Source: an uncultured Clostridia bacterium (GTDB lineage Bacteria; Bacillota; Clostridia; Christensenellales; UBA1242). From it: DNA of 64,000 bases. The notes beneath the pieces are model-generated. The model had not been told where the DNA came from and searched no databases. It worked only from the letters and a program-made list of their open reading frames with translations. Both the position numbers and the translations under genes were made by a program. This document shows, piece by piece, positions 1-64,000 of the stretch; position 1 is the stretch's first letter; each line of letters begins with the position of its first letter. Where the stretch lies: positions 5,424 through 69,423 of the forward strand of contig CAKVHE010000001.1 of the NCBI GenBank assembly GCA_934747885.1, given 5' to 3'.

Positions 1-115
1 TAACAACGCTGTCGCCACAAGCAACCGTACAGTTGCCGTTTGCTAGTCCGGCAACTTTGCCGGTTTCGACGGTAAGAGTTTTGCCATCGAGTTCTAATGT
101 GAATACATTTGACAT
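1..115 (-). CDS. pnp: polynucleotide phosphorylase (PNPase), N-terminal fragment; continues beyond window start
   Basis: Reverse ATG at 113-115 reads MSNVFTLELDGKTLTVETGKVAGLANG, a PNPase-like N-terminus. AAGGAG lies 7 nt upstream. Classic rpsO-pnp order. Confidence 0.8.
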   Translation of the reverse strand, partial: MSNVFTLELDGKTLTVETGKVAGLANGNCTVACGDSVV

Positions 116-144
116 AAATTTTCTCCTTTAAATTGATTTAAGTT

Positions 145-190
145 AAAAAAGGAGCGAACGCAAAAACACTCTGTGTTTTCGTTCACCCCT
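145..190 (-). terminator. rpsO-pnp intergenic hairpin plus U-run (terminator/attenuator, likely processing site)
   Basis: Minus sense reads GGGGUGAACGAAAACAC-agag-GUGUUUUUGCGUUCGCUCC followed by UUUUUU. Two G.U pairs work only in minus sense. Confidence 0.7.
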
Positions 191-202
191 TTTATTAAAT
201 TG

Positions 203-466
203 TTATTTTCTGATACCAAGTTTTGCAATTAAGGTACGATAACCTTCTAGGTCTACGCTCTTTAAGTAGTTAAGCATACCTTTTCTGCGACCTACAAGTT
301 GCATAAGACCACGACGTGAGTGATTGTCATTTGGGTGCAACTTTAAGTGTTCGGTTAAGTGATTGATGCGGTTTGTAAGCAGCGCAATTTGAACTTCTGG
401 CGAACCAGTGTCGCCTTCTTTACGTGCGTACGAAGCAATAATCTCAGATTTAACTTCTTTTTCCAT
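203..466 (-). CDS. rpsO: 30S ribosomal protein S15
   Basis: 87 aa with [29 protein letters not shown], the S15 signature. Confidence 0.97.
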
Positions 467-557
467 AATTTTCTCCTTTTTAAAATCTTTACGAGTAGCG
501 AAGTAAACGGACAGAGAACCCCAGTAAACTGCGCCAAACTCGCGTTTTTACTTGCAC

Positions 558-586
558 ATTTTAACACACAGGCGTGCGTTTGTCAA
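558..586 (-). promoter_or_regulatory. rpsO promoter; the ~85-nt leader at 467-557 may be an S15 autoregulatory leader
   Basis: Minus sense TTGACA-17 nt-TAAAAT. The leader contains AGTAAA..TTTACT and TTTAC..GTAAA stems upstream of AAAGGAG. Confidence 0.55.
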
Positions 587-591
587 GAGTT

Positions 592-2748
592 TTATTTTCT
601 AAATACCGACAAAACGCCATCAATTGAGCTAAGTTTGTTTATTATTTCTACCACACTGCTTTCGCCCCTTAGATTTAGTTTTAGGGTTAGGTTTGCCATA
701 TTTTTGTTGGTTTGAGCATTAACGCCACTTAAATAAATATCTTTTATGGAACCAATAGTGTTGGTTATGTCCGTAAGCAAGTTGGCTCTATCGGTTGCCA
801 TAATGCAAATGGTAACATTGTAAGTTGGCTGTTTGCCTTCGGCATTTGGCTTGTCGTTCCAGCGCACCTTTATTAGTCTTTCGGCTTCTGCATTGCGAAT
901 GTTTGGACAATCTATGCGGTGCACGGTTATGCCTTTGCCGTGCGATACAAACCCAATAATGTTATCCCCCGGAATTGGGTCACAGCAACGCGCAAGGCGC
1001 ACTAGCACGTCGCTGGCGCCTTTTACCAAAATGTTTGGCGAACTTTGCGAGTGCGTTGAAAGCGCTTTTTGTTTTAATTTTATGCTGTCTTCTTGCTTTA
1101 TTAAACTTAATAGTGTGGTTATTATTTTTACCGCCGAAAGTCCGCCGTAACCAACGCCGGCACACAATTCTTCGTAATCGCTATAACTCAATTTTGCAAG
1201 CAAGCCACTCACCACCTTTGGGTCGGCGGTTAATGTTTCGATTGTGGTGTTGCGGCGACGCGCTTCTAGTTCTAGTAGTTCTTTGCCAATTTTTATGTTT
1301 TCTTCTTTCATGGTGTGCTTGAAGAAGTTTCTAATACGGTTGCGCGCCGAACTGGTCTGACAAATTTTTAACCAATCTCGCGATGGTCCCTTGCTGGCTT
1401 GGCTGGTGATTATTTCTACAATATCGCCCGTGGCAAGTTTGGTAGAAAGCGGCACCATCTTCCCATTTACTTTGGCGCCAACGCACTTGTTGCCGAGATC
1501 TGAGTGAATGCAATAAGCAAAATCTATTGGTGTGGACTTTTCGGGCAATTGAATAACCTTATATTTTGGCGTAAATACAAATATTTCGCTAGAATAAAAG
1601 TCCGATTTTGCCATAGAAATAAACTCGCTACTATCTGCCGTTTCGCGGTTTTCTTCCATTAGTTGGCGCAAAAAGTTTAGTTTGGTATCAAAGTCGGTGA
1701 TTTTTTCGTTTTTATGCTTGTATTTCCAGTGAGCAGCAATACCATACTCGCACACTTTGTGCATTTCTTTGGTGCGAATTTGAATTTCAAACGGAATGCC
1801 TTCGTCGGTTAATAGTGTGGTATGAAGAGACTGATAGCCGTTTGGTTTTGGCGCGGCAATATAGTCCTTTATTCTGCCCGGAACCGGCTTCCAACGGTTA
1901 TGCACCTCACCAAGCACAACGTAGCAATCTTTTACGGTATTCACAATTACGCGGTGCGCCAAAATATCAAAAATTTGCTCAATACCCTTGGCAATATACT
2001 TTTTATAAATACTGTATTTTCGTTTGTAGCGGCTGGTGACTATACCATCAATACCAAGGTCTACAAGCATCTGTTTTAGTTCGGCGTTTACTTTGTCTAG
2101 GTCTTTTTGGCGCTTGGCATAAGTTTCGTTTAGTTTGTTTGTTACCTCTTCGTATTCGGCTGGGTGCAAATACATAAAGCAAAGGTCTTCCATTTCACCT
2201 TTTATGGTGCTAAGGCCAAGTCTTTCGGCAATTGGAACGTAGATATCAAAGGTGTCCATCGCCTTGCGAATTTGACGGTCTTTGCTTACGGCGCGCAAAG
2301 TGCGCATATTATGCAAGCGGTCGGCAAGTTTGATAAATATAACGCGAATATCTTTTGCCATTGCCAAAAACATTTTGCGAAGCGACTCGATGTTTTCACT
2401 ACTGGTTGTGCTTTTGTAACGCAAAGATTTTACTCTGCTTACCCCGTTTACAAGTTCGGCAATTTCGGCGCCAAATTCTTTTTTTAGTTCCGAAAATTTT
2501 GTCGGTGTGTCTTCAAGGCAATCATGCATAAGCCCGGCACAAATGGTTGGTGCATCTAAGTTGTAGTCCATTAAGATGTTTGCCACGGCAATTGGGTGAA
2601 TTAAATATGGTTCGCCACTATCTCGTGTTTGCCCGTCGTGCATTGAATGCGCAAACTGCAACGCGCGAGTTATTAGTGCTTCGTCTTCGGCGCTATAATT
2701 TTCGTGCACGCGCTTTAATAGTTCCTGTTCTTGCTCTTTTAAGTCCAT
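592..2748 (-). CDS. relA: bifunctional (p)ppGpp synthetase/hydrolase, RelA/SpoT family
   Basis: 718 aa. HD hydrolase motif (HDCLEDT), RelA_SpoT synthetase core, TGS and C-terminal ACT-like region. Confidence 0.95.
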   Translation of the reverse strand: MDLKEQEQELLKRVHENYSAEDEALITRALQFAHSMHDGQTRDSGEPYLIHPIAVANILMDYNLDAPTICAGLMHDCLEDTPTKFSELKKEFGAEIAELVNGVSRVKSLRYKSTTSSENIESLRKMFLAMAKDIRVIFIKLADRLHNMRTLRAVSKDRQIRKAMDTFDIYVPIAERLGLSTIKGEMEDLCFMYLHPAEYEEVTNKLNETYAKRQKDLDKVNAELKQMLVDLGIDGIVTSRYKRKYSIYKKYIAKGIEQIFDILAHRVIVNTVKDCYVVLGEVHNRWKPVPGRIKDYIAAPKPNGYQSLHTTLLTDEGIPFEIQIRTKEMHKVCEYGIAAHWKYKHKNEKITDFDTKLNFLRQLMEENRETADSSEFISMAKSDFYSSEIFVFTPKYKVIQLPEKSTPIDFAYCIHSDLGNKCVGAKVNGKMVPLSTKLATGDIVEIITSQASKGPSRDWLKICQTSSARNRIRNFFKHTMKEENIKIGKELLELEARRRNTTIETLTADPKVVSGLLAKLSYSDYEELCAGVGYGGLSAVKIITTLLSLIKQEDSIKLKQKALSTHSQSSPNILVKGASDVLVRLARCCDPIPGDNIIGFVSHGKGITVHRIDCPNIRNAEAERLIKVRWNDKPNAEGKQPTYNVTICIMATDRANLLTDITNTIGSIKDIYLSGVNAQTNKNMANLTLKLNLRGESSVVEIINKLSSIDGVLSVFRK

Positions 2749-2752
2749 AATT

Positions 2753-4987
2753 TTACCCTCTGTTTGTTAAATTTAATATTTGGCTTGATGACAAATCTTT
2801 TTTGGTCTTTATGTCCGCCACGCTCAGCGTTTCGTTTTCCCACTTAAAAAACCCAAGTTCTATGCAAGCGAGAACTGCCACAAATATTTTTTGTTTGTCC
2901 AAATTTTTGAGTTTAGCGGATAGTTTGCTCACCACCTCATAAAGCGTGTTGCCCGAAAATGGCAAAAGTTTTTTAAGTTCTACAAAAATTCCGGCAAATT
3001 CAGTGCGGTTTAGTTGGACATCTATTTCCTTTTTGCCAGCACGCGCAAAAACCACTCTATTTTTGGCGCAAAATTGGTTTGCGGTAAGCAAACTGTCTAG
3101 CACAATCACCGTCGAATAAAGGGCAATATTTGCGCTCTCTATGGCGCTTAGGTCGGTTAGCACAATGCTTTTGCCCGAAGATGGCAAAATTGGCGATGCG
3201 GTTAGATTGTATTTGTCGGTTAGTTCTAACGCCGCTTGTTTGCTTTGCGCCAAAACTAACACCCCATATTTTTGCGTTAATAGTTCTTGCAATTCTTCTA
3301 CGCTAACATAAGTTTTTGCCGCATTTGAGGCCATGTTGGTTGCATTTGCCAAACTCTCAAACATATAGGCGTCTTCGTTTACTTCAAATTCGGTGCCAGT
3401 AGGTTTTATGTCAAGCGCAATGGCTTTTAGTTGAGGTTTGCCCAAGTACTCGTCCTCGGCAAGTTCTACCACCACTTGTGGTTTCCAATTGCCGTCAAAA
3501 ATTGGCAAATATTTCCCGCCGAAAAAGCACATTACTTCTTTGTGCTTGGGGGTAAGCAATTTAAAATGCTTGTAACTTTTTAGCGCCGAAACACTAAAGT
3601 AAGGCGCTTTTAGCAAAAACTTTGGTTTTGGGTTTTGGTGCCCAAAAGGCTCCAACATATTTATTTCTCGCGCAAAGTCTAGATTGATGTAATCTTCGGT
3701 TATTTCCGCATCAAAGTCCATAGGCTTTTCAAACGAACCAGTAAGCAAAAATTCTTTAGCGCTTTGCATTACGGTGCTTTTAAAGGCCTCATACTTGCCC
3801 TTTTCGATGGTAAGTCCGCCAGCAAGGGCGTGACCACCAACATCAATAGTAAGGTCTTTATTCTTGTTTAAAATGTTAAAGATATCAAAACCTTCCACAC
3901 TACGCACTGAACCTTTTAATCTGCCGTTTTCGTCTTCGGCAAAAACAAATACCGGACGGTTGTAGTTTCCGCATAACTTGGACGCAACGATGCCAATTAA
4001 ACCAAGGTTTAGTTTTTCTTTTTTTAAAAAGATAATTGGCTCGGCGTTTATATCTAGGTTTGCCTCCACCCCGCTAGCATAAACTTCGTTTAGTTGTTTT
4101 AATCTTTCGTCGTTGTCGGCTTCAATTTCGGCAAATTTTTCGTCCAAAATTTGCGGGTCGGTTGCCGTCAAATATTCAAAACATTTGTAGGCGCTGGACA
4201 TTCTACCACTTGCATTTATGCGTGGCACAATTTTGAAAGATACATCGGTGGAATTTAATGTTTTTAGCCCCAATTTCTTTTTTAAATGCGCAATTGATGG
4301 ACGCGGGTTTTTGCCGTTTATGGCGTCTAGTCCAAATTTGGTTATTACTCGGTTTTCGTCCAAAAGAGGGACTATATCACCTATGGTAGATATGGCGCAA
4401 ATATCCAAATATTTTATTGCTTCACGCCTACCTGCTAGCGCTTCTACCACTTTTAAGGCAACACCTGCCCCCGAAAGCCCGTCAAAGCCGTATTCTTGCC
4501 CCTTTTGTTTTGGGTCAACGACAATACATTCAGGCGCCTCGTCAGGTACTTCGTGGTGATCGGTAACAATAACATCCACGCCAAGTTCTTGCAAAAGTTC
4601 TACCTCGGCGCGCGCAGAAATTCCGGTGTCAACCGTTATAACTAGGTCGGGCATAAATTCTTCAACCAGTTTTTCGACGGTATCGGTGGATAGCCCATAG
4701 CCATCGGTATGGCGCGACGGAATAAACACAATTGGTTCTAGTCCTTGGCTTTTTAGGTATAAATAAAGTATGCTGACAGAGCAAACTCCGTCAGCATCAT
4801 AATCGCCATAAATAACGATAGTTTCGTGGTTTTTTATTGCGCTTTGTATGCGCTCTTTGGCTGACCGCATTCCACTAAGGAGCATTGGATCTCGCATATC
4901 GTCTAGTGACGGATGCAGAAATTTGTCCACTTGCGCCTTGGTGGTTATGCCGCGACGAGCCAAAATTTCTTCTACTATTTTGTTCAT
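2753..4987 (-). CDS. recJ: single-stranded-DNA-specific exonuclease RecJ
   Basis: DHH motifs (GDYDADGV, VTDHHE) and a DHHA1 region. ATG at 4987 follows GAGG. The ORF also opens at TTG 4996, right after the secF stop. Confidence 0.9.
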   Translation of the reverse strand: MNKIVEEILARRGITTKAQVDKFLHPSLDDMRDPMLLSGMRSAKERIQSAIKNHETIVIYGDYDADGVCSVSILYLYLKSQGLEPIVFIPSRHTDGYGLSTDTVEKLVEEFMPDLVITVDTGISARAEVELLQELGVDVIVTDHHEVPDEAPECIVVDPKQKGQEYGFDGLSGAGVALKVVEALAGRREAIKYLDICAISTIGDIVPLLDENRVITKFGLDAINGKNPRPSIAHLKKKLGLKTLNSTDVSFKIVPRINASGRMSSAYKCFEYLTATDPQILDEKFAEIEADNDERLKQLNEVYASGVEANLDINAEPIIFLKKEKLNLGLIGIVASKLCGNYNRPVFVFAEDENGRLKGSVRSVEGFDIFNILNKNKDLTIDVGGHALAGGLTIEKGKYEAFKSTVMQSAKEFLLTGSFEKPMDFDAEITEDYINLDFAREINMLEPFGHQNPKPKFLLKAPYFSVSALKSYKHFKLLTPKHKEVMCFFGGKYLPIFDGNWKPQVVVELAEDEYLGKPQLKAIALDIKPTGTEFEVNEDAYMFESLANATNMASNAAKTYVSVEELQELLTQKYGVLVLAQSKQAALELTDKYNLTASPILPSSGKSIVLTDLSAIESANIALYSTVIVLDSLLTANQFCAKNRVVFARAGKKEIDVQLNRTEFAGIFVELKKLLPFSGNTLYEVVSKLSAKLKNLDKQKIFVAVLACIELGFFKWENETLSVADIKTKKDLSSSQILNLTNRG

Positions 4988-4996
4988 AAACCTCAA

Positions 4997-5920
4997 TTAT
5001 TTTGATGCCGTTTTGTTGCGACTCATAACTGCTTTTTGTTTTGCCGCTTTGGTGTTAAGCAATGTTACATACAATGGCAAATCTACAGCAATTAGCATTA
5101 CCGCCGATACAACAACCGAAATAATGCCTGCAAAACCTGCCATCATTAAAGCGCGGTTGCCAAGAATTGCAAAAATTGCAAACATCACAAGCAATACCAA
5201 ATTGCCAGCAAGATATAGCCATTTGTTACCAAATGTTACGCGGTTTAGTGCGTCGGTAAATGAAACATTTTCCGCGTCTACTATGTTTTCGGCACGCAAA
5301 CGACAAAATTCAAAAATTACAAATTTTGCCAAAGCAAATATCATTGGAAGATACAAAATGGTTATTGAAAGTTCTATGCGAGTAATTGCAACCAAACTTA
5401 CGCAGGCTAGCATATCGGCAACAAAACCAACTAGCAAAGTAACTGCAAGTGGCGTGCCCTTGCGAATGGCACCAAACACAAATAGACCAAGTGCAACCAC
5501 TGCCAAAATTACAACTGACAAAGTCATTTTGTTGTAACTATACGAATGGCTAAATGAATTGATGTCGATAAGTGCTTCAGTGATGCCAGCCTTTTCAGCA
5601 ATGGCGGTTTTTAGCGCTTGTACGTCAACTTGTTTTGCCTTGAACTTTATTACAACGCTATCACTAGCGGTTGAACGTTCGAGTTCAGCAGAAACAATTT
5701 TGTAACCTTTTGAGGTAATTGCCTCACTGGTTTTTTCTTTTAAATTTTGGTATTCCGATGGTTCTACAAAAGTTACTTTTGCATAGTATCCACCACCAAG
5801 TTCTACCGATTTGTTAAAGTTAAGCACGCCAACAACCACGCTGCCAGCCAAGATTATGGCTGCGATAATGGTTATTGCATATTTAAAGATTTTTGCACTG
5901 CTACTAAAAAAGTTTTTCAT
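4997..5920 (-). CDS. secF: protein translocase subunit SecF
   Basis: 307 aa, N-terminal TM segment, periplasmic loop and a 5-TM C-terminal half. Directly downstream of secD. Confidence 0.88.
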   Translation of the reverse strand: MKNFFSSSAKIFKYAITIIAAIILAGSVVVGVLNFNKSVELGGGYYAKVTFVEPSEYQNLKEKTSEAITSKGYKIVSAELERSTASDSVVIKFKAKQVDVQALKTAIAEKAGITEALIDINSFSHSYSYNKMTLSVVILAVVALGLFVFGAIRKGTPLAVTLLVGFVADMLACVSLVAITRIELSITILYLPMIFALAKFVIFEFCRLRAENIVDAENVSFTDALNRVTFGNKWLYLAGNLVLLVMFAIFAILGNRALMMAGFAGIISVVVSAVMLIAVDLPLYVTLLNTKAAKQKAVMSRNKTASK

Positions 5921-5932
5921 ATCTACACCCCC

Positions 5933-7270
5933 TTACGCCCTTTTTATTCCAAAAAGAGTTTCTTTTTGGGCATTTAGACTAAAATACAACTTTAAGAGCA
6001 AATGATTTATTAGCATTGTGCCGGCAAGTTCTAGCAGCGATAATACTATAATTACCATACCAATAGAACCAATTGCACCAGTGCCAATTACCGCCAAAAT
6101 AAAGCCAACTGCGGTAAGCATTAGGGTTATTTCTAGCACAATTGCTTTTGAACCAGCATAGCCGTCGGCAATTGATGTTGCAATTGATTTGCCATACAAA
6201 TAATTTGCCTTTATGTGACTAAACACAACCGAATTTAGTGCATATCCAAGAGGAAGCAATAGCATTACTAGCACAAAGGTGCTTACGCCAAATTGTACCC
6301 AAGGCAAAAGTTGGAACAAAAATAATGCAACAAAAGTAATAAACAAATTTGAAACTAGACTAAGCACACCATACATTTTTTGTTTGATGATGGTTAGCAC
6401 TACTACTGCGATGTAAATCACCGCCAAACTAATTGTTAAAATTGAAAGCGCTGGATAGCTTACTATTTGTTTTATTAGTGAGCAAGTTGTTCCACTAGTA
6501 ACGGCTCTTGCATCAGCTTTTGTTTCGGTAAATACAACGCTAGCGCCATTTAGGTTGATTGGGTTTGCACCGGCTATCATTGTTAAATAATAATTATCAA
6601 TAACGTCGGTTGAATTAAACCAAAGGTTAAGTTTGGTTGTGTTGTTTGGGTTGGTGTTTGCAGGAATAGTGTTATAGCTGCTGTTTGGCCATTTTTCACC
6701 GTCTACAAACATATAAAGTTCTTGACCCAAAGCCTTGCCGTATAGGTCACTGCCGGCTTTTGTAAACTCAATTTCTAGGCCATAGTTGCCACGGTAGTCA
6801 ATTTTGGTGATTTTTTTGATGTGTTTACCGGTAATAACAACGACAGTTTCGGAACTTTCTGCCCCAGCATCGTTGGTGTTTTTGATTACAAATGGTCCCG
6901 AGCCAATGGTTTGCAAAAATGATTGCGCCTTGGTTTGATCTTCACTGGTTAATGGTTTTGAAATGTCAATACGCAATTGGTTGTCACTAACTTTGTAAAT
7001 ATTGGCATCGTGATAGCCTTGGTTTTCGAGAAGTTTGCCAAGTAGTTTGATGCCTTCTTTGGTTTCGGCCTCGGTTACTTCATTTTTGATAGTATAAGTT
7101 GCCGACAAAGTGTCGCTTACTTCACTAGAAAGCGAAACGGCTTTAAAAAAGGACTCGTATCTGTAGGAGCCAAATTTCATTGGCACAAAGGACATTACGC
7201 ATAAAAGCGCAAAGACCACTCCAAAAACTACGAATCCAATAATTGATTTTGTTTTTGATAATTCTTTCAT
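5933..7270 (-). CDS. secD: protein translocase subunit SecD
   Basis: Start taken at MKELSKTK (7270). N-terminal TM, large extracytoplasmic domain, C-terminal multi-TM block. secD-secF order. Confidence 0.88.
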   Translation of the reverse strand: MKELSKTKSIIGFVVFGVVFALLCVMSFVPMKFGSYRYESFFKAVSLSSEVSDTLSATYTIKNEVTEAETKEGIKLLGKLLENQGYHDANIYKVSDNQLRIDISKPLTSEDQTKAQSFLQTIGSGPFVIKNTNDAGAESSETVVVITGKHIKKITKIDYRGNYGLEIEFTKAGSDLYGKALGQELYMFVDGEKWPNSSYNTIPANTNPNNTTKLNLWFNSTDVIDNYYLTMIAGANPINLNGASVVFTETKADARAVTSGTTCSLIKQIVSYPALSILTISLAVIYIAVVVLTIIKQKMYGVLSLVSNLFITFVALFLFQLLPWVQFGVSTFVLVMLLLPLGYALNSVVFSHIKANYLYGKSIATSIADGYAGSKAIVLEITLMLTAVGFILAVIGTGAIGSIGMVIIVLSLLELAGTMLINHLLLKLYFSLNAQKETLFGIKRA

Positions 7271-7360
7271 TATGCCCCACCTTAAATTTTGTGTAAAATA
7301 ATTATATAACAAATTATTGTCACAGGTCAAGGCTTTTTTACTTCAATTGCTTTAATTTAT

Positions 7361-7768
7361 TTAATTTTTGCCTAGGTTTACAAAAATTACGCCCAAAATT
7401 GCACCGCTAATTATTCCTAGCAAAAAGTCCCACAAAAACTTTATGCTTACGGCAAACGAGCCAAGTAAAATTGAAAAAATTATATACGAAATAACTATAT
7501 AAAACACGCCAATAGTCACACCCGTTTTTATGCCATTTTTGCCCGAGCGTGTGGCATAAAAAATACCCACTGCAAGCGAGATAATTTTTATGGCTATGTT
7601 AACCGGTGCAATTACCGCATCGCTCCACTTAAGCCACTTGATTAAAAGCGCAAACAAAAGTATTAGGCAAAGTGACGCCAAAAGTGAAATAATTACTCCG
7701 TTTGCTATGGTTATTATACCCTTTTTACCTTCTGTAGTTTGAGCGTTTGCGTTCATATCTTTTTGCAC
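7361..7768 (-). CDS. small 4-TM membrane protein of unknown function (possibly TIGR04086/YrzE-like)
   Basis: 135 aa, four hydrophobic helices, located between yajC and secD as in many Firmicutes. Family assignment is from memory only. Confidence 0.45.
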   Translation of the reverse strand: MQKDMNANAQTTEGKKGIITIANGVIISLLASLCLILLFALLIKWLKWSDAVIAPVNIAIKIISLAVGIFYATRSGKNGIKTGVTIGVFYIVISYIIFSILLGSFAVSIKFLWDFLLGIISGAILGVIFVNLGKN

Positions 7769-7819
7769 CTCTATTATTTTTACTATTAAAGGTTATGCAA
7801 GCGCCGCTCAAGGTATGAC

Positions 7820-7849
7820 AAAAGCCACAAAGAAACCTTTGTGGCTTTT
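7820..7849 (-). terminator. intrinsic terminator after yajC
   Basis: AAAAGCCACAAAG-gttt-CTTTGTGGCTTTT, a perfect 13-bp stem. Confidence 0.6.
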
Positions 7850-7859
7850 GGGGTTTAAT

Positions 7860-8333
7860 TTATTTTTTGTTTTTCTTTTTGGTGCCAGTTTTTGCGGTTG
7901 GTTTTGCTTCGGCTTTTTCTTCTGCTGGTTTTTCGGCTTCGTCCGTTAGTTCAACCTCTTCTGGTTTGTCCTCAGTGGTTTCGGCTTTTGGTGACGTGGT
8001 GTCTGCAACTGCAACTTGGTTGTCGTTTACTACCACACCAGCAATTGCGTTGATATGAAATTCCATATAAGACTTTTTGTCTTTGTCACCGGTTTCAAGC
8101 ACAATAGATTTGTAGCCTTCTTTGTTGTCTTTTATTCTAACAATTCTTCCTACAATACCACCTACGGTTTGAACCTTGGTGCCAGCTTTTAGGGTGTCTT
8201 GCATTGCTTGATATTCTTTAAGTTGTTTTTTGCGTTGGAACATTGGCAAAACCAACATTGCAACTAATAATACGCCCAAAACCACAATCATAATAATGTT
8301 GCCAGTTTGGGTTTGTAATAATAAATTGGTCAT
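7860..8333 (-). CDS. yajC: preprotein translocase subunit YajC with a ~55-aa acidic/lysine-rich C-terminal tail
   Basis: One TM segment then QRKKQLKEYQAMQDTLKAGTKVQTVGGIVGRIV (YajC core). The tail is rich in E, K, A, P and T. Confidence 0.9.
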   Translation of the reverse strand: MTNLLLQTQTGNIIMIVVLGVLLVAMLVLPMFQRKKQLKEYQAMQDTLKAGTKVQTVGGIVGRIVRIKDNKEGYKSIVLETGDKDKKSYMEFHINAIAGVVVNDNQVAVADTTSPKAETTEDKPEEVELTDEAEKPAEEKAEAKPTAKTGTKKKNKK

Positions 8334-8413
8334 AATTTTCTCCTATTTGTTTGGTTGGTTATATAGTAACATAACGCCAATAATTTTGGCAAGTGTTATT
8401 TTGTAAACAATTG

Positions 8414-10591
<2,178 letters not shown>

Positions 10592-10592
<1 letters not shown>

Positions 10593-11617
10593 TAGTTATT
10601 CACGCCCCCGGTATAAGGTATATTTAGGTGCTTGTAGGCAGGCTCTAGCGCTATTCGTCCGCGCGGCGTACGTGCAACAAACCCAAGTTGCAAAAGATAT
10701 GGCTCATAAACATCTTCGATGGTTGCCGATTCTTCGCCCGTTATGGCAGCCAAAGTTTCTAGACCTACCGGCCCACCTTTAAAGGTATTTATGATGGTTT
10801 CTAGCACGCGCTTGTCGACAAAGTCTAGACCTAGTTCATCAATCTCCATTTTGTCTAATGCGTGGTCGGCAATATTGCGAGTTATTACCTCTTCACCCAA
10901 AACGTCCGCAAAGTCGCGTACGCGCTTTAAAACGCGGTTGGCAATACGCGGTGTGCCACGGCTACGGCTGGCAATTTCTTCAGCAGCGTCTTCGGTTATC
11001 TTGCACCCAAGCAAGCCTGCACTGCGCTTTACAATTCTGCCAAGTTCTTCTTTGGAATAAAGTTCTAGCCTACACATAACGCCAAAACGATCACGAAGCG
11101 GACTAGATAACATACCCGCTTTGGTGGTAGCACCAATTAACGTAAACTTTGGCAGATTTAGGCGCATACTACGCGCCGAAGGACCCTTGCCAATTACAAA
11201 ATCTAGGCAATAATCTTCCATTGCCGGATACAAAATTTCTTCAACGTTGTGGTTTAGGCGGTGAATTTCATCAATAAACAACACATCATTTTCGTTAAGA
11301 TTGGTCAATATTGCGGCAAGGTCGCCGGCTTTTTCAATTGCGGGACCGCTGGTTAGGCGCAAGTTTACGCCCATTTCGTTGGCAATAACATTAGCAAGGG
11401 TGGTTTTGCCAAGCCCCGGAGGGCCATAAAGCAAAACGTGGTCTAGTGCTTCGCCACGCTTTTTTGCCGCTTTTATATAAACCGACAAATTTTCTTTTAC
11501 CTTTTCTTGCCCAACATATTCCGCCATTGTTTTTGGACGAAGCGACACTTCAGTGTCGATGTCTTCGCTTATCATACTGCTGGAAATAAAACGTTCTTCG
11601 TCGTTTAAATCTTTCAT
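10592..11617 (-). CDS. ruvB: Holliday junction branch migration helicase RuvB
   Basis: LRP....EY.GQ, Walker [16 protein letters not shown], sensor and winged-helix C-terminus. Confidence 0.96.
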
Positions 11618-11626
11618 ACCTGCCCC

Positions 11627-12226
11627 CTATTTTGACATATATGCCAAACTTTTTCTAATAATTTCTTCCGCTTTCATATCTGGTTTTGCTACTGCTTGAA
11701 CAATTTTTAAGGCTTCCGCTTTTATTATGCCAAGACCGACCAAGGCTTCGGCAGCGTCATCCATATCGCTGGTAATTTGCGAGCCCAATCCGCCCAAACT
11801 TGCCCCACTACTAATGGCGGACAAATCACCCATTTTGCCTTTTAGTTCCAAAATGATTTTCTCCGCTGTTTTTTTACCAAGGCCTTTTATAGTGGCAAGG
11901 CTGGCGCTATCGCCAGTGGCAATTGCAATACATACCGAATCTACTTTCATACCCGAAAGCACGGTTATGGCAAGTTTTGGCCCCACGCCAGACACTGTAA
12001 TAAGTTTTAAAAATAAATTTTTTTCGTTGTTGTCGGCAAAGCCAAACAAAGTAATGCCCGTTTCTTGCACGGCTAGATAGGTTGGCACAACCACCTCACC
12101 CGTTTGAGTTTGAAAGTTATACACTGCATTTGCGGTTGCAAACATTTCGTAGCCCACGCCATTGCAATCTATTACTAAATAATTTTCGTTTGCGTCTGCA
12201 ACTTTTCCTCTTAAAAATGATATCAT
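11627..12226 (-). CDS. ruvA: Holliday junction DNA helicase RuvA
   Basis: MISFLRGKV start, HhH pair (LI.VSGVGPK.A, L..I.G.GKKTAE.I). ruvA-ruvB order. Confidence 0.93.
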   Translation of the reverse strand: MISFLRGKVADANENYLVIDCNGVGYEMFATANAVYNFQTQTGEVVVPTYLAVQETGITLFGFADNNEKNLFLKLITVSGVGPKLAITVLSGMKVDSVCIAIATGDSASLATIKGLGKKTAEKIILELKGKMGDLSAISSGASLGGLGSQITSDMDDAAEALVGLGIIKAEALKIVQAVAKPDMKAEEIIRKSLAYMSK

Positions 12227-12236
12227 AATTTACCTA

Positions 12237-12782
12237 CTAAAATTTTGGTTTGTAATTTGTATGGTTCCAATTGCCATTTCTAAACACGTCATTTACGTTG
12301 TTAGATAGCGCCAAATTGGTTTGGCTATGCGTTAGCGCCACGGCAAGTGCGTCTGCGGCATCGTCAGGTTTTGGGGTGGATTTTAATCCCAAAATTGCCA
12401 CCGTCATATACTGTACTTGTTTTTTTTCTGCCCTTCCGTTGCCCGTTATAGCCTGCTTTATTTGAAGGGGCGTATATTCAAAAATTTCGCCACACTCTTG
12501 CACTGCCGTACACAAAATTACGCCACGCGCCTCTGCAACCGCAATACCAGTGGTGATATTTTGGTTAAAAAACAACTCTTCTATTGCCACTACATCGGGC
12601 TTAAATTTGGCAATTAGTGCCTTTATTCCGTCAGCAATTATGGCAAGACGGGTAGGAAAACCTTCCTCTTTGGGCGTTTCTATAACGCCATAATCAATTA
12701 CTCGGTTTTTGCCCTTTTGGTCTTTTTCAATAACGCCATAGCCGACGATTGCGTAGCCTGGGTCAATCCCCAAAATTATCAT
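12237..12782 (-). CDS. ruvC: crossover junction endodeoxyribonuclease RuvC
   Basis: Start taken at MIILGIDPGYAIVGYG (12782), which has AAGGAG upstream. RuvC catalytic D/E pattern. The longer ORF to 12887 runs through the promoter. Confidence 0.9.
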   Translation of the reverse strand: MIILGIDPGYAIVGYGVIEKDQKGKNRVIDYGVIETPKEEGFPTRLAIIADGIKALIAKFKPDVVAIEELFFNQNITTGIAVAEARGVILCTAVQECGEIFEYTPLQIKQAITGNGRAEKKQVQYMTVAILGLKSTPKPDDAADALAVALTHSQTNLALSNNVNDVFRNGNWNHTNYKPKF

Positions 12783-12803
12783 AAAAAAACTACTCCTTGC
12801 TTT

Positions 12804-12846
12804 ATTATAGCAAGGAGCAGAAGATAAGTCAATCGAACAAATGTGC
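12804..12846 (-). promoter_or_regulatory. ruvC promoter with adjacent LexA-like box
   Basis: Minus sense TTGACT-17 nt-TATAAT (12832-12804). GAACAAATGTGC at 12835-12846 lies 2 nt upstream of the -35 element. Confidence 0.55.
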
Positions 12847-12931
12847 AAAAAACATTTTTTGCTTTGTTTTTTAAAGGCTTGTGGCAAATTTAAAGGCTAA
12901 TTTTGCTCGCCAAAACTTGCAGGTAGGTGCT

Positions 12932-13483
12932 TTATGCAAAAGATTGATTGTCGCCACCATAGTCGTCCACAATGCGAATTTTTGGCTGACGCGCTTTTAC
13001 CTCATAAACCATTGTGGTAACTTCGGCGCCAAACTGCTCATCCGAATACACATCGGCAATTGTTCCGCCACCCTCACCCTTTTTAGGATATTCGGAAGGC
13101 TCGTCTTTTTTGTACATAGATTCGCCTTGTTTGTATTCCGGTTCACCAGAAATATTTTGCACGCTATACGCGCTAGCCGTAGTTTCTGATTCGACCGCTG
13201 GCTTTGAGCCCTCTTCGGTTTTTGGTGGTTCAACTGCTGCCACCGCCACTTTTTGAGCAACTGTTGCCGATGACGCAAGCCCCTTTTTTGCCAAGTAATT
13301 TTTTAGCGTGTTGCAAGCGCGTAAGTTTATTTCGGCATCGGTCACAGTAGAAACAATTTCTGCCGTACCGTTCAAAATTTTGTAAGTTAGTTCGCCATAT
13401 TCAGTATCGCCAATACTAACTAAAAAAACGCTCTCGCCGTCACGAGTTATTTTCTTTAATGTAATTTTGTTGGTATACTCCAT
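12932..13483 (-). CDS. hypothetical protein with a central E/P/K-rich disordered linker
   Basis: 183-aa ORF with its own extended -10 promoter. I recognised no family. Confidence 0.5.
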   Translation of the reverse strand: MEYTNKITLKKITRDGESVFLVSIGDTEYGELTYKILNGTAEIVSTVTDAEINLRACNTLKNYLAKKGLASSATVAQKVAVAAVEPPKTEEGSKPAVESETTASAYSVQNISGEPEYKQGESMYKKDEPSEYPKKGEGGGTIADVYSDEQFGAEVTTMVYEVKARQPKIRIVDDYGGDNQSFA

Positions 13484-13588
13484 AAAACAAGTTATGCATC
13501 CTTTTAATGTTTTGAGATATTATACCACATTTTATTTTTTTTAGCAAATCAAAATTGCCGCCCCAAAATAGGCGACAATTTTGCGATA

Positions 13589-15169
13589 TTATAATGAAAT
13601 TGTTAACGCTGGGCGAATGCCTCTACCGACATCGTACACATATCGGTCGTTTATATTTCCGTTAGGATTAACATGGGACGCAGCGTTATCCATACCGCCA
13701 GCTGAACGAAGCCAATAGTAACCACATAAAGTAGCTGCATTGATGTATGCGTTATTAACAATCGCAAAATCAGTTGGAACCGATTGGCGTCCTTTTTTGT
13801 TTAAATATAAATTTGTGCCGTAATAGGTATTACTTGCCTCGTAGTAACTTGCCAGCCACACATTATCCTCACAGGTAGATCCACCTGTAGTTACAGTATA
13901 GTCATCTTTGGTAGCATGCTCGCCTGTTCCAAAATATCTTGTAATGTTTTTAGTAATGTAGCCTTTATCACTGGCACTGAAAGCACTCGTGTAAAATGAA
14001 TTGTTGAGCCAGTCGCGGATGTTGCTCGCGCTCCATACATTACTACTTTTATCAAACATTACATTGGCAGTTAATATATTTTCACTAATTACCCTTAGGT
14101 TGGTGGTTGAACCAGTATAATCAGTTTTAGTTGCTGAATATGCCTCCAATAAGAACCATTTTATTGGTTCTACCTTAAACCAATAAGTATTGTAATTTGT
14201 AGCTGAAGTGCCAGTAGAAAATTTGTATTGTGCACTATTATCATCATTCACTACCGCACTCGCAACTTTAACATATTTTGCGCCATTGTAAGTATATTCC
14301 ACATGCGCAGTTTGAGCAGCGTCTTCGCTTGCACCTACAGTAAAGGTTCTACCGGTTTTGGCGCTATCACCTAATGCATTTAAGGCAGATACGGTTGTAG
14401 TGTCTGCTACCACTGTTTGTGGGTATTCACCCAGTTCTACATAATAAAAGTAGTTTCCATTTATTGGTTCTTCGGTTACTTTAATTTTAGATTCGGTAGT
14501 TGTATTTGTCGAGATACTAAAGTTTAATGTAAATTTCCAATCGGCGCTATCAATATTTACCGATTGAGTTAGATTAACGCGTGCTTCTGCTTTTATAAAC
14601 ACGCCTTCCCCACCATCCACCGTTACGCTGCCGCCATCCGTTAGAGAAGTTGTGCTATCAAAACTTGGAAGAGTGGAAACGGTAGATTTTGTGTAAGAAT
14701 AACTAACAATTATGTTTTTGTCCGTCACCGCTGGCGCTGTTAAGGTTACATTATTAGATGTCGAACCCTCTGGCAATACATAGTAAAAGTAATAAGTTAT
14801 TGCAACATAAGTTCTACCACCATTTACTATTTCTTTTATTTTATCGTTACTTACAAAGTTTATTTTTTCTTGTATGCTATCTAGGTTGGTTTGATTCACC
14901 CCAGAAGCACCGTTATACACGTTAAGCCAGCTAGTAGCGTTTGTGCTTTCACTCAAAACCTTGCTGGTGGTTCTGTCCGTGCCTGCAACATCACCCACGC
15001 GAGTGGCAAATAGTTGCCCTTCTACTGCATTAAATTCCAAATTAAGTTGGTTGGCAATTACAACTTGAAAATTGGTTAAACTTGCCATTACGCCAACTGC
15101 AATTAAAGATAAAGCACATACCATAGAAATTATGGTAGCAATTAACTTTGTTTTAGCGCTTTTGTTCAT
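13589..15169 (-). CDS. membrane-anchored or secreted surface protein, T/S/N-rich, with C-terminal WLRS...GIRPAL domain (DUF6273-like)
   Basis: N-terminal signal anchor (LIATIISMVCALSLIAVGVMA). C-terminus YWLRSAG...VNPNGNI...GRGIRPALTISL resembles the W-LRS/GVRPA domain of gut Firmicutes surface proteins (recalled, not searched). Confidence 0.6.
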   Translation of the reverse strand: MNKSAKTKLIATIISMVCALSLIAVGVMASLTNFQVVIANQLNLEFNAVEGQLFATRVGDVAGTDRTTSKVLSESTNATSWLNVYNGASGVNQTNLDSIQEKINFVSNDKIKEIVNGGRTYVAITYYFYYVLPEGSTSNNVTLTAPAVTDKNIIVSYSYTKSTVSTLPSFDSTTSLTDGGSVTVDGGEGVFIKAEARVNLTQSVNIDSADWKFTLNFSISTNTTTESKIKVTEEPINGNYFYYVELGEYPQTVVADTTTVSALNALGDSAKTGRTFTVGASEDAAQTAHVEYTYNGAKYVKVASAVVNDDNSAQYKFSTGTSATNYNTYWFKVEPIKWFLLEAYSATKTDYTGSTTNLRVISENILTANVMFDKSSNVWSASNIRDWLNNSFYTSAFSASDKGYITKNITRYFGTGEHATKDDYTVTTGGSTCEDNVWLASYYEASNTYYGTNLYLNKKGRQSVPTDFAIVNNAYINAATLCGYYWLRSAGGMDNAASHVNPNGNINDRYVYDVGRGIRPALTISL

Positions 15170-15208
15170 AATGTTCTCTCTTTTCGTTAGTATTAGCTTA
15201 TATATAGC

Positions 15209-15236
15209 ATTATATTACAATATGAAAAATTTTCAA
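15209..15236 (-). promoter_or_regulatory. promoter of the surface-protein gene
   Basis: Minus sense TTGAAA-16 nt-TATAAT. Confidence 0.5.
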
Positions 15237-15295
15237 AATGAATTTTAGGCGTTTTGAGATTTTTTTAAAATTTACTTCTTATAATTTATTTAAGC

Positions 15296-15330
15296 AAAAA
15301 GTTCCTAATCAAATTGATTAGGAACTTTAT
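15296..15330 (-). terminator. intrinsic terminator after rplS
   Basis: GTTCCTAATC-aaatt-GATTAGGAAC, flanked by an A-run and a T-run. Confidence 0.75.
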
Positions 15331-15352
15331 AAAAATAAAAATTATCTTAAAA

Positions 15353-15703
15353 CTACTTTGCAGATTTTTCTTTTACTTTTGCAGATTTACCACTTCTTTC
15401 ACGTAGATAGTATAATTTTGCTCGTCTTACATTACCTTTGCGGATAACATCAATGTGATCGATTTTTGGTGAATGTACTGGGAAAATTCTTTCAACGCCG
15501 ATACCATAAGAAATTTTTCTAACAGTAAAGGTTTCGCGAATTCCGCCATTTTTACGTGCTATTACCACACCTTCGAAGTTTTGAAGTCTTTCTTTGTTGC
15601 CTTCGACAACTTTAACCCAAACTTTAACTGTATCACCAATTTCAAATTTAGGAACGTCGGTGCGCATACTTTCTTTTTCGATTTGGTCAATAATGTTGCT
15701 CAT
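15353..15703 (-). CDS. rplS: 50S ribosomal protein L19
   Basis: 116 aa with F..GD.V.V...V.EG.KER.Q.FEG.VIA..N.G...TFTVRK...G.GVER.F..HSP. Confidence 0.97.
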
Positions 15704-15782
15704 ATTACTTCCTCCTTAAAGTTTGTATGTTTGATGTGTTCGTGCTAGCATTTGGGCAGAGGACCACTCATTAACTTGAAAT

Positions 15783-15811
15783 ATATTAACACACAATGGC
15801 CTTTTAGTCAA
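15783..15811 (-). promoter_or_regulatory. rplS promoter; the ~75-nt leader may be an L19-type leader
   Basis: Minus sense TTGACT-17 nt-TAATAT, then a leader ending in AAGGAGG. Confidence 0.5.
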
Positions 15812-15855
15812 GTGGTTTTTGGCAATTTTTGTTGAGTTTTTGCCTCCCAATTGTC

Positions 15856-16257
15856 CTAAAAGGCGTTTTTGATATGCGAAACAACTTTGTCGTCCACCAC
15901 CTCAATTATGTCACAACGGTACCTTGCATCAGGCGCGCCAATTGCCGACAAATAAATTGGAATAACTTTGCCGTAGTTGTTTATTTTCTTTTTATCCACG
16001 AACTCTGCTGGCGCCCCGTAGGACAAATTTGTGCGAGATTTTACTTCTACAAACACCACGACTTTTGCTTCTTTGTCCGCTTTGGGCATCAACTTGTATT
16101 CTTCGGTGCGTTTGCGCGCCTTTTTTGTTTCGAGCGCGATTATGTCTACTTCGCCCGTTTTGGCACTAAAATTTTGCTCCAAAATTTGGTAGCCGTTTTT
16201 CTTTAAAAATTTTACTGCCAAAAGTTCGCCGTATGCGCCGTAGTTTTGTGCTTTCAC
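15856..16257 (-). CDS. yraN: YraN-family (UPF0102) endonuclease-like protein
   Basis: G...E..A..FL...GY.IL..N.....GE.DIIA ... FVEVK.R pattern. Confidence 0.85.
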   Translation of the reverse strand: MKAQNYGAYGELLAVKFLKKNGYQILEQNFSAKTGEVDIIALETKKARKRTEEYKLMPKADKEAKVVVFVEVKSRTNLSYGAPAEFVDKKKINNYGKVIPIYLSAIGAPDARYRCDIIEVVDDKVVSHIKNAF

Positions 16258-16259
16258 TA

Positions 16260-16877
16260 TTATTCCTCTTTTATAAACTTTTTTGTAAACGAACGGCGGT
16301 GAATTTCACATAGTCCGTGATCTTTTATTGCCCTTATGTGCTCAGCCGTGCCGTAGCCTTTATGCTTTTTGAAATTATATTCGGGGTACTTTGGGTCTAG
16401 TTTAGTCATAAGTCTATCCCTATAAACTTTTGCCACGATGCTAGCGCAAGCAATGGTGTACGATAGTGCATCACCATGAATTATTGACACTTGCCTTATG
16501 GGCAAATCTTCCAATTTTACGGCGTCTATTAGCACCACATTTGGGGTAACATTTAGCCCCAAAATGGCTTTTTTCATACATTGTTTGGTAGCGTTTAGGA
16601 TATTTATTCTATCTATTTCTTTTTCGCTTTCCTCTGCTATGCACACACTTTTTGCGTGAGATAAAATTTGATCATATAGTTCTTCACGTTTCTTTTCGGT
16701 TAGTTTTTTGCTATCGTCTACGCCATCAATTAAATTATCCAAGTCCATAATTACCGAAGCGCACACAACCGGCCCTGCAAGTGGGCCTCTGCCCACTTCG
16801 TCCACACCCGCAATTAGAGTGCTGCCTATTTTGAGTTCGGCGTTTTCGTACTGCATTAAGGTGTGAGGGTCTTTCAT
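16260..16877 (-). CDS. rnhB: ribonuclease HII
   Basis: GVDEVGRGPLAGPVV, DSKKL and the YP...F..HKGYGT motifs. Confidence 0.94.
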   Translation of the reverse strand: MKDPHTLMQYENAELKIGSTLIAGVDEVGRGPLAGPVVCASVIMDLDNLIDGVDDSKKLTEKKREELYDQILSHAKSVCIAEESEKEIDRINILNATKQCMKKAILGLNVTPNVVLIDAVKLEDLPIRQVSIIHGDALSYTIACASIVAKVYRDRLMTKLDPKYPEYNFKKHKGYGTAEHIRAIKDHGLCEIHRRSFTKKFIKEE

Positions 16878-17752
16878 TTTACATATTCTTCCTTTGGCGT
16901 TTCTAGCGAAATTTTACCAATTTTGCCTTTTCTAAAATCATCTATTATGGCTTTGGCAGTGCGAATTTCGTCTATTTTTTCACCCTTTAAAATGTACCCG
17001 CGTGACAAAGCAATTTGGTTAAATAGTATATCCACGGTGCTAGCAGTTAAGTCTATTTCGTAGCGCCCAGCAAGTTTTTGTGGGCACAAATTAAATAATC
17101 TAAAAAGCAGACATTTGGATAGTTCTAGTTCGTCCACCGCGTTGTCCGACACCGAACCAATAAACGCCAAATTTTCGGCAACTTTGTTTATGGCAAGTTT
17201 TGGATACAAGGTACCCGCGTTGTCCATAAGTTCAACACTTCCGCCAATTTTTATCCAACTTAACGAGCGCGTTACTCCCGCCAAATTGCCCGTTTTTGCC
17301 ATATATGAACCCGCCAAACTATTTATTATAGTAGACTTGCCAGTGTTTGGCACGCCAACGACTGCAACGCGGTTTATTAGCGTTATACCCCGCGCTTTTT
17401 GTTTGGCAACACGCTCACGCAGCCCATCGTTTATACAACTAATTATGGCTTTTTTGCTGCTTTTGCCCGTTGCTGAAACCGAAACCACCATTTTGCCCGC
17501 TGCCTCAAAGTACTTTATCCATTCTTTGGTTACAGCCTCGTCGGCAAGGTCGGTTTTGTTAATTATGTACGCGAGTTTTTTGCCGTTTAGGCGCTTTTCA
17601 AGTTCCAAATTGATGCACGAATAAGGCGCTCTTGCATCTAACACGCAAAGCACCAAATCTATCTTTTTTAGGTTTTCTTCTAGTTCCCTAAGGGCTTTTG
17701 CCATATGCCCCGGAAACCAGTTTATTGTCATATTTGGATATTGTTTTTCCAT
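16874..17752 (-). CDS. rbgA: ribosome biogenesis GTPase A (YlqF/RbgA)
   Basis: INWFPGHMAKA start and circularly permuted GTPase motifs (NK.DL, then GVPNTGKST). Confidence 0.93.
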   Translation of the reverse strand: MEKQYPNMTINWFPGHMAKALRELEENLKKIDLVLCVLDARAPYSCINLELEKRLNGKKLAYIINKTDLADEAVTKEWIKYFEAAGKMVVSVSATGKSSKKAIISCINDGLRERVAKQKARGITLINRVAVVGVPNTGKSTIINSLAGSYMAKTGNLAGVTRSLSWIKIGGSVELMDNAGTLYPKLAINKVAENLAFIGSVSDNAVDELELSKCLLFRLFNLCPQKLAGRYEIDLTASTVDILFNQIALSRGYILKGEKIDEIRTAKAIIDDFRKGKIGKISLETPKEEYVK

Positions 17753-17762
17753 TTGCTTTTCC

Positions 17763-18434
17763 TTATTTGTTTAGTAAATCGGGACGAACACGCGCGGTTT
17801 TTTCAAGTGCGCGCGCTTTGCGCCATTCGGCTATTTTTTTGTGGTCACCACTCGTTAAAACCTCGGGCACTGCAACGCCCATAAACTCACGTGGTTTGGT
17901 ATATTGTGGATATTCTAGCATTCCGCTTGAAAAACTCTCTTCCGTCAAACTCTCGTTGTTGCCAAGCACCCCACCAATATATCTACTCACGCTGTCCACA
18001 AGCGCCATGGCAGGAATTTCTCCGCCTGTTAGCACATAGTCGCCAATAGAAATCTCTTCTAGGTTAAATAGGTCTATTATGCGCTGGTCTATGCCCTCGT
18101 AGTGTCCGCAAACAATTATCAAATGCTTTTCGGTTGCAAGGTTTGTTACCATTTGTTGGTTTAACCTTTCGCCCGATGGGCTCATAAAAATTTTGCGCGC
18201 CGATTTGTATCCGCGAATACTTTTAAGTGCGCTTGCAAGTGGTTGAGGGGTCATTACCATTCCCGCGCCACCGCCAAACGGGGTGTCGTCACATTTTTTG
18301 TGCTTATCTTCGCTAAAATCTCGTATGTTTATTATTTTTATATCGAGTTTGCCCGAACTTGTGGCGCGCCCAATTATGCTAGCGCGCAAAGCCTCAAACA
18401 TCTCTGGAAACAAAGTTAAAATTTCAATCTTCAT
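17763..18434 (-). CDS. trmD: tRNA (guanine37-N1)-methyltransferase
   Basis: Start taken at MKIEILTLFPEMF (18434). Motifs DD.P.GGG.GMV and CG.YEG.D.R. Confidence 0.95.
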   Translation of the reverse strand: MKIEILTLFPEMFEALRASIIGRATSSGKLDIKIINIRDFSEDKHKKCDDTPFGGGAGMVMTPQPLASALKSIRGYKSARKIFMSPSGERLNQQMVTNLATEKHLIIVCGHYEGIDQRIIDLFNLEEISIGDYVLTGGEIPAMALVDSVSRYIGGVLGNNESLTEESFSSGMLEYPQYTKPREFMGVAVPEVLTSGDHKKIAEWRKARALEKTARVRPDLLNK

Positions 18435-18918
18435 ACACTGCCACCTGCTTAAAAAGTGCAGCATTTAGCACAATTTCTTCGCCTACGCTTTCAATTATTC
18501 CGTCCACGCCCGCAAACAAAATTTCTTTGCCGTTTGCGTCTTCTACATAAAAAACATCTTTTGCGCCAAAATTTTGAATATCGGTTAAAATGCCCACCGC
18601 GCTGCCAGATACTACCACCGTTTTGCCAATTATATCATCGGCAAAAACCTCATTATCTTTTTTGCGTTTGCCCGCTATTTCGCGGGCAAGTTCTAGGCTC
18701 TTTCCCCTAAGAATGTTTGCTCTGGCAATATCCACTCCATCTAAAGTTAAGTACAAATAGCCCTGTCTGTTTATGGCTTCTCTCACCGTGTACTCTTGAT
18801 TTAAAATAATTACTTTGTCGCCACTGAGTAATTTTGTTGGGTGAAAAAGTGAAACTTTTAGTTCACCTTTTATGCCTTGTGGGCGAAGAATTTTGCCAAT
18901 AATTAAGTTGTCTGTCAT
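18424..18918 (-). CDS. rimM: 16S rRNA processing protein RimM
   Basis: IGKI....G.KGE.KV N-terminal barrel and C-terminal PRC barrel. rimM-trmD order. Confidence 0.9.
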   Translation of the reverse strand: MTDNLIIGKILRPQGIKGELKVSLFHPTKLLSGDKVIILNQEYTVREAINRQGYLYLTLDGVDIARANILRGKSLELAREIAGKRKKDNEVFADDIIGKTVVVSGSAVGILTDIQNFGAKDVFYVEDANGKEILFAGVDGIIESVGEEIVLNAALFKQVAVYED

Positions 18919-18971
18919 AAAACCTCACAAAAGAAAATAGAGATTGAATTGCTTCAACCCCCTATCTTCCG

Positions 18972-19202
18972 TTATTCGCCAAATTTGATAGTAACATTTT
19001 TGTTTTTTGTGCGAGCAACCGAACGAGCAAGTGTGCGAATTGAGTTTGCAACTTTTCCGCCCTTGCCAATTACTTTGCCCAAATCGTCCGAGTTAACGGT
19101 AATGTTTAGCAAAATATTGTTTCCATCTAGGCGCTCTGCTATTTTTACATCGTCCGGATGATTTACCAGACTTTTTACCAAAAACCCAACTAGGTTTTTC
19201 AT
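18972..19202 (-). CDS. KH-domain RNA-binding protein (YlqC-like)
   Basis: 76 aa, LV..P..V.......N......V...D.GKVIGK.G..A..IR. Located between rpsP and rimM. Confidence 0.88.
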   Translation of the reverse strand: MKNLVGFLVKSLVNHPDDVKIAERLDGNNILLNITVNSDDLGKVIGKGGKVANSIRTLARSVARTKNKNVTIKFGE

Positions 19203-19223
19203 AAGCCTATCTCCCTGTTACAA

Positions 19224-19574
19224 TTATTCTGCTTTTTTTGCTTTTGCTGCTGTCTTTTTTGCTGGTTTTTTTGCTTCGGTTTTAACTTCTTCTACTTTTG
19301 CTTCTTTTTTAGCTTTTGCTTTTTTTGCAGGAAGTTCTACGCCGTTTTTAACCAAAAGTGCTTTAACAGTTTCAGTTGGTTGTGCACCGTTTTTGATCCA
19401 AGTTAGAGCTTTTTCAGCATCAATCTTAACTGTTTCTGGGTTGGTGATTGGGTTAAAGTAACCAATTTGATCAATATATTGACCATCTCTAGAAGTTCTA
19501 GAATCTGATACAACGATACGATAGAAAGGTGCTTTTTTGTCTCCCATACGAGTTAATCTCATTTTTACTGCCAT
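19224..19574 (-). CDS. rpsP: 30S ribosomal protein S16 with a K/A/E-rich C-terminal extension
   Basis: [26 protein letters not shown] core, then [33 protein letters not shown]. Confidence 0.96.
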
Positions 19575-19623
19575 TTTTTTATCTCCTTTTTCTTTTTTTT
19601 ATTAAACATAGTTAATAAACTAA

Positions 19624-20955
19624 TTAAAATCTAAGACCTTTTTGACCAAACATTTTTGCAAGCTTGCCGTTGTTGGCGTTTTTCATAAGTTGTTTGGTTT
19701 GCTCATATTGCTTTAATAGTGCGTTTACTTCTTGAATGCTGGTTGCACTACCTTTTGCAATACGCTGACGATTGCTTGATTTTATAAGGTCGGGATTGTC
19801 ACGCTCTTTTTGCGTCATTGATTGAATGATTGCTTTGTAGCGGACAAGTTTGTGTTCATCTATGGTTTGGTTACCAATATAGCCAGATAGCCCCGGAACC
19901 ATTCGGGCAAGTTCGTTAATGTTGCCCATTTTGGAAATTTGTTCAAACTGAACCAAAAAGTCGCTTAAGGTGAAAGAATTTTTGCGGAGTTTTGCCTCCA
20001 TCTCTTTCATTTCCTTTTCGCCTACCGACTGCTCTACCTTTTCAATTAAGGTAAGCACATCACCCATACCCAATATACGCGAAGCCATTCGGTCTGGGTG
20101 GAACGGTTCGAGGTCGCCCACTTTTTCGCCTGTTGCACAAAATTTGATTGGTTTGCCGGTGACTGCTTTTATGGAAAGCGCTGCACCGCCACGAGTATCA
20201 CCATCTAGTTTGGTAAGTACTACGCCGGAAATATCCAATTTTTCGTTGAAGGCTTTGGCAACTTCCGCCGATTGCTGACCCGTCATTGCGTCGACGGTTA
20301 ATAAAATTTCGGTTGGTTGAATGCGAGATTTTATTTCGGCAAGCTCATTCATAAGTGTTTCATCAATTTGAAGTCTGCCCGCGGTATCCACAATAACAGT
20401 GTCTAACCCGCGTTTTTTTGCTTCCGCAATTGCTTTTTCGGCAATATCGGCCGGATTTATGGTGCCGTGTTCGTAAAAATCTACGCCCGCACTGCCTGCA
20501 ACAACTTTTAGTTGGTTTATGGCTGCCGGACGATAAATATCACACGCAACCAGCATTACCTTTTTGCCCTGAGATTTTAGGTAGTAACCAAGTTTGCCAC
20601 AAAGCGAGGTTTTGCCCGCGCCTTGCAAACCACACATCATAATTATGGTTGGTGGGTTTGGCGCAACGGTTAGTTTGGCGGTTTGTCCGCCCATAAGTTC
20701 AGTAAGTTCATCCCTAACAATTTTGATAACTTGTTGTGTTGGGGTTAAACTTTCCAGCACTTTTTGACCGATTGCCTTTTCGGTTACCGATTTTACAAAA
20801 TCTTTGGCAACACCATAACTAACGTCTGCTTCTAAAAGCACTACCCTAATTTCACGCATTGCATTGCTGATTTCAAGTTCGGTTAGTTTGCCACGCTTGG
20901 TTAGCTTTGAAAAAATATGATTTAGTTTTTCGCTTAGTGATGAAAAAACTGCCAT
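19624..20955 (-). CDS. ffh: signal recognition particle protein Ffh
   Basis: N and G domains (GLQGAGKTS, DTAGR, TKLDGD.RGG) and a Met-rich M domain. Confidence 0.97.
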   Translation of the reverse strand: MAVFSSLSEKLNHIFSKLTKRGKLTELEISNAMREIRVVLLEADVSYGVAKDFVKSVTEKAIGQKVLESLTPTQQVIKIVRDELTELMGGQTAKLTVAPNPPTIIMMCGLQGAGKTSLCGKLGYYLKSQGKKVMLVACDIYRPAAINQLKVVAGSAGVDFYEHGTINPADIAEKAIAEAKKRGLDTVIVDTAGRLQIDETLMNELAEIKSRIQPTEILLTVDAMTGQQSAEVAKAFNEKLDISGVVLTKLDGDTRGGAALSIKAVTGKPIKFCATGEKVGDLEPFHPDRMASRILGMGDVLTLIEKVEQSVGEKEMKEMEAKLRKNSFTLSDFLVQFEQISKMGNINELARMVPGLSGYIGNQTIDEHKLVRYKAIIQSMTQKERDNPDLIKSSNRQRIAKGSATSIQEVNALLKQYEQTKQLMKNANNGKLAKMFGQKGLRF

Positions 20956-20961
20956 TTTTAC

Positions 20962-21291
20962 CTACAACTTTTTTAATAAATTTTTTGCAATATCCTTTGA
21001 CTTTTGATCACTGGAATTGTTTGCAATTTGTTCTAGTCCCTGTGACAATTGTTGTTTTAGGCTAAATAACTGCAACTTACTTTCAAATGATTTGAGTTTT
21101 TTGGTGGAACTCTGCACACAATCGTAAACGGCTTGACGCGACATATTGCGCGTTTCGGCAATTTCGCTAAGTGCAATATCACCGAGATAATAGCTTTGCA
21201 TTATTTCTGCCTTGGTGGGCGTTAATAGGCCGCTATACAAATCAAGCAAGGCAACAATATATAGTTTGTTTTCTAGTTCCATACCCGTCAC
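20962..21291 (-). CDS. ylxM: YlxM (UPF0122) putative HTH protein
   Basis: 109 aa, sigma-70 region-4-like HTH (YY..D.SL.EIAE....SRQAV.D). Located upstream of ffh. Confidence 0.85.
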   Translation of the reverse strand: MTGMELENKLYIVALLDLYSGLLTPTKAEIMQSYYLGDIALSEIAETRNMSRQAVYDCVQSSTKKLKSFESKLQLFSLKQQLSQGLEQIANNSSDQKSKDIAKNLLKKL

Positions 21292-21352
21292 CTTTTGTAA
21301 AGTAAAATTACATTACAAATGTTAACACACCTTTTAAATTTTGTCAAGGGGT

Positions 21353-22249
21353 TTATAAAATACTATCCACAAAATCTTTGGCGTTAAATTCCAAAAGGTC
21401 GTCCGCGGTTTCGCCCACGCCAACATAACGCACTGGAATTCCGTAGTTGTCCACCAGTCCAACAATAAAGCCGGCTTTGCTGGTACCATCTAGTTTGGTA
21501 ACTGCCAAATCGGTTACACCAACCGCCTCGTCAAAACTTTCGAGTTGGCTGGTTGCGTTTTGCCCCGTGGTGCCATCTAACACCAAAAGTTTGTGGTACT
21601 CTGCTTCTGGATATTCACGCGAGATAATGCGGGACATCTTTTTTAGTTCTTCCATTAAGTTGGTTTTGTTGTGTAGTCTGCCCGCGGTATCTACAATTAG
21701 CACATCTGCGCCCTTAGATTTTACCGATTTTATGGCGTCAAACACTACCGCACCTGCATCAGTGCCTTCGGTGCTACGCACAATTTTGCAACCGGCGCGG
21801 TCTGCCCACACCGAAAGTTGGTCGCTTGCAGCCGCACGGAAGGTATCCGCTGCCGCTATTGTTACCGATTTTTTTTGTGCGGTGTATTTGGTGGCAAGTT
21901 TGCCAATGGTGGTAGTTTTGCCCACCCCATTTACACCAACCACCATAATAACTAGCGGATAAGTGGCTTTGGGTGCGTCGGGCGTCTCTAAAATTTCGAC
22001 TAGTATTTCTTTTAAAATTGCCTTGGCGTCTTCTACCTTTTTTGTCTTTTGCTTTTTGGCACGTTCGCGCATTTCTTCCGTCACTTCGGTTGCGGTTTCA
22101 TGCGAGAAGTCTGCCGATATTAGCACATATTCTAGTTCTTCAAAAAATTCTTCGTCTAGTTCGTTCTTGCTAAACAAATATCCCATATTTTTGGCAATGG
22201 CATCTTTGGTTTTTGCAAGACCTTTAAATAGTTTGCTAAATATTCCCAT
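21353..22249 (-). CDS. ftsY: signal recognition particle receptor FtsY
   Basis: NG domain with GVNGVGKTTTIGKLA, DTAGRL and TKLDGT.K.G. Confidence 0.96.
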   Translation of the reverse strand: MGIFSKLFKGLAKTKDAIAKNMGYLFSKNELDEEFFEELEYVLISADFSHETATEVTEEMRERAKKQKTKKVEDAKAILKEILVEILETPDAPKATYPLVIMVVGVNGVGKTTTIGKLATKYTAQKKSVTIAAADTFRAAASDQLSVWADRAGCKIVRSTEGTDAGAVVFDAIKSVKSKGADVLIVDTAGRLHNKTNLMEELKKMSRIISREYPEAEYHKLLVLDGTTGQNATSQLESFDEAVGVTDLAVTKLDGTSKAGFIVGLVDNYGIPVRYVGVGETADDLLEFNAKDFVDSIL

Positions 22250-22252
22250 TTG

Positions 22253-25200
22253 TTATTTCCCTTTTGTCGAGTTTTTAAGCGCTTCGGAGAGTTGTACCGA
22301 CACAATTTTTGACACCCCGCGTTCTTCCATGGTAACACCATACAAACAATCGGCTAGTTCCATGGTTGGCTTACGGTGAGTTATTACTATAAACTGCGTG
22401 TAGTTGCTAAAACGCTTTAAGTATTTGGCAAAACGCTCTACGTTTGCGTCATCAAGAGCCGCCTCAATTTCGTCCAAAATACAGAAAGGCATCGGCTTTA
22501 ATTTTAATATCGCAAACAAAATTGCAATTGCCGTAAGTGCTTTTTCACCACCCGAAAGAAGTGTGATGTTTTGAAGTTTTTTACCGGTTGGTTCGGCTAC
22601 TATATCTATACCGCATTCTAGGCTGTTGTTTGGATCGGTCAAAATAAGTTCTGCCCTGCCACCGCCAAATAACTCACGGAAAATTGATTGGAAGTTTTGG
22701 TTGATTTTGTTAAACTCTGCCGTAAACTTGGTTTGCATTTCCGTCATTAAACTATTCATCAAGTCTTTTAAGTTGGCTTCGGCTTTTTCAAGGTCTTCTT
22801 TTTGTTTGCTTAGGTCTTCAAAACGTTCACCCACTTGCTTGTAACTATCTATGGCATTTACGTTAACATCGCCAAGACTAGCAATTTGGCGTTTGAGTTT
22901 GGACGCTTCTTGCAAACCACTTTCGAGATTGTATGGAGTTTCGCGGTAGTCACACGCCGACGCATAAGTTAAGCCGTAATCTTCCCACACCTTGTTTTGC
23001 ATAGTTTCGAGGTCGCTATCAATTTTGGTAAGGTTGTTTTCTTCTTTTGCCTTTTTGTCACCGATGCGTTGAAGTTCAGACGACAGCACTAGTTTTCTAT
23101 CGTCAATTTTGGTTAGGCTTGCCGATAATTCATCTTTTACGCCGTCTTTGCTTGCCAAAGCGTCACGCACTTTTTGCAACTTCTTTAAGTTCTCTTCATA
23201 CTTGGTTTTGTCTACCGAACTGGTAAGTTTGCTTTCTAGTTCGCTAGTTTGAAGATAGTTTCGGTTGAGTTCGCCAAGGGCGCTATCTAGTTCTTTTTGG
23301 GTTTCGGTTTGAGTATCTTTTAGTCTAAATAGTTCGCCTTCTAGCGACACAATTTCGCTTTCCGCACCCGCAAGTTTAACTTTTAGTTCGGTGCTTTCTT
23401 CGGTTAAATTATCTCTTCTAATTTTCCATTTTTTGAGTTCAAGGTTGGCGCTAGATGCATAATCGGTAATTTTTTCGCCCGTTTCCATTTTTGCCTTTAA
23501 ATCATTTAGTGAGGCAAGGTCAGCTTTTAGTTCTTTGGCGGTTTGTTCTAGCGCTTTGTGGTTGGCCTCGGTTTCGGCGCTCTCTTTAATTAGCGCTTGC
23601 GCTTCAATATTTATTTGCGACAAATTTTGACTCTCTTTGGCAATAACAATATCGCATTGCACCGAAGCACTTTCTAGCGCTTTTAATTTGTCGGCAAAAC
23701 CATCTGTTTCTGCGTCAATACCTGCTATTTCTTTTTTTATTACCTCAATTTGCTCTTCGCTCTTTTTAATGGCTTCGTTGGTATCTTTTATTTCGCGCTC
23801 TCTGCCAATTAAACTTACGCCTTGAGCCTTACGGCTACCGCCAGACATTGTGCCTTGTGGGTTGATTATATCGCCGTCCAAGGTAACAATTTTGAAGCTA
23901 TAACGGCATTCTTTTGCAAGACGCACCGCCGTATCGATGTCTTCCACTATAACAGTTGAGCCAAGCATCGACGAGAACACGTTTTTGTACGCGCTGTCAA
24001 ACTCAATTAGATCGAGCGCCACACCACAACATTTTGGGGTGGCGTTAATTATGCGCATCAAATCGCCGGCTATAGTGCGTTCCTTCATTGCCGTAAGTGG
24101 CATAAAAGTGGCACGGCCAAAGTTTTGCGCTTTTAAAAACTCAATAATATATTTGGCGTCATTTTCGTTTTTGGTTACAATGTTTTGCACCGATGCACCA
24201 AGCGCCATTTCTATTGCGCATTCGTACTTTTTGCTGGTTTTCATAAGCTTGGCAACGGTGCCAACAAATTTGCCAGCAAGAGTACTATTGGTTTTGCTTG
24301 CTTCCAAAATTTTGCGTATGCTAAGTTGGTAACCTTCGTTTTCTTTTTGCATTTCAATTAAAAGATTTAAGCGGCTTTTTAGGCTATGATAATGATTGGT
24401 TTCTTCTAGTAGTTCGTCCTCTAGCGCACTCTTTTTGTAAGCAAGTTTTAGTTGGTTTTGTTTTTCATCTTTTATTGTCTGCTCGGTTTGCGCCTTTTGT
24501 TTTTTGCTTGTCGAAACCGTTTCGGTGCTTGCCGCGACTTTGGCTTTTATTTCTTCCGAGCGAGCAACAATTTCTTTTTTACGAGCCACAAGTTCAGCAA
24601 TTGAACCACCAACGTGTTTTATCTCGTTTTCTACGGCTGAAATTTTTGCTTTGCAATCGCCAATTTTGTCAATGTTTTCAAAGAGTTTGGCGGTGTTTGC
24701 TTCGGCATTTTGTTCTTCGGCCGAAATTTTTGCTTGCACTTCGGTCAAGGCTTTTGTAGTTTCGTCGCTGCTGCGCGTAAGTTCTGCCACAATTACCTTT
24801 TTAGCTTTTAGTTCGTTATCTATCTTTTCAATTCTTTCAGTTACTGCTTCAAGTTTGAGTTTTAGTTGCTCTATGGTCAAATTTAATTTATCGGTGGCTT
24901 CTTTTGATGCCGACATTTTTTCTTTAAGAAGCATACTTTCGCCCGCTTGTTTTTCAAGCCCTACCGTTAAATTTAAAAGTTCATCGCGAAGCGCCTCTAT
25001 GTCGTCGTCTAGTGAGCGGAGTTTGTTAAAACTGCTATTGTATTCGTTTACCGCGTCTTCAAATTCTTGATTTTTTAAGGTAAGTTCATCTTCGTAGCCC
25101 TGAATTTTTTGTTGGAGTTTGGCCTTGGCTTCGGTGGATGAATCGTACTGATACAAATAGTTGTTTATGTCTAGCGCGCGCAAACGATCTCTAAATTCTA

Positions 25201-25846
25201 GGTACTTTTTGGCGGTTTCCGACTGCTCTTTGAGTGGCCCAATTTGAATTTCGAGTTCGTGCAAGATATCCAAAATACGCACCATATTATCGTGCGTGTG
25301 TTCTAGTTTGCGTTCGGCTTCGGTTTTGCGATATTTTAGTTTGCTAATGCCCGCTGCTTCTTCAAAAATATTGCGACGGTCTTCGGGTTTGGCGCTCAAA
25401 ATTTCATCAATTCTGCCCTGACCAATAATGGAGTAACTTTCTTTGCCTAGCCCGCTATCGCGCAAAAGTTCGGCAATATCTTTTAGCCGGCAAGGTTCAT
25501 GATTGATGGCATATTCACTTTCGCCACTGCGATAAAGTTTACGCGAAATAACCACCTCGTCAAAATCTACATTAAAAATTTTTGAGGTGTTGTCAAAGGT
25601 AAGCGAAACTTCGGCAAATGATTGAGATTTGCGCGCTTCGGTTCCGTTAAAAATTACATCTTGCATGGACGAACCACGAAGCATTTTTGCGCTTTGTTCG
25701 CCTAGTACCCATCTTACTGCATCGGCAACATTACTTTTGCCACAGCCGTTTGGCCCAACTATACCGGTAACGCCCGAGTTAAAATTAACTTGGACCTTAT
25801 CGGCAAAGGATTTAAAACCAAACAGTTCCATCTTTTTGAAATTCAT
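22253..25846 (-). CDS. smc: chromosome segregation protein SMC
   Basis: 1197 aa. N-terminal Walker A GPNGCGKSN, long coiled coils, hinge, C-terminal LSGGEK signature and Walker B ILDEIEAALD. Confidence 0.97.
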   Translation of the reverse strand: MNFKKMELFGFKSFADKVQVNFNSGVTGIVGPNGCGKSNVADAVRWVLGEQSAKMLRGSSMQDVIFNGTEARKSQSFAEVSLTFDNTSKIFNVDFDEVVISRKLYRSGESEYAINHEPCRLKDIAELLRDSGLGKESYSIIGQGRIDEILSAKPEDRRNIFEEAAGISKLKYRKTEAERKLEHTHDNMVRILDILHELEIQIGPLKEQSETAKKYLEFRDRLRALDINNYLYQYDSSTEAKAKLQQKIQGYEDELTLKNQEFEDAVNEYNSSFNKLRSLDDDIEALRDELLNLTVGLEKQAGESMLLKEKMSASKEATDKLNLTIEQLKLKLEAVTERIEKIDNELKAKKVIVAELTRSSDETTKALTEVQAKISAEEQNAEANTAKLFENIDKIGDCKAKISAVENEIKHVGGSIAELVARKKEIVARSEEIKAKVAASTETVSTSKKQKAQTEQTIKDEKQNQLKLAYKKSALEDELLEETNHYHSLKSRLNLLIEMQKENEGYQLSIRKILEASKTNSTLAGKFVGTVAKLMKTSKKYECAIEMALGASVQNIVTKNENDAKYIIEFLKAQNFGRATFMPLTAMKERTIAGDLMRIINATPKCCGVALDLIEFDSAYKNVFSSMLGSTVIVEDIDTAVRLAKECRYSFKIVTLDGDIINPQGTMSGGSRKAQGVSLIGREREIKDTNEAIKKSEEQIEVIKKEIAGIDAETDGFADKLKALESASVQCDIVIAKESQNLSQINIEAQALIKESAETEANHKALEQTAKELKADLASLNDLKAKMETGEKITDYASSANLELKKWKIRRDNLTEESTELKVKLAGAESEIVSLEGELFRLKDTQTETQKELDSALGELNRNYLQTSELESKLTSSVDKTKYEENLKKLQKVRDALASKDGVKDELSASLTKIDDRKLVLSSELQRIGDKKAKEENNLTKIDSDLETMQNKVWEDYGLTYASACDYRETPYNLESGLQEASKLKRQIASLGDVNVNAIDSYKQVGERFEDLSKQKEDLEKAEANLKDLMNSLMTEMQTKFTAEFNKINQNFQSIFRELFGGGRAELILTDPNNSLECGIDIVAEPTGKKLQNITLLSGGEKALTAIAILFAILKLKPMPFCILDEIEAALDDANVERFAKYLKRFSNYTQFIVITHRKPTMELADCLYGVTMEERGVSKIVSVQLSEALKNSTKGK

Positions 25847-25854
25847 AATTTATC

Positions 25855-26517
25855 CTAAACACTTTTTAAATTTTTTCGCGCTTCGCCCGCCGCTAGTTGT
25901 TCAGCATCGCGCTTGGTTTTTGCAGTGCCTTTGCCCACAGCAAGTCCGTTTATGTACACGGTTGCAACAAAGGTTGGGTCGTGGTCGGCACCAGATTTTT
26001 TTACTGAATACTCAATTTTTGAGCCAATAAAATGTTCTTGCAAATAACTTTTGTGGTCATCGAGCGAAGACAAGGCCTCGTTTTGTTTTATAGACACGCT
26101 AAAATTGCGCAAAACAAACTTTTTGGCTTCGGCAAACCCACCATCAATATAAATGGCGCCAATGGTGGCTTCCACAAGGTCGGCCTTCATTGAGTCGGTT
26201 GCTTCTTTGGCCTTAGAAGAGCCCGCAAAACGCAGGTACTTTGATAGTCCAAGTTTGCCATCTATTACCGAAAGCGGTTTTAGTGAAACAATTTTGGCAC
26301 GAAGTTTGGAGAGTTTGCCTTCGTTGTAATCTTTGTCCAAATAAATTTGTTCACTAATTATGGTGCTTAAAACGGTATCGCCCAAAAATTCTAGCCTTTC
26401 GTTGCTTGTGGTGTCGTGCAAGTTGGCATAACTGGAATGCGTTAGGGCTTCGGCAAGTAATTTTTTGTTTTTAAAGGTGTAGCCGATAATTTTTTCGACT
26501 TCTGCTAAATTTTCCAA
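25855..26517 (-). CDS. rnc: ribonuclease III
   Basis: NERLEFLGD catalytic signature and a C-terminal dsRBD. Confidence 0.95.
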   Translation of the reverse strand: MENLAEVEKIIGYTFKNKKLLAEALTHSSYANLHDTTSNERLEFLGDTVLSTIISEQIYLDKDYNEGKLSKLRAKIVSLKPLSVIDGKLGLSKYLRFAGSSKAKEATDSMKADLVEATIGAIYIDGGFAEAKKFVLRNFSVSIKQNEALSSLDDHKSYLQEHFIGSKIEYSVKKSGADHDPTFVATVYINGLAVGKGTAKTKRDAEQLAAGEARKNLKSV

Positions 26518-27546
26518 TTATTCTTCCCCTAAATTTAGTTTTTGTAGTTCGGTTTCGAGTTGTTTCATAAAGCCAGCCAAATAAATTTTTCTAACCAGCG
26601 TTATGGAGCCAAGTATAGCAATGGCGTCCGACGAGCCGTGAGATTTTACCACTATACGTTTGCAACCCAAAAATGGCGAACCTCCAACTGCATTGTAATC
26701 GAGGTCACTTTTTATTTTCTTAAAGGTCTTCTTGAGAAGTAACGCGCCGAGTTTTGCAAACAAGCCGCCATTCTTGATGCCGCTTTTAAGTTTTTTTAGC
26801 ACAAACACCGCCGAACCTTCGGTGGCTTTTAGTGCAACGTTGCCGGCAAAGCCATCGCTTACTACAACGTCATAATTTCCGCTAGTTAAGTCGCGCGCTT
26901 CCATATTGCCGACAAAATTTATGCTATCCATATTTTTTAAAAGTTCAAAACTGCTATGCGCCAGTTCGTTGCCCTTTTTGTCTTCTACGCCCACATTAAG
27001 TAGTGCAACGCGTGGGTTTTCCACCCCATACATACACTTCATATAAATGGAACCCATTAGAGCAAACTGCGCCAAAAATTCTGGTTTGCTATCCATATTT
27101 GCGCCACAGTCTATAAGCAAGGTATATCCGCCTGCAAGGTTTGGTATTGGTGGCGCCAAAGCCGGACGCTTGATGCCTTCAAATCTGCCCATCTTTAAGA
27201 GTGCACCTGTTAGCACTGCTCCGGTGCTTCCTGCCGATACAAAACCTGCAATTTGGTCGTCCGCGCTATTTTTGTTGATGTAGTCAAAGCCAACCACCAG
27301 CGAACTATCCTTTTTTTGCCTTATGGCAAGAGTTGGCGATTCGTTGTTGGTAATAACTTCGGTGGCGTTTAAGATTGTTATTTTATCACCGCTATAACCA
27401 TTTTTTTGTAATTCGGGTTTTAAGATATCTTCGTTTCCCACCAAAATTATTTCTAGGTCGTCAAACCTAGTTACTGCTAAAATTGCACCCTTTACCACTT
27501 CGGTTGGCGCGTTGTCGCCCCCAAAACCATCTAGTACTATTTTCAT
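26518..27546 (-). CDS. plsX: phosphate acyltransferase PlsX
   Basis: MKIVLDGFGGDNAP start and SAG.TGA and DGF.GNV motifs. Confidence 0.95.
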   Translation of the reverse strand: MKIVLDGFGGDNAPTEVVKGAILAVTRFDDLEIILVGNEDILKPELQKNGYSGDKITILNATEVITNNESPTLAIRQKKDSSLVVGFDYINKNSADDQIAGFVSAGSTGAVLTGALLKMGRFEGIKRPALAPPIPNLAGGYTLLIDCGANMDSKPEFLAQFALMGSIYMKCMYGVENPRVALLNVGVEDKKGNELAHSSFELLKNMDSINFVGNMEARDLTSGNYDVVVSDGFAGNVALKATEGSAVFVLKKLKSGIKNGGLFAKLGALLLKKTFKKIKSDLDYNAVGGSPFLGCKRIVVKSHGSSDAIAILGSITLVRKIYLAGFMKQLETELQKLNLGEE

Positions 27547-27630
27547 TTAACTATACTTCTCCAAAATAAATATTGTTTACTCTTTAATTATACATACTTT
27601 GCGCCCTACAATCAAACAATTTTTGCACAA

Positions 27631-27668
27631 AAAAATAAAACTTTCAAGCGTGTACGCTTGAAAGTTTT
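27631..27668 (-). terminator. intrinsic terminator after rpmF
   Basis: AAAACTTTCAAGCG-tgta-CGCTTGAAAGTTTT, with a U-run in minus sense. Confidence 0.75.
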
Positions 27669-27678
27669 TGATCTAAAA

Positions 27679-27873
27679 CTACTTTTTAGTTTTGTCAGAA
27701 GCAACTGCAATTTTTTTCTGTCCATCATAATAACCGCACTTTGTGCAAACGCTGTGTGCAACTTTGGCTTCATGACATTGTGGACATTCAACAATAGTTG
27801 GCGCATTTGCTTTCCAATTAGCAATTCTAGAACGACCTTTAGATTTCGATACCTTGGTTTTTGGTACTGCCAT
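27679..27873 (-). CDS. rpmF: 50S ribosomal protein L32
   Basis: MAVPKTKVSKSKGRSR start and a CxxC...CxxC zinc ribbon. Confidence 0.96.
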   Translation of the reverse strand: MAVPKTKVSKSKGRSRIANWKANAPTIVECPQCHEAKVAHSVCTKCGYYDGQKKIAVASDKTKK

Positions 27874-27957
27874 TATTATTTCCTCCTAACTAACTAAATC
27901 AAATCGTAAAAACGTTAGTATTATATTACACAAATTGACTTTTGTCAATTGGTTTTT

Positions 27958-29160
27958 TTACTTTTTTGTTATTACTTCTTCCGTCTGTTTTGCAATTACA
28001 AGTTCTTCGTTGGTTGGCACAATCAAAACTTTTACCTTTGAGCCTTTGCCCGAAATATCAAATTCTTTGCCACGAGGCGCATTGTAATTTTTTACGTTGT
28101 CAATTTTTATGCCAAAAAAGTCCATATTTGCACAAATGCGTTCACGAAGTTCTGGCGTGTATTCACCAATACCGGCAGTAAACACTATTGCATCTAACCC
28201 GTTCATACTAGCAGTATAAGCGCCAATATATTTTTTTACGCGGTAAGCGTACATATCTAGCGCTAGTTTTACTTTTGGCGTGTTAATATTTTCGGCACTG
28301 GTAAGTTCACGCATATCCGAAACGCCGTCATTTAAGCCATAAAGTCCGCTTTCTTTGTTAAGTTGGCGAACCACTTCGCTGGCGTCTACATTTAACTTTT
28401 TGCACAAAAATTCTACCACGCTGGCGTCAATATCGCCACTACGAGTGTTCATAATTACGCCTTCTAGTGGAGTAAAGCCCATAGAGGTATCCACGCTTTT
28501 GCCACCATTTACGGCGCAAATGCTAGAACCGCCACCAAGGTGACATGTGATAATTTTTAGGTCCTTTAACTCTTTATGCAAAATATCAGCCGTGCGCTGG
28601 GTTACATAATAGTGTGATGTACCGTGCGCGCCATAACGACGAATTTTGTATTCATCATAATATTTGTTGGCAATTGCATAGCGGTAAGCGTAGTCTGGCA
28701 TAGTTTTATGAAAGCCAATATCAAACACGCAAACATTTGGAATGCGTGGCGCAACCTTCATACTTGCTTCCAAACCGGCAATCGCGCCAGGCATATGAAG
28801 AGGCGAAAAGTCTACGCGCGTTTTAAAATCTGCCACAACATCAGCATCTGCCCTTATTGGGTCAAAATATTTGTCGCCGGCGTTAACTACGCGGTGACCG
28901 ATTGCGTCTACTTCGTCAATACTCTTTAAGGCGCCAATTTGCTTGTTCGTTAGCGTTTTAAAGATTAGTTTTACAGCTTCACTGTGGTCATCAATTTTTT
29001 CGTCAAACTTGTAACTTTCGCCGTTGCGTTTGTAACTCAAAAACGACGCCCCCTCACCAATACGTTCAACATTACCTTTTGCCAAAATTTCTTCAGTTTC
29101 GGTATTTAAAAGTTGAAACTTCATTGAACTGCTTCCGGCATTTACTACTAAAATTTTCAT
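27958..29160 (-). CDS. ackA: acetate kinase
   Basis: MKILVVNAGSSS.KFQL start plus HRVVHGG-like, GAHGTSH and FTAGIGE motifs. Confidence 0.96.
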   Translation of the reverse strand: MKILVVNAGSSSMKFQLLNTETEEILAKGNVERIGEGASFLSYKRNGESYKFDEKIDDHSEAVKLIFKTLTNKQIGALKSIDEVDAIGHRVVNAGDKYFDPIRADADVVADFKTRVDFSPLHMPGAIAGLEASMKVAPRIPNVCVFDIGFHKTMPDYAYRYAIANKYYDEYKIRRYGAHGTSHYYVTQRTADILHKELKDLKIITCHLGGGSSICAVNGGKSVDTSMGFTPLEGVIMNTRSGDIDASVVEFLCKKLNVDASEVVRQLNKESGLYGLNDGVSDMRELTSAENINTPKVKLALDMYAYRVKKYIGAYTASMNGLDAIVFTAGIGEYTPELRERICANMDFFGIKIDNVKNYNAPRGKEFDISGKGSKVKVLIVPTNEELVIAKQTEEVITKK

Positions 29161-29169
29161 ATTCTCTCC

Positions 29170-30165
29170 TTAAATTTGCAATATTGTTATTGCGGTTTGT
29201 AAAAATATTTCTTCTGCGGTTGTTCCGCGAGATAGGTCATTTACTGGTTTGTTCAAACCTTGCAAAATTGGACCAATTGCCCTAGCGCCCGAAAATTGTT
29301 GCACTAGTTTGTAGCCAATATTGCCGGCATCTAGGTCTGGGAAAACCAACACGTTGGCGTTGCCACAAATTTTGCCACCTGGCATTTTGCGTTTTGCCGT
29401 TTCGGCACATAGTGCCACATCGGCTTGCATTTCGCCGTCCACTACTAATGTTTTATCACTATTTTTTACTTTTTGCAAGGCCTCTTTTACTTTTAGTATC
29501 GTTTCATCATCGGTTTTGCTTGCGTTTGTTGAGTAAGATAATAGCGCCACTCTTGGCTCTTCGTTTAGCAAAATTTTTGCAGTTACGCTACTTGCAAGAG
29601 CAATATCGGCAAGGTCGTCTGCGGTTGGATGCGGAATAACGCCACAATCGGCAAAAATAACCGCGCCACCTTCGGTGCGTTTGTCTTCCATTAAAAAGCA
29701 ACTAGATACTTTGTTTATGTTTGGTTTTGATCTTATTATTTGAAAAGCTGGACGCATAACATCGGCAGATTTTAGCACAGCGCCTGCCACTAGCCCGTCT
29801 ACCTTGCCGGCGCTTAGTAGCATGCATGCAAAGTACATTGGGTCTTGCATTTGCTGTTGTGCCATTTCGGGCGTTACGCCTTTATGTTTGCGCATTTCGT
29901 AAAATTGCTCCGCTAGGCTTGCGGTAAGGTCACTTTCTGCCGGATCGTAAATTATTACCTTTTTAAGCGCCATAGCGTCTAGATCTCTTTCTATTTGTTT
30001 TCTGCTACCTACTAGCGCTATGGTGCAAAGGTTCTCTTTTACGCACATTTGGGTGGCGGAAATGACCCTTGGGTCATGCGTTTCGGCATAAGCAATTGTT
30101 GCCCTCTTTTTTGCTTTGGCGCGCGAAATTAAACTGTCAAGCACGCCTATTGTTTGGTCTTTCAT
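29170..30165 (-). CDS. pta: phosphate acetyltransferase (short Pta form)
   Basis: Start taken at MKDQTIG (30165) behind AGGAGA. PTA_PTB-domain motifs (DGE.Q.D.A, VFPDL.AGNI.YK). The longer ORF to 30228 lacks an SD. Confidence 0.9.
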   Translation of the reverse strand: MKDQTIGVLDSLISRAKAKKRATIAYAETHDPRVISATQMCVKENLCTIALVGSRKQIERDLDAMALKKVIIYDPAESDLTASLAEQFYEMRKHKGVTPEMAQQQMQDPMYFACMLLSAGKVDGLVAGAVLKSADVMRPAFQIIRSKPNINKVSSCFLMEDKRTEGGAVIFADCGVIPHPTADDLADIALASSVTAKILLNEEPRVALLSYSTNASKTDDETILKVKEALQKVKNSDKTLVVDGEMQADVALCAETAKRKMPGGKICGNANVLVFPDLDAGNIGYKLVQQFSGARAIGPILQGLNKPVNDLSRGTTAEEIFLQTAITILQI

Positions 30166-30176
30166 TGTTCTCCTAC

Positions 30177-30204
30177 TTGATTTAAAAATATTTTTTGGTA
30201 TAAT
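30177..30204 (+). promoter_or_regulatory. tmcAL promoter (extended -10), back to back with the pta promoter
   Basis: TTGATT-16 nt-TGGTATAAT, followed by AAGGAA and ATG at 30246. Confidence 0.55.
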
Positions 30205-30245
30205 GGTATTATAATAAATCTTTTTCAACTAAGCAAGGAAATATT

Positions 30246-31391
30246 ATGCATAATTTAAATTTTGTTGCCGTTGTCGCGGAATTTAACCCCGTTACCGGTG
30301 GGCATAGATATTTGGTTAAAAAAGCCAAAGAAATTACCGGGCTGCCCGTGCTGGCTATTCTTAGCGGAAATTTTGTTCAGCGAGGCGAACCAGCCGTTAT
30401 TGGTAAGTTTGACCGCGCCAAACTTGCGCTGGATATTGGCGCTGATGTGGTTATTGAACTCCCTACCGTGTTTGCTTTGTCTTCCGCGCCAGACTTTGCT
30501 TATGGCGCCATAAAATGGCTATCGGCGTGCAAAAACATAAAGTACCTAATTTTTGGCAGTGAATGCGGCGACTTAAAAAGGCTTCAAAAGGTCGCAGACG
30601 AAGTGAGTTTGGCTAGCAATTCGACAAAAATAAAATCGGCGCTAAAAACCGGCAAATCTTTTGCCACAAGCGTGCTTGATGGGCTTACAGCCGAAACTCA
30701 AAGTGTACTAAAACTTCCAAACAACCTACTTGGCGTGGAATACTTAAAGGCAATAAAAAGCCTTGACAGTCACCTTGTGCCAATTACCATTAGCCGCAAA
30801 GGCGCGCACGGACAAGCCGACACCGAAAACTTTTTTAGCAGCAGCGCAGTGCGCGAACTTTTGATAAATGGCAATTATGATAGTGACCAAATTATTTTTG
30901 ACGCTAAGCTGCACAAACCTTTTTTGTGCGTTAACAACTTTGAAAAACCAATAAAATGCGCCTTTGTTAAAGCAAGCCGCAAAGACCTTGCAAAAATAAA
31001 CGGTGCTAGCGAAGGCATCGAAAACTTGCTGGCAAAAACCCTTGCTGAGCCAAAGAGCCTAACCGAAATTTTGGATAACACTGCATGCAAGCGCTATGGC
31101 CGCGCCAAACTTTCACGCTTTGCTTTTTGCACTTTGCTAGATATTAAAAAAACCGATTTAAAACTTGCAAAAACCATCACGCCATATTTTCACATCTTGG
31201 CGGTAAAAGACAAAAAGTTGCTTGCCCCTCTTGCAAGCGGAAAAGCAAAACTAATTACTAAAAAGGCCGACACCGAAAAGTTGAGTGTAGGCGCCAAAAA
31301 GATTTTTAATATTGATGTGCTTGCCACCAAACTTTATGCCGCCGTTGGTGGCGGAATTAACCCAAATGCCGATTTTGAAACCAAACTATAA
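30246..31391 (+). CDS. tmcAL: tRNA(Met) cytidine acetate ligase (YlbM/UPF0348 nucleotidyltransferase)
   Basis: V.AEFNP.T.GH.YL...AKE start, P.NLLG.EY.KA, and the ylb synteny block. Confidence 0.85.
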   Translation: MHNLNFVAVVAEFNPVTGGHRYLVKKAKEITGLPVLAILSGNFVQRGEPAVIGKFDRAKLALDIGADVVIELPTVFALSSAPDFAYGAIKWLSACKNIKYLIFGSECGDLKRLQKVADEVSLASNSTKIKSALKTGKSFATSVLDGLTAETQSVLKLPNNLLGVEYLKAIKSLDSHLVPITISRKGAHGQADTENFFSSSAVRELLINGNYDSDQIIFDAKLHKPFLCVNNFEKPIKCAFVKASRKDLAKINGASEGIENLLAKTLAEPKSLTEILDNTACKRYGRAKLSRFAFCTLLDIKKTDLKLAKTITPYFHILAVKDKKLLAPLASGKAKLITKKADTEKLSVGAKKIFNIDVLATKLYAAVGGGINPNADFETKL

Positions 31392-31407
31392 AGCGTTTAG
31401 CAAATGC

Positions 31408-31437
31408 AAAAGCGACCCGATTACTCGGGTCGCTTTT
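31408..31437. terminator. bidirectional terminator between convergent tmcAL and the pnuC-like gene
   Basis: AAAAGCGACCCGA-ttac-TCGGGTCGCTTTTT. Confidence 0.8.
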
Positions 31438-31457
31438 TGTTACCATTTTGCTACTAG

Positions 31458-32261
31458 TTAGTTTTGCGTTTTTGCGGCTTTGTTAAACCTTATGCATTTT
31501 ATAACGTCCATAACGAGATACATTGCAAACAGAAGCGCAAAGGCAATTGTGCCATCAGCAAAGTTATAAATTACGGCAAGCAGCGCCCACATGGCCATCG
31601 CAAAGCCGACCGCAAAGATGCGCACTGCATAATATTCGCAGTATCTGCCATTTACCAAAAATACCGAAACCATTAACAACACCGCACTAATGCTATCTAT
31701 TAGCGCCATTTCTTCACCCATGCTATAAACCACGGCGCCAAGTCCTAGCGTTAAAAGCGCACCCGCAATAGTGGTAACCACCACCCCGCTTGGTTCGAGT
31801 TTTTTATTTTTTAAGATTGAAACATCATTGTGGTTTTGGTTTTCAAAAAAGTAAATTAGTTGGGTTGGAAGATAAAAGGCAATATGCAAAAAGGCGTGTG
31901 CGTACATTCCTATTTGCACGCAAAGGTAAGCGTATATGCTACACGTCGCAAAAGCAAAGATGCAGGCAAACATTTTGTTTGAATCGGTAAAAAAGTTCCA
32001 GCACGCGCCAAAAGCAAGCACCGAAATGGCCGCCAAACTGGACATATTTATTAAGTAAAAGAAAATACCAAGCGCAATAAATATCATAGTAACCGACCAT
32101 TCGGCAGTGCGATCAGTAATTTGCCTTTTGGCGTCCACAATTTCGTTTTCTACCGACTCTATGGCAAAGGTTTCGGTTTGAACTATTTCTTCTGTTTCTA
32201 CCTTTTCCGTTTGCGTGGTCTGTGTTTTTTGTAAAGTTTTTTCGTTAAGTTCTTTTTTCAT
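31458..32261 (-). CDS. multi-TM membrane protein, possibly PnuC-type nicotinamide riboside transporter, with a ~50-aa hydrophilic N-terminal extension
   Basis: 267 aa, ~7 TM segments. IYAYLCVQIGMYAHAFLHIAFYLPTQLIYFF resembles the PnuC core (recalled pattern only). Confidence 0.4.
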   Translation of the reverse strand: MKKELNEKTLQKTQTTQTEKVETEEIVQTETFAIESVENEIVDAKRQITDRTAEWSVTMIFIALGIFFYLINMSSLAAISVLAFGACWNFFTDSNKMFACIFAFATCSIYAYLCVQIGMYAHAFLHIAFYLPTQLIYFFENQNHNDVSILKNKKLEPSGVVVTTIAGALLTLGLGAVVYSMGEEMALIDSISAVLLMVSVFLVNGRYCEYYAVRIFAVGFAMAMWALLAVIYNFADGTIAFALLFAMYLVMDVIKCIRFNKAAKTQN

Positions 32262-32271
32262 AAAGCAACTC

Positions 32272-33129
32272 CTATTTTGCTATTTCTTTTGTTTTTGCCG
32301 ATTTTATTACGGCTTTTATTTTTGCCAAATTGTCTTCAATTATTTTTTCGCCATAAGCAATAGACTTGTCTATGTTTTTAATTCTTATGGCGCTGACTTC
32401 CGGCTGATACATCTGCAAAAGTAAGTCGGCACGCTTCATTTCTTCAATTGATGCGCCGTAATCAAGCAAGTTAAATACGCGCGTTACGGTGTCAAAGTAG
32501 GAAGATAATTCGTTTTCTTTAAGTGGGTAGTTTTTGCCAACACAATCTACAGCAATAACCACATCCGCACCCATCTTGCGAGCAAGGTCCACCGGCACAC
32601 GCGCTAACACGCCACCGTCTACCAAATGTTTGTCGTTTATTTCTACCGGCTGAAACACCCCGCCAATTGAAAAACTAGCCCGCACCGCCGGCAAAATTTC
32701 GCCACTTGTTAGCCAAACCGGTTCCCCTTTGTACAAATCGGTGCAAGCACACGCAAATGGCACTTTGCAATCTTTAAAGGTCGGTGGCACTTCGGTTTTT
32801 AATAATTTTTTAATAACGCGTTCAGCCTTGTCGCCCTTAACAAACCCGTATTTGTTTGGAAGTTTTACATCTAGCACCTCACTGCGTGATAGTTGTTTGG
32901 CGCGCTTTTCTAGTTCATCTAACGGAACCCCAAGGGCATAACACGCACCAACAATGGCACCCATTGAACAGCCGACCAGCAAATCAAACTTTATTTTGTG
33001 TTTTTCTAGCGCGCGCAAAACACCAATATGTGCAAGTCCCTTGGCTCCTCCCGCCCCCAAAACCAATGCAACTTTTGGTTTTTTCATATTTTTGGTAGTT
33101 TCTTTCATATCCTTTATTATGCTCCCCAC
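32272..33129 (-). CDS. patatin-like phospholipase (YlbK-like)
   Basis: GxGxxG (LGAGGAKG), GxSxG (GCSMG) and the DGG catalytic Asp motif. Confidence 0.9.
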   Translation of the reverse strand: MGSIIKDMKETTKNMKKPKVALVLGAGGAKGLAHIGVLRALEKHKIKFDLLVGCSMGAIVGACYALGVPLDELEKRAKQLSRSEVLDVKLPNKYGFVKGDKAERVIKKLLKTEVPPTFKDCKVPFACACTDLYKGEPVWLTSGEILPAVRASFSIGGVFQPVEINDKHLVDGGVLARVPVDLARKMGADVVIAVDCVGKNYPLKENELSSYFDTVTRVFNLLDYGASIEEMKRADLLLQMYQPEVSAIRIKNIDKSIAYGEKIIEDNLAKIKAVIKSAKTKEIAK

Positions 33130-33202
33130 AAAAACTTCTATTTATAATATATCAAATGTTAAAAAAAATAGCAAACAACTAAGCGACAAATTGGCGCAAA
33201 TT

Positions 33203-34165
33203 ATGTATTATTTTTTTTCTTTAGTTATTTTTGGCATAATTGTGCTTTTAATTTCAAACCCAACCAAATATATGTCCAGCGTAAACAAAGGCATTAGCAT
33301 CTTTTTTTGTTCGGTTTTGCCGTCGCTGTTGCCCTTTGTGTTTTTGTCAAAACTATTAACCGACCTTGGGTTTGTTAGCAAACTATCAAAAATTTTTGAA
33401 AAACCAATAAAAAAACTCTTTGGTTTGCCGCCAATTAGTGCCTACGTGTTTTTGATGAGCATTTTGTGTGGCTACCCTATGGGCGCAAAAATTGTGGGCG
33501 ATTTGCACGAAAAGGGCGCCATAACTAGCGATGATGCCAAACATATTGTGGCGCTTTGTTCCACCTCGGGGCCAATATTTGTTATTGGTGTGGTTGGTTG
33601 CAGCATGCTAAAAAGTTACAAACTGGGCGCACTAATTTTTGCCGCGCACATTTTGTCGGCTATTTTTTGCGGACTGGTGTTTAGAAACTACAAGTATAAA
33701 CAAACTCAAAAGGTGCAAACTCCATCCACATCTGCCGAAAACTTGCTCGCAGGCGCCACCACTTCTACCATTTTTTCGGTGCTTACCGTTGCTATTTATG
33801 TTTCTATTTTTTATATGGTAATTGATATGGCATACGATATAAAAATTTTGGCGTTTGGCGCAAAAGCCTTTGAAAAGGTGCTTGCTTTGTTTGGCGTGCC
33901 AAGTGTTTTTTCAAGCGCAATGGCTTCGGGAACCATTGAAATGACGCGTGGGCTTTATGAACTGTCGCTTGTAAGCGGACTAGACACCTACAAACTTGCC
34001 CTCGCCAGCGGGGTGGTATCCTTTGGTGGGCTATCGGTAATACTCCAAAGCATCACCTTTTTGTCTAAAACAAAAACAAACGCCCTTTACCTTGTTTTGG
34101 TAAAGAGCGTACATATGGTTCTTTCTATTTTGCTTGCCGTTATTCTGGCTTGGATTTTTTATTAA
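33203..34165 (+). CDS. ylbJ: YlbJ-type integral membrane protein (nucleoside-recognition-domain family; annotated as a sporulation protein in Bacillus)
   Basis: Start taken at ATG 33203; the upstream ORF part is antisense to the patatin gene. Motifs FCSVLPSLLPF and ILCGYPMGAK; ylb synteny. Confidence 0.75.
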   Translation: MYYFFSLVIFGIIVLLISNPTKYMSSVNKGISIFFCSVLPSLLPFVFLSKLLTDLGFVSKLSKIFEKPIKKLFGLPPISAYVFLMSILCGYPMGAKIVGDLHEKGAITSDDAKHIVALCSTSGPIFVIGVVGCSMLKSYKLGALIFAAHILSAIFCGLVFRNYKYKQTQKVQTPSTSAENLLAGATTSTIFSVLTVAIYVSIFYMVIDMAYDIKILAFGAKAFEKVLALFGVPSVFSSAMASGTIEMTRGLYELSLVSGLDTYKLALASGVVSFGGLSVILQSITFLSKTKTNALYLVLVKSVHMVLSILLAVILAWIFY

Positions 34166-34619
34166 CATCCGGCAAAACTTTGGTAACCAATTCTTCGCGA
34201 TTGCTTTGAATAATGCGTAGGTGGTCTTTTAAATAATCTTCGATGTTTTTTAAAATTTTGTCTACATTTTCACGCGCGGTATCGTAAACGGCGTTGCAAT
34301 ATTTTTCTGCCTTTTGGCAATTTTCGGCAGCAATTTGCTCACTGCGTTTGGTAATCACACTGGTTGCAACTAGTTCATCTGCTGTTTGTTTGGCTTCGGC
34401 AATTATGCGTTCGGCTTCTTTTTGCGCATTTGCAATTACGCGGTCTTTTTGCGCAAGCAAATAACTCGCTTCTTGAATGGCCGGTGGCAAACCGCGCTTG
34501 ATGTCAAAAAGCAAATCTTCGCACTTTTTTATGTCTACCACACCCTTCTTGCTAAACAAAATACCTTTGGCAAGTGATAGTTCTGTTTCAAGTTGATTTA
34601 GTTTTTCTTGAATATCCAT
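34140..34619 (-). CDS. coiled-coil protein of unknown function (ATP-synthase b/H-like helices)
   Basis: 159 aa, almost entirely helical heptads (AQKEAERIIAEAKQTADELV). It occupies the slot where coaD sits in the Bacillus ylb block. Confidence 0.4.
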   Translation of the reverse strand: MDIQEKLNQLETELSLAKGILFSKKGVVDIKKCEDLLFDIKRGLPPAIQEASYLLAQKDRVIANAQKEAERIIAEAKQTADELVATSVITKRSEQIAAENCQKAEKYCNAVYDTARENVDKILKNIEDYLKDHLRIIQSNREELVTKVLPDVNKKSKPE

Positions 34620-34628
34620 TTGCTATTT

Positions 34629-35165
34629 TTACTTTAAAACAGCGATGTGCGCCGTTCCATAACTCCTAATTGTTTCTATTATACAACTTTTTTCTAGTTT
34701 CTGCAATAGTAATTTGTTATCGCTTTCACAAACAATTATTCCGCCACTTGCGAGCAAGTTTAAGCGCTTAATCATTTCTACCGCCGGAACCATAAAATTT
34801 TCGTGGTAAGGGGGGTCAATAAAAATAATATCAAACTGCACCTTTTTTTTGGCAAAATTTAGTAGCGCTGAGGCGTAATCGGTATTTAAAATTGTGTAAA
34901 GTGAACTATCTACCCCTTTTAGGTTTTGCAAAAGCGCGTTGCACGCCTTTTTGTCTTTTTCCACAAAATACGCACATAAAGCATCTTCGCTAATACATTC
35001 TATGCCAAGAGCGCCACTGCCTGCAAACAAATCTAAAACAGTTGCCCCCGCAATATGTTCACGAATAATTGAAAAAAGAGATATTTTTACGCGTTGCAAA
35101 GTTGGGCGCGCGCTATCGGGGCTAATAAGTTTTCTGCCCCTAAATTTTCCAGTTATAACTTGCAT
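34629..35165 (-). CDS. rsmD: 16S rRNA (guanine966-N2)-methyltransferase RsmD
   Basis: VI.G...G.K......RPT...VK..LF, DLFAGSGALG and the DPPY motif. Confidence 0.93.
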   Translation of the reverse strand: MQVITGKFRGRKLISPDSARPTLQRVKISLFSIIREHIAGATVLDLFAGSGALGIECISEDALCAYFVEKDKKACNALLQNLKGVDSSLYTILNTDYASALLNFAKKKVQFDIIFIDPPYHENFMVPAVEMIKRLNLLASGGIIVCESDNKLLLQKLEKSCIIETIRSYGTAHIAVLK

Positions 35166-35230
35166 ATTTTCTCCTTTTGTATTATAACATAATTAGCGTA
35201 AAAATCAATTGTTATTTTTAGGAGAAAAAT

Positions 35231-35833
35231 ATGTCACTAAAATCACTTTTTGCCCGCAAGCCGGAGCCAACCCCCACCCCTTACACCAAAATTGACAATG
35301 TTACCTACTATCTTATGACCTGCGAAGAACTAGACCAACACCCATCACTTATTAAAAAGATGGATCGACTTCTTCACTCACAAGGTATTGCAACTTATGA
35401 CGGATTTCTTTTTGGCGGATACCACGTAAACAAAAATACTATCAACATTATTGGCGTAAACGATCAAGACAAAGCTGTAAGTTACGGCGAAATTTATTCA
35501 AACACACAAAATAATATTAGCGAAATTTTGTGGATTGTTGCCTACAAAGCCAAAAAGAACGAGCCGGTTAACTTTAAAAATTTAAAGCCACTAATTGATC
35601 TATTGTTAGAAGGCGCACACCTTCACGGCATTGATACCTTGTATGCAAAACTTTATGACAAAAGTTGGGGACGCATAAAAGACCCTATTGCCCTAATAAA
35701 ACGTTATGGTATTCCTTGCTACTCTGCAAAAGGCGAACACAAAGACCTTGGTTGCGACTATGATTGCAAAATTGACGTTAAGGAATATTTTGCCAAAAAG
35801 GACGCCAGCCTTGACGGCGCCGAAAACGAGTAA
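35231..35833 (+). CDS. hypothetical protein
   Basis: 200-aa ORF with AGGAGA 8 nt upstream. No recognisable motifs. Confidence 0.5.
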   Translation: MSLKSLFARKPEPTPTPYTKIDNVTYYLMTCEELDQHPSLIKKMDRLLHSQGIATYDGFLFGGYHVNKNTINIIGVNDQDKAVSYGEIYSNTQNNISEILWIVAYKAKKNEPVNFKNLKPLIDLLLEGAHLHGIDTLYAKLYDKSWGRIKDPIALIKRYGIPCYSAKGEHKDLGCDYDCKIDVKEYFAKKDASLDGAENE

Positions 35834-35863
35834 ACTGCATTTAAACAAATAACAAAAATTTAC

Positions 35864-35892
35864 TTGACAATTATTAAAAAAAATGGTATTAT
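35864..35892 (+). promoter_or_regulatory. tRNA-Leu(UAG) promoter
   Basis: TTGACA-17 nt-TATTAT, about 30 nt upstream of the tRNA 5' end. Confidence 0.7.
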
Positions 35893-35922
35893 TTTTAAGT
35901 TGGAAAAATTTAATACCCTTTT

Positions 35923-36007
35923 GCGGGCATGGCGGAACTGGCAGACGCGCTAGACTTAGGATCTAGTATCGAGAGATGTGGGAGTTCAAATCTCTTTGCC
36001 CGCACCA
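35923..36007 (+). tRNA. tRNA-Leu (anticodon UAG), CCA encoded
   Basis: Acceptor GCGGGCA/TGCCCGC, anticodon stem CTAGA/TCTAG with loop CTTAGGA, long variable arm, T-loop GTTCAAATC, 3' ACCA. Confidence 0.93.
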
Positions 36008-36142
36008 AACAAAAAGAACCAAACAGACAAATTTGGTTCTTTTTGTTTGTACTCTTCTTTTTTATTTATTCGTTCTTCTTTTTTCTTTTACTTTTTGGTT
36101 CTTTTTGAAATAAAAAATAAAAAAGAAAAAATAAAAGTGAAT
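36004..36142 (+). repeat. tRNA-Leu trailer block, copy A (homolog of 51446-51584 on the opposite strand)
   Basis: Aligned by eye at roughly 75-80% identity with indels over ~135 nt. Contains a second copy of the terminator 3' arm (TTTTTGGTTCTTTTT, 36092-36106). Confidence 0.8.
36011..36048 (+). terminator. intrinsic terminator after tRNA-Leu(UAG)
   Basis: AAAAAGAACCAAA-cagacaaa-TTTGGTTCTTTTT, then GTTTG. Confidence 0.8.
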
Positions 36143-36146
36143 GGTG

Positions 36147-36164
36147 CCGACCGCGCGCGGTCGG
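36147..36164. repeat. perfect 18-nt GC-rich palindrome
   Basis: CCGACCGCG|CGCGGTCGG embedded in an AT-rich spacer. Function unknown. Confidence 0.6.
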
Positions 36165-36299
36165 AAAATTAAAACAAAAAGCGGTTTATTTGCCAGCAAT
36201 TAAGTTCCTAGTCTTTTTAGTGCTTACATAAATATACTATATAAAAAGATGTGTATCTTTATAGCGAAGCGGGAAAACTCTATTATAGTTCCCCCGAAG

Positions 36300-36424
36300 T
36301 CACCGCAAAAACGGAACTTGCTTCCGTTTTTCGTTTGGCGGTGAGCGGCGCGGAAACTGGACGATAAACGACGCTTTAATGTGACCACATTAAAGCAAGC
36401 CAAAAGTCCAAGTTGAAGCGCACA
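36300..36424. ncRNA. structured tandem unit 1 (unclassified candidate RNA element)
   Basis: Clamp TCACCGC/GCGGTGA enclosing AAAAACGGAA-cttgc-TTCCGTTTTT, then a long irregular hairpin ending in GCTTTAATGT-gacc-ACATTAAAGC. Confidence 0.55.
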
Positions 36425-36426
36425 AT

Positions 36427-36555
36427 TCGCGACAAAACAGCACCCCGAATGGAGTGCTGTTTTCGTTTGGTCGCGAGAAGCGCGGAGACTGGACGATAAG
36501 CGACGCTTTGATGCAATTGCATCAAAGCAAGCCACAAGGTCAAGTCGTAGCGCAC
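36427..36555. ncRNA. structured tandem unit 2 (unclassified candidate RNA element)
   Basis: Same architecture with compensated stems: TCGCGAC/GTCGCGA, AAAACAGCAC/GTGCTGTTTT, GCTTTGATGC-aatt-GCATCAAAGC. Loops match unit 1. Confidence 0.55.
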
Positions 36556-36558
36556 GCG

Positions 36559-37281
36559 CTAAAAGTCGCCGTTGTGATAAATTTCTTGAACGTCGTCTAG
36601 GTCTTCAAGACCGTCATAAAGTTTTTCTAGTCTTTCGCGTTGGTCATCGGTTGGAACAATATAGTTTGATGGAATATATTCCACATCTGCGCTAGCAATT
36701 TGTATGCCAGATTGAGCAATTGCATCACGCACAGCGTGCATATCACGCGCGGTGGTATAAATGATAAAGTTGTCGTCTTCGGTTTGTAGGTCGTCCGCAC
36801 CGGCGTCGATGGCAATTTCAAACATTTTTTCTTCGGTTAAGCCGTCAGTTGCTTCCACAACAATAACGCCTTTTTGCTCAAACATATACGAAACGCTACC
36901 CGAAGTGCCCAAACTGCCGCCAAACTTGTCAAACAAGTGTCTTACATCGCCAGCGGTACGGTTACGGTTGTCGGTTAAGCATTCCACCAAAAACGCAACG
37001 CCGCCTGGGCCATAGCCCTCGTAACTTACGCTATCAAAGTTGATGGCGTTAATTTCACCACTAGCCTTTTTGATGCTACGAGTGATGCTATCGTTTGGCA
37101 TATTGTTAGATTTTGCTTTTGCAATTACGTCTGCCAATTTGTTATTGGTTGACGGATCTGCGCCCCCTGCCTTTACTGCAACGGCAATTTCTCTACCAAT
37201 TTTGGTAAAAATTTTGCCACGTGCTGCGTCGGCTTTGTCCTTTGTTTTTTTGATGTTGTGAAATTTTGAATGTCCGCTCAT
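36559..37281 (-). CDS. yebC: YebC/PmpR-family transcriptional regulator
   Basis: Start taken at MSGHSKFHNIKKTKDK (37281) behind GGGAGGA. YebC signature across the full length. Confidence 0.93.
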   Translation of the reverse strand: MSGHSKFHNIKKTKDKADAARGKIFTKIGREIAVAVKAGGADPSTNNKLADVIAKAKSNNMPNDSITRSIKKASGEINAINFDSVSYEGYGPGGVAFLVECLTDNRNRTAGDVRHLFDKFGGSLGTSGSVSYMFEQKGVIVVEATDGLTEEKMFEIAIDAGADDLQTEDDNFIIYTTARDMHAVRDAIAQSGIQIASADVEYIPSNYIVPTDDQRERLEKLYDGLEDLDDVQEIYHNGDF

Positions 37282-37291
37282 AATTTCCTCC

Positions 37292-38047
37292 CTATTTATT
37301 AGATAGTACAAACATTAGTACGCTCGCCGAAACTCCGGCGTTTAAACTTTCAACCTTTTTGTCCATTGGAATGGCTATACTTTGATGTGGCACAGCTTTT
37401 AGTTCGGCACTTATGCCGTTGCCTTCGTTGCCCACCGCCAAACAAAATTTGGCAGGCACCTTTAAAGTTTTATCAAACACCGAAGTGCCAGACATCTCCG
37501 CGATAATTAGCGTGGTTCCGGTTTTGGCAAGATGTGCTTTTAGCGCTGCTATGTCGGTTTTGGCAAAGTTTGCGTTCCAAACGGTGCCACTACTAGCGCG
37601 TACGGTTTTGGCGTTAAACGGGTCTACGGTGTCTATTAAGGCAATATTATTTAGTCCGCTTGCCACGCCTGAACGAATTATGGTGCCAAGATTGCCTGGG
37701 TCTTGCAAGTGATCTAGCACCAAAAAGTTGCCCTTAAAGTCGTTTAAGTTGCTTTGGCTAATGGTAGCCAGTGCCAGCATACCTTGGCTGGTAACGGTAT
37801 CTGCTACAAAGGCAAAAACGTCGTCCGTTACCACTTTGGTTATGGCAAGTTCTGTTAGTTCCGGTTTTTGCGCGGCTTTGGTTTGGCTAAGCACAAGCGT
37901 GCTTACAAGCCCCTTGCGCTTTAAGGCTTCCTCAACCGTTTTTTCGGCTTCAATTACATACAAACCAAACTGCTCTCGATATTTTTTTACCGAGAGCGAG
38001 CGAATCTTCTTTATAAGATTGTTGGTTTTGCTAGAAATAATTTCCAT
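37292..38047 (-). CDS. TrmH/SpoU-family RNA 2'-O-methyltransferase (RlmB/YsgA-like)
   Basis: L.DP.N.G...R.......... and C-terminal ...G.E..G.........I.IPM.....SLN...A..V SpoU motifs. Confidence 0.85.
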   Translation of the reverse strand: MEIISSKTNNLIKKIRSLSVKKYREQFGLYVIEAEKTVEEALKRKGLVSTLVLSQTKAAQKPELTELAITKVVTDDVFAFVADTVTSQGMLALATISQSNLNDFKGNFLVLDHLQDPGNLGTIIRSGVASGLNNIALIDTVDPFNAKTVRASSGTVWNANFAKTDIAALKAHLAKTGTTLIIAEMSGTSVFDKTLKVPAKFCLAVGNEGNGISAELKAVPHQSIAIPMDKKVESLNAGVSASVLMFVLSNK

Positions 38048-38062
38048 AACTATTATTTACAA

Positions 38063-38416
38063 TTATTTGCTTTGTTGTTTTGCAGTTTCTACAAGTTTTG
38101 CAAAAGTTTCTTTGTCCGAAATTGCGATTTCGGCAAGAGATTTACGGTCAAGTTCGATACCGGCCTTTTTGATACCGTCCATAAACTTGCTGTAGCTCAT
38201 ACCATTGGCTCTGCAACCAGCGTTAATGCGGGCGATCCATAGGTTTCTAAATTCACGTTTTTTGTTCTTTCTGCCAACATATGCATATTGACCAGATTTC
38301 ATAACTTGTTCGCGAGCAACTCTAAATAGTTTGCTTTTTGAACCGCGGTAGCCTTTGGCTGCCTTGAATATTTTGATACGTTTTTTGTTTGCGTTTACGC
38401 CTCTTTTAATTCTCAT
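38063..38416 (-). CDS. rplT: 50S ribosomal protein L20
   Basis: [25 protein letters not shown] start and R.LWIARINA. Confidence 0.97.
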
Positions 38417-38434
38417 TGTTTACGTCCTCCCCCA

Positions 38435-38635
38435 TTAGTTTTGCTTGCCGACCAATTTTTTAATGGTCTTTGCTTCGCCTTTAGCTACAAAGCCACCTTG
38501 ACGAAGTTTGCGAGTTCTTCCTGTTTCTTTTTTTGTTAAAATGTGTGCTTTGTTTTGTTTTGCACGTTTGATTTTGCCCGATGGCAAAACATTAAATCTC
38601 TTTTTTGCTGCACTATTTGATTTTTGTTTAGGCAT
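38435..38635 (-). CDS. rpmI: 50S ribosomal protein L35
   Basis: MPKQK..SAAKKRF......GKIKR...NK.H. Confidence 0.96.
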
Positions 38636-38652
38636 AATTTTTCTCCTTTATT

Positions 38653-39177
38653 TTACTTTTTCTTTTTTGGCGCAACTACAACTAGCGCATTTCGACCCTC
38701 AATTTTGGTTTCTTTTTCTTTCTCACCAAGTTCGGCAAGCATTCCACAAAATTGGTTTACAATTTCGATGGCGTGTGCTGAGTAGGCTTGTTGACGACCA
38801 CGCATACGCAAAACAACTTTTACCTTGTTGCCTTCGCTTAAAAAACGATTGGCGTGTTTGGCCTTGATTTCCATATCGTGCATTTCGATGGTCATTGACA
38901 ATTGAATTTCTTTGACTTCGGTGACTTTTTGGTTCTTTTTAAGTTCCTTAAGTTTTTTCATTTGGTCAAAGCGAAATTTGCCATAGTCCATTATGCGACA
39001 AACAGGCGGAACCGCGTTTGGCGAGATTTTTACTAGGTCGTAGCCTAGTTCTTCTGCCTTTTTGTTGGCTTCTGCCCCCGAAACAATGCCAAGTTGTTCA
39101 CCTTCTGGCCCAATTAAGCGAACCTCTTTGTCAGTGATTTTTTCATTGATTTGGGTTTCAATTTTGTTGTTTATAAT
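38653..39177 (-). CDS. infC: translation initiation factor IF-3, probable AUU (or AUA) start
   Basis: IN..I....VRLIG..GEQLGI onward is IF-3. The ORF opens at GTG 39189, but GGAGG (39187-39183) lies inside it. In-frame ATT at 39177 is 5 nt downstream of the SD. Confidence 0.9.
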   Translation of the reverse strand: MINNKIETQINEKITDKEVRLIGPEGEQLGIVSGAEANKKAEELGYDLVKISPNAVPPVCRIMDYGKFRFDQMKKLKELKKNQKVTEVKEIQLSMTIEMHDMEIKAKHANRFLSEGNKVKVVLRMRGRQQAYSAHAIEIVNQFCGMLAELGEKEKETKIEGRNALVVVAPKKKK

Positions 39178-39315
39178 TGTGTCCTCCACAAAAAAAATTG
39201 GTGGAACAAAGAAAGTTCCACCATATATACGTTTGATTAAACTATTTACGTATGTGCCAACAAAAATGTTTCATTCGGTTGGTGAGAGGTGGTCCTCTGC
39301 TTTTATTCTGCCGAA
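39178..39315 (-). promoter_or_regulatory. infC-rpmI-rplT leader with attenuator terminator (L20-leader type)
   Basis: ~130-nt leader ending in GGTGGAAC-tttcttt-GTTCCACC plus U8 (39222-39190), immediately before the infC SD. This is the position of the Firmicutes L20 autoregulatory leader. Confidence 0.6.
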
Positions 39316-39344
39316 ATTATACCACCCACCCATCACTTTGTCAA
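39316..39344 (-). promoter_or_regulatory. infC operon promoter
   Basis: Minus sense TTGACA-17 nt-TATAAT with a TGG extended -10. It overlaps the thrS stop. Confidence 0.75.
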
Positions 39345-41293
39345 GCGTTTTTAAAATTTTCAATTAAATTTAGCGAGCGCGTTTCGTTTAAGTAATCTAG
39401 CGATTTTATAAAGTCTTCTATTTTAACGCCCGAGATTTTTTTGCCGCCGCGCATACGCACCGATATAGTGTTGCTAGAAATTTCTGTTGCACCAATAATT
39501 AGCGTATACGGAATGCGTTCTTGCTGATATTTTTTTATTTTTGCGTTCATACTAGCGTCGCCGGTGCTAACCTCTGCGCGAAGTTTGAACTTTTTGAGCA
39601 AGGTTTCTAGTTTTTTTGCAACCGACAAGCATTCGTCTTTTAGCGGAACAATGCCCACTTGCAGCGGCGCAATCCAAAATGGGAAATTACCATCAAAGTG
39701 TTCTATCATGAGGCCAATAAAGCGTTCTAGCGAGCCGTAAATTACTCGGTGAATAACCACCGGTGTTTTTTTGGCGCCCGTGCTATCGGTGTAAGTTAAG
39801 CCAAAGCGTTTTGGCTGTTGCAAGTCTAGTTGAAAAGTTCCGGTTTGCCACTCGCGACCCAAAGCGTCTTGCATAATTAAATCTACTTTTGGGCCATAAA
39901 AAGCGCCGTTGCCTTCGCTTACCTTATACCCGCCCTTGCCAAAGCGTTTGTCCAAAATGTTAGTAAGTTTGCTTTCGGCAAATTGCCATTCGGCATCGGT
40001 GCCAAGATAGTGTTTTGGACGCGTTGAAAGCACTGCGGTGTATTTCATTCCAAAGGCATTATAAAACAAATCTGCAAGTTTAAACAAATGCTCAAACTCT
40101 GCATCTATTTGACTTTCGGCAACAAAGTTGTGTGCGTCGTCTTGCCTAAACATACGAGTACGAAGCAAACCATGCAGCGAACCGGCAGGCTCGTAGCGGT
40201 GCAGTACATCCACGCTAGAAATACGCAAAGGAAGGTCGCGGTAACTGCGAGGTTTGGATCTAAAACATACCATTGCGTTTGGGCAGTTCATTGGTTTTAT
40301 GGCAAGAGTTGGGTTGCCATCTTCGCTCTTTTCGTTGTTGAGCAAAAACATATTATCGAGGTAATGTTCTAGGTGCCCGCTAGATTGCCATAGTGACAAA
40401 TCGTTAATGATTGGCGACGAAATCTCTTTGTAGCCGTATTCGTCGTGAACTTCGCGCCAAAAATCTAAAAGGTTGTTAAAAAGTTTCCAGCCGCGAGGTA
40501 GCCAATATGGCATACTCTGCGCTGAGTGATCAAACATAAATAGTTCAAGTTTTTTACCCAGCACGCGATGGTCACGCTTGCTGGCTTCTTTTTGGGTATG
40601 AAAATAATTTTCAAGGTCGGCCTGTTTGAAAAACGCCGTGCCAAAAATGCGCGTTAGCATTTTGTTTTGGCTATCGCCGCGCCAATATGCGCCCGCAATT
40701 TGAGTTAAGGCAAAGGCCTTTACTCCGCCCGTACTTTTTAGGTGGGCACCTTTGCAGATGTCGCTAAACTCACCTTCGCACATTGCATAAATTGGTTGGT
40801 TTTTGTCAATTCCTGCCAAAATTTCTATTTTGTATGGCTCTTGGTTTTTGTCCGCATAGCGCGTTGCGTCCAGCCTTGAAATCTTTTTTCGCTCAATTAA
40901 AAAATTGGCTTTTATTATCCTTTTCATTTCGGCTTCAAGTTTGCCTAGGTCACTTTTGTTTATGCGCGACTTAAAGTCAAAATCATAATAAAAACCGTCA
41001 TCAGTGACGCCACCAGACGCAATTTTTGCGTTTGGGAAAATGGTTTTTACGGCGTGCGCCAAAATATGTGATGCGGTGTGACGCAAAACTTTTAAGGCGT
41101 CGGCGTCTTTGGCGGTTAATATTTCGAGTTTGCAATTCTTGGATATCACGCTAGATAAGTCTACAACCTCGCCGTCCACCTTGCCACATATTGCCGTTTT
41201 TGCAAGATTCGCGCTAATACTTTCTGCAATTTTTAAGACGGTTGTTCCGCGTTCAACCTCTGCTTCTGCATTGCCCTTTATTGAAATTTTCAT
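39341..41293 (-). CDS. thrS: threonine--tRNA ligase
   Basis: 650 aa with TGS, editing domain (HTASHILA), class II core (RDHR, FRQDDAH) and anticodon-binding domain. Confidence 0.97.
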   Translation of the reverse strand: MKISIKGNAEAEVERGTTVLKIAESISANLAKTAICGKVDGEVVDLSSVISKNCKLEILTAKDADALKVLRHTASHILAHAVKTIFPNAKIASGGVTDDGFYYDFDFKSRINKSDLGKLEAEMKRIIKANFLIERKKISRLDATRYADKNQEPYKIEILAGIDKNQPIYAMCEGEFSDICKGAHLKSTGGVKAFALTQIAGAYWRGDSQNKMLTRIFGTAFFKQADLENYFHTQKEASKRDHRVLGKKLELFMFDHSAQSMPYWLPRGWKLFNNLLDFWREVHDEYGYKEISSPIINDLSLWQSSGHLEHYLDNMFLLNNEKSEDGNPTLAIKPMNCPNAMVCFRSKPRSYRDLPLRISSVDVLHRYEPAGSLHGLLRTRMFRQDDAHNFVAESQIDAEFEHLFKLADLFYNAFGMKYTAVLSTRPKHYLGTDAEWQFAESKLTNILDKRFGKGGYKVSEGNGAFYGPKVDLIMQDALGREWQTGTFQLDLQQPKRFGLTYTDSTGAKKTPVVIHRVIYGSLERFIGLMIEHFDGNFPFWIAPLQVGIVPLKDECLSVAKKLETLLKKFKLRAEVSTGDASMNAKIKKYQQERIPYTLIIGATEISSNTISVRMRGGKKISGVKIEDFIKSLDYLNETRSLNLIENFKNA

Positions 41294-41393
41294 TGGTGCC
41301 TTCTTTTATTTTTTCAAAATTTGCTAGCCCCAACCGGCAAATTTTATCTAACTTTTTTTGCCTATTAAGTTTAAACGACACCCTATATAATTG

Positions 41394-42143
41394 TCAAGTG
41401 CAAAACACAACTTTTTCGGTAAAAATGGCTTCCACGCCGTCCACCACTTCGGGACTTTTTTCACGCGAGAGTTTTAGCACCACGCTACTTGGCGCAAGTG
41501 AAATTAAATCAGCCACCACCCTTTCTTTGGAACCTTTGTCGGTGCGATTTATGGGGGCAGATAATAGTTTCCCGCTTGGGTCACAAATTAAATACTCGCT
41601 CGCCGTTTCGGTCACCACCGCTTGCTCGGTGCCCGCCTTTGTTATACTAACCAGTTCACGCGTGAGTTCTATAAAGGCACTCGAACTCAAAAAGCCCGCC
41701 ATATTTTGCGTAAGCAAATCTACCAGTTGGTGCCATTTTTCTTTTAAGGCAATTAGCCTAAAATTGTAGTAACTTTGAATATCCACCACGCTAGTAATTT
41801 CTAGTCCGGCCTTTATGCTTAAAATATCGTCCGTTTTTTCAAATATAGTAAGCGCCCTAATCAAACTTATTAGGGTAAACTCATCTAGCGGTTTTAGGCG
41901 CAAATTCTGCCTTAAATATTGTTCTTTGTAGCACACGGCCATTACCTCGGCTATGGTGTCCGTTAAGTCGGCTTTTAGTTTGTCTGTTTTGCGGTCGGGC
42001 GCCAAAAGTTCCACCCAAATTGCTTCGGCAGAATTTTTGATGACTACACTATGATAATTTCGTTTTTTTGCTTCAAATTTTTTCCAAAAGTATACAAATA
42101 AATCGTTATTTGACTTTGGGAATTTTAGTTTGGTTATAAACAT
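41394..42143 (-). CDS. hypothetical protein, possibly YtxC-like
   Basis: 249 aa immediately upstream of thrS, the position of ytxC in Bacillus. Synteny-based guess; no motif verified. Confidence 0.4.
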   Translation of the reverse strand: MFITKLKFPKSNNDLFVYFWKKFEAKKRNYHSVVIKNSAEAIWVELLAPDRKTDKLKADLTDTIAEVMAVCYKEQYLRQNLRLKPLDEFTLISLIRALTIFEKTDDILSIKAGLEITSVVDIQSYYNFRLIALKEKWHQLVDLLTQNMAGFLSSSAFIELTRELVSITKAGTEQAVVTETASEYLICDPSGKLLSAPINRTDKGSKERVVADLISLAPSSVVLKLSREKSPEVVDGVEAIFTEKVVFCT

Positions 42144-42173
42144 AAAAAATACACTCCCTTAAAGGTAGTGTAT
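42144..42173 (-). terminator. hairpin plus U5 abutting the start codon of the ytxC-like gene
   Basis: Minus sense AUACACUACC-uuuaa-GGGAGUGUAU-UUUUU-AUG. The only SD-like AAGGGAG lies inside the hairpin. Confidence 0.5.
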
Positions 42174-42211
42174 GAAAAGTTTTTAAAATAATACTTTTTT
42201 TATAGCAATCA

Positions 42212-42808
42212 TCAAATGCGAAATTTGTACAAATCATTAAAACTATTGGCGGGCGTGGTCGAATCTTCTTTGCCCGCAAGTTCGACTTTTAATCTCGACA
42301 AAATTTCCACCAGTTCGGCGCGCTCAATTAGTTCTACTTGATTTTCTTTGGCTAAGGTTTCCGCCTCGGGTGTAAAGCGGCTATTGGTTATACAAATTGC
42401 CTCAGTGGCGCCATAGTGGTTTTTTGCCGAAATAACTTCTTGCACCGCACCGAGCCCCACCGATTTTTTGTAGCGTTTGGCTTGCACAATATAAATTTTG
42501 CCGTCCTTTTTTAGCACCAAATCGGCGCCATAGTCTTTGGACTTTTGCGTTTCTTTGGCGTCAAAGCCTAGATAAAAAAACATTCGACGCAAAAACACTT
42601 CAAACTCGTAGCCTTCCATTATGTCCACCCGCTCGATGTCGGCATCTGCCAAAAACATCTGCTTGTCGTAGTTTGTACTATTAAATTTGCGCTTTTTGTG
42701 AAGTTTGATTATCCCTTTAACCAGCCCCACAATACAGAGCACCGGCAATAAAACAATAAACAAAATAATAAAAAATATGCGTTTTATTATTAAAGGTTTT
42801 TTCTTCAT
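42212..42808 (-). CDS. membrane-anchored restriction-endonuclease-like protein (Mrr_cat/PD-(D/E)xK domain)
   Basis: N-terminal TM (IFFIILFIVLLPVLCIVGLV), then G.EFE.F....F..LGF........S.DYGADLVL.KDG....VQAKRY...VG..AVQE. Confidence 0.8.
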   Translation of the reverse strand: MKKKPLIIKRIFFIILFIVLLPVLCIVGLVKGIIKLHKKRKFNSTNYDKQMFLADADIERVDIMEGYEFEVFLRRMFFYLGFDAKETQKSKDYGADLVLKKDGKIYIVQAKRYKKSVGLGAVQEVISAKNHYGATEAICITNSRFTPEAETLAKENQVELIERAELVEILSRLKVELAGKEDSTTPANSFNDLYKFRI

Positions 42809-42817
42809 TTATCTTCC

Positions 42818-43561
42818 TTATTTGTCTGTGTTTGGCTCCGTGGTTTCGCCTGTGGCCCCCGATGACAAATTATCTTTGTCGTCCGTTTTTGGCTTTATGG
42901 CTTTTTGCTCGTCGGCAACTTCGGCATTAGCGGTTTCGGTCAGTTCGCTCGCCGTTTCGGTATGAACCTTGCCAACTTGCGTGGTGGTTATGTTGCCAGC
43001 TTTTGCCTTTTTGTAAAAAATGGTATTCCAAATTTTGGTGTAAATTGGCCAAAGGAAAATGAAAATTAGTGAAACAATTACCGCCAATGCGTAGCCTGCC
43101 AAAATGTCGGTTAGGTAATGTTGCCCCAAATACATACGGTTGAACATATTAACTAGTGCGTAAAGCACCAAGCCACTAAAACAAAGCACTTTGTGCTTGT
43201 TTTTTATTTTTGCATTTTTGACAATTATGCCCAAAAAGATTATGGTTACCATACATTGCACGCTATGTCCGCTTGGAAAAGACGAACCCAGCGCCTGAAA
43301 AATGTTTTTTACTTCCGCGCTAGCAAGATATGGGCGTGGACGGTTGATTATTGCTTTTAAGATGCTTTTAACAATGCTTGCCACGCCGGCAGTACCAAAA
43401 TAGTAAACGGCAAAATCTTTTTTGTAAAAGAAAAAGAGCAGCACGCTTACCAAGAGTAAGCCTGTCCAGTCCGAAAAAAATGAAATTATGGTGTTTATTA
43501 AATCCATCGCCGGCGAAGAAAGAGTTTGCAACGCCTTTATTATTTCTATTTCAAAGTCCAT
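42818..43561 (-). CDS. PAP2-family phosphatase with an acidic T/E-rich C-terminal tail
   Basis: KxxxxxxRP (KAIINRPRP), PSGH (SFPSGHS), R-x5-H-x3-D (RMYLGQHYLTD). Confidence 0.88.
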   Translation of the reverse strand: MDFEIEIIKALQTLSSPAMDLINTIISFFSDWTGLLLVSVLLFFFYKKDFAVYYFGTAGVASIVKSILKAIINRPRPYLASAEVKNIFQALGSSFPSGHSVQCMVTIIFLGIIVKNAKIKNKHKVLCFSGLVLYALVNMFNRMYLGQHYLTDILAGYALAVIVSLIFIFLWPIYTKIWNTIFYKKAKAGNITTTQVGKVHTETASELTETANAEVADEQKAIKPKTDDKDNLSSGATGETTEPNTDK

Positions 43562-43570
43562 AGTTTTCTC

Positions 43571-44212
43571 CTAGGTATTTTTGTAAGTGGCGTCTATGCC
43601 ATCTGCCGGAAAACTTTCCGCTTGAATATCGGCGCCAAATATTTCAGTGTAGGTTGTTTGGTTTTTGTCCAGCGTAAGTTTGCCCTTTTTGCCGACAAAA
43701 TTAAACCTAAATATATCAAAGGTGGCACTCTCGTTTTTGGAAATTACTTGACCGATGTACCCTGCCTCTTGTTTGGTTATTTCAAAGATAGTAGTTGTTG
43801 TGCGGCTGGTGCATTTTACAGAAAGGCTGTTGCCCACCAGTTGTAAACACGTTTCGTTTTGCTCGGTGGTGGACTTTATGTCTATTTTGGTTTTGGTCTT
43901 GATTATTTCAACATTGGTGTCGCCCGCTTTGCCCGCGTCATCAAGGCTGTTATAACCATCTAGCACTAGTATTATGCTAGATGACAAACTTTTTAGCGTC
44001 TGCGAATAAGCGTTTAGTTCCTCGGTGTTTATTGCCGCAGATAGCGTGTTTAAAAACATAATAAAATCGCTATCAAATGCGCCAAAATTGGTCTTTACCG
44101 CACTTATTTGCAAGGTATCGTTTTCGGTAGCGTTATCTTCGGCGCAACCTATTAACGTTAACGCCGTCAGCCCCACCAGCAAAAAGCATAAAAATTGTTT
44201 GAGTTTTTTCAT
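43571..44212 (-). CDS. lipoprotein of unknown function
   Basis: Signal peptide with lipobox LTLIGC. Confidence 0.75.
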   Translation of the reverse strand: MKKLKQFLCFLLVGLTALTLIGCAEDNATENDTLQISAVKTNFGAFDSDFIMFLNTLSAAINTEELNAYSQTLKSLSSSIILVLDGYNSLDDAGKAGDTNVEIIKTKTKIDIKSTTEQNETCLQLVGNSLSVKCTSRTTTTIFEITKQEAGYIGQVISKNESATFDIFRFNFVGKKGKLTLDKNQTTYTEIFGADIQAESFPADGIDATYKNT

Positions 44213-44213
44213 A

Positions 44214-44627
44214 TTATCCCTTTAAACGGTTGTCTAGTTCTTTTAAGAATTGTTCCGTTTTTTGTGGAGCAATATACATTTTGTATGGTTTTTCTGGGTT
44301 TAATGATTGGTAACTTACTTCAAGTTTTTTTATGGTGCCTACATAGGCGGTAAGTTTGATGTTTTTTACGCGTTTTACCTCTAAAATGCGGTTGTAACCA
44401 ATTTCAAAAGACGCAAACCCGCAAAACACTTTTATTCCATAGTCGGTTAGCTCTACATAAGAATTAAAGGTAAATACCGTTGTTAAAACGATGCAAACCA
44501 GTGCTAGCGCTATATACGCCCAAAAGTACCAATCTTGCTTTAAAAAGAACACTGGCGCCACTAGTGCGGATAATGCTACTAGATAGCAAAGAATTGAAAA
44601 AACGTCTTGTCTTGTGCGAAATTTCAT
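44214..44627 (-). CDS. 2-TM bacterial PH-domain membrane protein (YyaB/bPH-like)
   Basis: Start taken at MKFRTRQD (44627), 1 nt after the queH stop. Two TM helices followed by a beta-rich ~80-aa domain. Confidence 0.55.
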   Translation of the reverse strand: MKFRTRQDVFSILCYLVALSALVAPVFFLKQDWYFWAYIALALVCIVLTTVFTFNSYVELTDYGIKVFCGFASFEIGYNRILEVKRVKNIKLTAYVGTIKKLEVSYQSLNPEKPYKMYIAPQKTEQFLKELDNRLKG

Positions 44628-44628
44628 T

Positions 44629-45174
44629 TTATTCTCCTTGTGTGAGCCTGCACCCACAATAATTTTGGCGATAAATTTTGTAAAGCTTGCAAAGTTCTAT
44701 AGACCTTAGGTAGCCGTTTTGTTTTTTAAAGTTGGCGGGCAAAAATTCTATGCCATAATCACTCGCTAGGCCTTGCCCCACTAGGTTTATTAGTTCCGCA
44801 TTTTTGTGCGGGCTGACCGAAAGCGTGGTGCAAAACAAATCGTAGCCGTTTTTGGCGCCATATTGCGCCGTGCGCGCTAGGCGATACTTTATGCATTTGG
44901 CGCAACGACTTCCGCCCTCTTTTTCGGTTTCTAGCCCCTTTACCACCTCTAAAAACTCTGCGTTATTGTACTCGTCTTCTATTAACTTTACTTGCGGATA
45001 AACAAGTTGTAGTAATTTTACTAGTTCCGCTTTGCGCTTTTCGTACTCTTCTGCCGGCATTATGTTTGAGTTGGAAAAAAATGCGGTTATCTCGTATTTT
45101 TCTTCACTAAGCAAGCGTTCAAGCACGCTAGTGGCGCAAGGCGCACAACATACATGTAATAATAGTTTTTGCAT
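44629..45174 (-). CDS. queH: epoxyqueuosine reductase QueH (DUF208)
   Basis: LLLHVCCAPC start and conserved Cys pattern (C.KC, CGC at the C-terminus). Confidence 0.85.
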   Translation of the reverse strand: MQKLLLHVCCAPCATSVLERLLSEEKYEITAFFSNSNIMPAEEYEKRKAELVKLLQLVYPQVKLIEDEYNNAEFLEVVKGLETEKEGGSRCAKCIKYRLARTAQYGAKNGYDLFCTTLSVSPHKNAELINLVGQGLASDYGIEFLPANFKKQNGYLRSIELCKLYKIYRQNYCGCRLTQGE

Positions 45175-45398
45175 TATGGTTGATTTTGTTCTTCTCCAGA
45201 TTTTTGTTTGAAAAGTTTTTCGACGGCTAGGTAAAATTTATCTAATGCCCCCGTTGTCTTTTTTATGCCTGCCATAAGTTTTTTTAGTTCGTCCGCTGGC
45301 AAGGTGGCAACTTTTTTGATGTCCACTTCGGTAAGCGAACCGCCGCCAATTATTGAATTTATCATACTGCTGTATGGGCTTAACATATGTTCGTTCAT
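45174..45398 (-). CDS. hypothetical small protein
   Basis: 74-aa ORF translationally coupled between argS and queH. Confidence 0.45.
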   Translation of the reverse strand: MNEHMLSPYSSMINSIIGGGSLTEVDIKKVATLPADELKKLMAGIKKTTGALDKFYLAVEKLFKQKSGEEQNQP

Positions 45399-45399
45399 A

Positions 45400-47178
45400 T
45401 TACATCCTCTCCGGCAAATCTATTGCCAAAATATTTAGTGCTTCCGCGATGTTATCTAGCACCAGTTTGCAAGTGGTTAGGTAACTATCACGCTTTTGCT
45501 TGTCTGTTTCGGTTAAAATTCGGTTATTGTTGTAAAAAGTTGAAAAACTTGACGCAACGCCATATACTCCTGCGCAAACCAAACTTGGACTAAGCGCATT
45601 AAAGGCGTCCTTGTATGCCTGCTTTAAGGCAAGAATGGCAAGCAAAATGTCTTTTTGTTCTTGGCAAACTATATCAAAGTTTGGCGTAAAGTCGCCCGCT
45701 TTGTTTAGCAAAGATTTTATGCGCACGCCGGTGTATTGCAAATATGGCCCCGTTTTGCCTTCAAACGACATAAATTTGTCTAGGTCAAAAATGTAATCGC
45801 GCGATACATCGTTAATTAGGTCACCAAACTTCATTGCACCAACCCCAATTTGCAAGGCAAGTTCGCTAGAATTTTGGTTGCCGTTGGCCACAAGTTTTTC
45901 TTGCGCCTTGCTAGAAATTAGGTCAATTATGTCTTCTAGTTTTATGGTGGTACCTGCACGCGTTTTAAAGGCTTTTCCGTCTTTGCCGTTCATAGTGCCG
46001 TAGCCCACGTGAGTAAGTTTTAATTTTTCCGGCGCTATCCCTGCCATTTTGCAAGCCCTAAACACTTGCTCAAAGTGAGTGTTTTGGCGTTTGTCGGTTA
46101 CATAAATTATTTCCGCCAAATTTTTGTTTTCTTCCACTCTTTGCAAAATTGTAGCAATATCTGTGGTGGCATATAATGAACCGCCGTTATGCTTTTTTAA
46201 AACTAGTGGCGGCATTGGGTTTTTGTAAAGTTGTTTTTCGTTTGGGTCGCTTGGGTCTTTTTTTGGTATAGGAATATGTTCCCCCTCGCGCGCAACTTCA
46301 ACAATTACCGCACCGTCGCTTTCTTTGGTTAAACCTTTTTTCTCAAAAATCTCTACAGCACGATTTATATCTTCTTCGGCATCACTCTCACCTTTCCACA
46401 AATCAAAGTGACAATTTAGGTTTTGGTAATTGCGCGCAATTGCCTTTACCGAAACTTCACGAATTCTTTTAAAAACCTTGTAAAATGGTTCCTGCTTGTG
46501 TTGAAGTTTTAGGGTGTAGTCTTCTGCTTTTGCTTTAAATTCCGCGTCAATTTTGCTACGCTTTGAGGCTTCTGGGTAGCACTCGTTTAGTAGCGCCAAG
46601 GTTATGTTTGGGAGTTTTGCATTGGCGCTTGAAAAATTTACCAGCCCCTTTTCTTCTAGCATTGCCATAACCAAACCCATTTGCAAACCCCAATCACCAA
46701 GGTGTGCATCGGCTATGGTCGTGTAGCCAAATTTGGTGTACAAATTTTTTATTGCCTCGCCAATTATTGGTGAACGCAAATGCCCCATGTGTAGTTCTTT
46801 GGCAATGTTGGCGCCGCCGTAATCTAGCACCACCGTTTTGCCATTTTTTGGTTCGGTGGCCCGCGCCTTATATAGCGCTTCAAAAATTTTAGATAGCCCA
46901 CTTTGGGTAAGTTTTAGGTTAACAAATGCCCCCGCAACCGAAACTTCGGCAATACCATTAAGATTTTTTTGCAAAGCCGGCAAAACCTCTTCGGCAAGCG
47001 CTAAGGGATTTTTGCCCGCTTTTTTGGCTAACATGAACACACTGTTGCATTGGTAATCTGCCATTTCGGGACGGTTTGAAACCGCAACCGACACACTCTC
47101 CGTATCGTAGGCTAAACTTTTAAAGGCGTCCGCAACCTTGCCGGTTAAATATTGTTTTATTTCGATTAAATTGTTCAT
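45400..47178 (-). CDS. argS: arginine--tRNA ligase
   Basis: 592 aa, class I HIGH (AKELHMGHLRS), DALR anticodon-binding C-terminus ending in M. Confidence 0.96.
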   Translation of the reverse strand: MNNLIEIKQYLTGKVADAFKSLAYDTESVSVAVSNRPEMADYQCNSVFMLAKKAGKNPLALAEEVLPALQKNLNGIAEVSVAGAFVNLKLTQSGLSKIFEALYKARATEPKNGKTVVLDYGGANIAKELHMGHLRSPIIGEAIKNLYTKFGYTTIADAHLGDWGLQMGLVMAMLEEKGLVNFSSANAKLPNITLALLNECYPEASKRSKIDAEFKAKAEDYTLKLQHKQEPFYKVFKRIREVSVKAIARNYQNLNCHFDLWKGESDAEEDINRAVEIFEKKGLTKESDGAVIVEVAREGEHIPIPKKDPSDPNEKQLYKNPMPPLVLKKHNGGSLYATTDIATILQRVEENKNLAEIIYVTDKRQNTHFEQVFRACKMAGIAPEKLKLTHVGYGTMNGKDGKAFKTRAGTTIKLEDIIDLISSKAQEKLVANGNQNSSELALQIGVGAMKFGDLINDVSRDYIFDLDKFMSFEGKTGPYLQYTGVRIKSLLNKAGDFTPNFDIVCQEQKDILLAILALKQAYKDAFNALSPSLVCAGVYGVASSFSTFYNNNRILTETDKQKRDSYLTTCKLVLDNIAEALNILAIDLPERM

Positions 47179-47179
47179 A

Positions 47180-47680
47180 TTATCTTTCTTGATGTCCTTC
47201 GTCTTGGTATATGTAATAGTTTAGCATAATTTTTTGCGTGCGTTTGGTTTCTGCACTTGGTTTTTCCGCCAGCGTAAAGCCAATGGCAAGCAAGTTTTTT
47301 ACCATAAAAATTGGCGCGTTGTACCTTATGGCGCCAAAGCGCTGCGCCTGATTTTCGGTAAGCCTACTTGCTAGTTCGTTCATTAAACTTTTTAAAGCGG
47401 CACTAGCATATTTGCCTTCTTCCGCCACTAGATAGTTTATTTCCGCCGCTAGCAAATTTGCCGATAGTGTAGCCACCATTTTGCCCGAAATAAGCATATT
47501 TAGCACTAGCACCTGCCCGTTTGCAAAGGCGCGTGCGTGCATTCTTTCTGCCGGCAAAAAGTTGGCGATATTGCTATCAATTTTTGCGGCTTTTAGCCTT
47601 GCCGCCAATTGACCAGTTGCAAAATCTTGCGACATAACAAAACTATTTAGCGTTTTTGCTTGTTCTACTATTATATGCAT
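47180..47680 (-). CDS. hypothetical protein
   Basis: 166-aa helical ORF, 1 nt upstream of argS. No family recognised. Confidence 0.45.
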   Translation of the reverse strand: MHIIVEQAKTLNSFVMSQDFATGQLAARLKAAKIDSNIANFLPAERMHARAFANGQVLVLNMLISGKMVATLSANLLAAEINYLVAEEGKYASAALKSLMNELASRLTENQAQRFGAIRYNAPIFMVKNLLAIGFTLAEKPSAETKRTQKIMLNYYIYQDEGHQER

Positions 47681-47761
47681 TAACTTTATTTTAGCATATT
47701 TTTTGTTGCTTTACAACAATTTTGCCAAACAATATTGTTACTGCTAGCACCAAAAGTGCCC

Positions 47762-47803
47762 AAAAAAAATAAAAAAACAAAAAACGCTAACTTTGTTAGC
47801 GCT
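47762..47803 (-). terminator. intrinsic terminator after the 237-aa gene
   Basis: Minus sense AGCGCUAAC-aaa-GUUAGCGUU followed by UUUUGUUUUUUU. Confidence 0.75.
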
Positions 47804-47820
47804 CTTTGCAAAAATACTAT

Positions 47821-48534
47821 TTATTCGCCGTGCGTGGTTCCTTCGCTTGGCGCGTCCGCGCTTGGGCCTTGGGGCAAGGTTGCAACCTCAGGCTCCTGCT
47901 CGGTTAGCGCGCCACCATTTTCGGGTTCTTCTTCAATTTCTATTACCGCCGGCTCCTCAATTTGCGCAGACATTTCTTCAATCACGCTAGAAATTTCACC
48001 CGCCGTTAGGTATAGCCCATCACGCTTTAAAAGCACCGGCATATTTTCATAACTTAGTTTGAAAGTTAAACTCGACACAAAATTTGGGTCAGTTAAAGTC
48101 GTCAAGCTCGTTTTGGCTTTTTCTTTTAACGAATCGTAGGCAATTGCCGGCAAAAAAAGTTTTAGGTATTCCGGCTTTTCTGCCAGCACAATGGTTTCGG
48201 CAAGTGGCAGTTGCCCGCGCGCCAAAGAACCTTCGTCGCCGTCACGGTTGCAAACCAGAGCGTTTGTCCAATTAGGCGCAAGTTCTATTTTTTTAATCTT
48301 GCCGAGAGAGCATGCAGAAAATTTTTCCACCAATGGCACAGTTTCGGCTTCCGCCTCGGATTTTTGTTTTTGGCGTTCAGCCTCCACCACCAAACCATAT
48401 TGGTTAATGTTTTTGTCGGTAGTTAGCAGCACTACCCCTTGCCCCTTAAAGCCATAAATATCTGGGGTTTCGGTAAGCAAAAATTCGTCTAGCAACTCTT
48501 GAGTGTAATCACTCCGCGGGACACTATCGGTCAT
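47821..48534 (-). CDS. hypothetical protein with an acidic E/P-rich C-terminal tail
   Basis: 237-aa ORF behind a strong promoter and structured leader. No family recognised. Confidence 0.5.
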   Translation of the reverse strand: MTDSVPRSDYTQELLDEFLLTETPDIYGFKGQGVVLLTTDKNINQYGLVVEAERQKQKSEAEAETVPLVEKFSACSLGKIKKIELAPNWTNALVCNRDGDEGSLARGQLPLAETIVLAEKPEYLKLFLPAIAYDSLKEKAKTSLTTLTDPNFVSSLTFKLSYENMPVLLKRDGLYLTAGEISSVIEEMSAQIEEPAVIEIEEEPENGGALTEQEPEVATLPQGPSADAPSEGTTHGE

Positions 48535-48643
48535 AATTTTCTCCTATAATGGCTAGCCAAAGTTTTTGCGACGGAACAAAAATTTTCCTTCGCGGGGCTA
48601 CCATTAAGTTCAAATTATACCACTTTTGCGTACGGCTTGTCAA
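48535..48643 (-). promoter_or_regulatory. promoter plus ~80-nt structured 5' leader of the 237-aa gene
   Basis: Minus sense TTGACA-18 nt-TGGTATAAT. Leader has outer stem AATGGTAGCC/GGCTAGCCATT enclosing GCGAAGGAA/TTCCGTCGC. The 3' arm abuts the SD AGGAG. Confidence 0.55.
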
Positions 48644-48649
48644 ATCGGG

Positions 48650-49222
48650 CTAATTTTGAGAGTGCTTGCTTTGCCATTCGGCAAAGGTTGGCAAATTTTT
48701 ATCCTTGTCGCTAAGTATCAAATTTTGCACCCCGCCAATTTGAGAAAAATCCCAGTCTACGCCCAAAGTAGCGTCGTTATAGCAGATGCCCGTATCGTCC
48801 GCGCCATAAAATTTTTCGTTGCATTTGTATGAAACTATACTGTCTTCTAATACCAAATATCCATGCGCAAAGCCCTCAGGCACCAAAAGTTCGGTCATAT
48901 TTTCTGCCGAAAGCACAAAGCCTTGCCACTGTTTAAAGGTAGGCGAATTTGGACGCAGATCCACCAAAACGTCGTACACCTTGCCCGACACACAACGCAC
49001 CAACTTGGCTTGCTGATGCGGTTCTTGAAAATGCAAGCCCCTTAAAACGCCTCTGCGTGAAAGAGTGTAAAAAACCTCTTTTAGTTCAAAATTTATACCA
49101 TTTTGCTCAAAGAGTTCCGTTTGGTAATCTTTTAAAAACCCGCCACGGTTATCTTCCGCAAAAAACGGCGCAATTTTGTATGCGCCTTTTAATTTTAGTT
49201 CCTCAAACTGCCAAGTTTTCAT
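48650..49222 (-). CDS. rfbC: NDP-4-keto-6-deoxyhexose 3,5-epimerase (RfbC/RmlC cupin family)
   Basis: Start taken at MKTWQFEEL (49222). Motifs D.RG.F, RGLH.Q....Q.KLV.C..G...DV.VD.R..SPT and Y......D. Confidence 0.85.
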   Translation of the reverse strand: MKTWQFEELKLKGAYKIAPFFAEDNRGGFLKDYQTELFEQNGINFELKEVFYTLSRRGVLRGLHFQEPHQQAKLVRCVSGKVYDVLVDLRPNSPTFKQWQGFVLSAENMTELLVPEGFAHGYLVLEDSIVSYKCNEKFYGADDTGICYNDATLGVDWDFSQIGGVQNLILSDKDKNLPTFAEWQSKHSQN

Positions 49223-49232
49223 AGTGTTCTCC

Positions 49233-50111
49233 TTAAATAATTTTGTCAAGTCCGCTCGCAAAATCCACCAGCGCATACTCGCCAATTTCGCTTTTTAGCG
49301 TGGATATATCAAACATCTTTTTGCTGTATTTTATTCCGTCACTAGCGCGCGCCCCAATTTTTATCAGTTCCGGTTTGCCCATTTTTTTGCCAACTTGTTG
49401 CATAAAGGTTTTTAGTTCTTTTGGCTTGCCGGAACCAACATAATATTCCGTTTTGGTCAGCGTTTTTGCTTTTGCTACTAACGCAATCGCGCGCACGACA
49501 TCGCCAATATACACAAAATCATACCACTGATCGCAAGGACCAAGCTCGGCGAACTCACCCGCCTTTAATTTGTCCACCACAAAAGACAGCAAATTGCCGG
49601 TTTGGTTGTTTTCGCCATAAATATTGCCAAGCGTTAGCCAAACAAAGTTTAGCCCCATACTCTTTGCAAGCACGGTTACAAAATTTTTGGCAGCATTTTT
49701 TGCCGCCGCATAAAGCATTCCTTTGGATAGGGTTTGCGCAGTATCAAAACTTTTGATGGCGTTTTCTGCCACCGTTCCGGCAAAAATAAGGCGCGAAGCC
49801 GACAATTTTGCCCCAAACTCGCAAACTTTGCACGCCAAAGCGACGTTTGCTAGTTGCACTTGCTCGTCTGCCTTTTTGGCGCCGTTTACGCCTTCCCACG
49901 CTAGGTGAATAATGCAAGCACCTTTGTAGCCATCTAAACTACTTGCAAGGGCGTTTATGTCTTGGTAGTCAGTGACTATGCGCTTTACCTTTGGCAAAAA
50001 GGTCTTTTTGTTTGTGCGAGTTAACGCCACAACATCTTGCCCTTCTTTTGCCAAAAAATCTACTAAATTGGTGCCAATAAAGCCGTCAGCACCTGTTATT
50101 ACAAACTTCAT
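49233..50111 (-). CDS. NAD-dependent sugar epimerase/reductase (SDR, extended family)
   Basis: Start taken at MKFVITGADGFIGTNL (50111). YAAAK catalytic YxxxK. Confidence 0.8.
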   Translation of the reverse strand: MKFVITGADGFIGTNLVDFLAKEGQDVVALTRTNKKTFLPKVKRIVTDYQDINALASSLDGYKGACIIHLAWEGVNGAKKADEQVQLANVALACKVCEFGAKLSASRLIFAGTVAENAIKSFDTAQTLSKGMLYAAAKNAAKNFVTVLAKSMGLNFVWLTLGNIYGENNQTGNLLSFVVDKLKAGEFAELGPCDQWYDFVYIGDVVRAIALVAKAKTLTKTEYYVGSGKPKELKTFMQQVGKKMGKPELIKIGARASDGIKYSKKMFDISTLKSEIGEYALVDFASGLDKII

Positions 50112-50121
50112 AATCTTTCCT

Positions 50122-51186
50122 TTATTTGTCACCAAAATATAATTTTATTTGTCTTTCCATTTCGGCAGGCACTTGTTTTTTATCCGCCAGCATTATGCGC
50201 GTAAATTCTGCCGTCTGCGCTAAGGTTTGGGAGATATCCCATTTGCCGGTAAAGCCAAAAGTATTTTTAATTTTGTTTGGGCTAATGGTGAGTTTGCCCA
50301 TTTCTTTGCCAGCCTGCACCTTGCAAGTTTGAATTTGCACGCCCGCGCCAAACTTTTTAAAGTTATCATTTAGCGCCTGCACCAGTTCGATGGTGGAAAC
50401 CAAATTTTGCTCACTTGGACCCACATTATACTCGCCCGCAAAGTTAATATTTTTATACTGCTTTTCCGCCACCAAAAGATAAGCCGAAAGAGCATCAAAG
50501 ACGCTTTCCCATGGACGTACCGAATTTGGAGTTCTAACCAGCAAAGGTGCGTTACTCATTAGCGCTCGCACCATATCCGGCACCAAGCGATAGGCGCCAA
50601 AGTCGCCACCGCCAATACAATTGCCCGCACGCATGGCGGATACCGCCACGCCGAGGTCACTCAAAAACGAGCGCTTGTAACACGACACAATTAGTTCAGC
50701 GCACGACTTGGAGTTGGAGTATGGGTCGTAGCCATTCAAGCGGTCGTTCTCCACAAATGGACGGTCTTCGGTGAGTTCGGCATATACCTTGTCGGTAGTG
50801 ACAATCAGTAGCGAGCGCACCCCGCCCACTGAGCGCACACATTCTAGCAAGTTTACGGTGCCCATTGTGTTAATTTCATAGGTTTCGCGCGGGGCCTTAT
50901 ACGAATTTAAAACTATTGCCTGCGCGCACAAATGAAAAACAATTTCCGGCTTGTATTTTTCAAAGGTTTCATGCAATTTTGCATAGTCACGGATATCGCC
51001 AATTACGGACGTAATTTGCCCAGCAAGGCCGGACATATCAAACAAATTTGGCTCGGTTGGCGGCGTGAGTGCATAACCAACCACTTTTGCGCCACTTTGC
51101 GCCAAGATTTTGGCCAGCCAAGCCCCCTTAAACCCTGTATGACCGGTGATTAGTACCGTTTTGCCATTATAAAAAGATAAATCCAT
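50122..51186 (-). CDS. rfbG: CDP-glucose 4,6-dehydratase
   Basis: GKTVLITGHTGFKG.WL start, YDPYS.SK and overall RfbG-like length (354 aa). Confidence 0.85.
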   Translation of the reverse strand: MDLSFYNGKTVLITGHTGFKGAWLAKILAQSGAKVVGYALTPPTEPNLFDMSGLAGQITSVIGDIRDYAKLHETFEKYKPEIVFHLCAQAIVLNSYKAPRETYEINTMGTVNLLECVRSVGGVRSLLIVTTDKVYAELTEDRPFVENDRLNGYDPYSNSKSCAELIVSCYKRSFLSDLGVAVSAMRAGNCIGGGDFGAYRLVPDMVRALMSNAPLLVRTPNSVRPWESVFDALSAYLLVAEKQYKNINFAGEYNVGPSEQNLVSTIELVQALNDNFKKFGAGVQIQTCKVQAGKEMGKLTISPNKIKNTFGFTGKWDISQTLAQTAEFTRIMLADKKQVPAEMERQIKLYFGDK

Positions 51187-51205
51187 TTTGCCCTCATTTT
51201 TTTAA

Positions 51206-51235
51206 ATTATACCGCACTATCACCCAACGTGTCAA
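51206..51235 (-). promoter_or_regulatory. rfbG promoter
   Basis: Minus sense TTGACA-18 nt-TATAAT, then GAGGG and ATG. Confidence 0.65.
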
Positions 51236-51445
51236 GCGCACCGAGCGGGCGAACCTTTCCCCAAAAACCTACTTTTTGCCTTCATCTGGCGATTGCGTGG
51301 CCTTGTCCTATGCAAGCGCGCCCGTTCCATACCTTCTAAAAATTTCAAAGGCAACATAGTATAATATTATTTTGTAGACTTTTTACGTTCGTTTATTGAA
51401 TTTATTACATTTCCCCCCAATTTTGTTCTGTCCAGTATAGGCAAG

Positions 51446-51584
51446 TTTACTCTTATTTTCTCTTTCTTATTTTTTATTTTAAAAATAGCCAAACTTAAAA
51501 TTTAAAGAAGAAAGAAAAACGAAGAACGAAGAAATAAAAGTACAAAAAAACCAAACCTTACGGTTTGGCTATTTTTGTTTGGTG
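51446..51584 (-). repeat. tRNA-Leu trailer block, copy B (homolog of 36004-36142)
   Basis: Minus-sense sequence after tRNA-Leu(UAA) aligns with copy A. The distal arm GTTTGGCTATTTTT (plus strand 51481-51494) is the exact complement of the terminator 5' arm. Confidence 0.8.
51544..51576 (-). terminator. intrinsic terminator after tRNA-Leu(UAA)
   Basis: Minus sense AAAAAUAGCCAAAC-cguaag-GUUUGGUUUUUUU. Confidence 0.75.
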
Positions 51585-51665
51585 CCGATGGCCGGACTTG
51601 AACCGGCACGAAGTTTCCCCCGAGGGATTTTAAGTCCCTTGCGTCTGCCATTCCGCCACATCGGC
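51580..51665 (-). tRNA. tRNA-Leu (anticodon UAA), CCA encoded
   Basis: Minus sense GCCGATG...AGGGA-CTTAAAA-TCCCT...long variable arm...GGTTCAAGTCC...CATCGGCACCA. Confidence 0.92.
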
Positions 51666-51669
51666 ATTT

Positions 51670-51743
51670 TGGAGGCACCACCCAGAATCGAACTGGGGAT
51701 GAAGGTTTTGCAGACCTCTGCCTTACCGCTTGGCTATGGTGCC
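51670..51743 (-). tRNA. tRNA-Cys (anticodon GCA), CCA encoded
   Basis: Minus sense GGCACCATAGCCAAGCGGTAAGGC...CTGCAAA...GTTCGATTC...GGTGCCTCCA. Confidence 0.92.
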
Positions 51744-51769
51744 AAAATACTCACGAATGAACAAAAAAT

Positions 51770-51798
51770 ATCTTACCATAAATTTTGCCCAATGTCAA
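51770..51798 (-). promoter_or_regulatory. promoter of the tRNA-Cys/tRNA-Leu(UAA) pair
   Basis: Minus sense TTGACA-17 nt-TAAGAT. Confidence 0.65.
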
Positions 51799-51901
51799 CA
51801 AAATTATGTATCTTTGCCACAACAAATATCCCAACTTGACTTAGGGCGCTTTGCACTAAAACTGCAAAAACGAAAATTTTTGAAAAATTATCTAAAAACG
51901 C

Positions 51902-51930
51902 TTGATTTTTTAGTAAATGTTTGATACAAT
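51902..51930 (+). promoter_or_regulatory. tRNA-Gly promoter
   Basis: TTGATT-17 nt-TACAAT, 22 nt upstream of the tRNA. Confidence 0.6.
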
Positions 51931-51952
51931 ACTACCTGTTTGAATAACCTAT

Positions 51953-52027
51953 GCGGGAGTGGCTCAGTGGTAGAGCGTTGCCTTGCCAAGGCAAATGTCG
52001 CGAGTTCGAATCTCGTCTTCCGCTCCA
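51953..52027 (+). tRNA. tRNA-Gly (anticodon GCC), CCA encoded
   Basis: GCGGGAGTGGCTCAGTGGTAGAGC...TTGCC-TTGCCAA-GGCAA...GTTCGAATC...CTTCCGCTCCA. Confidence 0.93.
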
Positions 52028-52029
52028 TA

Positions 52030-52058
52030 ATGGCTACCAATTGCGGTAGTCATTTTTT
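52030..52058 (+). terminator. intrinsic terminator after tRNA-Gly
   Basis: ATGGCTACC-aattgc-GGTAGTCAT followed by TTTTT. Confidence 0.7.
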
Positions 52059-52151
52059 ATTTGTTTGTTATTTTTTACGCCTTGACTAGCATTCGCACGC
52101 AAAAACTGCCGTCAAGTCTGTCACTCGCGCCAAGAAATTTTGATTTGGGTA

Positions 52152-52180
52152 TTGAAAATTGTTAATTGTTATGTTATACT
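52152..52180 (+). promoter_or_regulatory. promoter of the sORF/small transcript
   Basis: TTGAAA-17 nt-TATACT. Confidence 0.6.
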
Positions 52181-52216
52181 ACAACCAGAAAAGCAAAAAG
52201 TTTGGGGGACACAAAT

Positions 52217-52321
52217 TTGACGCATCAAGTTTTCAAGTTTGTAAATATTTGCTTTATGAGCGCATTTGATAGGCTACCACTATGCCTATCGCAAAACAAT
52301 TTGTTTAAAAGTTGCAGGTAA
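52217..52321 (+). CDS. candidate 34-aa small protein (MTHQVFKFVNICFMSAFDRLPLCLSQNNLFKSCR), TTG start
   Basis: GGGGGA lies 7 nt upstream of TTG. Bounded by the promoter at 52152 and the terminator at 52307. Not in the supplied ORF track (too short). Confidence 0.3.
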   Translation: MTHQVFKFVNICFMSAFDRLPLCLSQNNLFKSCR

Positions 52322-52342
52322 ATTTTGCCCGCAACTTTTTTT
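52307..52342 (+). terminator. intrinsic terminator overlapping the sORF stop
   Basis: AAAAGTTGCAGG-taaattttg-CCCGCAAC followed by TTTTTTT (one A.C mismatch). Confidence 0.65.
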
Positions 52343-52357
52343 AACTATTGATTTTGT

Positions 52358-52387
52358 TTGCGTTTTGCGCCACCGCAGTGGTATAAT
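52358..52387 (+). promoter_or_regulatory. extended -10 promoter of the 74-aa gene
   Basis: TTGCGT-18 nt-TGGTATAAT. Confidence 0.55.
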
Positions 52388-52417
52388 TGTTATAGAAAAT
52401 TAAAGAGGTTTTATTTT

Positions 52418-52642
52418 ATGTTTTACACCGCACAAATCAACAGAATTAACAACACACTAAAAGAAATTGAACAATGGATGAATGGTTTTTGGGCACGAGA
52501 TGTTGCCGGCACCAAAACCCCAGACGATGACAAAAAGTTTGCTGCCCTTCGTATTAAAGTTGATGAACTAATTACCGAACGCAAAGCCCTCACTCAAAGG
52601 CAACTCGACTATGCGCGTGGACTTAGCGAAGAAAATGAATAA
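52418..52642 (+). CDS. hypothetical small helical protein (74 aa)
   Basis: Start taken at ATG 52418 behind AAAGAGG. The upstream ORF part covers the promoter. Confidence 0.5.
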   Translation: MFYTAQINRINNTLKEIEQWMNGFWARDVAGTKTPDDDKKFAALRIKVDELITERKALTQRQLDYARGLSEENE

Positions 52643-52657
52643 CTAATTGTTAGTTTA

Positions 52658-52692
52658 AGTGCACTTGCCCTACGGCAAGTGCACTATTTTTG
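52658..52692. terminator. terminator between the convergent 74-aa gene and the GT2 gene
   Basis: AGTGCACTTGCC-ctac-GGCAAGTGCACT followed by ATTTTTG. Confidence 0.8.
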
Positions 52693-52742
52693 TTTAGCCA
52701 TTTTGACCATCTTTGATTTTGTTTTGCATTTTAAACGCGGTA

Positions 52743-53867
52743 TTATCTAAACTCGCCAAAAACGAGTTCCCCATTTTTTACTGCCAGCACCAAGCCCATG
52801 GCATCGATGTTTTTAAAATATGGAAAAAATTGCTGTTCTAATTCACTCTCGCCGCAAAACAAGTTGTTAATTTTTTGCATATCATTAAGCTTCATTAAAG
52901 CGCTTATATCTTCCGCCACAGCGTCTTCGGTTTTGCCATTCTCTAATTCTGCCATAATTTGATAGGCAAAGGTTTTGTAAATTCGGCGGCAAAGCATATA
53001 GGCAAGGCGACTTGTACACTTTGGGCTATCTAGCACCACAGATAGTTCGCTGAGCGCTTTTAGGTAGTCGGTTACTGCCGTTTGACGCCCCGACATAGTT
53101 ATGCTTCCCAAGCGCCTTATATAGATATAGCCCGCATAGGGTAACACAAGAACCTTATTTAAGTTAATAATATTTTTAAGGTTAAATTCATAATCTTCGG
53201 CAGTGATCAGTTTTTCATTAAACATACTTGTTAATTTTGATCTTTTAAACATTTTGCCTAAAACACCAAAACAATTTGATTTTTTTAATAACGCAATTAT
53301 GCCGTCCGCACTAGTAGTTAATATTAGTTCTTTTTCGGCGGGAGCGCATATTACAGTTTCGCCATTTAAGCCTATATTTTTAACCCCCGAAAAAACGGCA
53401 TCGGTGTAATTATCCGTTAGAGCGCGTGCAAGCGTGCCAATATAATCTAGCGATAATTGGTCGTCGCCGTCCACAAAGGTAACATATTCACCGGTTGCCT
53501 GCCTTAAACCATAATTTCGCGCCGACGACACCCCGCCGTTTGTTTTGCTTAAAACAATTATACGCTTGTCCGTTTGCGCTAATTGGTTTATTCTTTCTAG
53601 CGTTTGGTCAGTGCTTCCATCATCTATGCAGATGATTTGCAGGTTTTTGTACGTTTGATTAACTATTGATTGAATGGTTTGCTGTACCACCTCTTGCTGA
53701 TTGTAGCAAGGCACAATAACACTAACCAGTGGGGTTTCTGCCACAAAAATATCTTTTAGTAAATCTATTTTGTTGGCGCGACGCTCGTCGTTTAGTTCTT
53801 TTTGCCTTTCTGGTGTGGTAATAATTAGTTCACCTGTGGTATTATCTAAAATTAGTTTGTAATCCAT
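52743..53867 (-). CDS. family 2 glycosyltransferase
   Basis: VSVIVPCYNQ......I.S...QTY.NL.II.IDDGSTD and the DGDD motif. Confidence 0.88.
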   Translation of the reverse strand: MDYKLILDNTTGELIITTPERQKELNDERRANKIDLLKDIFVAETPLVSVIVPCYNQQEVVQQTIQSIVNQTYKNLQIICIDDGSTDQTLERINQLAQTDKRIIVLSKTNGGVSSARNYGLRQATGEYVTFVDGDDQLSLDYIGTLARALTDNYTDAVFSGVKNIGLNGETVICAPAEKELILTTSADGIIALLKKSNCFGVLGKMFKRSKLTSMFNEKLITAEDYEFNLKNIINLNKVLVLPYAGYIYIRRLGSITMSGRQTAVTDYLKALSELSVVLDSPKCTSRLAYMLCRRIYKTFAYQIMAELENGKTEDAVAEDISALMKLNDMQKINNLFCGESELEQQFFPYFKNIDAMGLVLAVKNGELVFGEFR

Positions 53868-53977
53868 ATTTCATCCTTTTATTTATTTTAACACAATATT
53901 GCGCACGCTTGCAAATTCTTTAAGCATTTCACGCAAAATAAAAAGCCACTTATAAAAAGTGACTTTTGGTTTTTTGT

Positions 53978-54430
53978 TTATGCTTCGCTTTCTTCCGGCT
54001 TTCCCATTAAGGTTGTAAGCGCTGGAATTTCGTTAAATTTGATTTTGTCTTTGGTTTTGAAAAATCTTCCCATCACAACTCTATAACCGTTGCTCTTGTA
54101 AAATTTACGCACGCCATCATCGTTTGGGTCATTTACGCAGTAACCGGTTACTGATGCAACGTTTTGGTTTTTGCAAACGGCTTCGGCATAGCCAAGCAAG
54201 AGCGAGCCTACTCCATTTCGACGGTAAGCCTGCTTTACCGATAAGTTGGACACTACCACTTTGTTGGTTTTTGGCTCTACAAAAAATAGTGCGGTGCCAA
54301 TGCGTTCAAGTTGGTCAGCCTTGTTATAAGTGTACGCCTCAATGTAAAATTGGTCGCGCTCGTCCGTAAAATCTATATCCAAAATACATTTGATGCCTTT
54401 TGATGAATATTGTTCGATATTTGAGTTCAT
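53978..54430 (-). CDS. GNAT-family N-acetyltransferase
   Basis: V...YRRNGVGS.LL..AE acetyl-CoA-binding motif; 150 aa. Confidence 0.8.
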   Translation of the reverse strand: MNSNIEQYSSKGIKCILDIDFTDERDQFYIEAYTYNKADQLERIGTALFFVEPKTNKVVVSNLSVKQAYRRNGVGSLLLGYAEAVCKNQNVASVTGYCVNDPNDDGVRKFYKSNGYRVVMGRFFKTKDKIKFNEIPALTTLMGKPEESEA

Positions 54431-54515
54431 TTATGTTCCCCTTTGCTTTTATAAATTTATTATAACATACATTAAAAAATTTTCAATAGTTAGGTGAAAA
54501 CATTTTTTGGTTTTT

Positions 54516-55271
54516 TTAGTCGTTTACCACCTGCATAATTGGTTTTGGCAATCGTCTATATGCGTTGCCGTAAAAAATGTCAGCAATTTGATCATAGTTT
54601 AACCCAACCAATTTTAGTTCGCTTTCTATTTTTTGCAAACGTTTGGCTGCCTTTTTGCCATGCATATCGTAGGTGGCAAGCATCAAATTTTTTGAGCCAA
54701 ATTTTTTTACAAACTTTGCCACTGACTCAGCAAGCTCCTCCGGCGTAAAGCCATCACAAGTGGTATCTAGCACAATATTGGCGTCACTATCCACCAAAAT
54801 CTGTTCTTGATAAGGCCGCAAGCAATCTAGCCTACCCAGTCCCGACAACTTTGCCTTGGTTACAAAAGTGCGCGTGGTGGCAATTTGCATAATCTCCAAA
54901 AAGGCACGCTCGGATAAGTCTTTTAAATCTATGCCAATTTTGTTTGCGCACAAAATTTTTACCGCAAGTTTGCCAAATTCACTCAAACCGTCCATAGTTT
55001 TGTTGTCGCCCGCTAAGTGATTGCTTTTTTCTGCCACCAAGGCACAATAAAGCGGACGCGCATTTGCAAGAGTTAATAACATACTTTTACTCAAAAAATT
55101 TAGGTCGTTTATGCAATAGTTTGCCCCCGAATAAAACAACGCAGAAATTTGTTCAAGTTCAGTTTCTGCCTTTTCAGTTTCACTGCTTAATGAAAAACTA
55201 TACACCGCATCAATGGTCGGGTCTACACTTTTTGCGCTATTTACCTTTTTGTTAACATCAAAAAAAGCCAT
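54516..55271 (-). CDS. truncated, active-site-degenerate homolog of M19 membrane dipeptidases
   Basis: GLSEFGKLAVKILCANKIGIDLKDLSERAF..IMQIA and the C-terminal GLNYDQIADIFYGNAYRRL follow the M19 pattern. Metal-ligand positions are replaced (DLSH to DLKD, SHSN to TKAK). Confidence 0.5.
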   Translation of the reverse strand: MAFFDVNKKVNSAKSVDPTIDAVYSFSLSSETEKAETELEQISALFYSGANYCINDLNFLSKSMLLTLANARPLYCALVAEKSNHLAGDNKTMDGLSEFGKLAVKILCANKIGIDLKDLSERAFLEIMQIATTRTFVTKAKLSGLGRLDCLRPYQEQILVDSDANIVLDTTCDGFTPEELAESVAKFVKKFGSKNLMLATYDMHGKKAAKRLQKIESELKLVGLNYDQIADIFYGNAYRRLPKPIMQVVND

Positions 55272-55315
55272 ACTAAATTGTATGGCAATTTTTTGTTTTT
55301 TATTCAGTTTGACTG

Positions 55316-56872
55316 TTATGTTGCGTAGTCAACGCTGCGAGTTTCACGAATGATGCTAACTTTTATTTGACCTGGATATTCCATCTCGCTTTCTATCTTG
55401 CGAGCAATTTCCTTTGCCAAAATTACAATGCCGTCATCGTTTACTTCTTCTGGTTTTACCGCAACACGAATTTCTCTACCTGCTTGAATAGCATAACAAT
55501 TTGCAACACCCTTAAACTCTTTGGCAATGCTTTCGAGTTTTTCAAGTCTTTTAATATAAGTTTCAAGCGATTCGCGCCTTGCGCCCGGTCTTGACGAACT
55601 AATGGCGTCGGCAATTTGAACTATCATGGCCTCAATTGATTTGTACTCAACGTCACCGTGATGAGCCTCAATGCAGTGTACAACCGCTTCCGGTTCTTTG
55701 TATTTGCGAGCAAGTTCTACCCCAATTTGAACATGGGTGCCCTCTACTTCAAAGTCCATGGCTTTGCCAATATCATGCAACAAGCCACCGCGTTTTGCCA
55801 CCTTTTCGTCCGCGCCGAGTTCGCCGGCAATTAGGCCAGCAATATACGACGTTTCTAGGCTATGTTTTAATACGTTTTGACCGTAACTAGTACGATATTT
55901 TAGTCTACCTAAGATTTTTGTAAGTTCTGGATTGATGCCAAAGATGCCAGCATCAAAGGCAGCATTTTCACCGGCCTCTTTGATAACGTTTTCAAGGTCT
56001 TTTTTAACCTTTTCTACCACTTCTTCAATCCTACCTGGGTGAATTCTGCCATCACTAATTAGTTTTTCAATGGTTTGACGCGCTACTTCACGCCTGATTG
56101 GGTCAAAGCAACTAATGATAACGGCCTCTGGCGTGTCGTCAACAATTAAGTCTACACCGGTGGCGTTTTCTATGGCTTTGATGTTACGACCTTCACGGCC
56201 AATAATTCTGCCTTTCATTTCGTCGTTTGGCAAGGTGATTGCCGAAACCGTAACCTCGGCAGTGTGGTCGGTTGCGCAACGTTGAATGGCTTGCACCACA
56301 ATTTCTTTTGCCTCGGTATCGGCTTTTGCGCGGGCTTCTTCTTCTAGTTTTTTAACCAAAGTGCCAGCCTCGCGTCTTGCATCTTCTTCGATGCTTTTTA
56401 CTACCTCAGCTTTGGCTTCTGCCTGAGATAGTTTTGCAATGCGTTCAAGCTCGGCAATTGCTTTTTGTTCTGTTTGTTCAAGTTGTTTTTCTTTGCTTTC
56501 GAGCGCTTGCATTTTTCGGTCTAATTGTTCGCGCTGGTCGTCTATATATGATGCTTTGCGATCCAAAGATTCTTCTTTTTTGTCTAGGGTTTCTTCTTTT
56601 TGACGCAAGCGGTTTTCAAATCTTGTAAGCTCCGCTCTTTGTTCTTTTAGTTCGTCTTCGGCTTGCGTTTTCATTTTTAAAAGCTGTTCTTTTGATTCAA
56701 TCTCAAATTCTTTACGCAAAACTTTGACTTCTGCGCGGGCTTCGTCGAGCAATTTGGTTGAATTTTCTTTGGCTTGTTTGTACTGCTTTTTACTAACAAA
56801 ATGGTAGTAACAAAATAAGCCGGCAGATGCCAAAAATAAAACGCTACCGATAATAATTAAAGCTATTCCCAT
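55316..56872 (-). CDS. rny: ribonuclease Y
   Basis: N-terminal TM, coiled coil, KH domain ([11 protein letters not shown]), HD domain (LLHDIGKA). Confidence 0.97.
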
Positions 56873-56953
56873 TTTTACCTCCTTTTTATTTTTGCCTTGT
56901 TGGCGTTAAAATTTTTTAGTTTGTTGAACAAAAAAAATTTGTCCCACAAAATT

Positions 56954-56983
56954 ATTTTAACACCTTAAAAACCACGTTGTCAA
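56954..56983 (-). promoter_or_regulatory. rny promoter
   Basis: Minus sense TTGACA-18 nt-TAAAAT. Confidence 0.55.
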
Positions 56984-56989
56984 GGAAAA

Positions 56990-57036
56990 ACGCAAAAAAC
57001 AAAAATCTCACAAAAGGCTTGCCTTTGCGAGATTTC
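56990..57036 (-). terminator. intrinsic terminator after recA
   Basis: Minus sense AAAUCUCGCAAAGGC-aa-GCCUUUUGUGAGAUUU followed by UUGUUUUUU. Confidence 0.8.
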
Positions 57037-57052
57037 TTAAAATTTAAAACAA

Positions 57053-58060
57053 TTATTTGGCGCGGATTTCTTGTTCTATTTCGGCACAAAGTTCTGGATT
57101 GTTGGCCAAGTAATTGCGTGCATTTTCTTTGCCTTGACCAATTTTGTCGCCTTTGTAAGCAAACCACGAGCCACTCTTTTCTATTACGCCAGCGTCTACA
57201 CCCATATCAATTAGGCAGCCTTCTTTGCTAACGCCAACGCCATAAATAATGTCAAATTCGGCTTGTTTGAATGGAGGTGCAAGTTTGTTTTTTACTACCT
57301 TTACACGAGTGCGGTTACCTACGCTGTCTGAGCCGTCTTTAAGTGTGTCAATTTTGCGAACATCCAAACGAATACTTGCGTAAAATTTAAGCGCTTTACC
57401 ACCCGGTGTGGTTTCTGGCGAGCCAAACATTACACCCACTTTTTCACGCAGTTGGTTGATAAATACTACACAAGTTTTAGTTTTGTTGGTTATACCAGCA
57501 AGTTTACGCAACGCTTGCGACATTAAACGCGCTTGCAAACCCACGTGCGAATCACCCATTTCACCTTCTATTTCGGCTTTTGGAGTTAGCGCAGCAACCG
57601 AGTCGATAACAATAATATCTAGTGCGCCTGAGTGAACCAATTGGTCAACAATTTCTAGCGCTTGTTCACCGTTGTCTGGTTGCGACACATACAAATTTTT
57701 TAAATCTACCCCCAAGCGTTGAGCGTAGGTTGGGTCTAGCGCGTGTTCTGCGTCAATAAACGCAGCCGTGCCACCCAATTTTTGCGCTTCTGCAATCATG
57801 TGCAACGATACGGTGGTTTTGCCAGAAGATTCTGGTCCGTATATTTCAATAATTCTGCCACGAGGCACCCCACCAATGCCAAGTGCTAAATCTAGCGCCA
57901 AACAGCCGGTTGGAATAACCTCAATGTTGCGATTTACATCTTCGTCCCCAAGTCGCATAATGGAGCCCTTGCCGTGTTGCTTTTCTATTTGAGCAATAAC
58001 CTCATCTAGGGCTTTTTGTTTTGCGCCAATAACTTTTTCGTCTTTTGCTTCCTTTGCCAT
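57053..58060 (-). CDS. recA: recombinase RecA
   Basis: [16 protein letters not shown] (Walker A), [18 protein letters not shown]. Confidence 0.98.
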
Positions 58061-58092
58061 TTTTGTTCTCCTAGTATTTAATTTATGCTATA

Positions 58093-58122
58093 ATTATAGC
58101 ACATATGTTCTATAAAATGCAA
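58093..58122 (-). promoter_or_regulatory. recA promoter with LexA-like box in the spacer
   Basis: Minus sense TTGCAT-18 nt-TATAAT. GAACATATGTGC (58110-58099) abuts the -10 element. Confidence 0.6.
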
Positions 58123-58196
58123 CAAGTTTTCGAACAAATTTTTGAAAATTTGCCAAAAGTGGCAATGTTTTTGCCACTTTATTACACTTTTGTTTG

Positions 58197-58991
58197 TTAT
58201 TTATTTGTTTTTGCTTTTGTTGCAGTTTTTGTTTTTGTAGCTTTTTTTACTGTCTTTTTTGCGAGTTCTCTTTCTTCTGCTTTTTGGTTTTCGGTTTCGG
58301 TTGGTTGCATGGTTACTGCCTCTTGAACCTCTGGTTGCTCTTTGGCTTTGGCCGCCTCATCGTCACCTACCGAAAAAATTGAACTCCAATTATTTACGGT
58401 GTAATTAACGCAAGACAATACGGCAAGACCGGCACCAACTGCCAAAATTGATACGCCAAGTGTTAAAATATACTCTATTGGCATTGCACCGATTTTTGCG
58501 CTGTCGCCCTCTGGCAAAACGCCTACAAGTGCAATATACAACATAATTACCACAATGGCTACATCAATAAAGATGGTTTTTAGCTTGCCATAAAAATCAG
58601 CCGCAATAACATTGCCTTTGCTTGCAGATATTTGGCGGATACCATTTATTAAAATATCGCGCAAAACCATAATTAGCAAAACCACAATTGCCACCCATTC
58701 TGGCTCTATTACGTGGCTAGTTGCAATTAAAATTAAACCCGCAGTCTGTAAAAATTTGTCTGCTAGCGAATCGGCTAGTTTGCCGAAATCGGTCACCAAG
58801 TTGTACTTGCGCGCAATATGACCATCAAGGATATCCGACAGTGATGCAATAATAAATAGCCCGAGCGCAACAAAGGTGCCTATCCCATTTTTGATTGGTA
58901 GTAAAAACATTACAATCATTAGTGGTGTACAAAATATCCTAAATAAAGATATTTGGTTTGGAATGTTTAAAATCTTTTGTTTCTTTTCCAT
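58197..58991 (-). CDS. pgsA: CDP-diacylglycerol--glycerol-3-phosphate 3-phosphatidyltransferase with a ~70-aa charged C-terminal tail
   Basis: D..DG..AR......FGK..D..ADK CDP-alcohol phosphatidyltransferase motif. The tail ends KKTVKKATKTKTATKAKTNK. Confidence 0.9.
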   Translation of the reverse strand: MEKKQKILNIPNQISLFRIFCTPLMIVMFLLPIKNGIGTFVALGLFIIASLSDILDGHIARKYNLVTDFGKLADSLADKFLQTAGLILIATSHVIEPEWVAIVVLLIMVLRDILINGIRQISASKGNVIAADFYGKLKTIFIDVAIVVIMLYIALVGVLPEGDSAKIGAMPIEYILTLGVSILAVGAGLAVLSCVNYTVNNWSSIFSVGDDEAAKAKEQPEVQEAVTMQPTETENQKAEERELAKKTVKKATKTKTATKAKTNK

Positions 58992-59009
58992 TTTTATCTC
59001 CTTTTTTAT

Positions 59010-60359
59010 TTATTCGGTTACCACACCGATTAAATCATAGCCATTGGTTTTGGTAATTTTTACCGTGTAAAAATTGCCCACATCTACCGGCATATTTGGC
59101 GAAGTAAAGTAAGTTATGCCGTCAATTTCGGGGCTTTGCGCCTCAGTGCGACCATAAAACATACCTTTGTCGTAGTCTATGCCCTCGTATAATACCGTTT
59201 GTTTGGTGCCACGCAACTTTTTGATGTTTGCATTTGCAACTTTTTTTTGCGTCATGGCAGCTTTTAAAAGCCTTTTACGTTTGGTTATCTCGCTAACTTG
59301 GTTTTCCATTCTGCCAGCGACCGTGCCTTCTTCTTTGGAGTACATAAAAAAGCCTACATTTTCTAGTTTAAACTCTTTTAAAAAGCCAATCAGTTCGGCA
59401 AATTGTTCCTTGGTTTCGCCCGGGAACCCAACCATAAAGGTTGAACGTATGGTAATTTGTGGAATTTCATCGCGAAGTTTTTTTATTAGCAGTTCAATTT
59501 GCGCGCGAGTTACTTTGCGGTTCATTGCCTTTAAAACCGGATCACTGATGTGTTGAAGTGGAATATCTATATATTTGCAAACTTTGTCGTTGGTTTTTAT
59601 TTCGTAAATTAAATCGTCGTCGACGTTTTCTGGATAGCAATACAATAGTCGTATCCACTTTAAGTCTTCAATTTTGCTAAGGTCATGCAAGAGTTCTGGC
59701 AATGAGTTTTTGCCATACAAATCTGAGCCGTAACGCGTTATATCCTGTGCCACCAAAATAAGTTCTTTGGCTCCGCTTTTAACAAGATCGCGCGCTTCTG
59801 CCAAAATGCTTTCTTTTACGCGTGAGCGATATCTGCCGCGAATAAATGGTATGGTGCAATAGGAACAAAAATTGTCACAACCATCGGCAATTTTGATGTA
59901 GGCTGTGTGTGGCATGGTGGTAATTAGTCTGCCCTCTTCTATGCAATCTACCACGGCGGGCGAATCATTTTTGTGAATTTTTTCGCCATTTTTAAAAAAT
60001 TCGCTTAGCATTTTTGGTAGGCTTTTATACTCGTTTGTGCCAATAAAAATGTCTACATCTGGGTAATTTAGCAGCAAATCTTTCATACGGTTTTGTGGGT
60101 AGCACCCCGAAACTACCAAGCACTTGGTTTTGCCGTTTTGTTTTACGGCAAGCATTTCGGCAATAGTGTCTTCTGATTCTTTTCTTGCTTGGCTTATAAA
60201 AGCGCAAGTGTTAATTACAATAATATCCGCCTCGGCAGGGTCAGCCGTAAAGCCGTAGCCCGCCTCTTTTAGTAGCGTCATCATGTTTTCGGTGTCTACG
60301 CGGTTTTTATCGCATCCAAGTGATACCACACCCACCAATTTTTTTGTTTGTTCTTCCAT
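59010..60359 (-). CDS. rimO: ribosomal protein S12 methylthiotransferase RimO (MiaB-family radical SAM)
   Basis: UPF0004 N-domain (SLGC.KN..D...NTC.F), CSYCTIP radical-SAM cluster, C-terminal TRAM. rimO-pgsA-recA order. Confidence 0.85.
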   Translation of the reverse strand: MEEQTKKLVGVVSLGCDKNRVDTENMMTLLKEAGYGFTADPAEADIIVINTCAFISQARKESEDTIAEMLAVKQNGKTKCLVVSGCYPQNRMKDLLLNYPDVDIFIGTNEYKSLPKMLSEFFKNGEKIHKNDSPAVVDCIEEGRLITTMPHTAYIKIADGCDNFCSYCTIPFIRGRYRSRVKESILAEARDLVKSGAKELILVAQDITRYGSDLYGKNSLPELLHDLSKIEDLKWIRLLYCYPENVDDDLIYEIKTNDKVCKYIDIPLQHISDPVLKAMNRKVTRAQIELLIKKLRDEIPQITIRSTFMVGFPGETKEQFAELIGFLKEFKLENVGFFMYSKEEGTVAGRMENQVSEITKRKRLLKAAMTQKKVANANIKKLRGTKQTVLYEGIDYDKGMFYGRTEAQSPEIDGITYFTSPNMPVDVGNFYTVKITKTNGYDLIGVVTE

Positions 60360-60400
60360 TGTCTATCCTTATATACATATTAAGCAGAAAATTTTTAATT

Positions 60401-63316
60401 TTAATATCCGTTTGGAATGTCGTCTTTGTTGCCAAACATTTCTTCAAACTGTTCGTTTGTTATGTAAACTGTGCGCAGTTTGCTGCCATTGCCCGGCGAG
60501 ATAAAGCCCGCAAGTTCCATTTGGTCAATAATTCGCGCCGCACGAGCATAGCCAACTCTAAATCGACGTTGAATCATGTTTATGCTTGCACCGCCGGTAT
60601 CCATACAAAGTTTTAGGGCTTGTGGCATTAGTTCGTCAAAGTCGTTGTTATTTCTATCGTTTGAGCCCTCATCTACTTGAACTTCTTCTTTTTTGTCTGA
60701 CATAATTTCCTTCTCTATTTCTTCATCAAAATAACATTCGTTGTTTTCTTTTATGTATTTTATAACTCTTCTTACTTCGTCCATGGTCATAAAACCACCT
60801 TGCAAACGCACGTTAACGTTGGAGTCTTGCGCGGACAAAAGCATATCACCTGCGCCAAGTAGTTTTTCAGCGCCACCTTCGTCCAAAATGGTACGAGAGT
60901 CGACATAGCTTGATAGCGAAAACGCAATACGGGTTGGCAAGTTGTTTTTGATGGTACCAGTAACAACGTCGGTTGATGGACGCTGAGTGGCAATTACCAT
61001 ATGAATACCACTTGCACGGCCAAGTTGTGCAATACGTTGAATTTTTTCTTCTACCTCGCGCTTGCCGACCATCATAAGTTCAGCAAGTTCATCAATAACA
61101 ATAACAATGTAAGGCAGTTGTTCTTCTTCGCCGTTTTTTACCAGCGATGAATGGTTAAAGTCCTCAATGTTTTGGTAGGCATGTTCTTTTAGCAGGTCGT
61201 AACGTCTTTCCATTTCTTTTACCGCCCAACCGAGAGCGTTTATGGCTTTATCACATTCGCAAACGGTGTTTGGAAGCATCATGTGCGGCATTCCGCTATA
61301 ACCAGAAAATTCTACGCGCTTTGGGTCAATTATGATAAATCTTAGTTGTTTTGGCGAAGATTTGAACATTAAGCCCAAAATTAAACTATGCATAAAGATA
61401 CTTTTACCAGAACCGGTAGCACCCGCAATAAGCAAGTGCACCATTTTTGGTAAAGATTTTACTACTACCTCACCCGAAATATTTTTACCAATAGCAACTG
61501 GCAAAGCAGCGGTTGAAGAAGTAAATTCTTTGCTTTCCAAAAGTTCTCTTAAACCGACTTTGGAGCGAACATCGTTTGGAACTTCAACACCGACAGCGTT
61601 TTTACCCAAAATTGGCGCTTCAATACGCACACCGTTTTTGGAGCGCATTGCCGCCGCAATATCGCTATCAAAGCCAAGTATACGCTTTACCGAAACACCA
61701 AACGGCATGGTAAGTTCGTACTGAGTTACCGCCGGCCCACGAGTTACCGCGCTTACTTTTGCATCAATTTTGAAACTGCTTAGCACTTTTTCCAAATCGC
61801 GCGAGCGTTGTTCGTAGTTGCCGCCATAGGTGGAAATATCGTCCGAATTGTTTTCAAGCAGTGACGTTGGTGGTGCGTTGTATTTGTAATCTTTTTCTTG
61901 AATATAAAACTTTGGTTTTGCCATAATTGGCATTTTTAGTTGTTCGTTTTCACGCCTTGGGTTTATGCCAAAATTTTCTTGTCTGCGAGAGGTGTAGTCT
62001 TGGCGGGACAAGTTTTCACGCGGGATACTTTGTCTGCGTTCGGTTCTTTCGGCATCCAAGTTTCCCAGCGTTGAAAAGTTAAAGGCATTATTTTCTGGAA
62101 CCTCTTCGTCTTCCGGTTCAGCCTCCTCATCGCCCGCTGACGTATTGTTCAAAAAGTCAAAGGCGCTAGTGTTTGGCGCGGCAAACGCGCTACTATCTGC
62201 GTCAACACTCTCCGTTTCTTCTTCCGCGCTTTCCGCATCATCTAGCAAATTGGCGGTTGGTGCAAAATAGTTATCTTCAGGCTCGGCGCCAGCGTCCGCA
62301 TCTTGCTTTTTATCGTCAAACGGCGAATCGAAAAGTTTTGGCGAATATTTATAATTTATATACTCGTTTGGCGAAGAAAACTTGCCGGTATCAAATTTGG
62401 AATTGGCTTTTTCGTCCAAAGCCAAAGTTGGCTCTTCTTCCTCTTTTTTGTAACTAGCATAATCTGCGCCGCCATAAAGCACCTTCATGGCTTTTTCGGT
62501 TGGCGACAAATTGTCTTCCGGTTCCGGTTCGGTGTAACGCTGTTTTGGCTCGCCGGTGTTGTCGTCAATTATGCTGTTTGGCGAAAAATTGTAAGCGTTG
62601 TCTTCCGTTTTTGCGTCAGGACTATAAAGCCCAACATAACTGCTGTCACGCGTTTTGGTTGGTGGCGCTTCGCCTACTTCGGCGCCTTGCAAACCGCTTG
62701 CAATGGTATCACCCGATTGCGCGCTAGACAAATAGTTGGTTTCGTTGCGTGCATAACTGTTTTTGCGGCTAAGCGAAGCCTCGTAAAAACTTTTTATGTT
62801 TATGTAATAATCTATAGTTAGTGACAAAAATACTACCAGCCCAATTGCAAACACAATGCTACTAGCAATTTTACCAATTAGACCAATAAATAGGTAACAA
62901 ATGGTGCCCAAAACCACCCCACCCACCGTTATGCCGTAGGTTTGAGTGTAAGTATGTTTAAGATATTCGCCAAACGCGGAATAATCGGTTACTTTGAGAG
63001 AATTTAATATCGCACCCGAAAAAATGGTATGCAGCAAAAGCGCCAAACACAGCACAGACATACCAAGATAAACGGCGTTTTTGCGTTCCATAGTAAATTC
63101 AAAATTTTTGTACATGGCAAGCCCCAAAAGCACGCCAAACAAACACATTGGGAAAAATATTAGCCCAAATGTGCCAAGAAAAAATTTACTAATTGCAAAC
63201 TTTGGCGCCACCAAACATAGTGTCGCCATTACAAGCATTGCAAACACCAGTACCAGTCCTATTTTTTTGCTGGCACCCGACTTTTTTCGCTGTCTTGAAT
63301 TACTATAACTACCCAC
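60401..63316 (-). CDS. ftsK: DNA translocase FtsK/SpoIIIE
   Basis: 4 N-terminal TM segments, ~300-aa acidic low-complexity linker, motor domain (GATGSGKS, DELA), gamma winged helix. Confidence 0.96.
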   Translation of the reverse strand: MGSYSNSRQRKKSGASKKIGLVLVFAMLVMATLCLVAPKFAISKFFLGTFGLIFFPMCLFGVLLGLAMYKNFEFTMERKNAVYLGMSVLCLALLLHTIFSGAILNSLKVTDYSAFGEYLKHTYTQTYGITVGGVVLGTICYLFIGLIGKIASSIVFAIGLVVFLSLTIDYYINIKSFYEASLSRKNSYARNETNYLSSAQSGDTIASGLQGAEVGEAPPTKTRDSSYVGLYSPDAKTEDNAYNFSPNSIIDDNTGEPKQRYTEPEPEDNLSPTEKAMKVLYGGADYASYKKEEEEPTLALDEKANSKFDTGKFSSPNEYINYKYSPKLFDSPFDDKKQDADAGAEPEDNYFAPTANLLDDAESAEEETESVDADSSAFAAPNTSAFDFLNNTSAGDEEAEPEDEEVPENNAFNFSTLGNLDAERTERRQSIPRENLSRQDYTSRRQENFGINPRRENEQLKMPIMAKPKFYIQEKDYKYNAPPTSLLENNSDDISTYGGNYEQRSRDLEKVLSSFKIDAKVSAVTRGPAVTQYELTMPFGVSVKRILGFDSDIAAAMRSKNGVRIEAPILGKNAVGVEVPNDVRSKVGLRELLESKEFTSSTAALPVAIGKNISGEVVVKSLPKMVHLLIAGATGSGKSIFMHSLILGLMFKSSPKQLRFIIIDPKRVEFSGYSGMPHMMLPNTVCECDKAINALGWAVKEMERRYDLLKEHAYQNIEDFNHSSLVKNGEEEQLPYIVIVIDELAELMMVGKREVEEKIQRIAQLGRASGIHMVIATQRPSTDVVTGTIKNNLPTRIAFSLSSYVDSRTILDEGGAEKLLGAGDMLLSAQDSNVNVRLQGGFMTMDEVRRVIKYIKENNECYFDEEIEKEIMSDKKEEVQVDEGSNDRNNNDFDELMPQALKLCMDTGGASINMIQRRFRVGYARAARIIDQMELAGFISPGNGSKLRTVYITNEQFEEMFGNKDDIPNGY

Positions 63317-63415
63317 GCGAGATTATTCTCTCCTTCCTTAATATTTTAACATACTTATTTTGTTTTGTACAAATACTTTTAAGTGCCTTTTGTCGTTATT
63401 TTTCCACTAGTATGG

Positions 63416-64000
63416 TTAGTTTTTGTACTCATTTATAAAGTCTAAATTCATTTTTGACTTATTGCCCACATACGAAACACACGCCTTGGATAACTTTGCA
63501 TATTTGCGGTAAACATCTTCACATTTTTCTTTGGTTAATGCCGCAATTTGGTCAATAAGTTCGTTCATATCAATAATTTTACCGGTTATAAAATGATATT
63601 TTGCATGTATGGTTGGGTTGTCTTCCGCCATTTTCATACGATTTATTAGCATATTTTTTACTGCCACAAATTCCGCATCGGTTACGCCAGAAGTAAGCAC
63701 CTCATTTATTACATCAAACACCGCTTTGGTTGCCTTTTCGGCAAACTCGTTAGTGGTTGCAAAGTCTATTACGCTAATGCCGTTATTTATATAAGTTACT
63801 TCTTCCGAAAAAATATTGTAGCAAAGCGACAATTTGTTGCGAAGGGTGCAAAACAATCTTGAATTCATTGACCCACCAAGTATTGCCGAAATAATGCCAT
63901 AGGCAAAGCGCTCAATGGTGTTATATTTTGGCGCATTTAGCCCAATGCAAATATTGGCTTGCTCAATATCTTTTTTTGCAAAAACCTTTGCCGGCAAAAG
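63416..64000 (-). CDS. M16-family (insulinase-like) peptidase, C-terminal part; 5' end beyond window
   Basis: QA.I..G........ERFAYGIISAILGGSMNSRLF..LR.K..LCY matches the M16 C-terminal domain. The frame stays open to the window edge. Confidence 0.75.
   Translation of the reverse strand, partial: LLPAKVFAKKDIEQANICIGLNAPKYNTIERFAYGIISAILGGSMNSRLFCTLRNKLSLCYNIFSEEVTYINNGISVIDFATTNEFAEKATKAVFDVINEVLTSGVTDAEFVAVKNMLINRMKMAEDNPTIHAKYHFITGKIIDMNELIDQIAALTKEKCEDVYRKYAKLSKACVSYVGNKSKMNLDFINEYKN

Follow-up and report, generated by a model that had tools for sequence, protein, structure and literature searches.

The question raised by this locus is why two different tRNA-Leu genes of one uncultured Clostridia bacterium are followed by similar sequences. 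Both genes lie in a 64-kb stretch of DNA (the window), and the features of the two sites are listed in Table 1. The alignment of the two trailers begins at the base after the CCA and extends for about 140 nt. Their identity had been put at roughly 75–80% by eye, and on computing, 81.4% of the aligned positions were identical. The corresponding value for the two tRNA-Leu bodies was 72.5%, and the blocks were therefore, as first noticed, better conserved than the tRNAs. The two cores that had been singled out, TTTTATTTNTTCGTTCTTCNTTTTTCTTT (36060-36088 and 51539-51511) and AAATAAAAAATAARAAAGARAAAATAARAGT (36108-36138 and 51479-51449), each had exactly two occurrences in the window, as exact matches, with none expected by chance. 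Furthermore, the homology ran beyond position 36142, where the earlier note had let it end, and took in ATGGTG and a GC hairpin (36142-36164). No shared reading frame was found in the block; the ORFs starting with TTG-TAC comprised 16-41 codons, differed in their ends and lacked a Shine-Dalgarno sequence. The block is non-coding because indels of 7 nt and of 5-6 nt between copies break the frame. A coding function, a leader-peptide attenuator and a small ORF were rejected on account of these frameshifting indels (not multiples of three) and the lack of a conserved frame.

Table 1. Positions of the two blocks, their parts and the adjoining tRNA genes in the window.
Feature	Positions	Strand	Remarks
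tRNA-Leu(UAG) promoter	35864-35892	+	strong sigma-70-type, TTGACA-17-TGnTATTAT; 11/12 matches + TG extension
tRNA-Leu(UAG)	35923-36007	+	encoded CCA 36005-36007; next base is the start of block A
Block A	36008-36164	+	directly 3' of tRNA-Leu(UAG)
H1 of block A	36011-36044	+	a 36011-36023 AAAAAGAACCAAA; loop 36024-36031; a' 36032-36044 TTTGGTTCTTTTT
Linker and T-rich core, block A	36045-36093	+	GTAC at 36049-36052; core is the 5' strand of H2
Distal arm a'' of block A	36094-36106	+	TTTGGTTCTTTTT; direct repeat of a', complement of a, apical in H2
A-rich core of block A	36108-36138	+	AAATAAAAAATAAAAAAGAAAAAATAAAAGT; 3' strand of H2
Right-end module of block A	36142-36164	+	TGGTG, then GC hairpin H3 CCGACCGCGCGCGGTCGG at 36147-36164
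Promoter of tRNA-Cys/tRNA-Leu(UAA) operon	51798-51770	-	
tRNA-Cys(GCA)/tRNA-Leu(UAA) operon	51580-51743	-	tRNA-Cys 51670-51743; tRNA-Leu(UAA) 51580-51665
CCA of tRNA-Leu(UAA)	51582-51580	-	next base is the start of block B
Block B	51579-51440	-	directly 3' of tRNA-Leu(UAA)
H1 of block B	51576-51544	-	a 51576-51563 AAAAATAGCCAAAC; loop 51562-51557; a' 51556-51544 GTTTGGTTTTTTT
GTAC and T-rich core, block B	51543-51495	-	GTAC at 51543-51540; 5' strand of H2
Distal arm a'' of block B	51494-51481	-	GTTTGGCTATTTTT; perfect 14-nt complement of a
A-rich core of block B	51479-51449	-	3' strand of H2
tRNA-Gly(GCC), negative control	51953-52054	+	TCCA end, ordinary terminator 52029-52054, without block

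Seven further copies were found, which brings the total to nine (A-I), spread over the window species and three further genomes. Copies C-F were obtained from scans of genome contigs and metagenomes and from nhmmer, and G, H and I from extending the window species. In the window species, there are no fewer than four copies (A, B, G and the partial I), together with the strain-specific H; Christensenella sp. UBA7862 carries C and D, a third organism E, and a relative of UBA7862 (L209) the decayed copy F. The nhmmer E-values for the copies in other genomes were 1e-18 to 1e-45, and no such matches were obtained at other T-rich regions. A match in L073 was discarded as low-complexity DNA. Eight of the nine copies, all in one orientation, start with the base that follows an ACCA end, which belongs to a full tRNA in six cases and to a 3' fragment of tRNA-Lys in two; the exception is the partial copy I, which has no hairpin 1. 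Copies A-F begin right after the CCA and the tRNA gene is intact, while G and H follow CCCGATGACCCACCA and GATGACCCACCA, fragments of 15 and 12 nt from the 3' end of tRNA-Lys(CUU). Copy H is located at a non-tRNA site and is present in only one of two strains (in L217 as against L216). The block had been taken for a property of tRNA-Leu, which did not hold, as D and F are downstream of tRNA-Arg(UCG) and G and H behind the tRNA-Lys fragments; the pair of tRNA-Leu genes is a small-sample effect of the window and no property of the element. The host tRNAs have only (G/C)CACCA in common. Between genomes, the identity of the block was 81.5% and that of the orthologous tRNA-Leu(UAG) genes 82.9%; judged from these sequences, such similarity would be odd for vertically inherited intergenic DNA. 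Being patchy, multi-copy and placed behind several kinds of tRNA, the block looks like a small mobile element and not like a leucine-specific regulatory RNA. The reading we favour, with about even confidence, is a small cassette of about 140-190 bp, non-autonomous and either mobile or recombining, which is located directly 3' of tRNA CCA ends in a few uncultured gut Clostridia and brings a terminator with it.

The cassette is composed of H1 (a paired with a'), GTAC, H2 with a'' in its apical part, ATGGT and the small hairpin H3. GTAC was present in eight of the nine copies and was replaced by GAAC in the decaying copy F. The T-rich and A-rich cores constitute an imperfect inverted repeat and hence a second long hairpin, H2, which is AU-rich, has 25-30 bp and had been missed by the earlier note; TTCGTTCTTC, inside the T-rich core, is identical in copies A-E. 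In every copy, H1 together with H2 was the predicted minimum-free-energy fold. The arms a, a' and a'' are oriented forward, reverse and reverse, and the inverted repeats are interleaved, in the order a, T-core, a'', A-core. Conservation is higher in the T- and A-cores than in the arms. H1 is preceded by an A-tract and followed by a T-tract, as in a bidirectional intrinsic terminator, and it was predicted as an intrinsic terminator (36006-36049 in A, with 18 pairs, 5 of them G-C). In block B, terminators were predicted at 51570-51549 (minus strand) and 51551-51568 (plus strand), and a like shape was found in C-H. As for the right end, ATGGT is kept in copies A, I, C, D and F; it is absent from B and E, and only a TAAGGT variant stands ahead of the palindrome in G and H. 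Read as the reverse complement, the right-end module has the form hairpin-C-ACCA, and TCGGCACCA (36142-36150, minus strand) is the same as the 3' end of tRNA-Leu(UAA).

The claim that the 5' arm has a second, distal partner, which in copy B is the better match, was confirmed: a'' pairs perfectly there, and a:a' is imperfect, with one G-U pair and one U-U mismatch. In both A and B, a and a'' indeed span 96 nt, and over the copies this span varied between 87 and 100 nt, despite indels. When the downstream region was shuffled by mononucleotides, the observed match of the distal complement was reached in 5 of 20000 shuffles for A and in 0 of 20000 for B. The proposed covariation of the distal arm with the 5' arm was also borne out, with 89.8% of cells paired and both partners changed in 7 of 14 pairs, counted on segments hand-anchored on the CC/GG pair in nine copies from only three or four lineages. 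The proximal arm a' tracked the 5' arm less well (80.6% of cells paired). RNAalifold on the MAFFT alignment gave only short invariant helices; it under-reports H1 because MAFFT sets a compensated indel in different registers, and the pairs were therefore counted on the arm segments. The covariation holds in four arm types and three or more genomes, and H2 is conserved without compensatory change. Moreover, two arm types (A as against B, G and H) are present in one genome, each internally consistent, which makes selection for base pairing an easier explanation than one recombinase. On the evidence of the sequences, the arm covariation appears to fit selection for single-strand pairing, or three co-evolving protein-binding sites, better than it fits chance.

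These results bear on an unremarkable explanation, that the trailers are ordinary terminators followed by a low-complexity AT-rich spacer, similar by composition or by local gene conversion. The region is of low complexity, and the short invariant helices of RNAalifold would agree with this. However, the exact cores of 29 and 31 nt occur at two sites only, the nhmmer matches mentioned above do not extend to other T-rich regions, and the distal-arm complement recurs at the same offset in independent lineages. The explanation, highly improbable in our judgement, is refuted by the matches in other genomes.

Occupied and empty sites exist among relatives and strains. The gene for tRNA-Leu(AAG), although identical, is followed by the block in UBA7862 and by an ordinary terminator in L209, L213 and L215, in which the neighbouring protein is 80%, 50% and 51% identical, respectively. 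The homology between UBA7862 and L209 at this gene ends at the CCA. In addition, the tRNA-Arg(UCG) of the relative L214 has no block. The cassette stands in place of the ordinary terminator seen at the orthologous tRNA of relatives. Copy F has lost TTCGTTCTTC and contains deletions, although the neighbouring protein is still 80% identical, and its decay indicates that long-term constraint is not general. Accordingly, the view of a tRNA-Leu trailer conserved by descent was not borne out, given the absence at orthologous tRNA-Leu(AAG) and tRNA-Arg(UCG) of relatives, the decay of F and the lack of hairpin 1 in I. The exclusion of a mobile element by the earlier note was not borne out either, in view of G and H behind tRNA-Lys fragments, H at a non-tRNA site and the empty orthologous sites. 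Non-tRNA sites combined with invariant ends had been named as the sign of mobility; a non-tRNA site is occupied, and the ends are not invariant. The synteny of the YebC homologue was also inspected: in relatives at about 70% identity, yebC is not adjoined by a tRNA gene, so that no orthologous trailers came from it. The 200-aa protein encoded upstream of block A had homologues only in the same species.

A functional trailer RNA co-transcribed with the tRNA, which might be a processing signal, a regulatory RNA of the 3'ETS type or an alternative-structure switch, has to be weighed against the cassette. In the switch version, a paired with a' would turn the terminator on, a paired with a'' would allow read-through downstream, and the block would have spread between tRNA loci by recombination. 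The fixed orientation and position after the CCA, behind strong tRNA promoters, are in agreement with this proposal. The three-way covariation, in which a:a'' is kept better than a:a', the nearly constant span despite indels, and the G-U pairs of copies B, G and F that can be read on the tRNA strand agree with it too. [quoted passage not shown] Copy B has the same Cys-Leu(UAA) order, being the trailer of tRNA-Leu(UAA) after a Cys-Leu pair, and the E. coli trailer has a function of its own. However, that spacer is a short stretch through the terminator and vertically inherited, whereas the conserved T- and A-cores and a'' of the block lie 3' of a hairpin and U-tract that should stop most transcripts. 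The block is neither Leu-specific nor kept at orthologous tRNAs, and, unlike the E. coli spacer, it has no partner RNA to our knowledge. When a' was blocked, the predicted fold retained H2 and did not contain a:a''. The absence of the block at orthologous tRNAs of close relatives, the decay of F, the lack of a functional tRNA in front of G, H and I, the unrelated contexts downstream and the conservation of H2 without compensatory change also argue against a trailer RNA. No Rfam family was matched; the comparison, at gathering and relaxed thresholds, covered the window, the two loci and the tRNA-Lys array. Only tRNAs passed, and the best non-tRNA match was Phe_leader, with 22 bits against a threshold of 55. 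On balance, a functional trailer RNA, including its switch version, is possible but unlikely.

The surroundings of the copies were compared for signs of integration. The downstream context is unrelated among the copies: the genes beyond A, D and E are convergent, and the one beyond B has a consensus promoter of its own; housekeeping or polysaccharide genes lie downstream of A and B. The neighbours of D and E are genes of the type found on mobile genetic elements, namely an XRE repressor and an orphan Spo0A_C protein with PHROG hits. Copies H and I adjoin a DUF6273 gene cassette that is differently placed in two strains. The block is found at strain-level rearrangement junctions, and once between direct repeats: a 70-nt repeat R, which ends in CCCGATGACCCACCA, the tRNA-Lys 3' end, stands on both sides of block G and a 62-nt spacer. 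One R copy is broken by a scaffold gap of 100 N, and the array around G is incompletely resolved. In another strain, a 17-nt duplicate of the tRNA-Lys 3' end precedes the same downstream terminator. In Firmicutes, CIME or accretion arrays at tRNA-Lys, tRNA-Leu and tRNA-Arg genes consist of tRNA-integrating elements and their decayed derivatives (PMC5704250), and the repeat R with the 17-nt duplicate matches this pattern.

The cassette would then belong to a family of site-specific integrative elements, of which it forms the tRNA-proximal arm, or it would be a miniature derivative of the CIME kind, mobilised in trans; it would insert at tRNA 3' ends. H1 may restore termination behind the strong tRNA promoter and shield the tRNA from antisense transcription. 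The arm covariation would arise if a pairs with both a' and a'' in the single-stranded state, or if all three are sites of one lineage-specific recombinase. Like an attL-side arm or a CIME, the block abuts tRNA 3' ends, always in one orientation, and takes the place of the native trailer, its presence varies between relatives, and G lies between repeats ending in a tRNA 3' end. The short repeated sites in both orientations beside a core, and the terminator of its own, resemble a locus of a relative (L006). That locus displays the ordinary version of the layout, with tRNA-Ile, terminator, repeated arm sites in both orientations and an integrase. Several features are unlike such elements. The host tRNAs share about 5-6 nt, and (G/C)CACCA is short for an att core. 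The unit measures no more than about 150-300 bp, and AT-rich cores that are more conserved than the arms, the putative binding sites, are not typical of att arms. In addition, no linked recombinase or integrase, no parent element and, for A and B, no attR-like duplicate in the window was found, which speaks against an integrative element; within the window, neither A nor B had a direct repeat of the tRNA 3' end of at least 10 nt. No integrase or other tyrosine or serine recombinase, transposase (HUH/Y1 included), reverse transcriptase or IS was detected in the 64-kb window and about 10 kb on either side. The cores, the block as a whole and repeat R were looked for in phage and plasmid records and, by exact-pattern scans, in the viral contigs of IMG/VR, and no true match and no parent element was obtained; 14 and 120 pattern matches in IMG/VR proved to be chance by nhmmer.

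Small palindromic repeats were also considered. Correia/NEMIS, ERIC, RUP, BOX and REP/REPIN are MITE-type or palindromic repeats of bacteria and work as terminators or RNA hairpins. Like them, the block is small, non-coding, multi-copy and intergenic, H2 is an imperfect palindrome that can fold in transcripts, a terminator is supplied, and the distribution is patchy. Unlike them, the block is bound to tRNA CCA ends and not scattered, its copy number is low, and its inverted repeats are interleaved and appear not to be terminal; moreover, no target-site duplication, cognate IS or RAYT was found. The T-core/A-core repeat does not span the unit, since H1 is outside it and yet part of the unit: copies located at different tRNAs in the same genome have an almost identical H1. 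Two nested MITEs were rejected because the pairs a/a'' and T-core/A-core are interleaved; a host terminator with a guide loop was likewise rejected, as was a target-site duplication, no consistent flanking duplication being seen by inspection over the nine copies. REP/REPIN-RAYT, a GC-rich palindrome with a GTAG head in very many copies plus a RAYT gene, was rejected on the AU-rich palindrome, the two copies in 64 kb and the lack of a Y1 transposase in the window and its flanks. Exact-pattern scans of the species representatives in GTDB and of metagenomes from JGI yielded only non-autonomous copies and no autonomous IS with the same ends.

Some recombination sites work as folded single strands, such as integron attC and the attP(+) hairpin of CTX phage, which is formed by a pair of inverted sites separated by about 90 nt. 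The block resembles these in keeping its structure while the sequence varies and in having inverted partners about 90-100 nt apart. It differs in the strong conservation of its primary-sequence cores and in lacking R''/R' boxes (RYYYAAC/GTTRRRY), dif-like sites, IntI and a phage context. Integron attC, dif/Xer sites and IS200/IS605 ends were rejected by inspection, their consensus features being absent. An inverton, with a/a'' flipping the 70-bp terminator segment, was kept only within the structure-guided and switch readings discussed here; no inverted variant of the block was found in four same-species contigs, and the segment is very short.

A self-contained miniature transposon would have its fold read by its own enzyme through single-stranded DNA or RNA and would home to ACCA-ended stems, bounded on the left by the tRNA acceptor end and on the right by the hairpin-ACCA mimic (H3, other strand). 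Such an element might explain why the structure is kept while the arm and H3 stem sequences vary by lineage, why the inverted repeats are interleaved in an order impossible from nested ordinary MITEs, and why the junction lies exactly at the CCA of tRNAs without a long common core. A 5-nt inverted CACCA...TGGTG bounds A and C, and ACCA...TGGT bounds D, F and I. However, these 5 nt could be chance, B and E have no ATGGT, and G and H have only the TAAGGT variant. There is neither a target-site duplication nor an HUH/Y1 transposase, RT or IS gene nearby, and the copy number is low. Furthermore, att-like recombination better fits the 12 nt of foreign tRNA end carried by H and the 70-nt repeats around G. 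We consider such a transposon quite unlikely. Similarly low is the probability that we give to a wider structure-guided version, in which the element homes to tRNA ACCA ends with a fold read by a trans-acting enzyme via single-stranded DNA or RNA, or in which a/a'/a'' switch read-through into cargo (polysaccharide or DUF6273 surface-protein genes). The fold in question could consist of the three co-varying arms, the interleaved inverted repeats and the far-end hairpin-ACCA mimic.

If the reading as a mobile or recombining cassette is true, tRNA genes of uncultured gut Clostridia can have their terminators and 3' flanks overwritten by small cassettes, which change place inside a genome as well as from one genome to another and indicate hot spots of strain-level rearrangement. 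For annotation, it would follow that conserved-looking trailers need not be regulatory RNAs, and the finding also bears on the assembly of such genomes and on the search for integration sites. In the covariation of its three arms, the element gives a clean and testable sign that a single-stranded fold or a recombinase reads it, and identifying this reader could reveal a new activity that targets tRNA ends.

The tRNA genes of the window, four in total, were called with ARAGORN and Rfam (see table). As the earlier note had proposed, the sequences following the two tRNA-Leu genes were homologous; the shared block extended for about 140 nt, beginning at the first base past the encoded CCA, and it was better conserved than the tRNAs, with 81.4% of aligned positions identical between copies A and B compared with 72.5% for the two tRNA-Leu bodies. 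The two long cores each occurred exactly twice in the 64 kb at up to three mismatches, the chance expectation being 0, and chance is a very improbable explanation of the block. The block was identical in the window species from other samples. The tRNA-Gly(GCC) gene had an ordinary terminator without the block. No Rfam family matched the block, and no reading frame was shared among the copies, which were separated by 7-nt and 5–6-nt indels.

Coordinates of tRNA genes, parts and copies of the block, and neighbouring features (window positions unless a locus is named)
Feature	Position	Strand	Remark
tRNA-Leu(UAG)	35923-36007	+	ARAGORN, Rfam
CCA end of tRNA-Leu(UAG)	36005-36007	+	
Copy A	36008-36164	+	
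5' arm a, copy A	36011-36023	+	AAAAAGAACCAAA
H1 loop, copy A	36024-36031	+	
Proximal arm a', copy A	36032-36044	+	TTTGGTTCTTTTT
GTAC, copy A	36049-36052	+	kept in 8/9 copies; F has GAAC
T-rich core, copy A	up to 36093	+	
Distal arm a'', copy A	36094-36106	+	TTTGGTTCTTTTT
A-rich core, copy A	36108-36138	+	
Right end, copy A	36142-36164	+	TGGTG, then GC hairpin H3 (36147-36164)
Right ends (ATGGT + hairpin), other loci	L216 20239-20263; L041 3026-3055; L209 2554-2580		
Tandem 96-nt pair	36328-36423; 36460-36555		between copy A and yebC 3' end
Third 96-nt element	L217 14715-14803		directly after pnp
Copy B	51579-51440	-	
tRNA-Leu(UAA)	51580-51665	-	ARAGORN, Rfam
tRNA-Cys(GCA)	51670-51743	-	ARAGORN, Rfam
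tRNA-Gly(GCC)	51953-52027	+	ARAGORN, Rfam
Copy C	L008/L041 (Christensenella sp. UBA7862)		behind tRNA-Leu(AAG); exact-pattern scan of GTDB species representatives
Copy D	contig of C, 2.3 kb off, inverted		behind tRNA-Arg(UCG); nhmmer
Copy E	L079		behind tRNA-Leu(UAG); metagenome scan
Copy F, decayed	L209 (relative of UBA7862)		behind tRNA-Arg(UCG)
Copy G	L216 18094-17964	-	window species; preceded by CCCGATGACCCACCA
Copy H	L217 17422-17293	-	second window-species strain; preceded by GATGACCCACCA only
Copy I	L216 20166-20263	+	begins at GTAC; lacks H1; retains a'' and H3
tRNA-Lys(CUU) regions	L216 17830-18452; L217 20660-20952		
DUF6273-domain genes	L216 20500-20810; L217 14960-15280		
DUF6273-domain gene(s), window	13589-15169	-	
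Run of 10-11 G in DUF6273 leader	L216 ~20591-20601; L217 ~15067-15076		
Stand-alone Spo0A C-terminal-domain protein	L079 1402-1791		129 aa, near copy E
Tyrosine integrase locus	L006 7760-9472		300 nt past tRNA-Ile(GAU)
tRNA-Leu(UAG), Logan contig	L206 3693-4138		window species
Degenerate repeat array	L214 2197-2566		after tRNA-Arg(UCG)

Copies A and B had equivalent anatomy. The 5' arm and the proximal arm, with an A-tract before and a T-tract after, form a hairpin (H1) with the predicted shape of a bidirectional intrinsic terminator, and the T-rich and A-rich cores form an imperfect inverted repeat. The minimum-free-energy fold of every copy, on either strand, consisted of H1 and a 25–30-bp AU-rich hairpin (H2), with a'' in the apical part of H2. 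With the order a, T-core, a'', A-core, each inverted-repeat pair interleaves with the other. Copies A and B each had a span of 96 nt from a to a'', and the remaining copies 87–100 nt. Five copies (A, C, D, F, and I) were closed by ATGGT and a hairpin whose stem differed by lineage. The reverse complement of this right end is a hairpin followed by 1–2 nt and ACCA, resembling the end of a tRNA minihelix, so that the unit is bounded by two facing ACCA-ended stems; in copy A, the 9-mer TCGGCACCA (36142–36150, minus strand) was the 3' end of tRNA-Leu(UAA). The facing stems in these five copies leave some room for a fold-guided miniature transposon homing to ACCA-ended stems, an explanation that we consider quite improbable.

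For comparison of the arms, a was set against the reverse complements of a' and a'', in that order. In copy A, all three were AAAAAGAACCAAA; in B, G, and H, they were AAAAATAGCCAAAC, AAAAAAACCAAAC, and AAAAATAGCCAAA(C); in E, AAAAATAATCC, AAAAATAATCC, and AAAAATAATCT; and in C, CAAAATAAATCCGGCC, CAAAAAATCCGCCC, and CAAAATGAATCCGCC, with single changes in D. The position of the T breaking the A-run differed per arm type, and the matching A was always present in a'' and in a' only for E. The distal match always lay 44–50 nt past a'. Per 20000 shuffles of the downstream region, the observed complement was reached 5 (A), 0 (B), 7 (C), and 6 (G) times; the same test of the distal complement gave 255 for E and 943 for D, and F was not significant. 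When arm segments were hand-anchored on the CC:GG pair (alignment A4), a:a'' had 89.8% of cells paired, 7/14 pairs with changes in both partners, and a score of 0.469 for covariation, which was reached in 0/500 shuffles and compared with at most 0.12 in slid registers. For a:a', the values were 80.6%, 6/14, and 0.306. H2 showed no compensatory change, though it was conserved.

The covariation of the distal arm with the 5' arm had been described correctly in the earlier note, and was even understated. The conclusion drawn there, that covariation speaks for a selected fold, such as a tRNA-trailer RNA, and against a MITE, does not follow, because recombinase sites or folded single-stranded forms would fit too. 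Mobile elements also use folded single-stranded forms, and the three co-evolving sites (-> <- <-) might just as well be bound by a lineage-specific recombinase. The reading of a single recombinase is weakened by the two arm types, each internally consistent, found side by side in the window species. A functional trailer RNA or switch is an unlikely alternative in our judgment, and the block was not of the 3'ETS-leuZ type.

Nine copies (A–I) formed the family, in three or four lineages only; large collections were scanned by exact pattern, which misses divergent copies. Between copy E and the window, the tRNA-Leu(UAG) genes were 82.9% identical and the blocks 81.5%. The distribution was measured with homologues of the 347-aa protein located between C and D. 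L209 and L210 (80% protein identity) had the same tRNA-Leu(AAG), but with an ordinary terminator and other downstream DNA, and their homology with UBA7862 ended at CCA. The tRNA-Leu(AAG) genes of L213 and L215 (50% and 51%) also had ordinary terminators. At tRNA-Arg(UCG), the decayed copy F had lost TTCGTTCTTC and carried deletions in both cores, and L214 (52%) had no block; an array of ~40-nt degenerate direct repeats (tgatttgtaagacaa...) lay there ahead of a Sua5 gene. L208 (86%) had a block-like start, but only 24 nt remained before the contig end. On these comparisons, orthologous tRNA sites have gained or lost the block. The copies, several per genome, resembled each other more closely within a genome (A/B/G/H; C/D) than across genomes, and across distant genomes the block was as similar as the tRNA itself. 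Taken together, this pattern points to movement rather than long-term vertical conservation.

Polymorphism was also found between the window-species strains L216 and L217. The 15-mer preceding copy G was the last 15 nt of the tRNA-Lys(CUU) of L216, with no tRNA present there; it ended a 70-nt att-like direct repeat, R, which recurred 62 nt past the block, just ahead of a terminator, one R copy being broken by a scaffold gap. In L217, the same terminator followed a 17-nt duplication of the strain's own tRNA-Lys 3' end. Partial tRNA 3'-end duplicates stood ahead of the common terminator in both strains. The tRNA-Lys(CUU) gene itself differed strongly (acceptor stems GGGTTAT/ATGACCC in L216 vs GCTTCCT/AGGGAGC in L217), and a degenerate 3' remnant of the other allele persisted downstream in L216. 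The tRNA-Lys(CUU) site is a hot spot of integration or accretion. Copy I lay ~165 nt past the CCA end of tRNA-Lys(UUU) and ~125 nt past its terminator, and copy H occupied a non-tRNA site. Both adjoined a DUF6273 cassette that moved between strains; it occupied different loci in L216 and L217 and was missing from the copy H site in L216. The DUF6273 genes had a conserved leader with a G run, and the cassette may code for phase-variable surface proteins.

Neither the window nor the ~10 kb on either side contained an integrase, transposase, or reverse transcriptase gene. The A-to-B interval contained housekeeping genes (yebC, rlmB-like, rplT, rpmI, infC, thrS, argS, and others) and a sugar-nucleotide cluster. 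Convergent genes with PHROG hits followed copy D (an XRE repressor) and copy E (an orphan Spo0A_C protein); the latter, standing alone, may be mobile-element cargo. In the relative L006 (~70% YebC identity), the interval between tRNA-Ile(GAU) and the integrase contained a terminator as well as arm-like TTTGACATCAAAT sites repeated in both orientations. This locus represents a textbook attL from the same clade and shows the block's layout in its ordinary form. Accretion of decayed elements (CIMEs) at Firmicutes tRNA-Lys/Leu/Arg 3' ends is well described (PMC5704250).

The tandem 96-nt elements were 80% identical, with a covarying hairpin (GCTTTAATGTGACCACATTAAAGC vs GCTTTGATGCAATTGCATCAAAGC) and no Rfam match; the third element, 89% identical, was absent after pnp in L216. 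This element is probably a further small mobile structured repeat or an sRNA. On contig L206, tRNA-Leu(UAG) had the promoter and 5' half of the window gene, and from the anticodon stem onward another 3' half, another ordinary terminator, and GC-richer DNA; the contig reflects either chimeric assembly at a shared tRNA k-mer or a strain in which an element has integrated within the tRNA.

With about even confidence, we regard the block as most likely a mobile, non-autonomous cassette associated with the CCA ends of tRNAs. Such a cassette would represent the tRNA-proximal arm in a family of site-specific integrative elements, or a miniature derivative of such an element, and its H1 hairpin would reinstate termination of the tRNA unit and stop antisense transcription. 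The data establish the family, its positions, polymorphism, and decay, the att-like repeats, and the predicted fold; for this cassette we infer a recombinase, roles for H2 and a'', and a direction of movement. Functionally, the block resembles an att arm or CIME as well as the terminator-bearing MITEs Correia, ERIC, and RUP, sharing some, not all, of the defining features of each. We place it with the small non-autonomous repeats found at hot spots of integration into tRNA genes; its unusual feature is the three-way covariation of arms that lie in interleaved inverted repeats.

Follow-up and report, generated by a model that had tools for sequence, protein, structure and literature searches.

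The BOX elements of Streptococcus pneumoniae are boxA-boxB(n)-boxC mosaics of short modules, which number more than 100 per genome and are transcribed together with adjacent genes. REP/BIME sequences of Enterobacteria and Pseudomonas measure ~35–40 nt, occur in hundreds of copies, carry a GTAG-type head and are mobilized by RAYT transposases. Among repeated RNAs, sibling small RNAs such as LhrC1–4 and LhrC5 of Listeria or PrrF1/PrrF2 of Pseudomonas each have their own promoter and 3′ terminator. Small RNAs derived from 3′ UTRs, such as CpxQ, SroC and DapZ, share the terminator of their mRNA, are single-copy and are conserved with the host gene. Finally, integron attC sites adopt an R′′-L′′...L′-R′ fold with RYYYAAC/GTTRRRY cores and come with gene cassettes and a nearby IntI. 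The element described here shares traits with all of these. It is a low-copy, copy-number-variable and recombinationally unstable cassette of one uncultured human-gut Firmicute that carries spo0A.

In the 64,000-nt stretch of DNA that was analysed (the window), two tandem units occupy positions 36296–36423 and 36423–36555, position 36423 being common to both; across strains, a unit measures 127–134 nt. As an earlier note on this DNA had placed them, they lie between tRNA-Leu(UAG) (35923–36007, plus strand) and the stop codon of yebC (36559–37281, minus strand; TACO1/YebC family, from the gene table with Pfam TACO1_YebC), the final gene of a thrS-infC-rpmI-rplT-spoU-like-yebC cluster. The tRNA-Leu gene has its own terminator, an 18-bp hairpin at 36006–36049 on the plus strand, and spans together with it 35923–36049, outside of the repeat. 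Domain B of unit 2 ends 5 nt from the yebC stop codon (36559–36561, minus strand). Aligned end to end, the two units have a mean column identity of 83%, and a direct repeat search returned 96 nt that are 80% identical at a spacing of 132 nt across both; the tandem units are absent from the TRF list. Two copies of the 27-mer GCGCGGARACTGGACGATAARCGACGC, at 36348 and 36480, compare with an expectation of zero from 100 shuffles. The units are GC-rich (0.50) within an AT-rich spacer (0.32–0.33), in agreement with the earlier description. Elsewhere within the 64-kb window, no further copy of the unit or of the modules L and P (see below) was found.

Read 5′ to 3′ on the plus strand, the cassette consists of a leader L, a module P and then one to three units, each made of a domain A and a domain B. 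Module L (36198–36262) is an AT-rich leader of ~65 nt, present in one copy per array and common to the two loci at which the cassette was found. Within it are the palindrome TTGCCAGCAA and a conserved −10-like TATAGT/TATAAT of the minus strand; the L pattern TAGTYTTTTTAGTRYTTACATAA occurs once in the window and once per array in 18 loci. Module P (AGCGAAGCGGGAAAACTCTATTATAGTTCCCCCGAAG, 36263–36299) lies ahead of the first unit in each array, and some strains (L005 and L030) have further internal copies of it. In general, domain A closes a terminator-like hairpin with a clamp of 7 bp and has a CGTTTG bulge that never varies; domain B forms a rod that contains two conserved internal loops, one bulged A and a tip that varies. 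In domain A of unit 1 (36300–36344, defined by the fold and inverted repeats I19 and I20), TCACCGC (36300–36306) pairs with GCGGTGA (36338–36344) and encloses the inner hairpin AAAAACGGAA-CTTGC-TTCCGTTTTT (36307–36331) and the bulge (36332–36337). Domain B of the same unit (36348–36421, defined by the fold and helices 3–6 of the covariation analysis) is built from a GCGC/GCGC helix, a 3×3 loop GGA/GAA and a helix AACTGGAC/GTCC-A-AGTT with the bulged A, followed distally by a large internal loop GATAAACGAC/AAGCCAAAA and the tip hairpin GCTTTAATGT-GACC-ACATTAAAGC. The clamp TCGCGAC/GTCGCGA of domain A in unit 2 (36427–36476; fold and inverted repeats I12 and I17) encloses the hairpin AAAACAGCAC-CCCGAATGGA-GTGCTGTTTT and the bulge at 36464–36469. 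Its domain B (36480–36553; sequence and fold) has GCGC/GCGC, the loop GGA/GTA, the helix GACTGGAC/GGTC-A-AGTC, the distal loop GATAAGCGAC/AAGCCACAA and the tip GCTTTGATGC-AATT-GCATCAAAGC.

Each unit folds as a single strand, with compensated stems and retained loop nucleotides. The four compensated helices that the earlier note had named in two end-to-end tandem units are present in the RNAfold MFE structures of both units and on both strands, with fold z-scores of −4.7 to −8.4, and none of 200 shuffles folded equally well. Over 19 distinct units, taken from many metagenome strains and including the second locus, 98.3% of the cells are paired, compared with 33–40% when partners were slid; 18 of the 35 pairs changed on both sides (1–4 with slid partners), and the covariation score was 0.344 versus at most 0.067. 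A separate count that included the inner terminator hairpin found 22 of 39 helix positions compensated; these units are closely related and exchange segments, so that the figures reflect few independent events with ~2–4 alleles per helix, and as one species is known to carry the element, all covariation comes from few paralogous alleles. In the clamp (helix 1), three pairs are compensated between unit types. Domain B of unit 2 carries GACTGACC/GGTCAAGTC and the tip GTTTTGCAGT/ACTGCAAAAT in other strains, and in a divergent unit, u18, ACCCAACC/GGTTGAGGT and GCCCTACAAACA/TGTTTGTGGGGC replace the usual domain B helices. This unit keeps the architecture and the bulged A, its loops are partly conserved, and its helices share almost no sequence with the others; a domain B of the u18 type also adjoins a 94%-identical orthologue. 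Loop nucleotides are more strongly conserved than stems even when this most divergent domain B is included, and the proposal of conserved loops within changed stems thus holds for u18 as well.

At least two loci carry the cassette: one follows yebC, the other a FloA-operon gene (277 aa) upstream of spo0A. In the window and the contigs searched, these two and one possible third were found. The second locus was revealed by a metagenome scan with a stricter pattern, which yielded one contig. Both loci belong to the same genome, as the longest contig given is 879,602 nt for the exact yebC protein as well as for the 277-aa protein, and both loci were found in the same six samples. The element is hence not specific to the tRNA-Leu/yebC spacer but part of a larger cassette that includes 36198–36299, holds one to three units and is subject to deletion. 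No tRNA is present at the second locus, where spo0A follows with the same orientation and starts 400–700 nt beyond the array. Here a degenerate tail reaches to ~8 nt from the stop of the 277-aa gene, and the first complete domain B ends ~35 nt away. The orientation of the array relative to the upstream gene is identical at both loci, and their similarity begins at module L, with unrelated flanks beyond it.

More than 20 independent assemblies, produced by several studies, contain the same units, and L, P, A, B and truncated tails combine differently at the yebC and spo0A loci. The array of L030 has three units, that of L024 a single one, and both L005 and L030 have duplications of entire [P-A-B] blocks. 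Some strains are without the cassette at the spo0A locus and have kept spo0A and its upstream region; in a deletion allele, CCGCACGG is followed directly by GCGCACGG. At least 10 contigs break off within a unit, and many assemblies break within the cassette. The spacer beside the array at the yebC locus is replaced in other strains, for which reason small conserved ORFs in that spacer were rejected as candidates. A high-copy dispersed repeat without conserved context had been named as a finding that would speak against a selected RNA or ssDNA fold; a conserved context is indeed missing, but the element is low-copy.

With Rfam 15, only four tRNAs in the whole window exceeded the gathering threshold. 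A permissive scan of 36000–36620 gave as best hits within the units sraL (19.4 bits, with 39 needed), CRISPR-DR12 (15.6 versus 37) and Enterococcus-1 (13.7 versus 71.4), all below threshold, and nothing relevant was found in the three-unit array of L030. The earlier statement that the element matches no known riboswitch, T-box, leader or CRISPR is thereby confirmed for both window and array. BLASTN of the region against phage and plasmid collections and three pattern scans of viral contigs gave no match. One strict pattern scan (TTCGTTTGG-N7-11-GCGCGRARACTG) of one genome per GTDB species, which covers close copies of the element, returned five matches, all by chance and in G+C-rich coding DNA. 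The closest relatives of this yebC are at most ~71% identical; in three of them (~63–71%), no unit was found downstream of yebC by nhmmer or the covariance model R1, and other genes follow directly. A literature search found only general motif-discovery papers, whose motifs are already in Rfam. A linkage to tRNA-Leu in the manner of a T-box was rejected, as the second locus has no tRNA and no T-box model matched. A type III toxin–antitoxin system of toxI type, in which a terminator and the gene of a toxin endoribonuclease come after the repeats, was likewise discarded, since the units measure 127–134 nt and are not ~36-nt repeats, and the next genes are the convergent yebC, tRNA-Leu or spo0A. 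CRISPR was dismissed because the units are contiguous, without spacers, and the repeats are only 80% identical.

The core hairpins of domain A showed in our own measurement a ΔG of −5.0 to −14.7 kcal/mol, followed by 4–6 U in 8 nt on both strands. The best of them is that of unit 2 on the minus strand, with 9 bp, −14.7 kcal/mol and a subsequent UUUUGUCG. A consensus terminator scan did not list the A hairpins, which we suspect is due to stem extension over the A/T runs. Of the earlier idea that bidirectional terminators serve the converging tRNA-Leu and yebC transcripts, the terminator-like character in both directions stands; the units are, however, not needed to end tRNA-Leu because this gene has its own terminator. 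As the stretch from the stop codon to domain A of unit 2 has no terminator of its own, the yebC transcript must run into unit 2. On the plus strand, a weak promoter-like site at 36258–36286 (TTTATA-17-TATTAT) scored 9/12, and its final −10 T is lost in most other strains. L and P showed no convincing promoter on either strand, with sporulation and alternative sigma consensus sequences included. A −10 of the minus strand (TATAAT/TATAGT) is the best conserved; it is directed away from the units, and its −35 is poor.

We tentatively prefer, with somewhat less than even confidence, to see this element as a recombining gene-end cassette, in which each unit would be a selected single-strand fold, with the A hairpins working as bidirectional terminators and the B rod as an RNA fold under selection with a putative partner. 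This appears as the likeliest mode because the cassette is positioned after stop codons, starting ~5 nt (yebC) to ~35 nt (277-aa gene) past the stop of an operon read on the minus strand, and because on this strand every B is followed by an A. From this layout we infer the transcribed strand, termination at domain A and any role of domain B: the upstream operon transcript (minus strand of the window) would run through B and end at A. The product might be an mRNA with a structured 3′ UTR or, alternatively, a 3′-UTR-derived small RNA consisting of B and the terminator. The conserved loops of B could then be read by a putative protein or RNA partner, while the A hairpins might also block transcription arriving from the other side. 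Arrays would grow, shrink, swap modules or get deleted by recombination between units and at microhomologies. In analogy to known 3′-UTR-derived small RNAs, unit 2 starts on the minus strand 5 nt past the yebC stop and ends in the first predicted terminator that the mRNA would meet; unlike them, the element is a repeat that moves from locus to locus, and the three yebC relatives checked do not have it. A gene-end cassette also leaves some features aside. Minus-strand units past the first good terminator would rarely be transcribed, yet they are intact, and L and P are located downstream of the last minus-strand terminator, so that this model gives no reason for their conservation. Moreover, several features of the fold, namely loop 1, the purines, the tail and the MFE, look more like those of a plus-strand RNA.

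In every unit, either side of loop 1 has the plus-strand sequence G-N-A, which fits sheared G·A pairs on this strand and would leave mismatched pyrimidines on the other. Of the unpaired positions, 67% are purines when the plus strand is read, the U-rich tail UUUUCGUUUGG does not vary there, and the mean MFE is slightly better (−57.0 versus −55.7 kcal/mol), with the minus strand being lower in 6 of 20 units. These features might indicate an independent plus-strand non-coding RNA gene, in which L and P act as promoter and 5′ leader and the A+B units as a multi-module body that runs towards the stop of the convergent gene, for example, as sibling small RNAs or as a sponge or scaffold with repeated protein sites. 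We regard such a gene as unlikely, but as an alternative to be taken seriously. The constant head-to-tail anatomy, with L-P always on the side away from the neighbouring gene, and the duplication of entire [P-A-B] blocks agree with it. The CGUUUG bulge could furthermore pair with the loop-2 sequence UAARCG, and the variants UAAGCG and AAAAUG would be compatible only via plus-strand wobbles. G·U wobble events are also more numerous on the plus strand, including an A-U, G·U, G-C series in the tip helix of unit 1 (u0, u2 and u17); the counts of ~7 versus ~5, however, do not decide the strand, and since the architecture argues for the minus strand, the mild plus-strand preference of the earlier note is only tentative. 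A plus-strand gene would lack a convincing sigma-70 promoter, given that its best site is the weak one above, and the first element after P would be a terminator-like hairpin. Its last B has no terminator, and the RNA would thus run antisense into yebC or the 277-aa gene; the single-unit array of L024 would have the odd layout P-A(terminator)-B; at the spo0A locus, the cassette is dispensable. Sibling small RNAs resemble the element in their head-to-tail units of ~100–130 nt, terminator hairpins, copy at a second locus, conserved unpaired segments beside diverging stems, and variable copy number. In contrast to them, no promoter per unit is recognizable, the units abut and leave no room for one, only those preceded by P have the weak promoter-like site, the terminator-like hairpin comes first on the plus strand, and the conserved loops are not C/U-rich anti-Shine–Dalgarno seeds. 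We are similarly doubtful, if a little more so, that domain B, possibly docked to A via the CGUUUG bulge and the UAARCG loop, constitutes a new functional class of structured RNA. B would then be a protein- or ligand-binding module or a self-processing unit, arranged in tandem so that one transcript carries several copies, and the clamped terminator hairpins might act as built-in boundaries or attenuators. Such an RNA architecture would have no counterpart in Rfam.

Could the cassette be a repeat at the DNA level without an RNA function of its own? It might be a low-copy mosaic like REP/BIME or BOX, or provide ssDNA hairpins for a transposase or recombinase whose gene lies elsewhere; the symmetry of the hairpins would serve DNA recognition or just be inherited, and termination would be a by-product. 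The modular mosaic, at least two unrelated insertion contexts, polymorphism in copy number and presence, and the assembly breaks are in line with this explanation, which we nevertheless consider rather improbable. Wobble and A·C events occur about equally on the two strands, as would be the case if selection acted on neither RNA strand alone, and at both loci the cassette has the same orientation with respect to the direction of most local genes, which would place the same strand on the lagging-strand template each time if genes follow the replication fork. Like BOX, the element is intergenic and has distinct modules, a strain-variable tandem internal module and a stable predicted fold, and a strain-variable tandem number in unrelated intergenic contexts is what such mosaics show. 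With REP/BIME it shares hairpin repeats at gene 3′ ends, mosaic clusters, a potential as terminator or mRNA stabilizer and compensated hairpins. Dispersed repeats of both types, however, reach tens to hundreds of copies, as opposed to two loci and one possible third among those searched here, with no other module copy in the 64-kb window. Its 128–134-nt units with an embedded putative terminator have no sequence similarity to BOX, which is not known to show a pattern of conserved loops and compensated stems. The ~35–40-nt length, high copy number and GTAG head of REP/BIME are not seen, nor is a RAYT/Y1 transposase in the gene tables around either locus. By inspection, the two junctions have no terminal inverted repeats, target duplication or common target sequence. 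As far as ~6 kb from the second locus and ~3 kb from the yebC locus, the gene calls include neither a transposase nor an integrase. Conservation of loops beyond that of stems needs a specific reader. Domain B does resemble a folded attC strand in its outer helix, symmetric unpaired spacer, inner helix with an extrahelical base and variable tip; integron attC was rejected because the outer helix is GCGC/GCGC (4 bp, not ~7), conserved AAC/GTT core triplets are missing (GTT in unit 1 only), no cassettes lie between the sites and the gene tables list no integrase. A tandem cis-regulatory riboswitch or attenuator, with B as aptamer and A as expression platform controlling a downstream gene, would have on the minus strand the classic order of a structured domain and then a terminator in each unit, and at the second locus spo0A follows in the same direction. 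We deem it very improbable, though, since riboswitches reside in the 5′ UTR of a regulated gene with a conserved link: at the yebC locus, no downstream gene is present on either strand in this sense, the array being followed on its minus-strand side by a plus-strand tRNA and a plus-strand gene, and at the second locus spo0A is 400–700 nt away and retained with its upstream region in strains without the array. No alternative antiterminator pairing was found, the yebC-flanking DNA of three relatives has no unit, and no Rfam riboswitch model matched. We give practically no credence to the notion that the feature is not real and that an assembly artefact, a duplication in decay or a protein-coding remnant lies behind it. 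On the minus strand, an open frame of 103 codons runs through both units, and one metagenome gene call runs into such a frame. This only long ORF across the units is, however, the repeat read in frame; no gene is called over the array in contigs spanning it at the yebC locus, and among 5.8 billion proteins the translation matched one fused call only, at the second locus. The units differ by paired stem changes, which neither coding sequence nor neutral decay would predict, and the same units are present in the more than 20 independent assemblies. Protein coding was thus rejected, in accordance with the earlier note.

If domain B is a working RNA, it represents a structured motif without a match in Rfam 15 and with an unusual layout, each repeat unit having a putative terminator clamped within it. 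Thanks to natural variants in copy number and to deletions, its function can be tested directly in pairs of metagenomes and metatranscriptomes. The known distribution in one species limits the general impact. If, on the other hand, the cassette is no more than a mosaic repeat that bears terminators, it accounts for the recurrent breaks of contigs and for possible chimeric joins in the assemblies of this species. In addition, the cassette illustrates how gene-end regions are remodelled beside nearly unchanged neighbour genes: between strains, yebC differs by 0–3 nt in 723, while the arrays differ in unit number (1–3), type and module make-up.

Between tRNA-Leu(UAG) (35923-36007) and the yebC stop codon (36559-36561, minus strand) lie two head-to-tail units, at 36296-36423 and 36423-36555. 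As described in the earlier note, they align end to end between these flanks (mean column identity 83%) and are GC-rich in an AT-rich spacer (GC 0.50 versus about 0.32). A repeat search reported a direct repeat of 96 nt with 132-nt spacing and 80% identity, which is missing from the Tandem Repeats Finder output. Across the 64 kb there are exactly two copies of the 27-nt core GCGCGGARACTGGACGATAARCGACGC, with 0 expected. Both units share a two-domain fold, whichever strand is folded (z-scores -4.7 to -8.4). In unit 1, domain A (36300-36344) is closed by a 7-bp clamp, TCACCGC/GCGGTGA, inside which sit the hairpin AAAAACGGAA-CTTGC-TTCCGTTTTT and the bulge CGTTTG (6 nt). The rod of domain B (36348-36421) comprises a GCGC/GCGC helix, a GGA/GAA loop of 3x3 nt, a helix of 8 bp from which one A bulges out (AACTGGAC/GTCC-A-AGTT), an extended internal loop formed by GATAAACGAC/AAGCCAAAA, within which a 2-bp helix is possible, and a 10-bp tip hairpin. 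Unit 2 (A 36427-36476, B 36480-36553) follows the same plan with different stem sequences.

Further copies came from metagenomes. The exact YebC protein is found on 22 contigs from human-gut samples, in strains whose yebC differs from the window at 0-3 of 723 nt, and beside this near-identical gene the spacer is strongly rearranged. One strain carries three units; in many, the inner helices of unit 2 differ (GACTGACC/GGTCAAGTC and GTTTTGCAGT/ACTGCAAAAT); one contig has an A hairpin of a third kind (AAAAATTTTTGC..GCAAAAGATTTTT), and two terminate within unit 2. A metagenome pattern scan detected the unit in a different context, which we traced via a 277-aa protein: the FloA gene, the 277-aa gene, the array and spo0A follow each other in a single direction. 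Both loci belong to one genome, since YebC and the 277-aa protein share the same longest contig (879,602 nt) and the loci are present in the same six samples. The array near spo0A comprises one, two or three units and is absent in two strains, where a deletion joins CCGCACGG to GCGCACGG. In one of its units, u18, the B helices are entirely different (ACCCAACC/GGTTGAGGT and GCCCTACAAACA/TGTTTGTGGGGC), while the architecture and the bulged A are kept and the loops are conserved in part; this B type also adjoins an orthologue of the 277-aa gene with 94% identity. At least 10 contigs terminate within a unit, as is usual where sequence is repeated.

The unit is part of a larger cassette: the two loci become similar about 100 nt before the first unit. 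It is preceded by an AT-rich leader L (36198-36262), present once per array, and then by a module P (36263-36299), which may recur within arrays as [P-A-B] blocks. Truncated pieces such as GGTTGCGGTGA-AGCGCAC-AAG stand between or after units at the second locus. The 64-kb window holds no further copy of L, P or the unit.

From 20 distinct units we built a 19-row covariation alignment, leaving out the inner A hairpin, which MAFFT had misaligned. Standard pairs filled 98.3% of cells, against 33-40% when the 3' partners were slid by 1-3 columns. Both sides had changed in 18 of 35 pairs (1-4 in the slid controls), and the covariation score was 0.344, compared with at most 0.067. With the exception of the pair-type count, the observed values were matched in none of 500 shuffles. 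A separate segment-wise count that includes the A hairpin found 22 of 39 helix positions compensated. Because segments are exchanged among the rows, which are paralogues and alleles of strains, each helix is represented by only 2-4 independent versions. Whole-hairpin swapping cannot explain the changes in the clamp and the 8-bp helix, as their arms lie 30-60 nt apart. Covariation across these additional units upholds the earlier claim that the helices keep pairing while their sequence changes; the feature is real, and selection clearly acts on its structure. That it might be coding sequence or an artefact has a negligible probability. A minus-strand ORF of 103 codons (36224-36535) mechanically crosses both units; the peptide KRRLSSS(L/F)RA that recurs in it is simply an in-frame reading of the repeat, in agreement with the initial preference for a fold over coding sequence. 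On one metagenome contig (L022), the gene caller joined the 277-aa gene to a unit-spanning frame (protein P0121).

No Rfam 15 model came at or near threshold, in line with the earlier note, which could match the element to no known family. BLASTN found nothing in phage and plasmid collections, and three pattern scans, which diverged relatives would escape, found nothing in viral contigs. In one genome per GTDB species, the A-B junction pattern, likewise blind to diverged relatives, gave five matches only, all by chance in G+C-rich coding DNA. The nearest yebC homologues in other species are about 70% identical; three that we fetched have other genes directly after yebC, and neither nhmmer nor covariance model R1 found a unit there. 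Both in sequence and as a family the element is new; these scans found no sequence relative, and so far only a single species, a human-gut Firmicute that carries spo0A, is known to have it. Closest in behaviour are the mosaic intergenic repeats BOX and REP/BIME, from which it differs in copy number, and tandem sibling small RNAs, from which it differs in lacking a promoter per unit. In outline, domain B recalls a folded attC site, but the defining cores, cassettes and integrase are all absent. A high-copy dispersed repeat without conserved context had been named as an outcome that would refute the first reading: the low copy number speaks against it, whereas the second, unrelated context, strain variability and deletability speak for it. 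We hence regard the element as a repeat of one species that is low in copy number, variable between strains and deletable, and not as an RNA conserved at a specific locus. That such a mosaic repeat, or a single-strand DNA substrate, acts at the DNA level without any RNA function seems rather unlikely to us.

The strand evidence is split. Loop 1 is always G-N-A opposite G-N-A, which suits sheared G.A pairing in the plus sense but would give pyrimidine mismatches on the minus strand. Counted for the plus strand, 67% of unpaired positions are purines and the tail UUUUCGUUUGG never varies; the MFE averages -57.0 kcal/mol versus -55.7 on the minus strand, where the value is the lower one for just 6 of the 20 units. 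The bulge CGUUUG could also pair with loop-2 UAARCG, the variants of this loop being compatible only via plus-strand wobbles. The loops point the same way as the mild preference for plus voiced earlier; wobbles, at about 7 (plus) to 5 (minus) events, do not discriminate between the strands. L and P lie upstream of the units in the plus sense and could form the head of an independent plus-strand RNA gene, a possible but doubtful reading; a promoter search found no convincing plus-strand promoter, and the best-conserved -10 (TATAAT/TATAGT) lies on the minus strand within L, directed away from the units.

At both loci the cassette closely follows the stop codon that ends a minus-sense operon. Only 5 nt separate the last B from the yebC stop; at the second locus the distance to the stop of the 277-aa gene is about 8 nt for a degenerate tail and about 35 nt for the first complete B. 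At neither locus does another terminator lie between the upstream-gene stop and the array, so the minus strand must be transcribed along with the operon in each case. On this strand each B is followed by an A at both loci, the normal order of structured domain and terminator. We therefore tentatively prefer, at somewhat less than an even chance, a gene-end cassette with A as terminator and a structured B. The upstream operon's transcript would pass through B and stop at the clamped hairpin A, which might also stop transcription from the opposite side. The unit 2 hairpin, one of those likened earlier to bidirectional terminators, is best on the minus strand (9 bp, dG -14.7 kcal/mol). Fold, anatomy, distribution and polymorphism are established here; transcription, termination and any role of B we infer. 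B might serve as the structured 3' end of the transcript or as a 3'-UTR-derived small RNA, its conserved loops read by a putative partner, and recombination between units and at microhomologies would alter unit number and composition. A riboswitch-like attenuator is very improbable, since the yebC-locus array has nothing downstream of it and the one upstream of spo0A is dispensable.

Several minor observations concern the surroundings. One contig (L008 / L040, 3727-4573) continues beyond the yebC-proximal unit with about 600 nt of other DNA and a remnant of a B-domain 3' half, then a gene 84% identical to 14926-15184, the start of a DUF6273 protein (13589..15169); either the repeat has a third context here, or the assembly is a chimera formed through it. 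Between array and spo0A (contigs L023, 7300-7450, L027 and L030), a separate 39-nt hairpin repeat, TTGTTCCGGCTCTCTGCCGA(A/G)CCGC(C/A)GGCACTA, occurs in tandem, with 1-3 copies in different strains, and one recombination end of the array deletion (L047/L048) falls inside it. A gap of about 1.6 kb without a called gene (L023, 9069-10656), downstream of spo0A and a zinc-ribbon protein gene, contained no detectable unit. Neither the 277-aa gene (L021, 3097-3930) nor the 200-aa gene next to the yebC-locus array (35231-35833, plus strand) has a Pfam match; among 5.8 billion proteins every homologue of the 277-aa protein is at least 94% identical to it, and this protein thus appears restricted to the lineage. 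Beside tRNA-Leu, 36008-36197 holds the tRNA terminator hairpin, a T-rich/A-rich spacer and a G+C hairpin, CCGACCGCGCGCGGTCGG. In three strains (L002, L005, L007) it is replaced by unrelated sequence with another terminator hairpin (AAGTCACACC-TTTT-GGTGTGACTT), despite only 1-3 nt of difference in yebC. The T-rich (36055-36088) and A-rich (36108-36141) blocks, 79% complementary over 34 nt and found in window-type strains only, could form a long A-U hairpin. Directly before the tRNA, at 35864-35892, is a promoter close to consensus, TTGACA-17-TATTAT, preceded by a TG.
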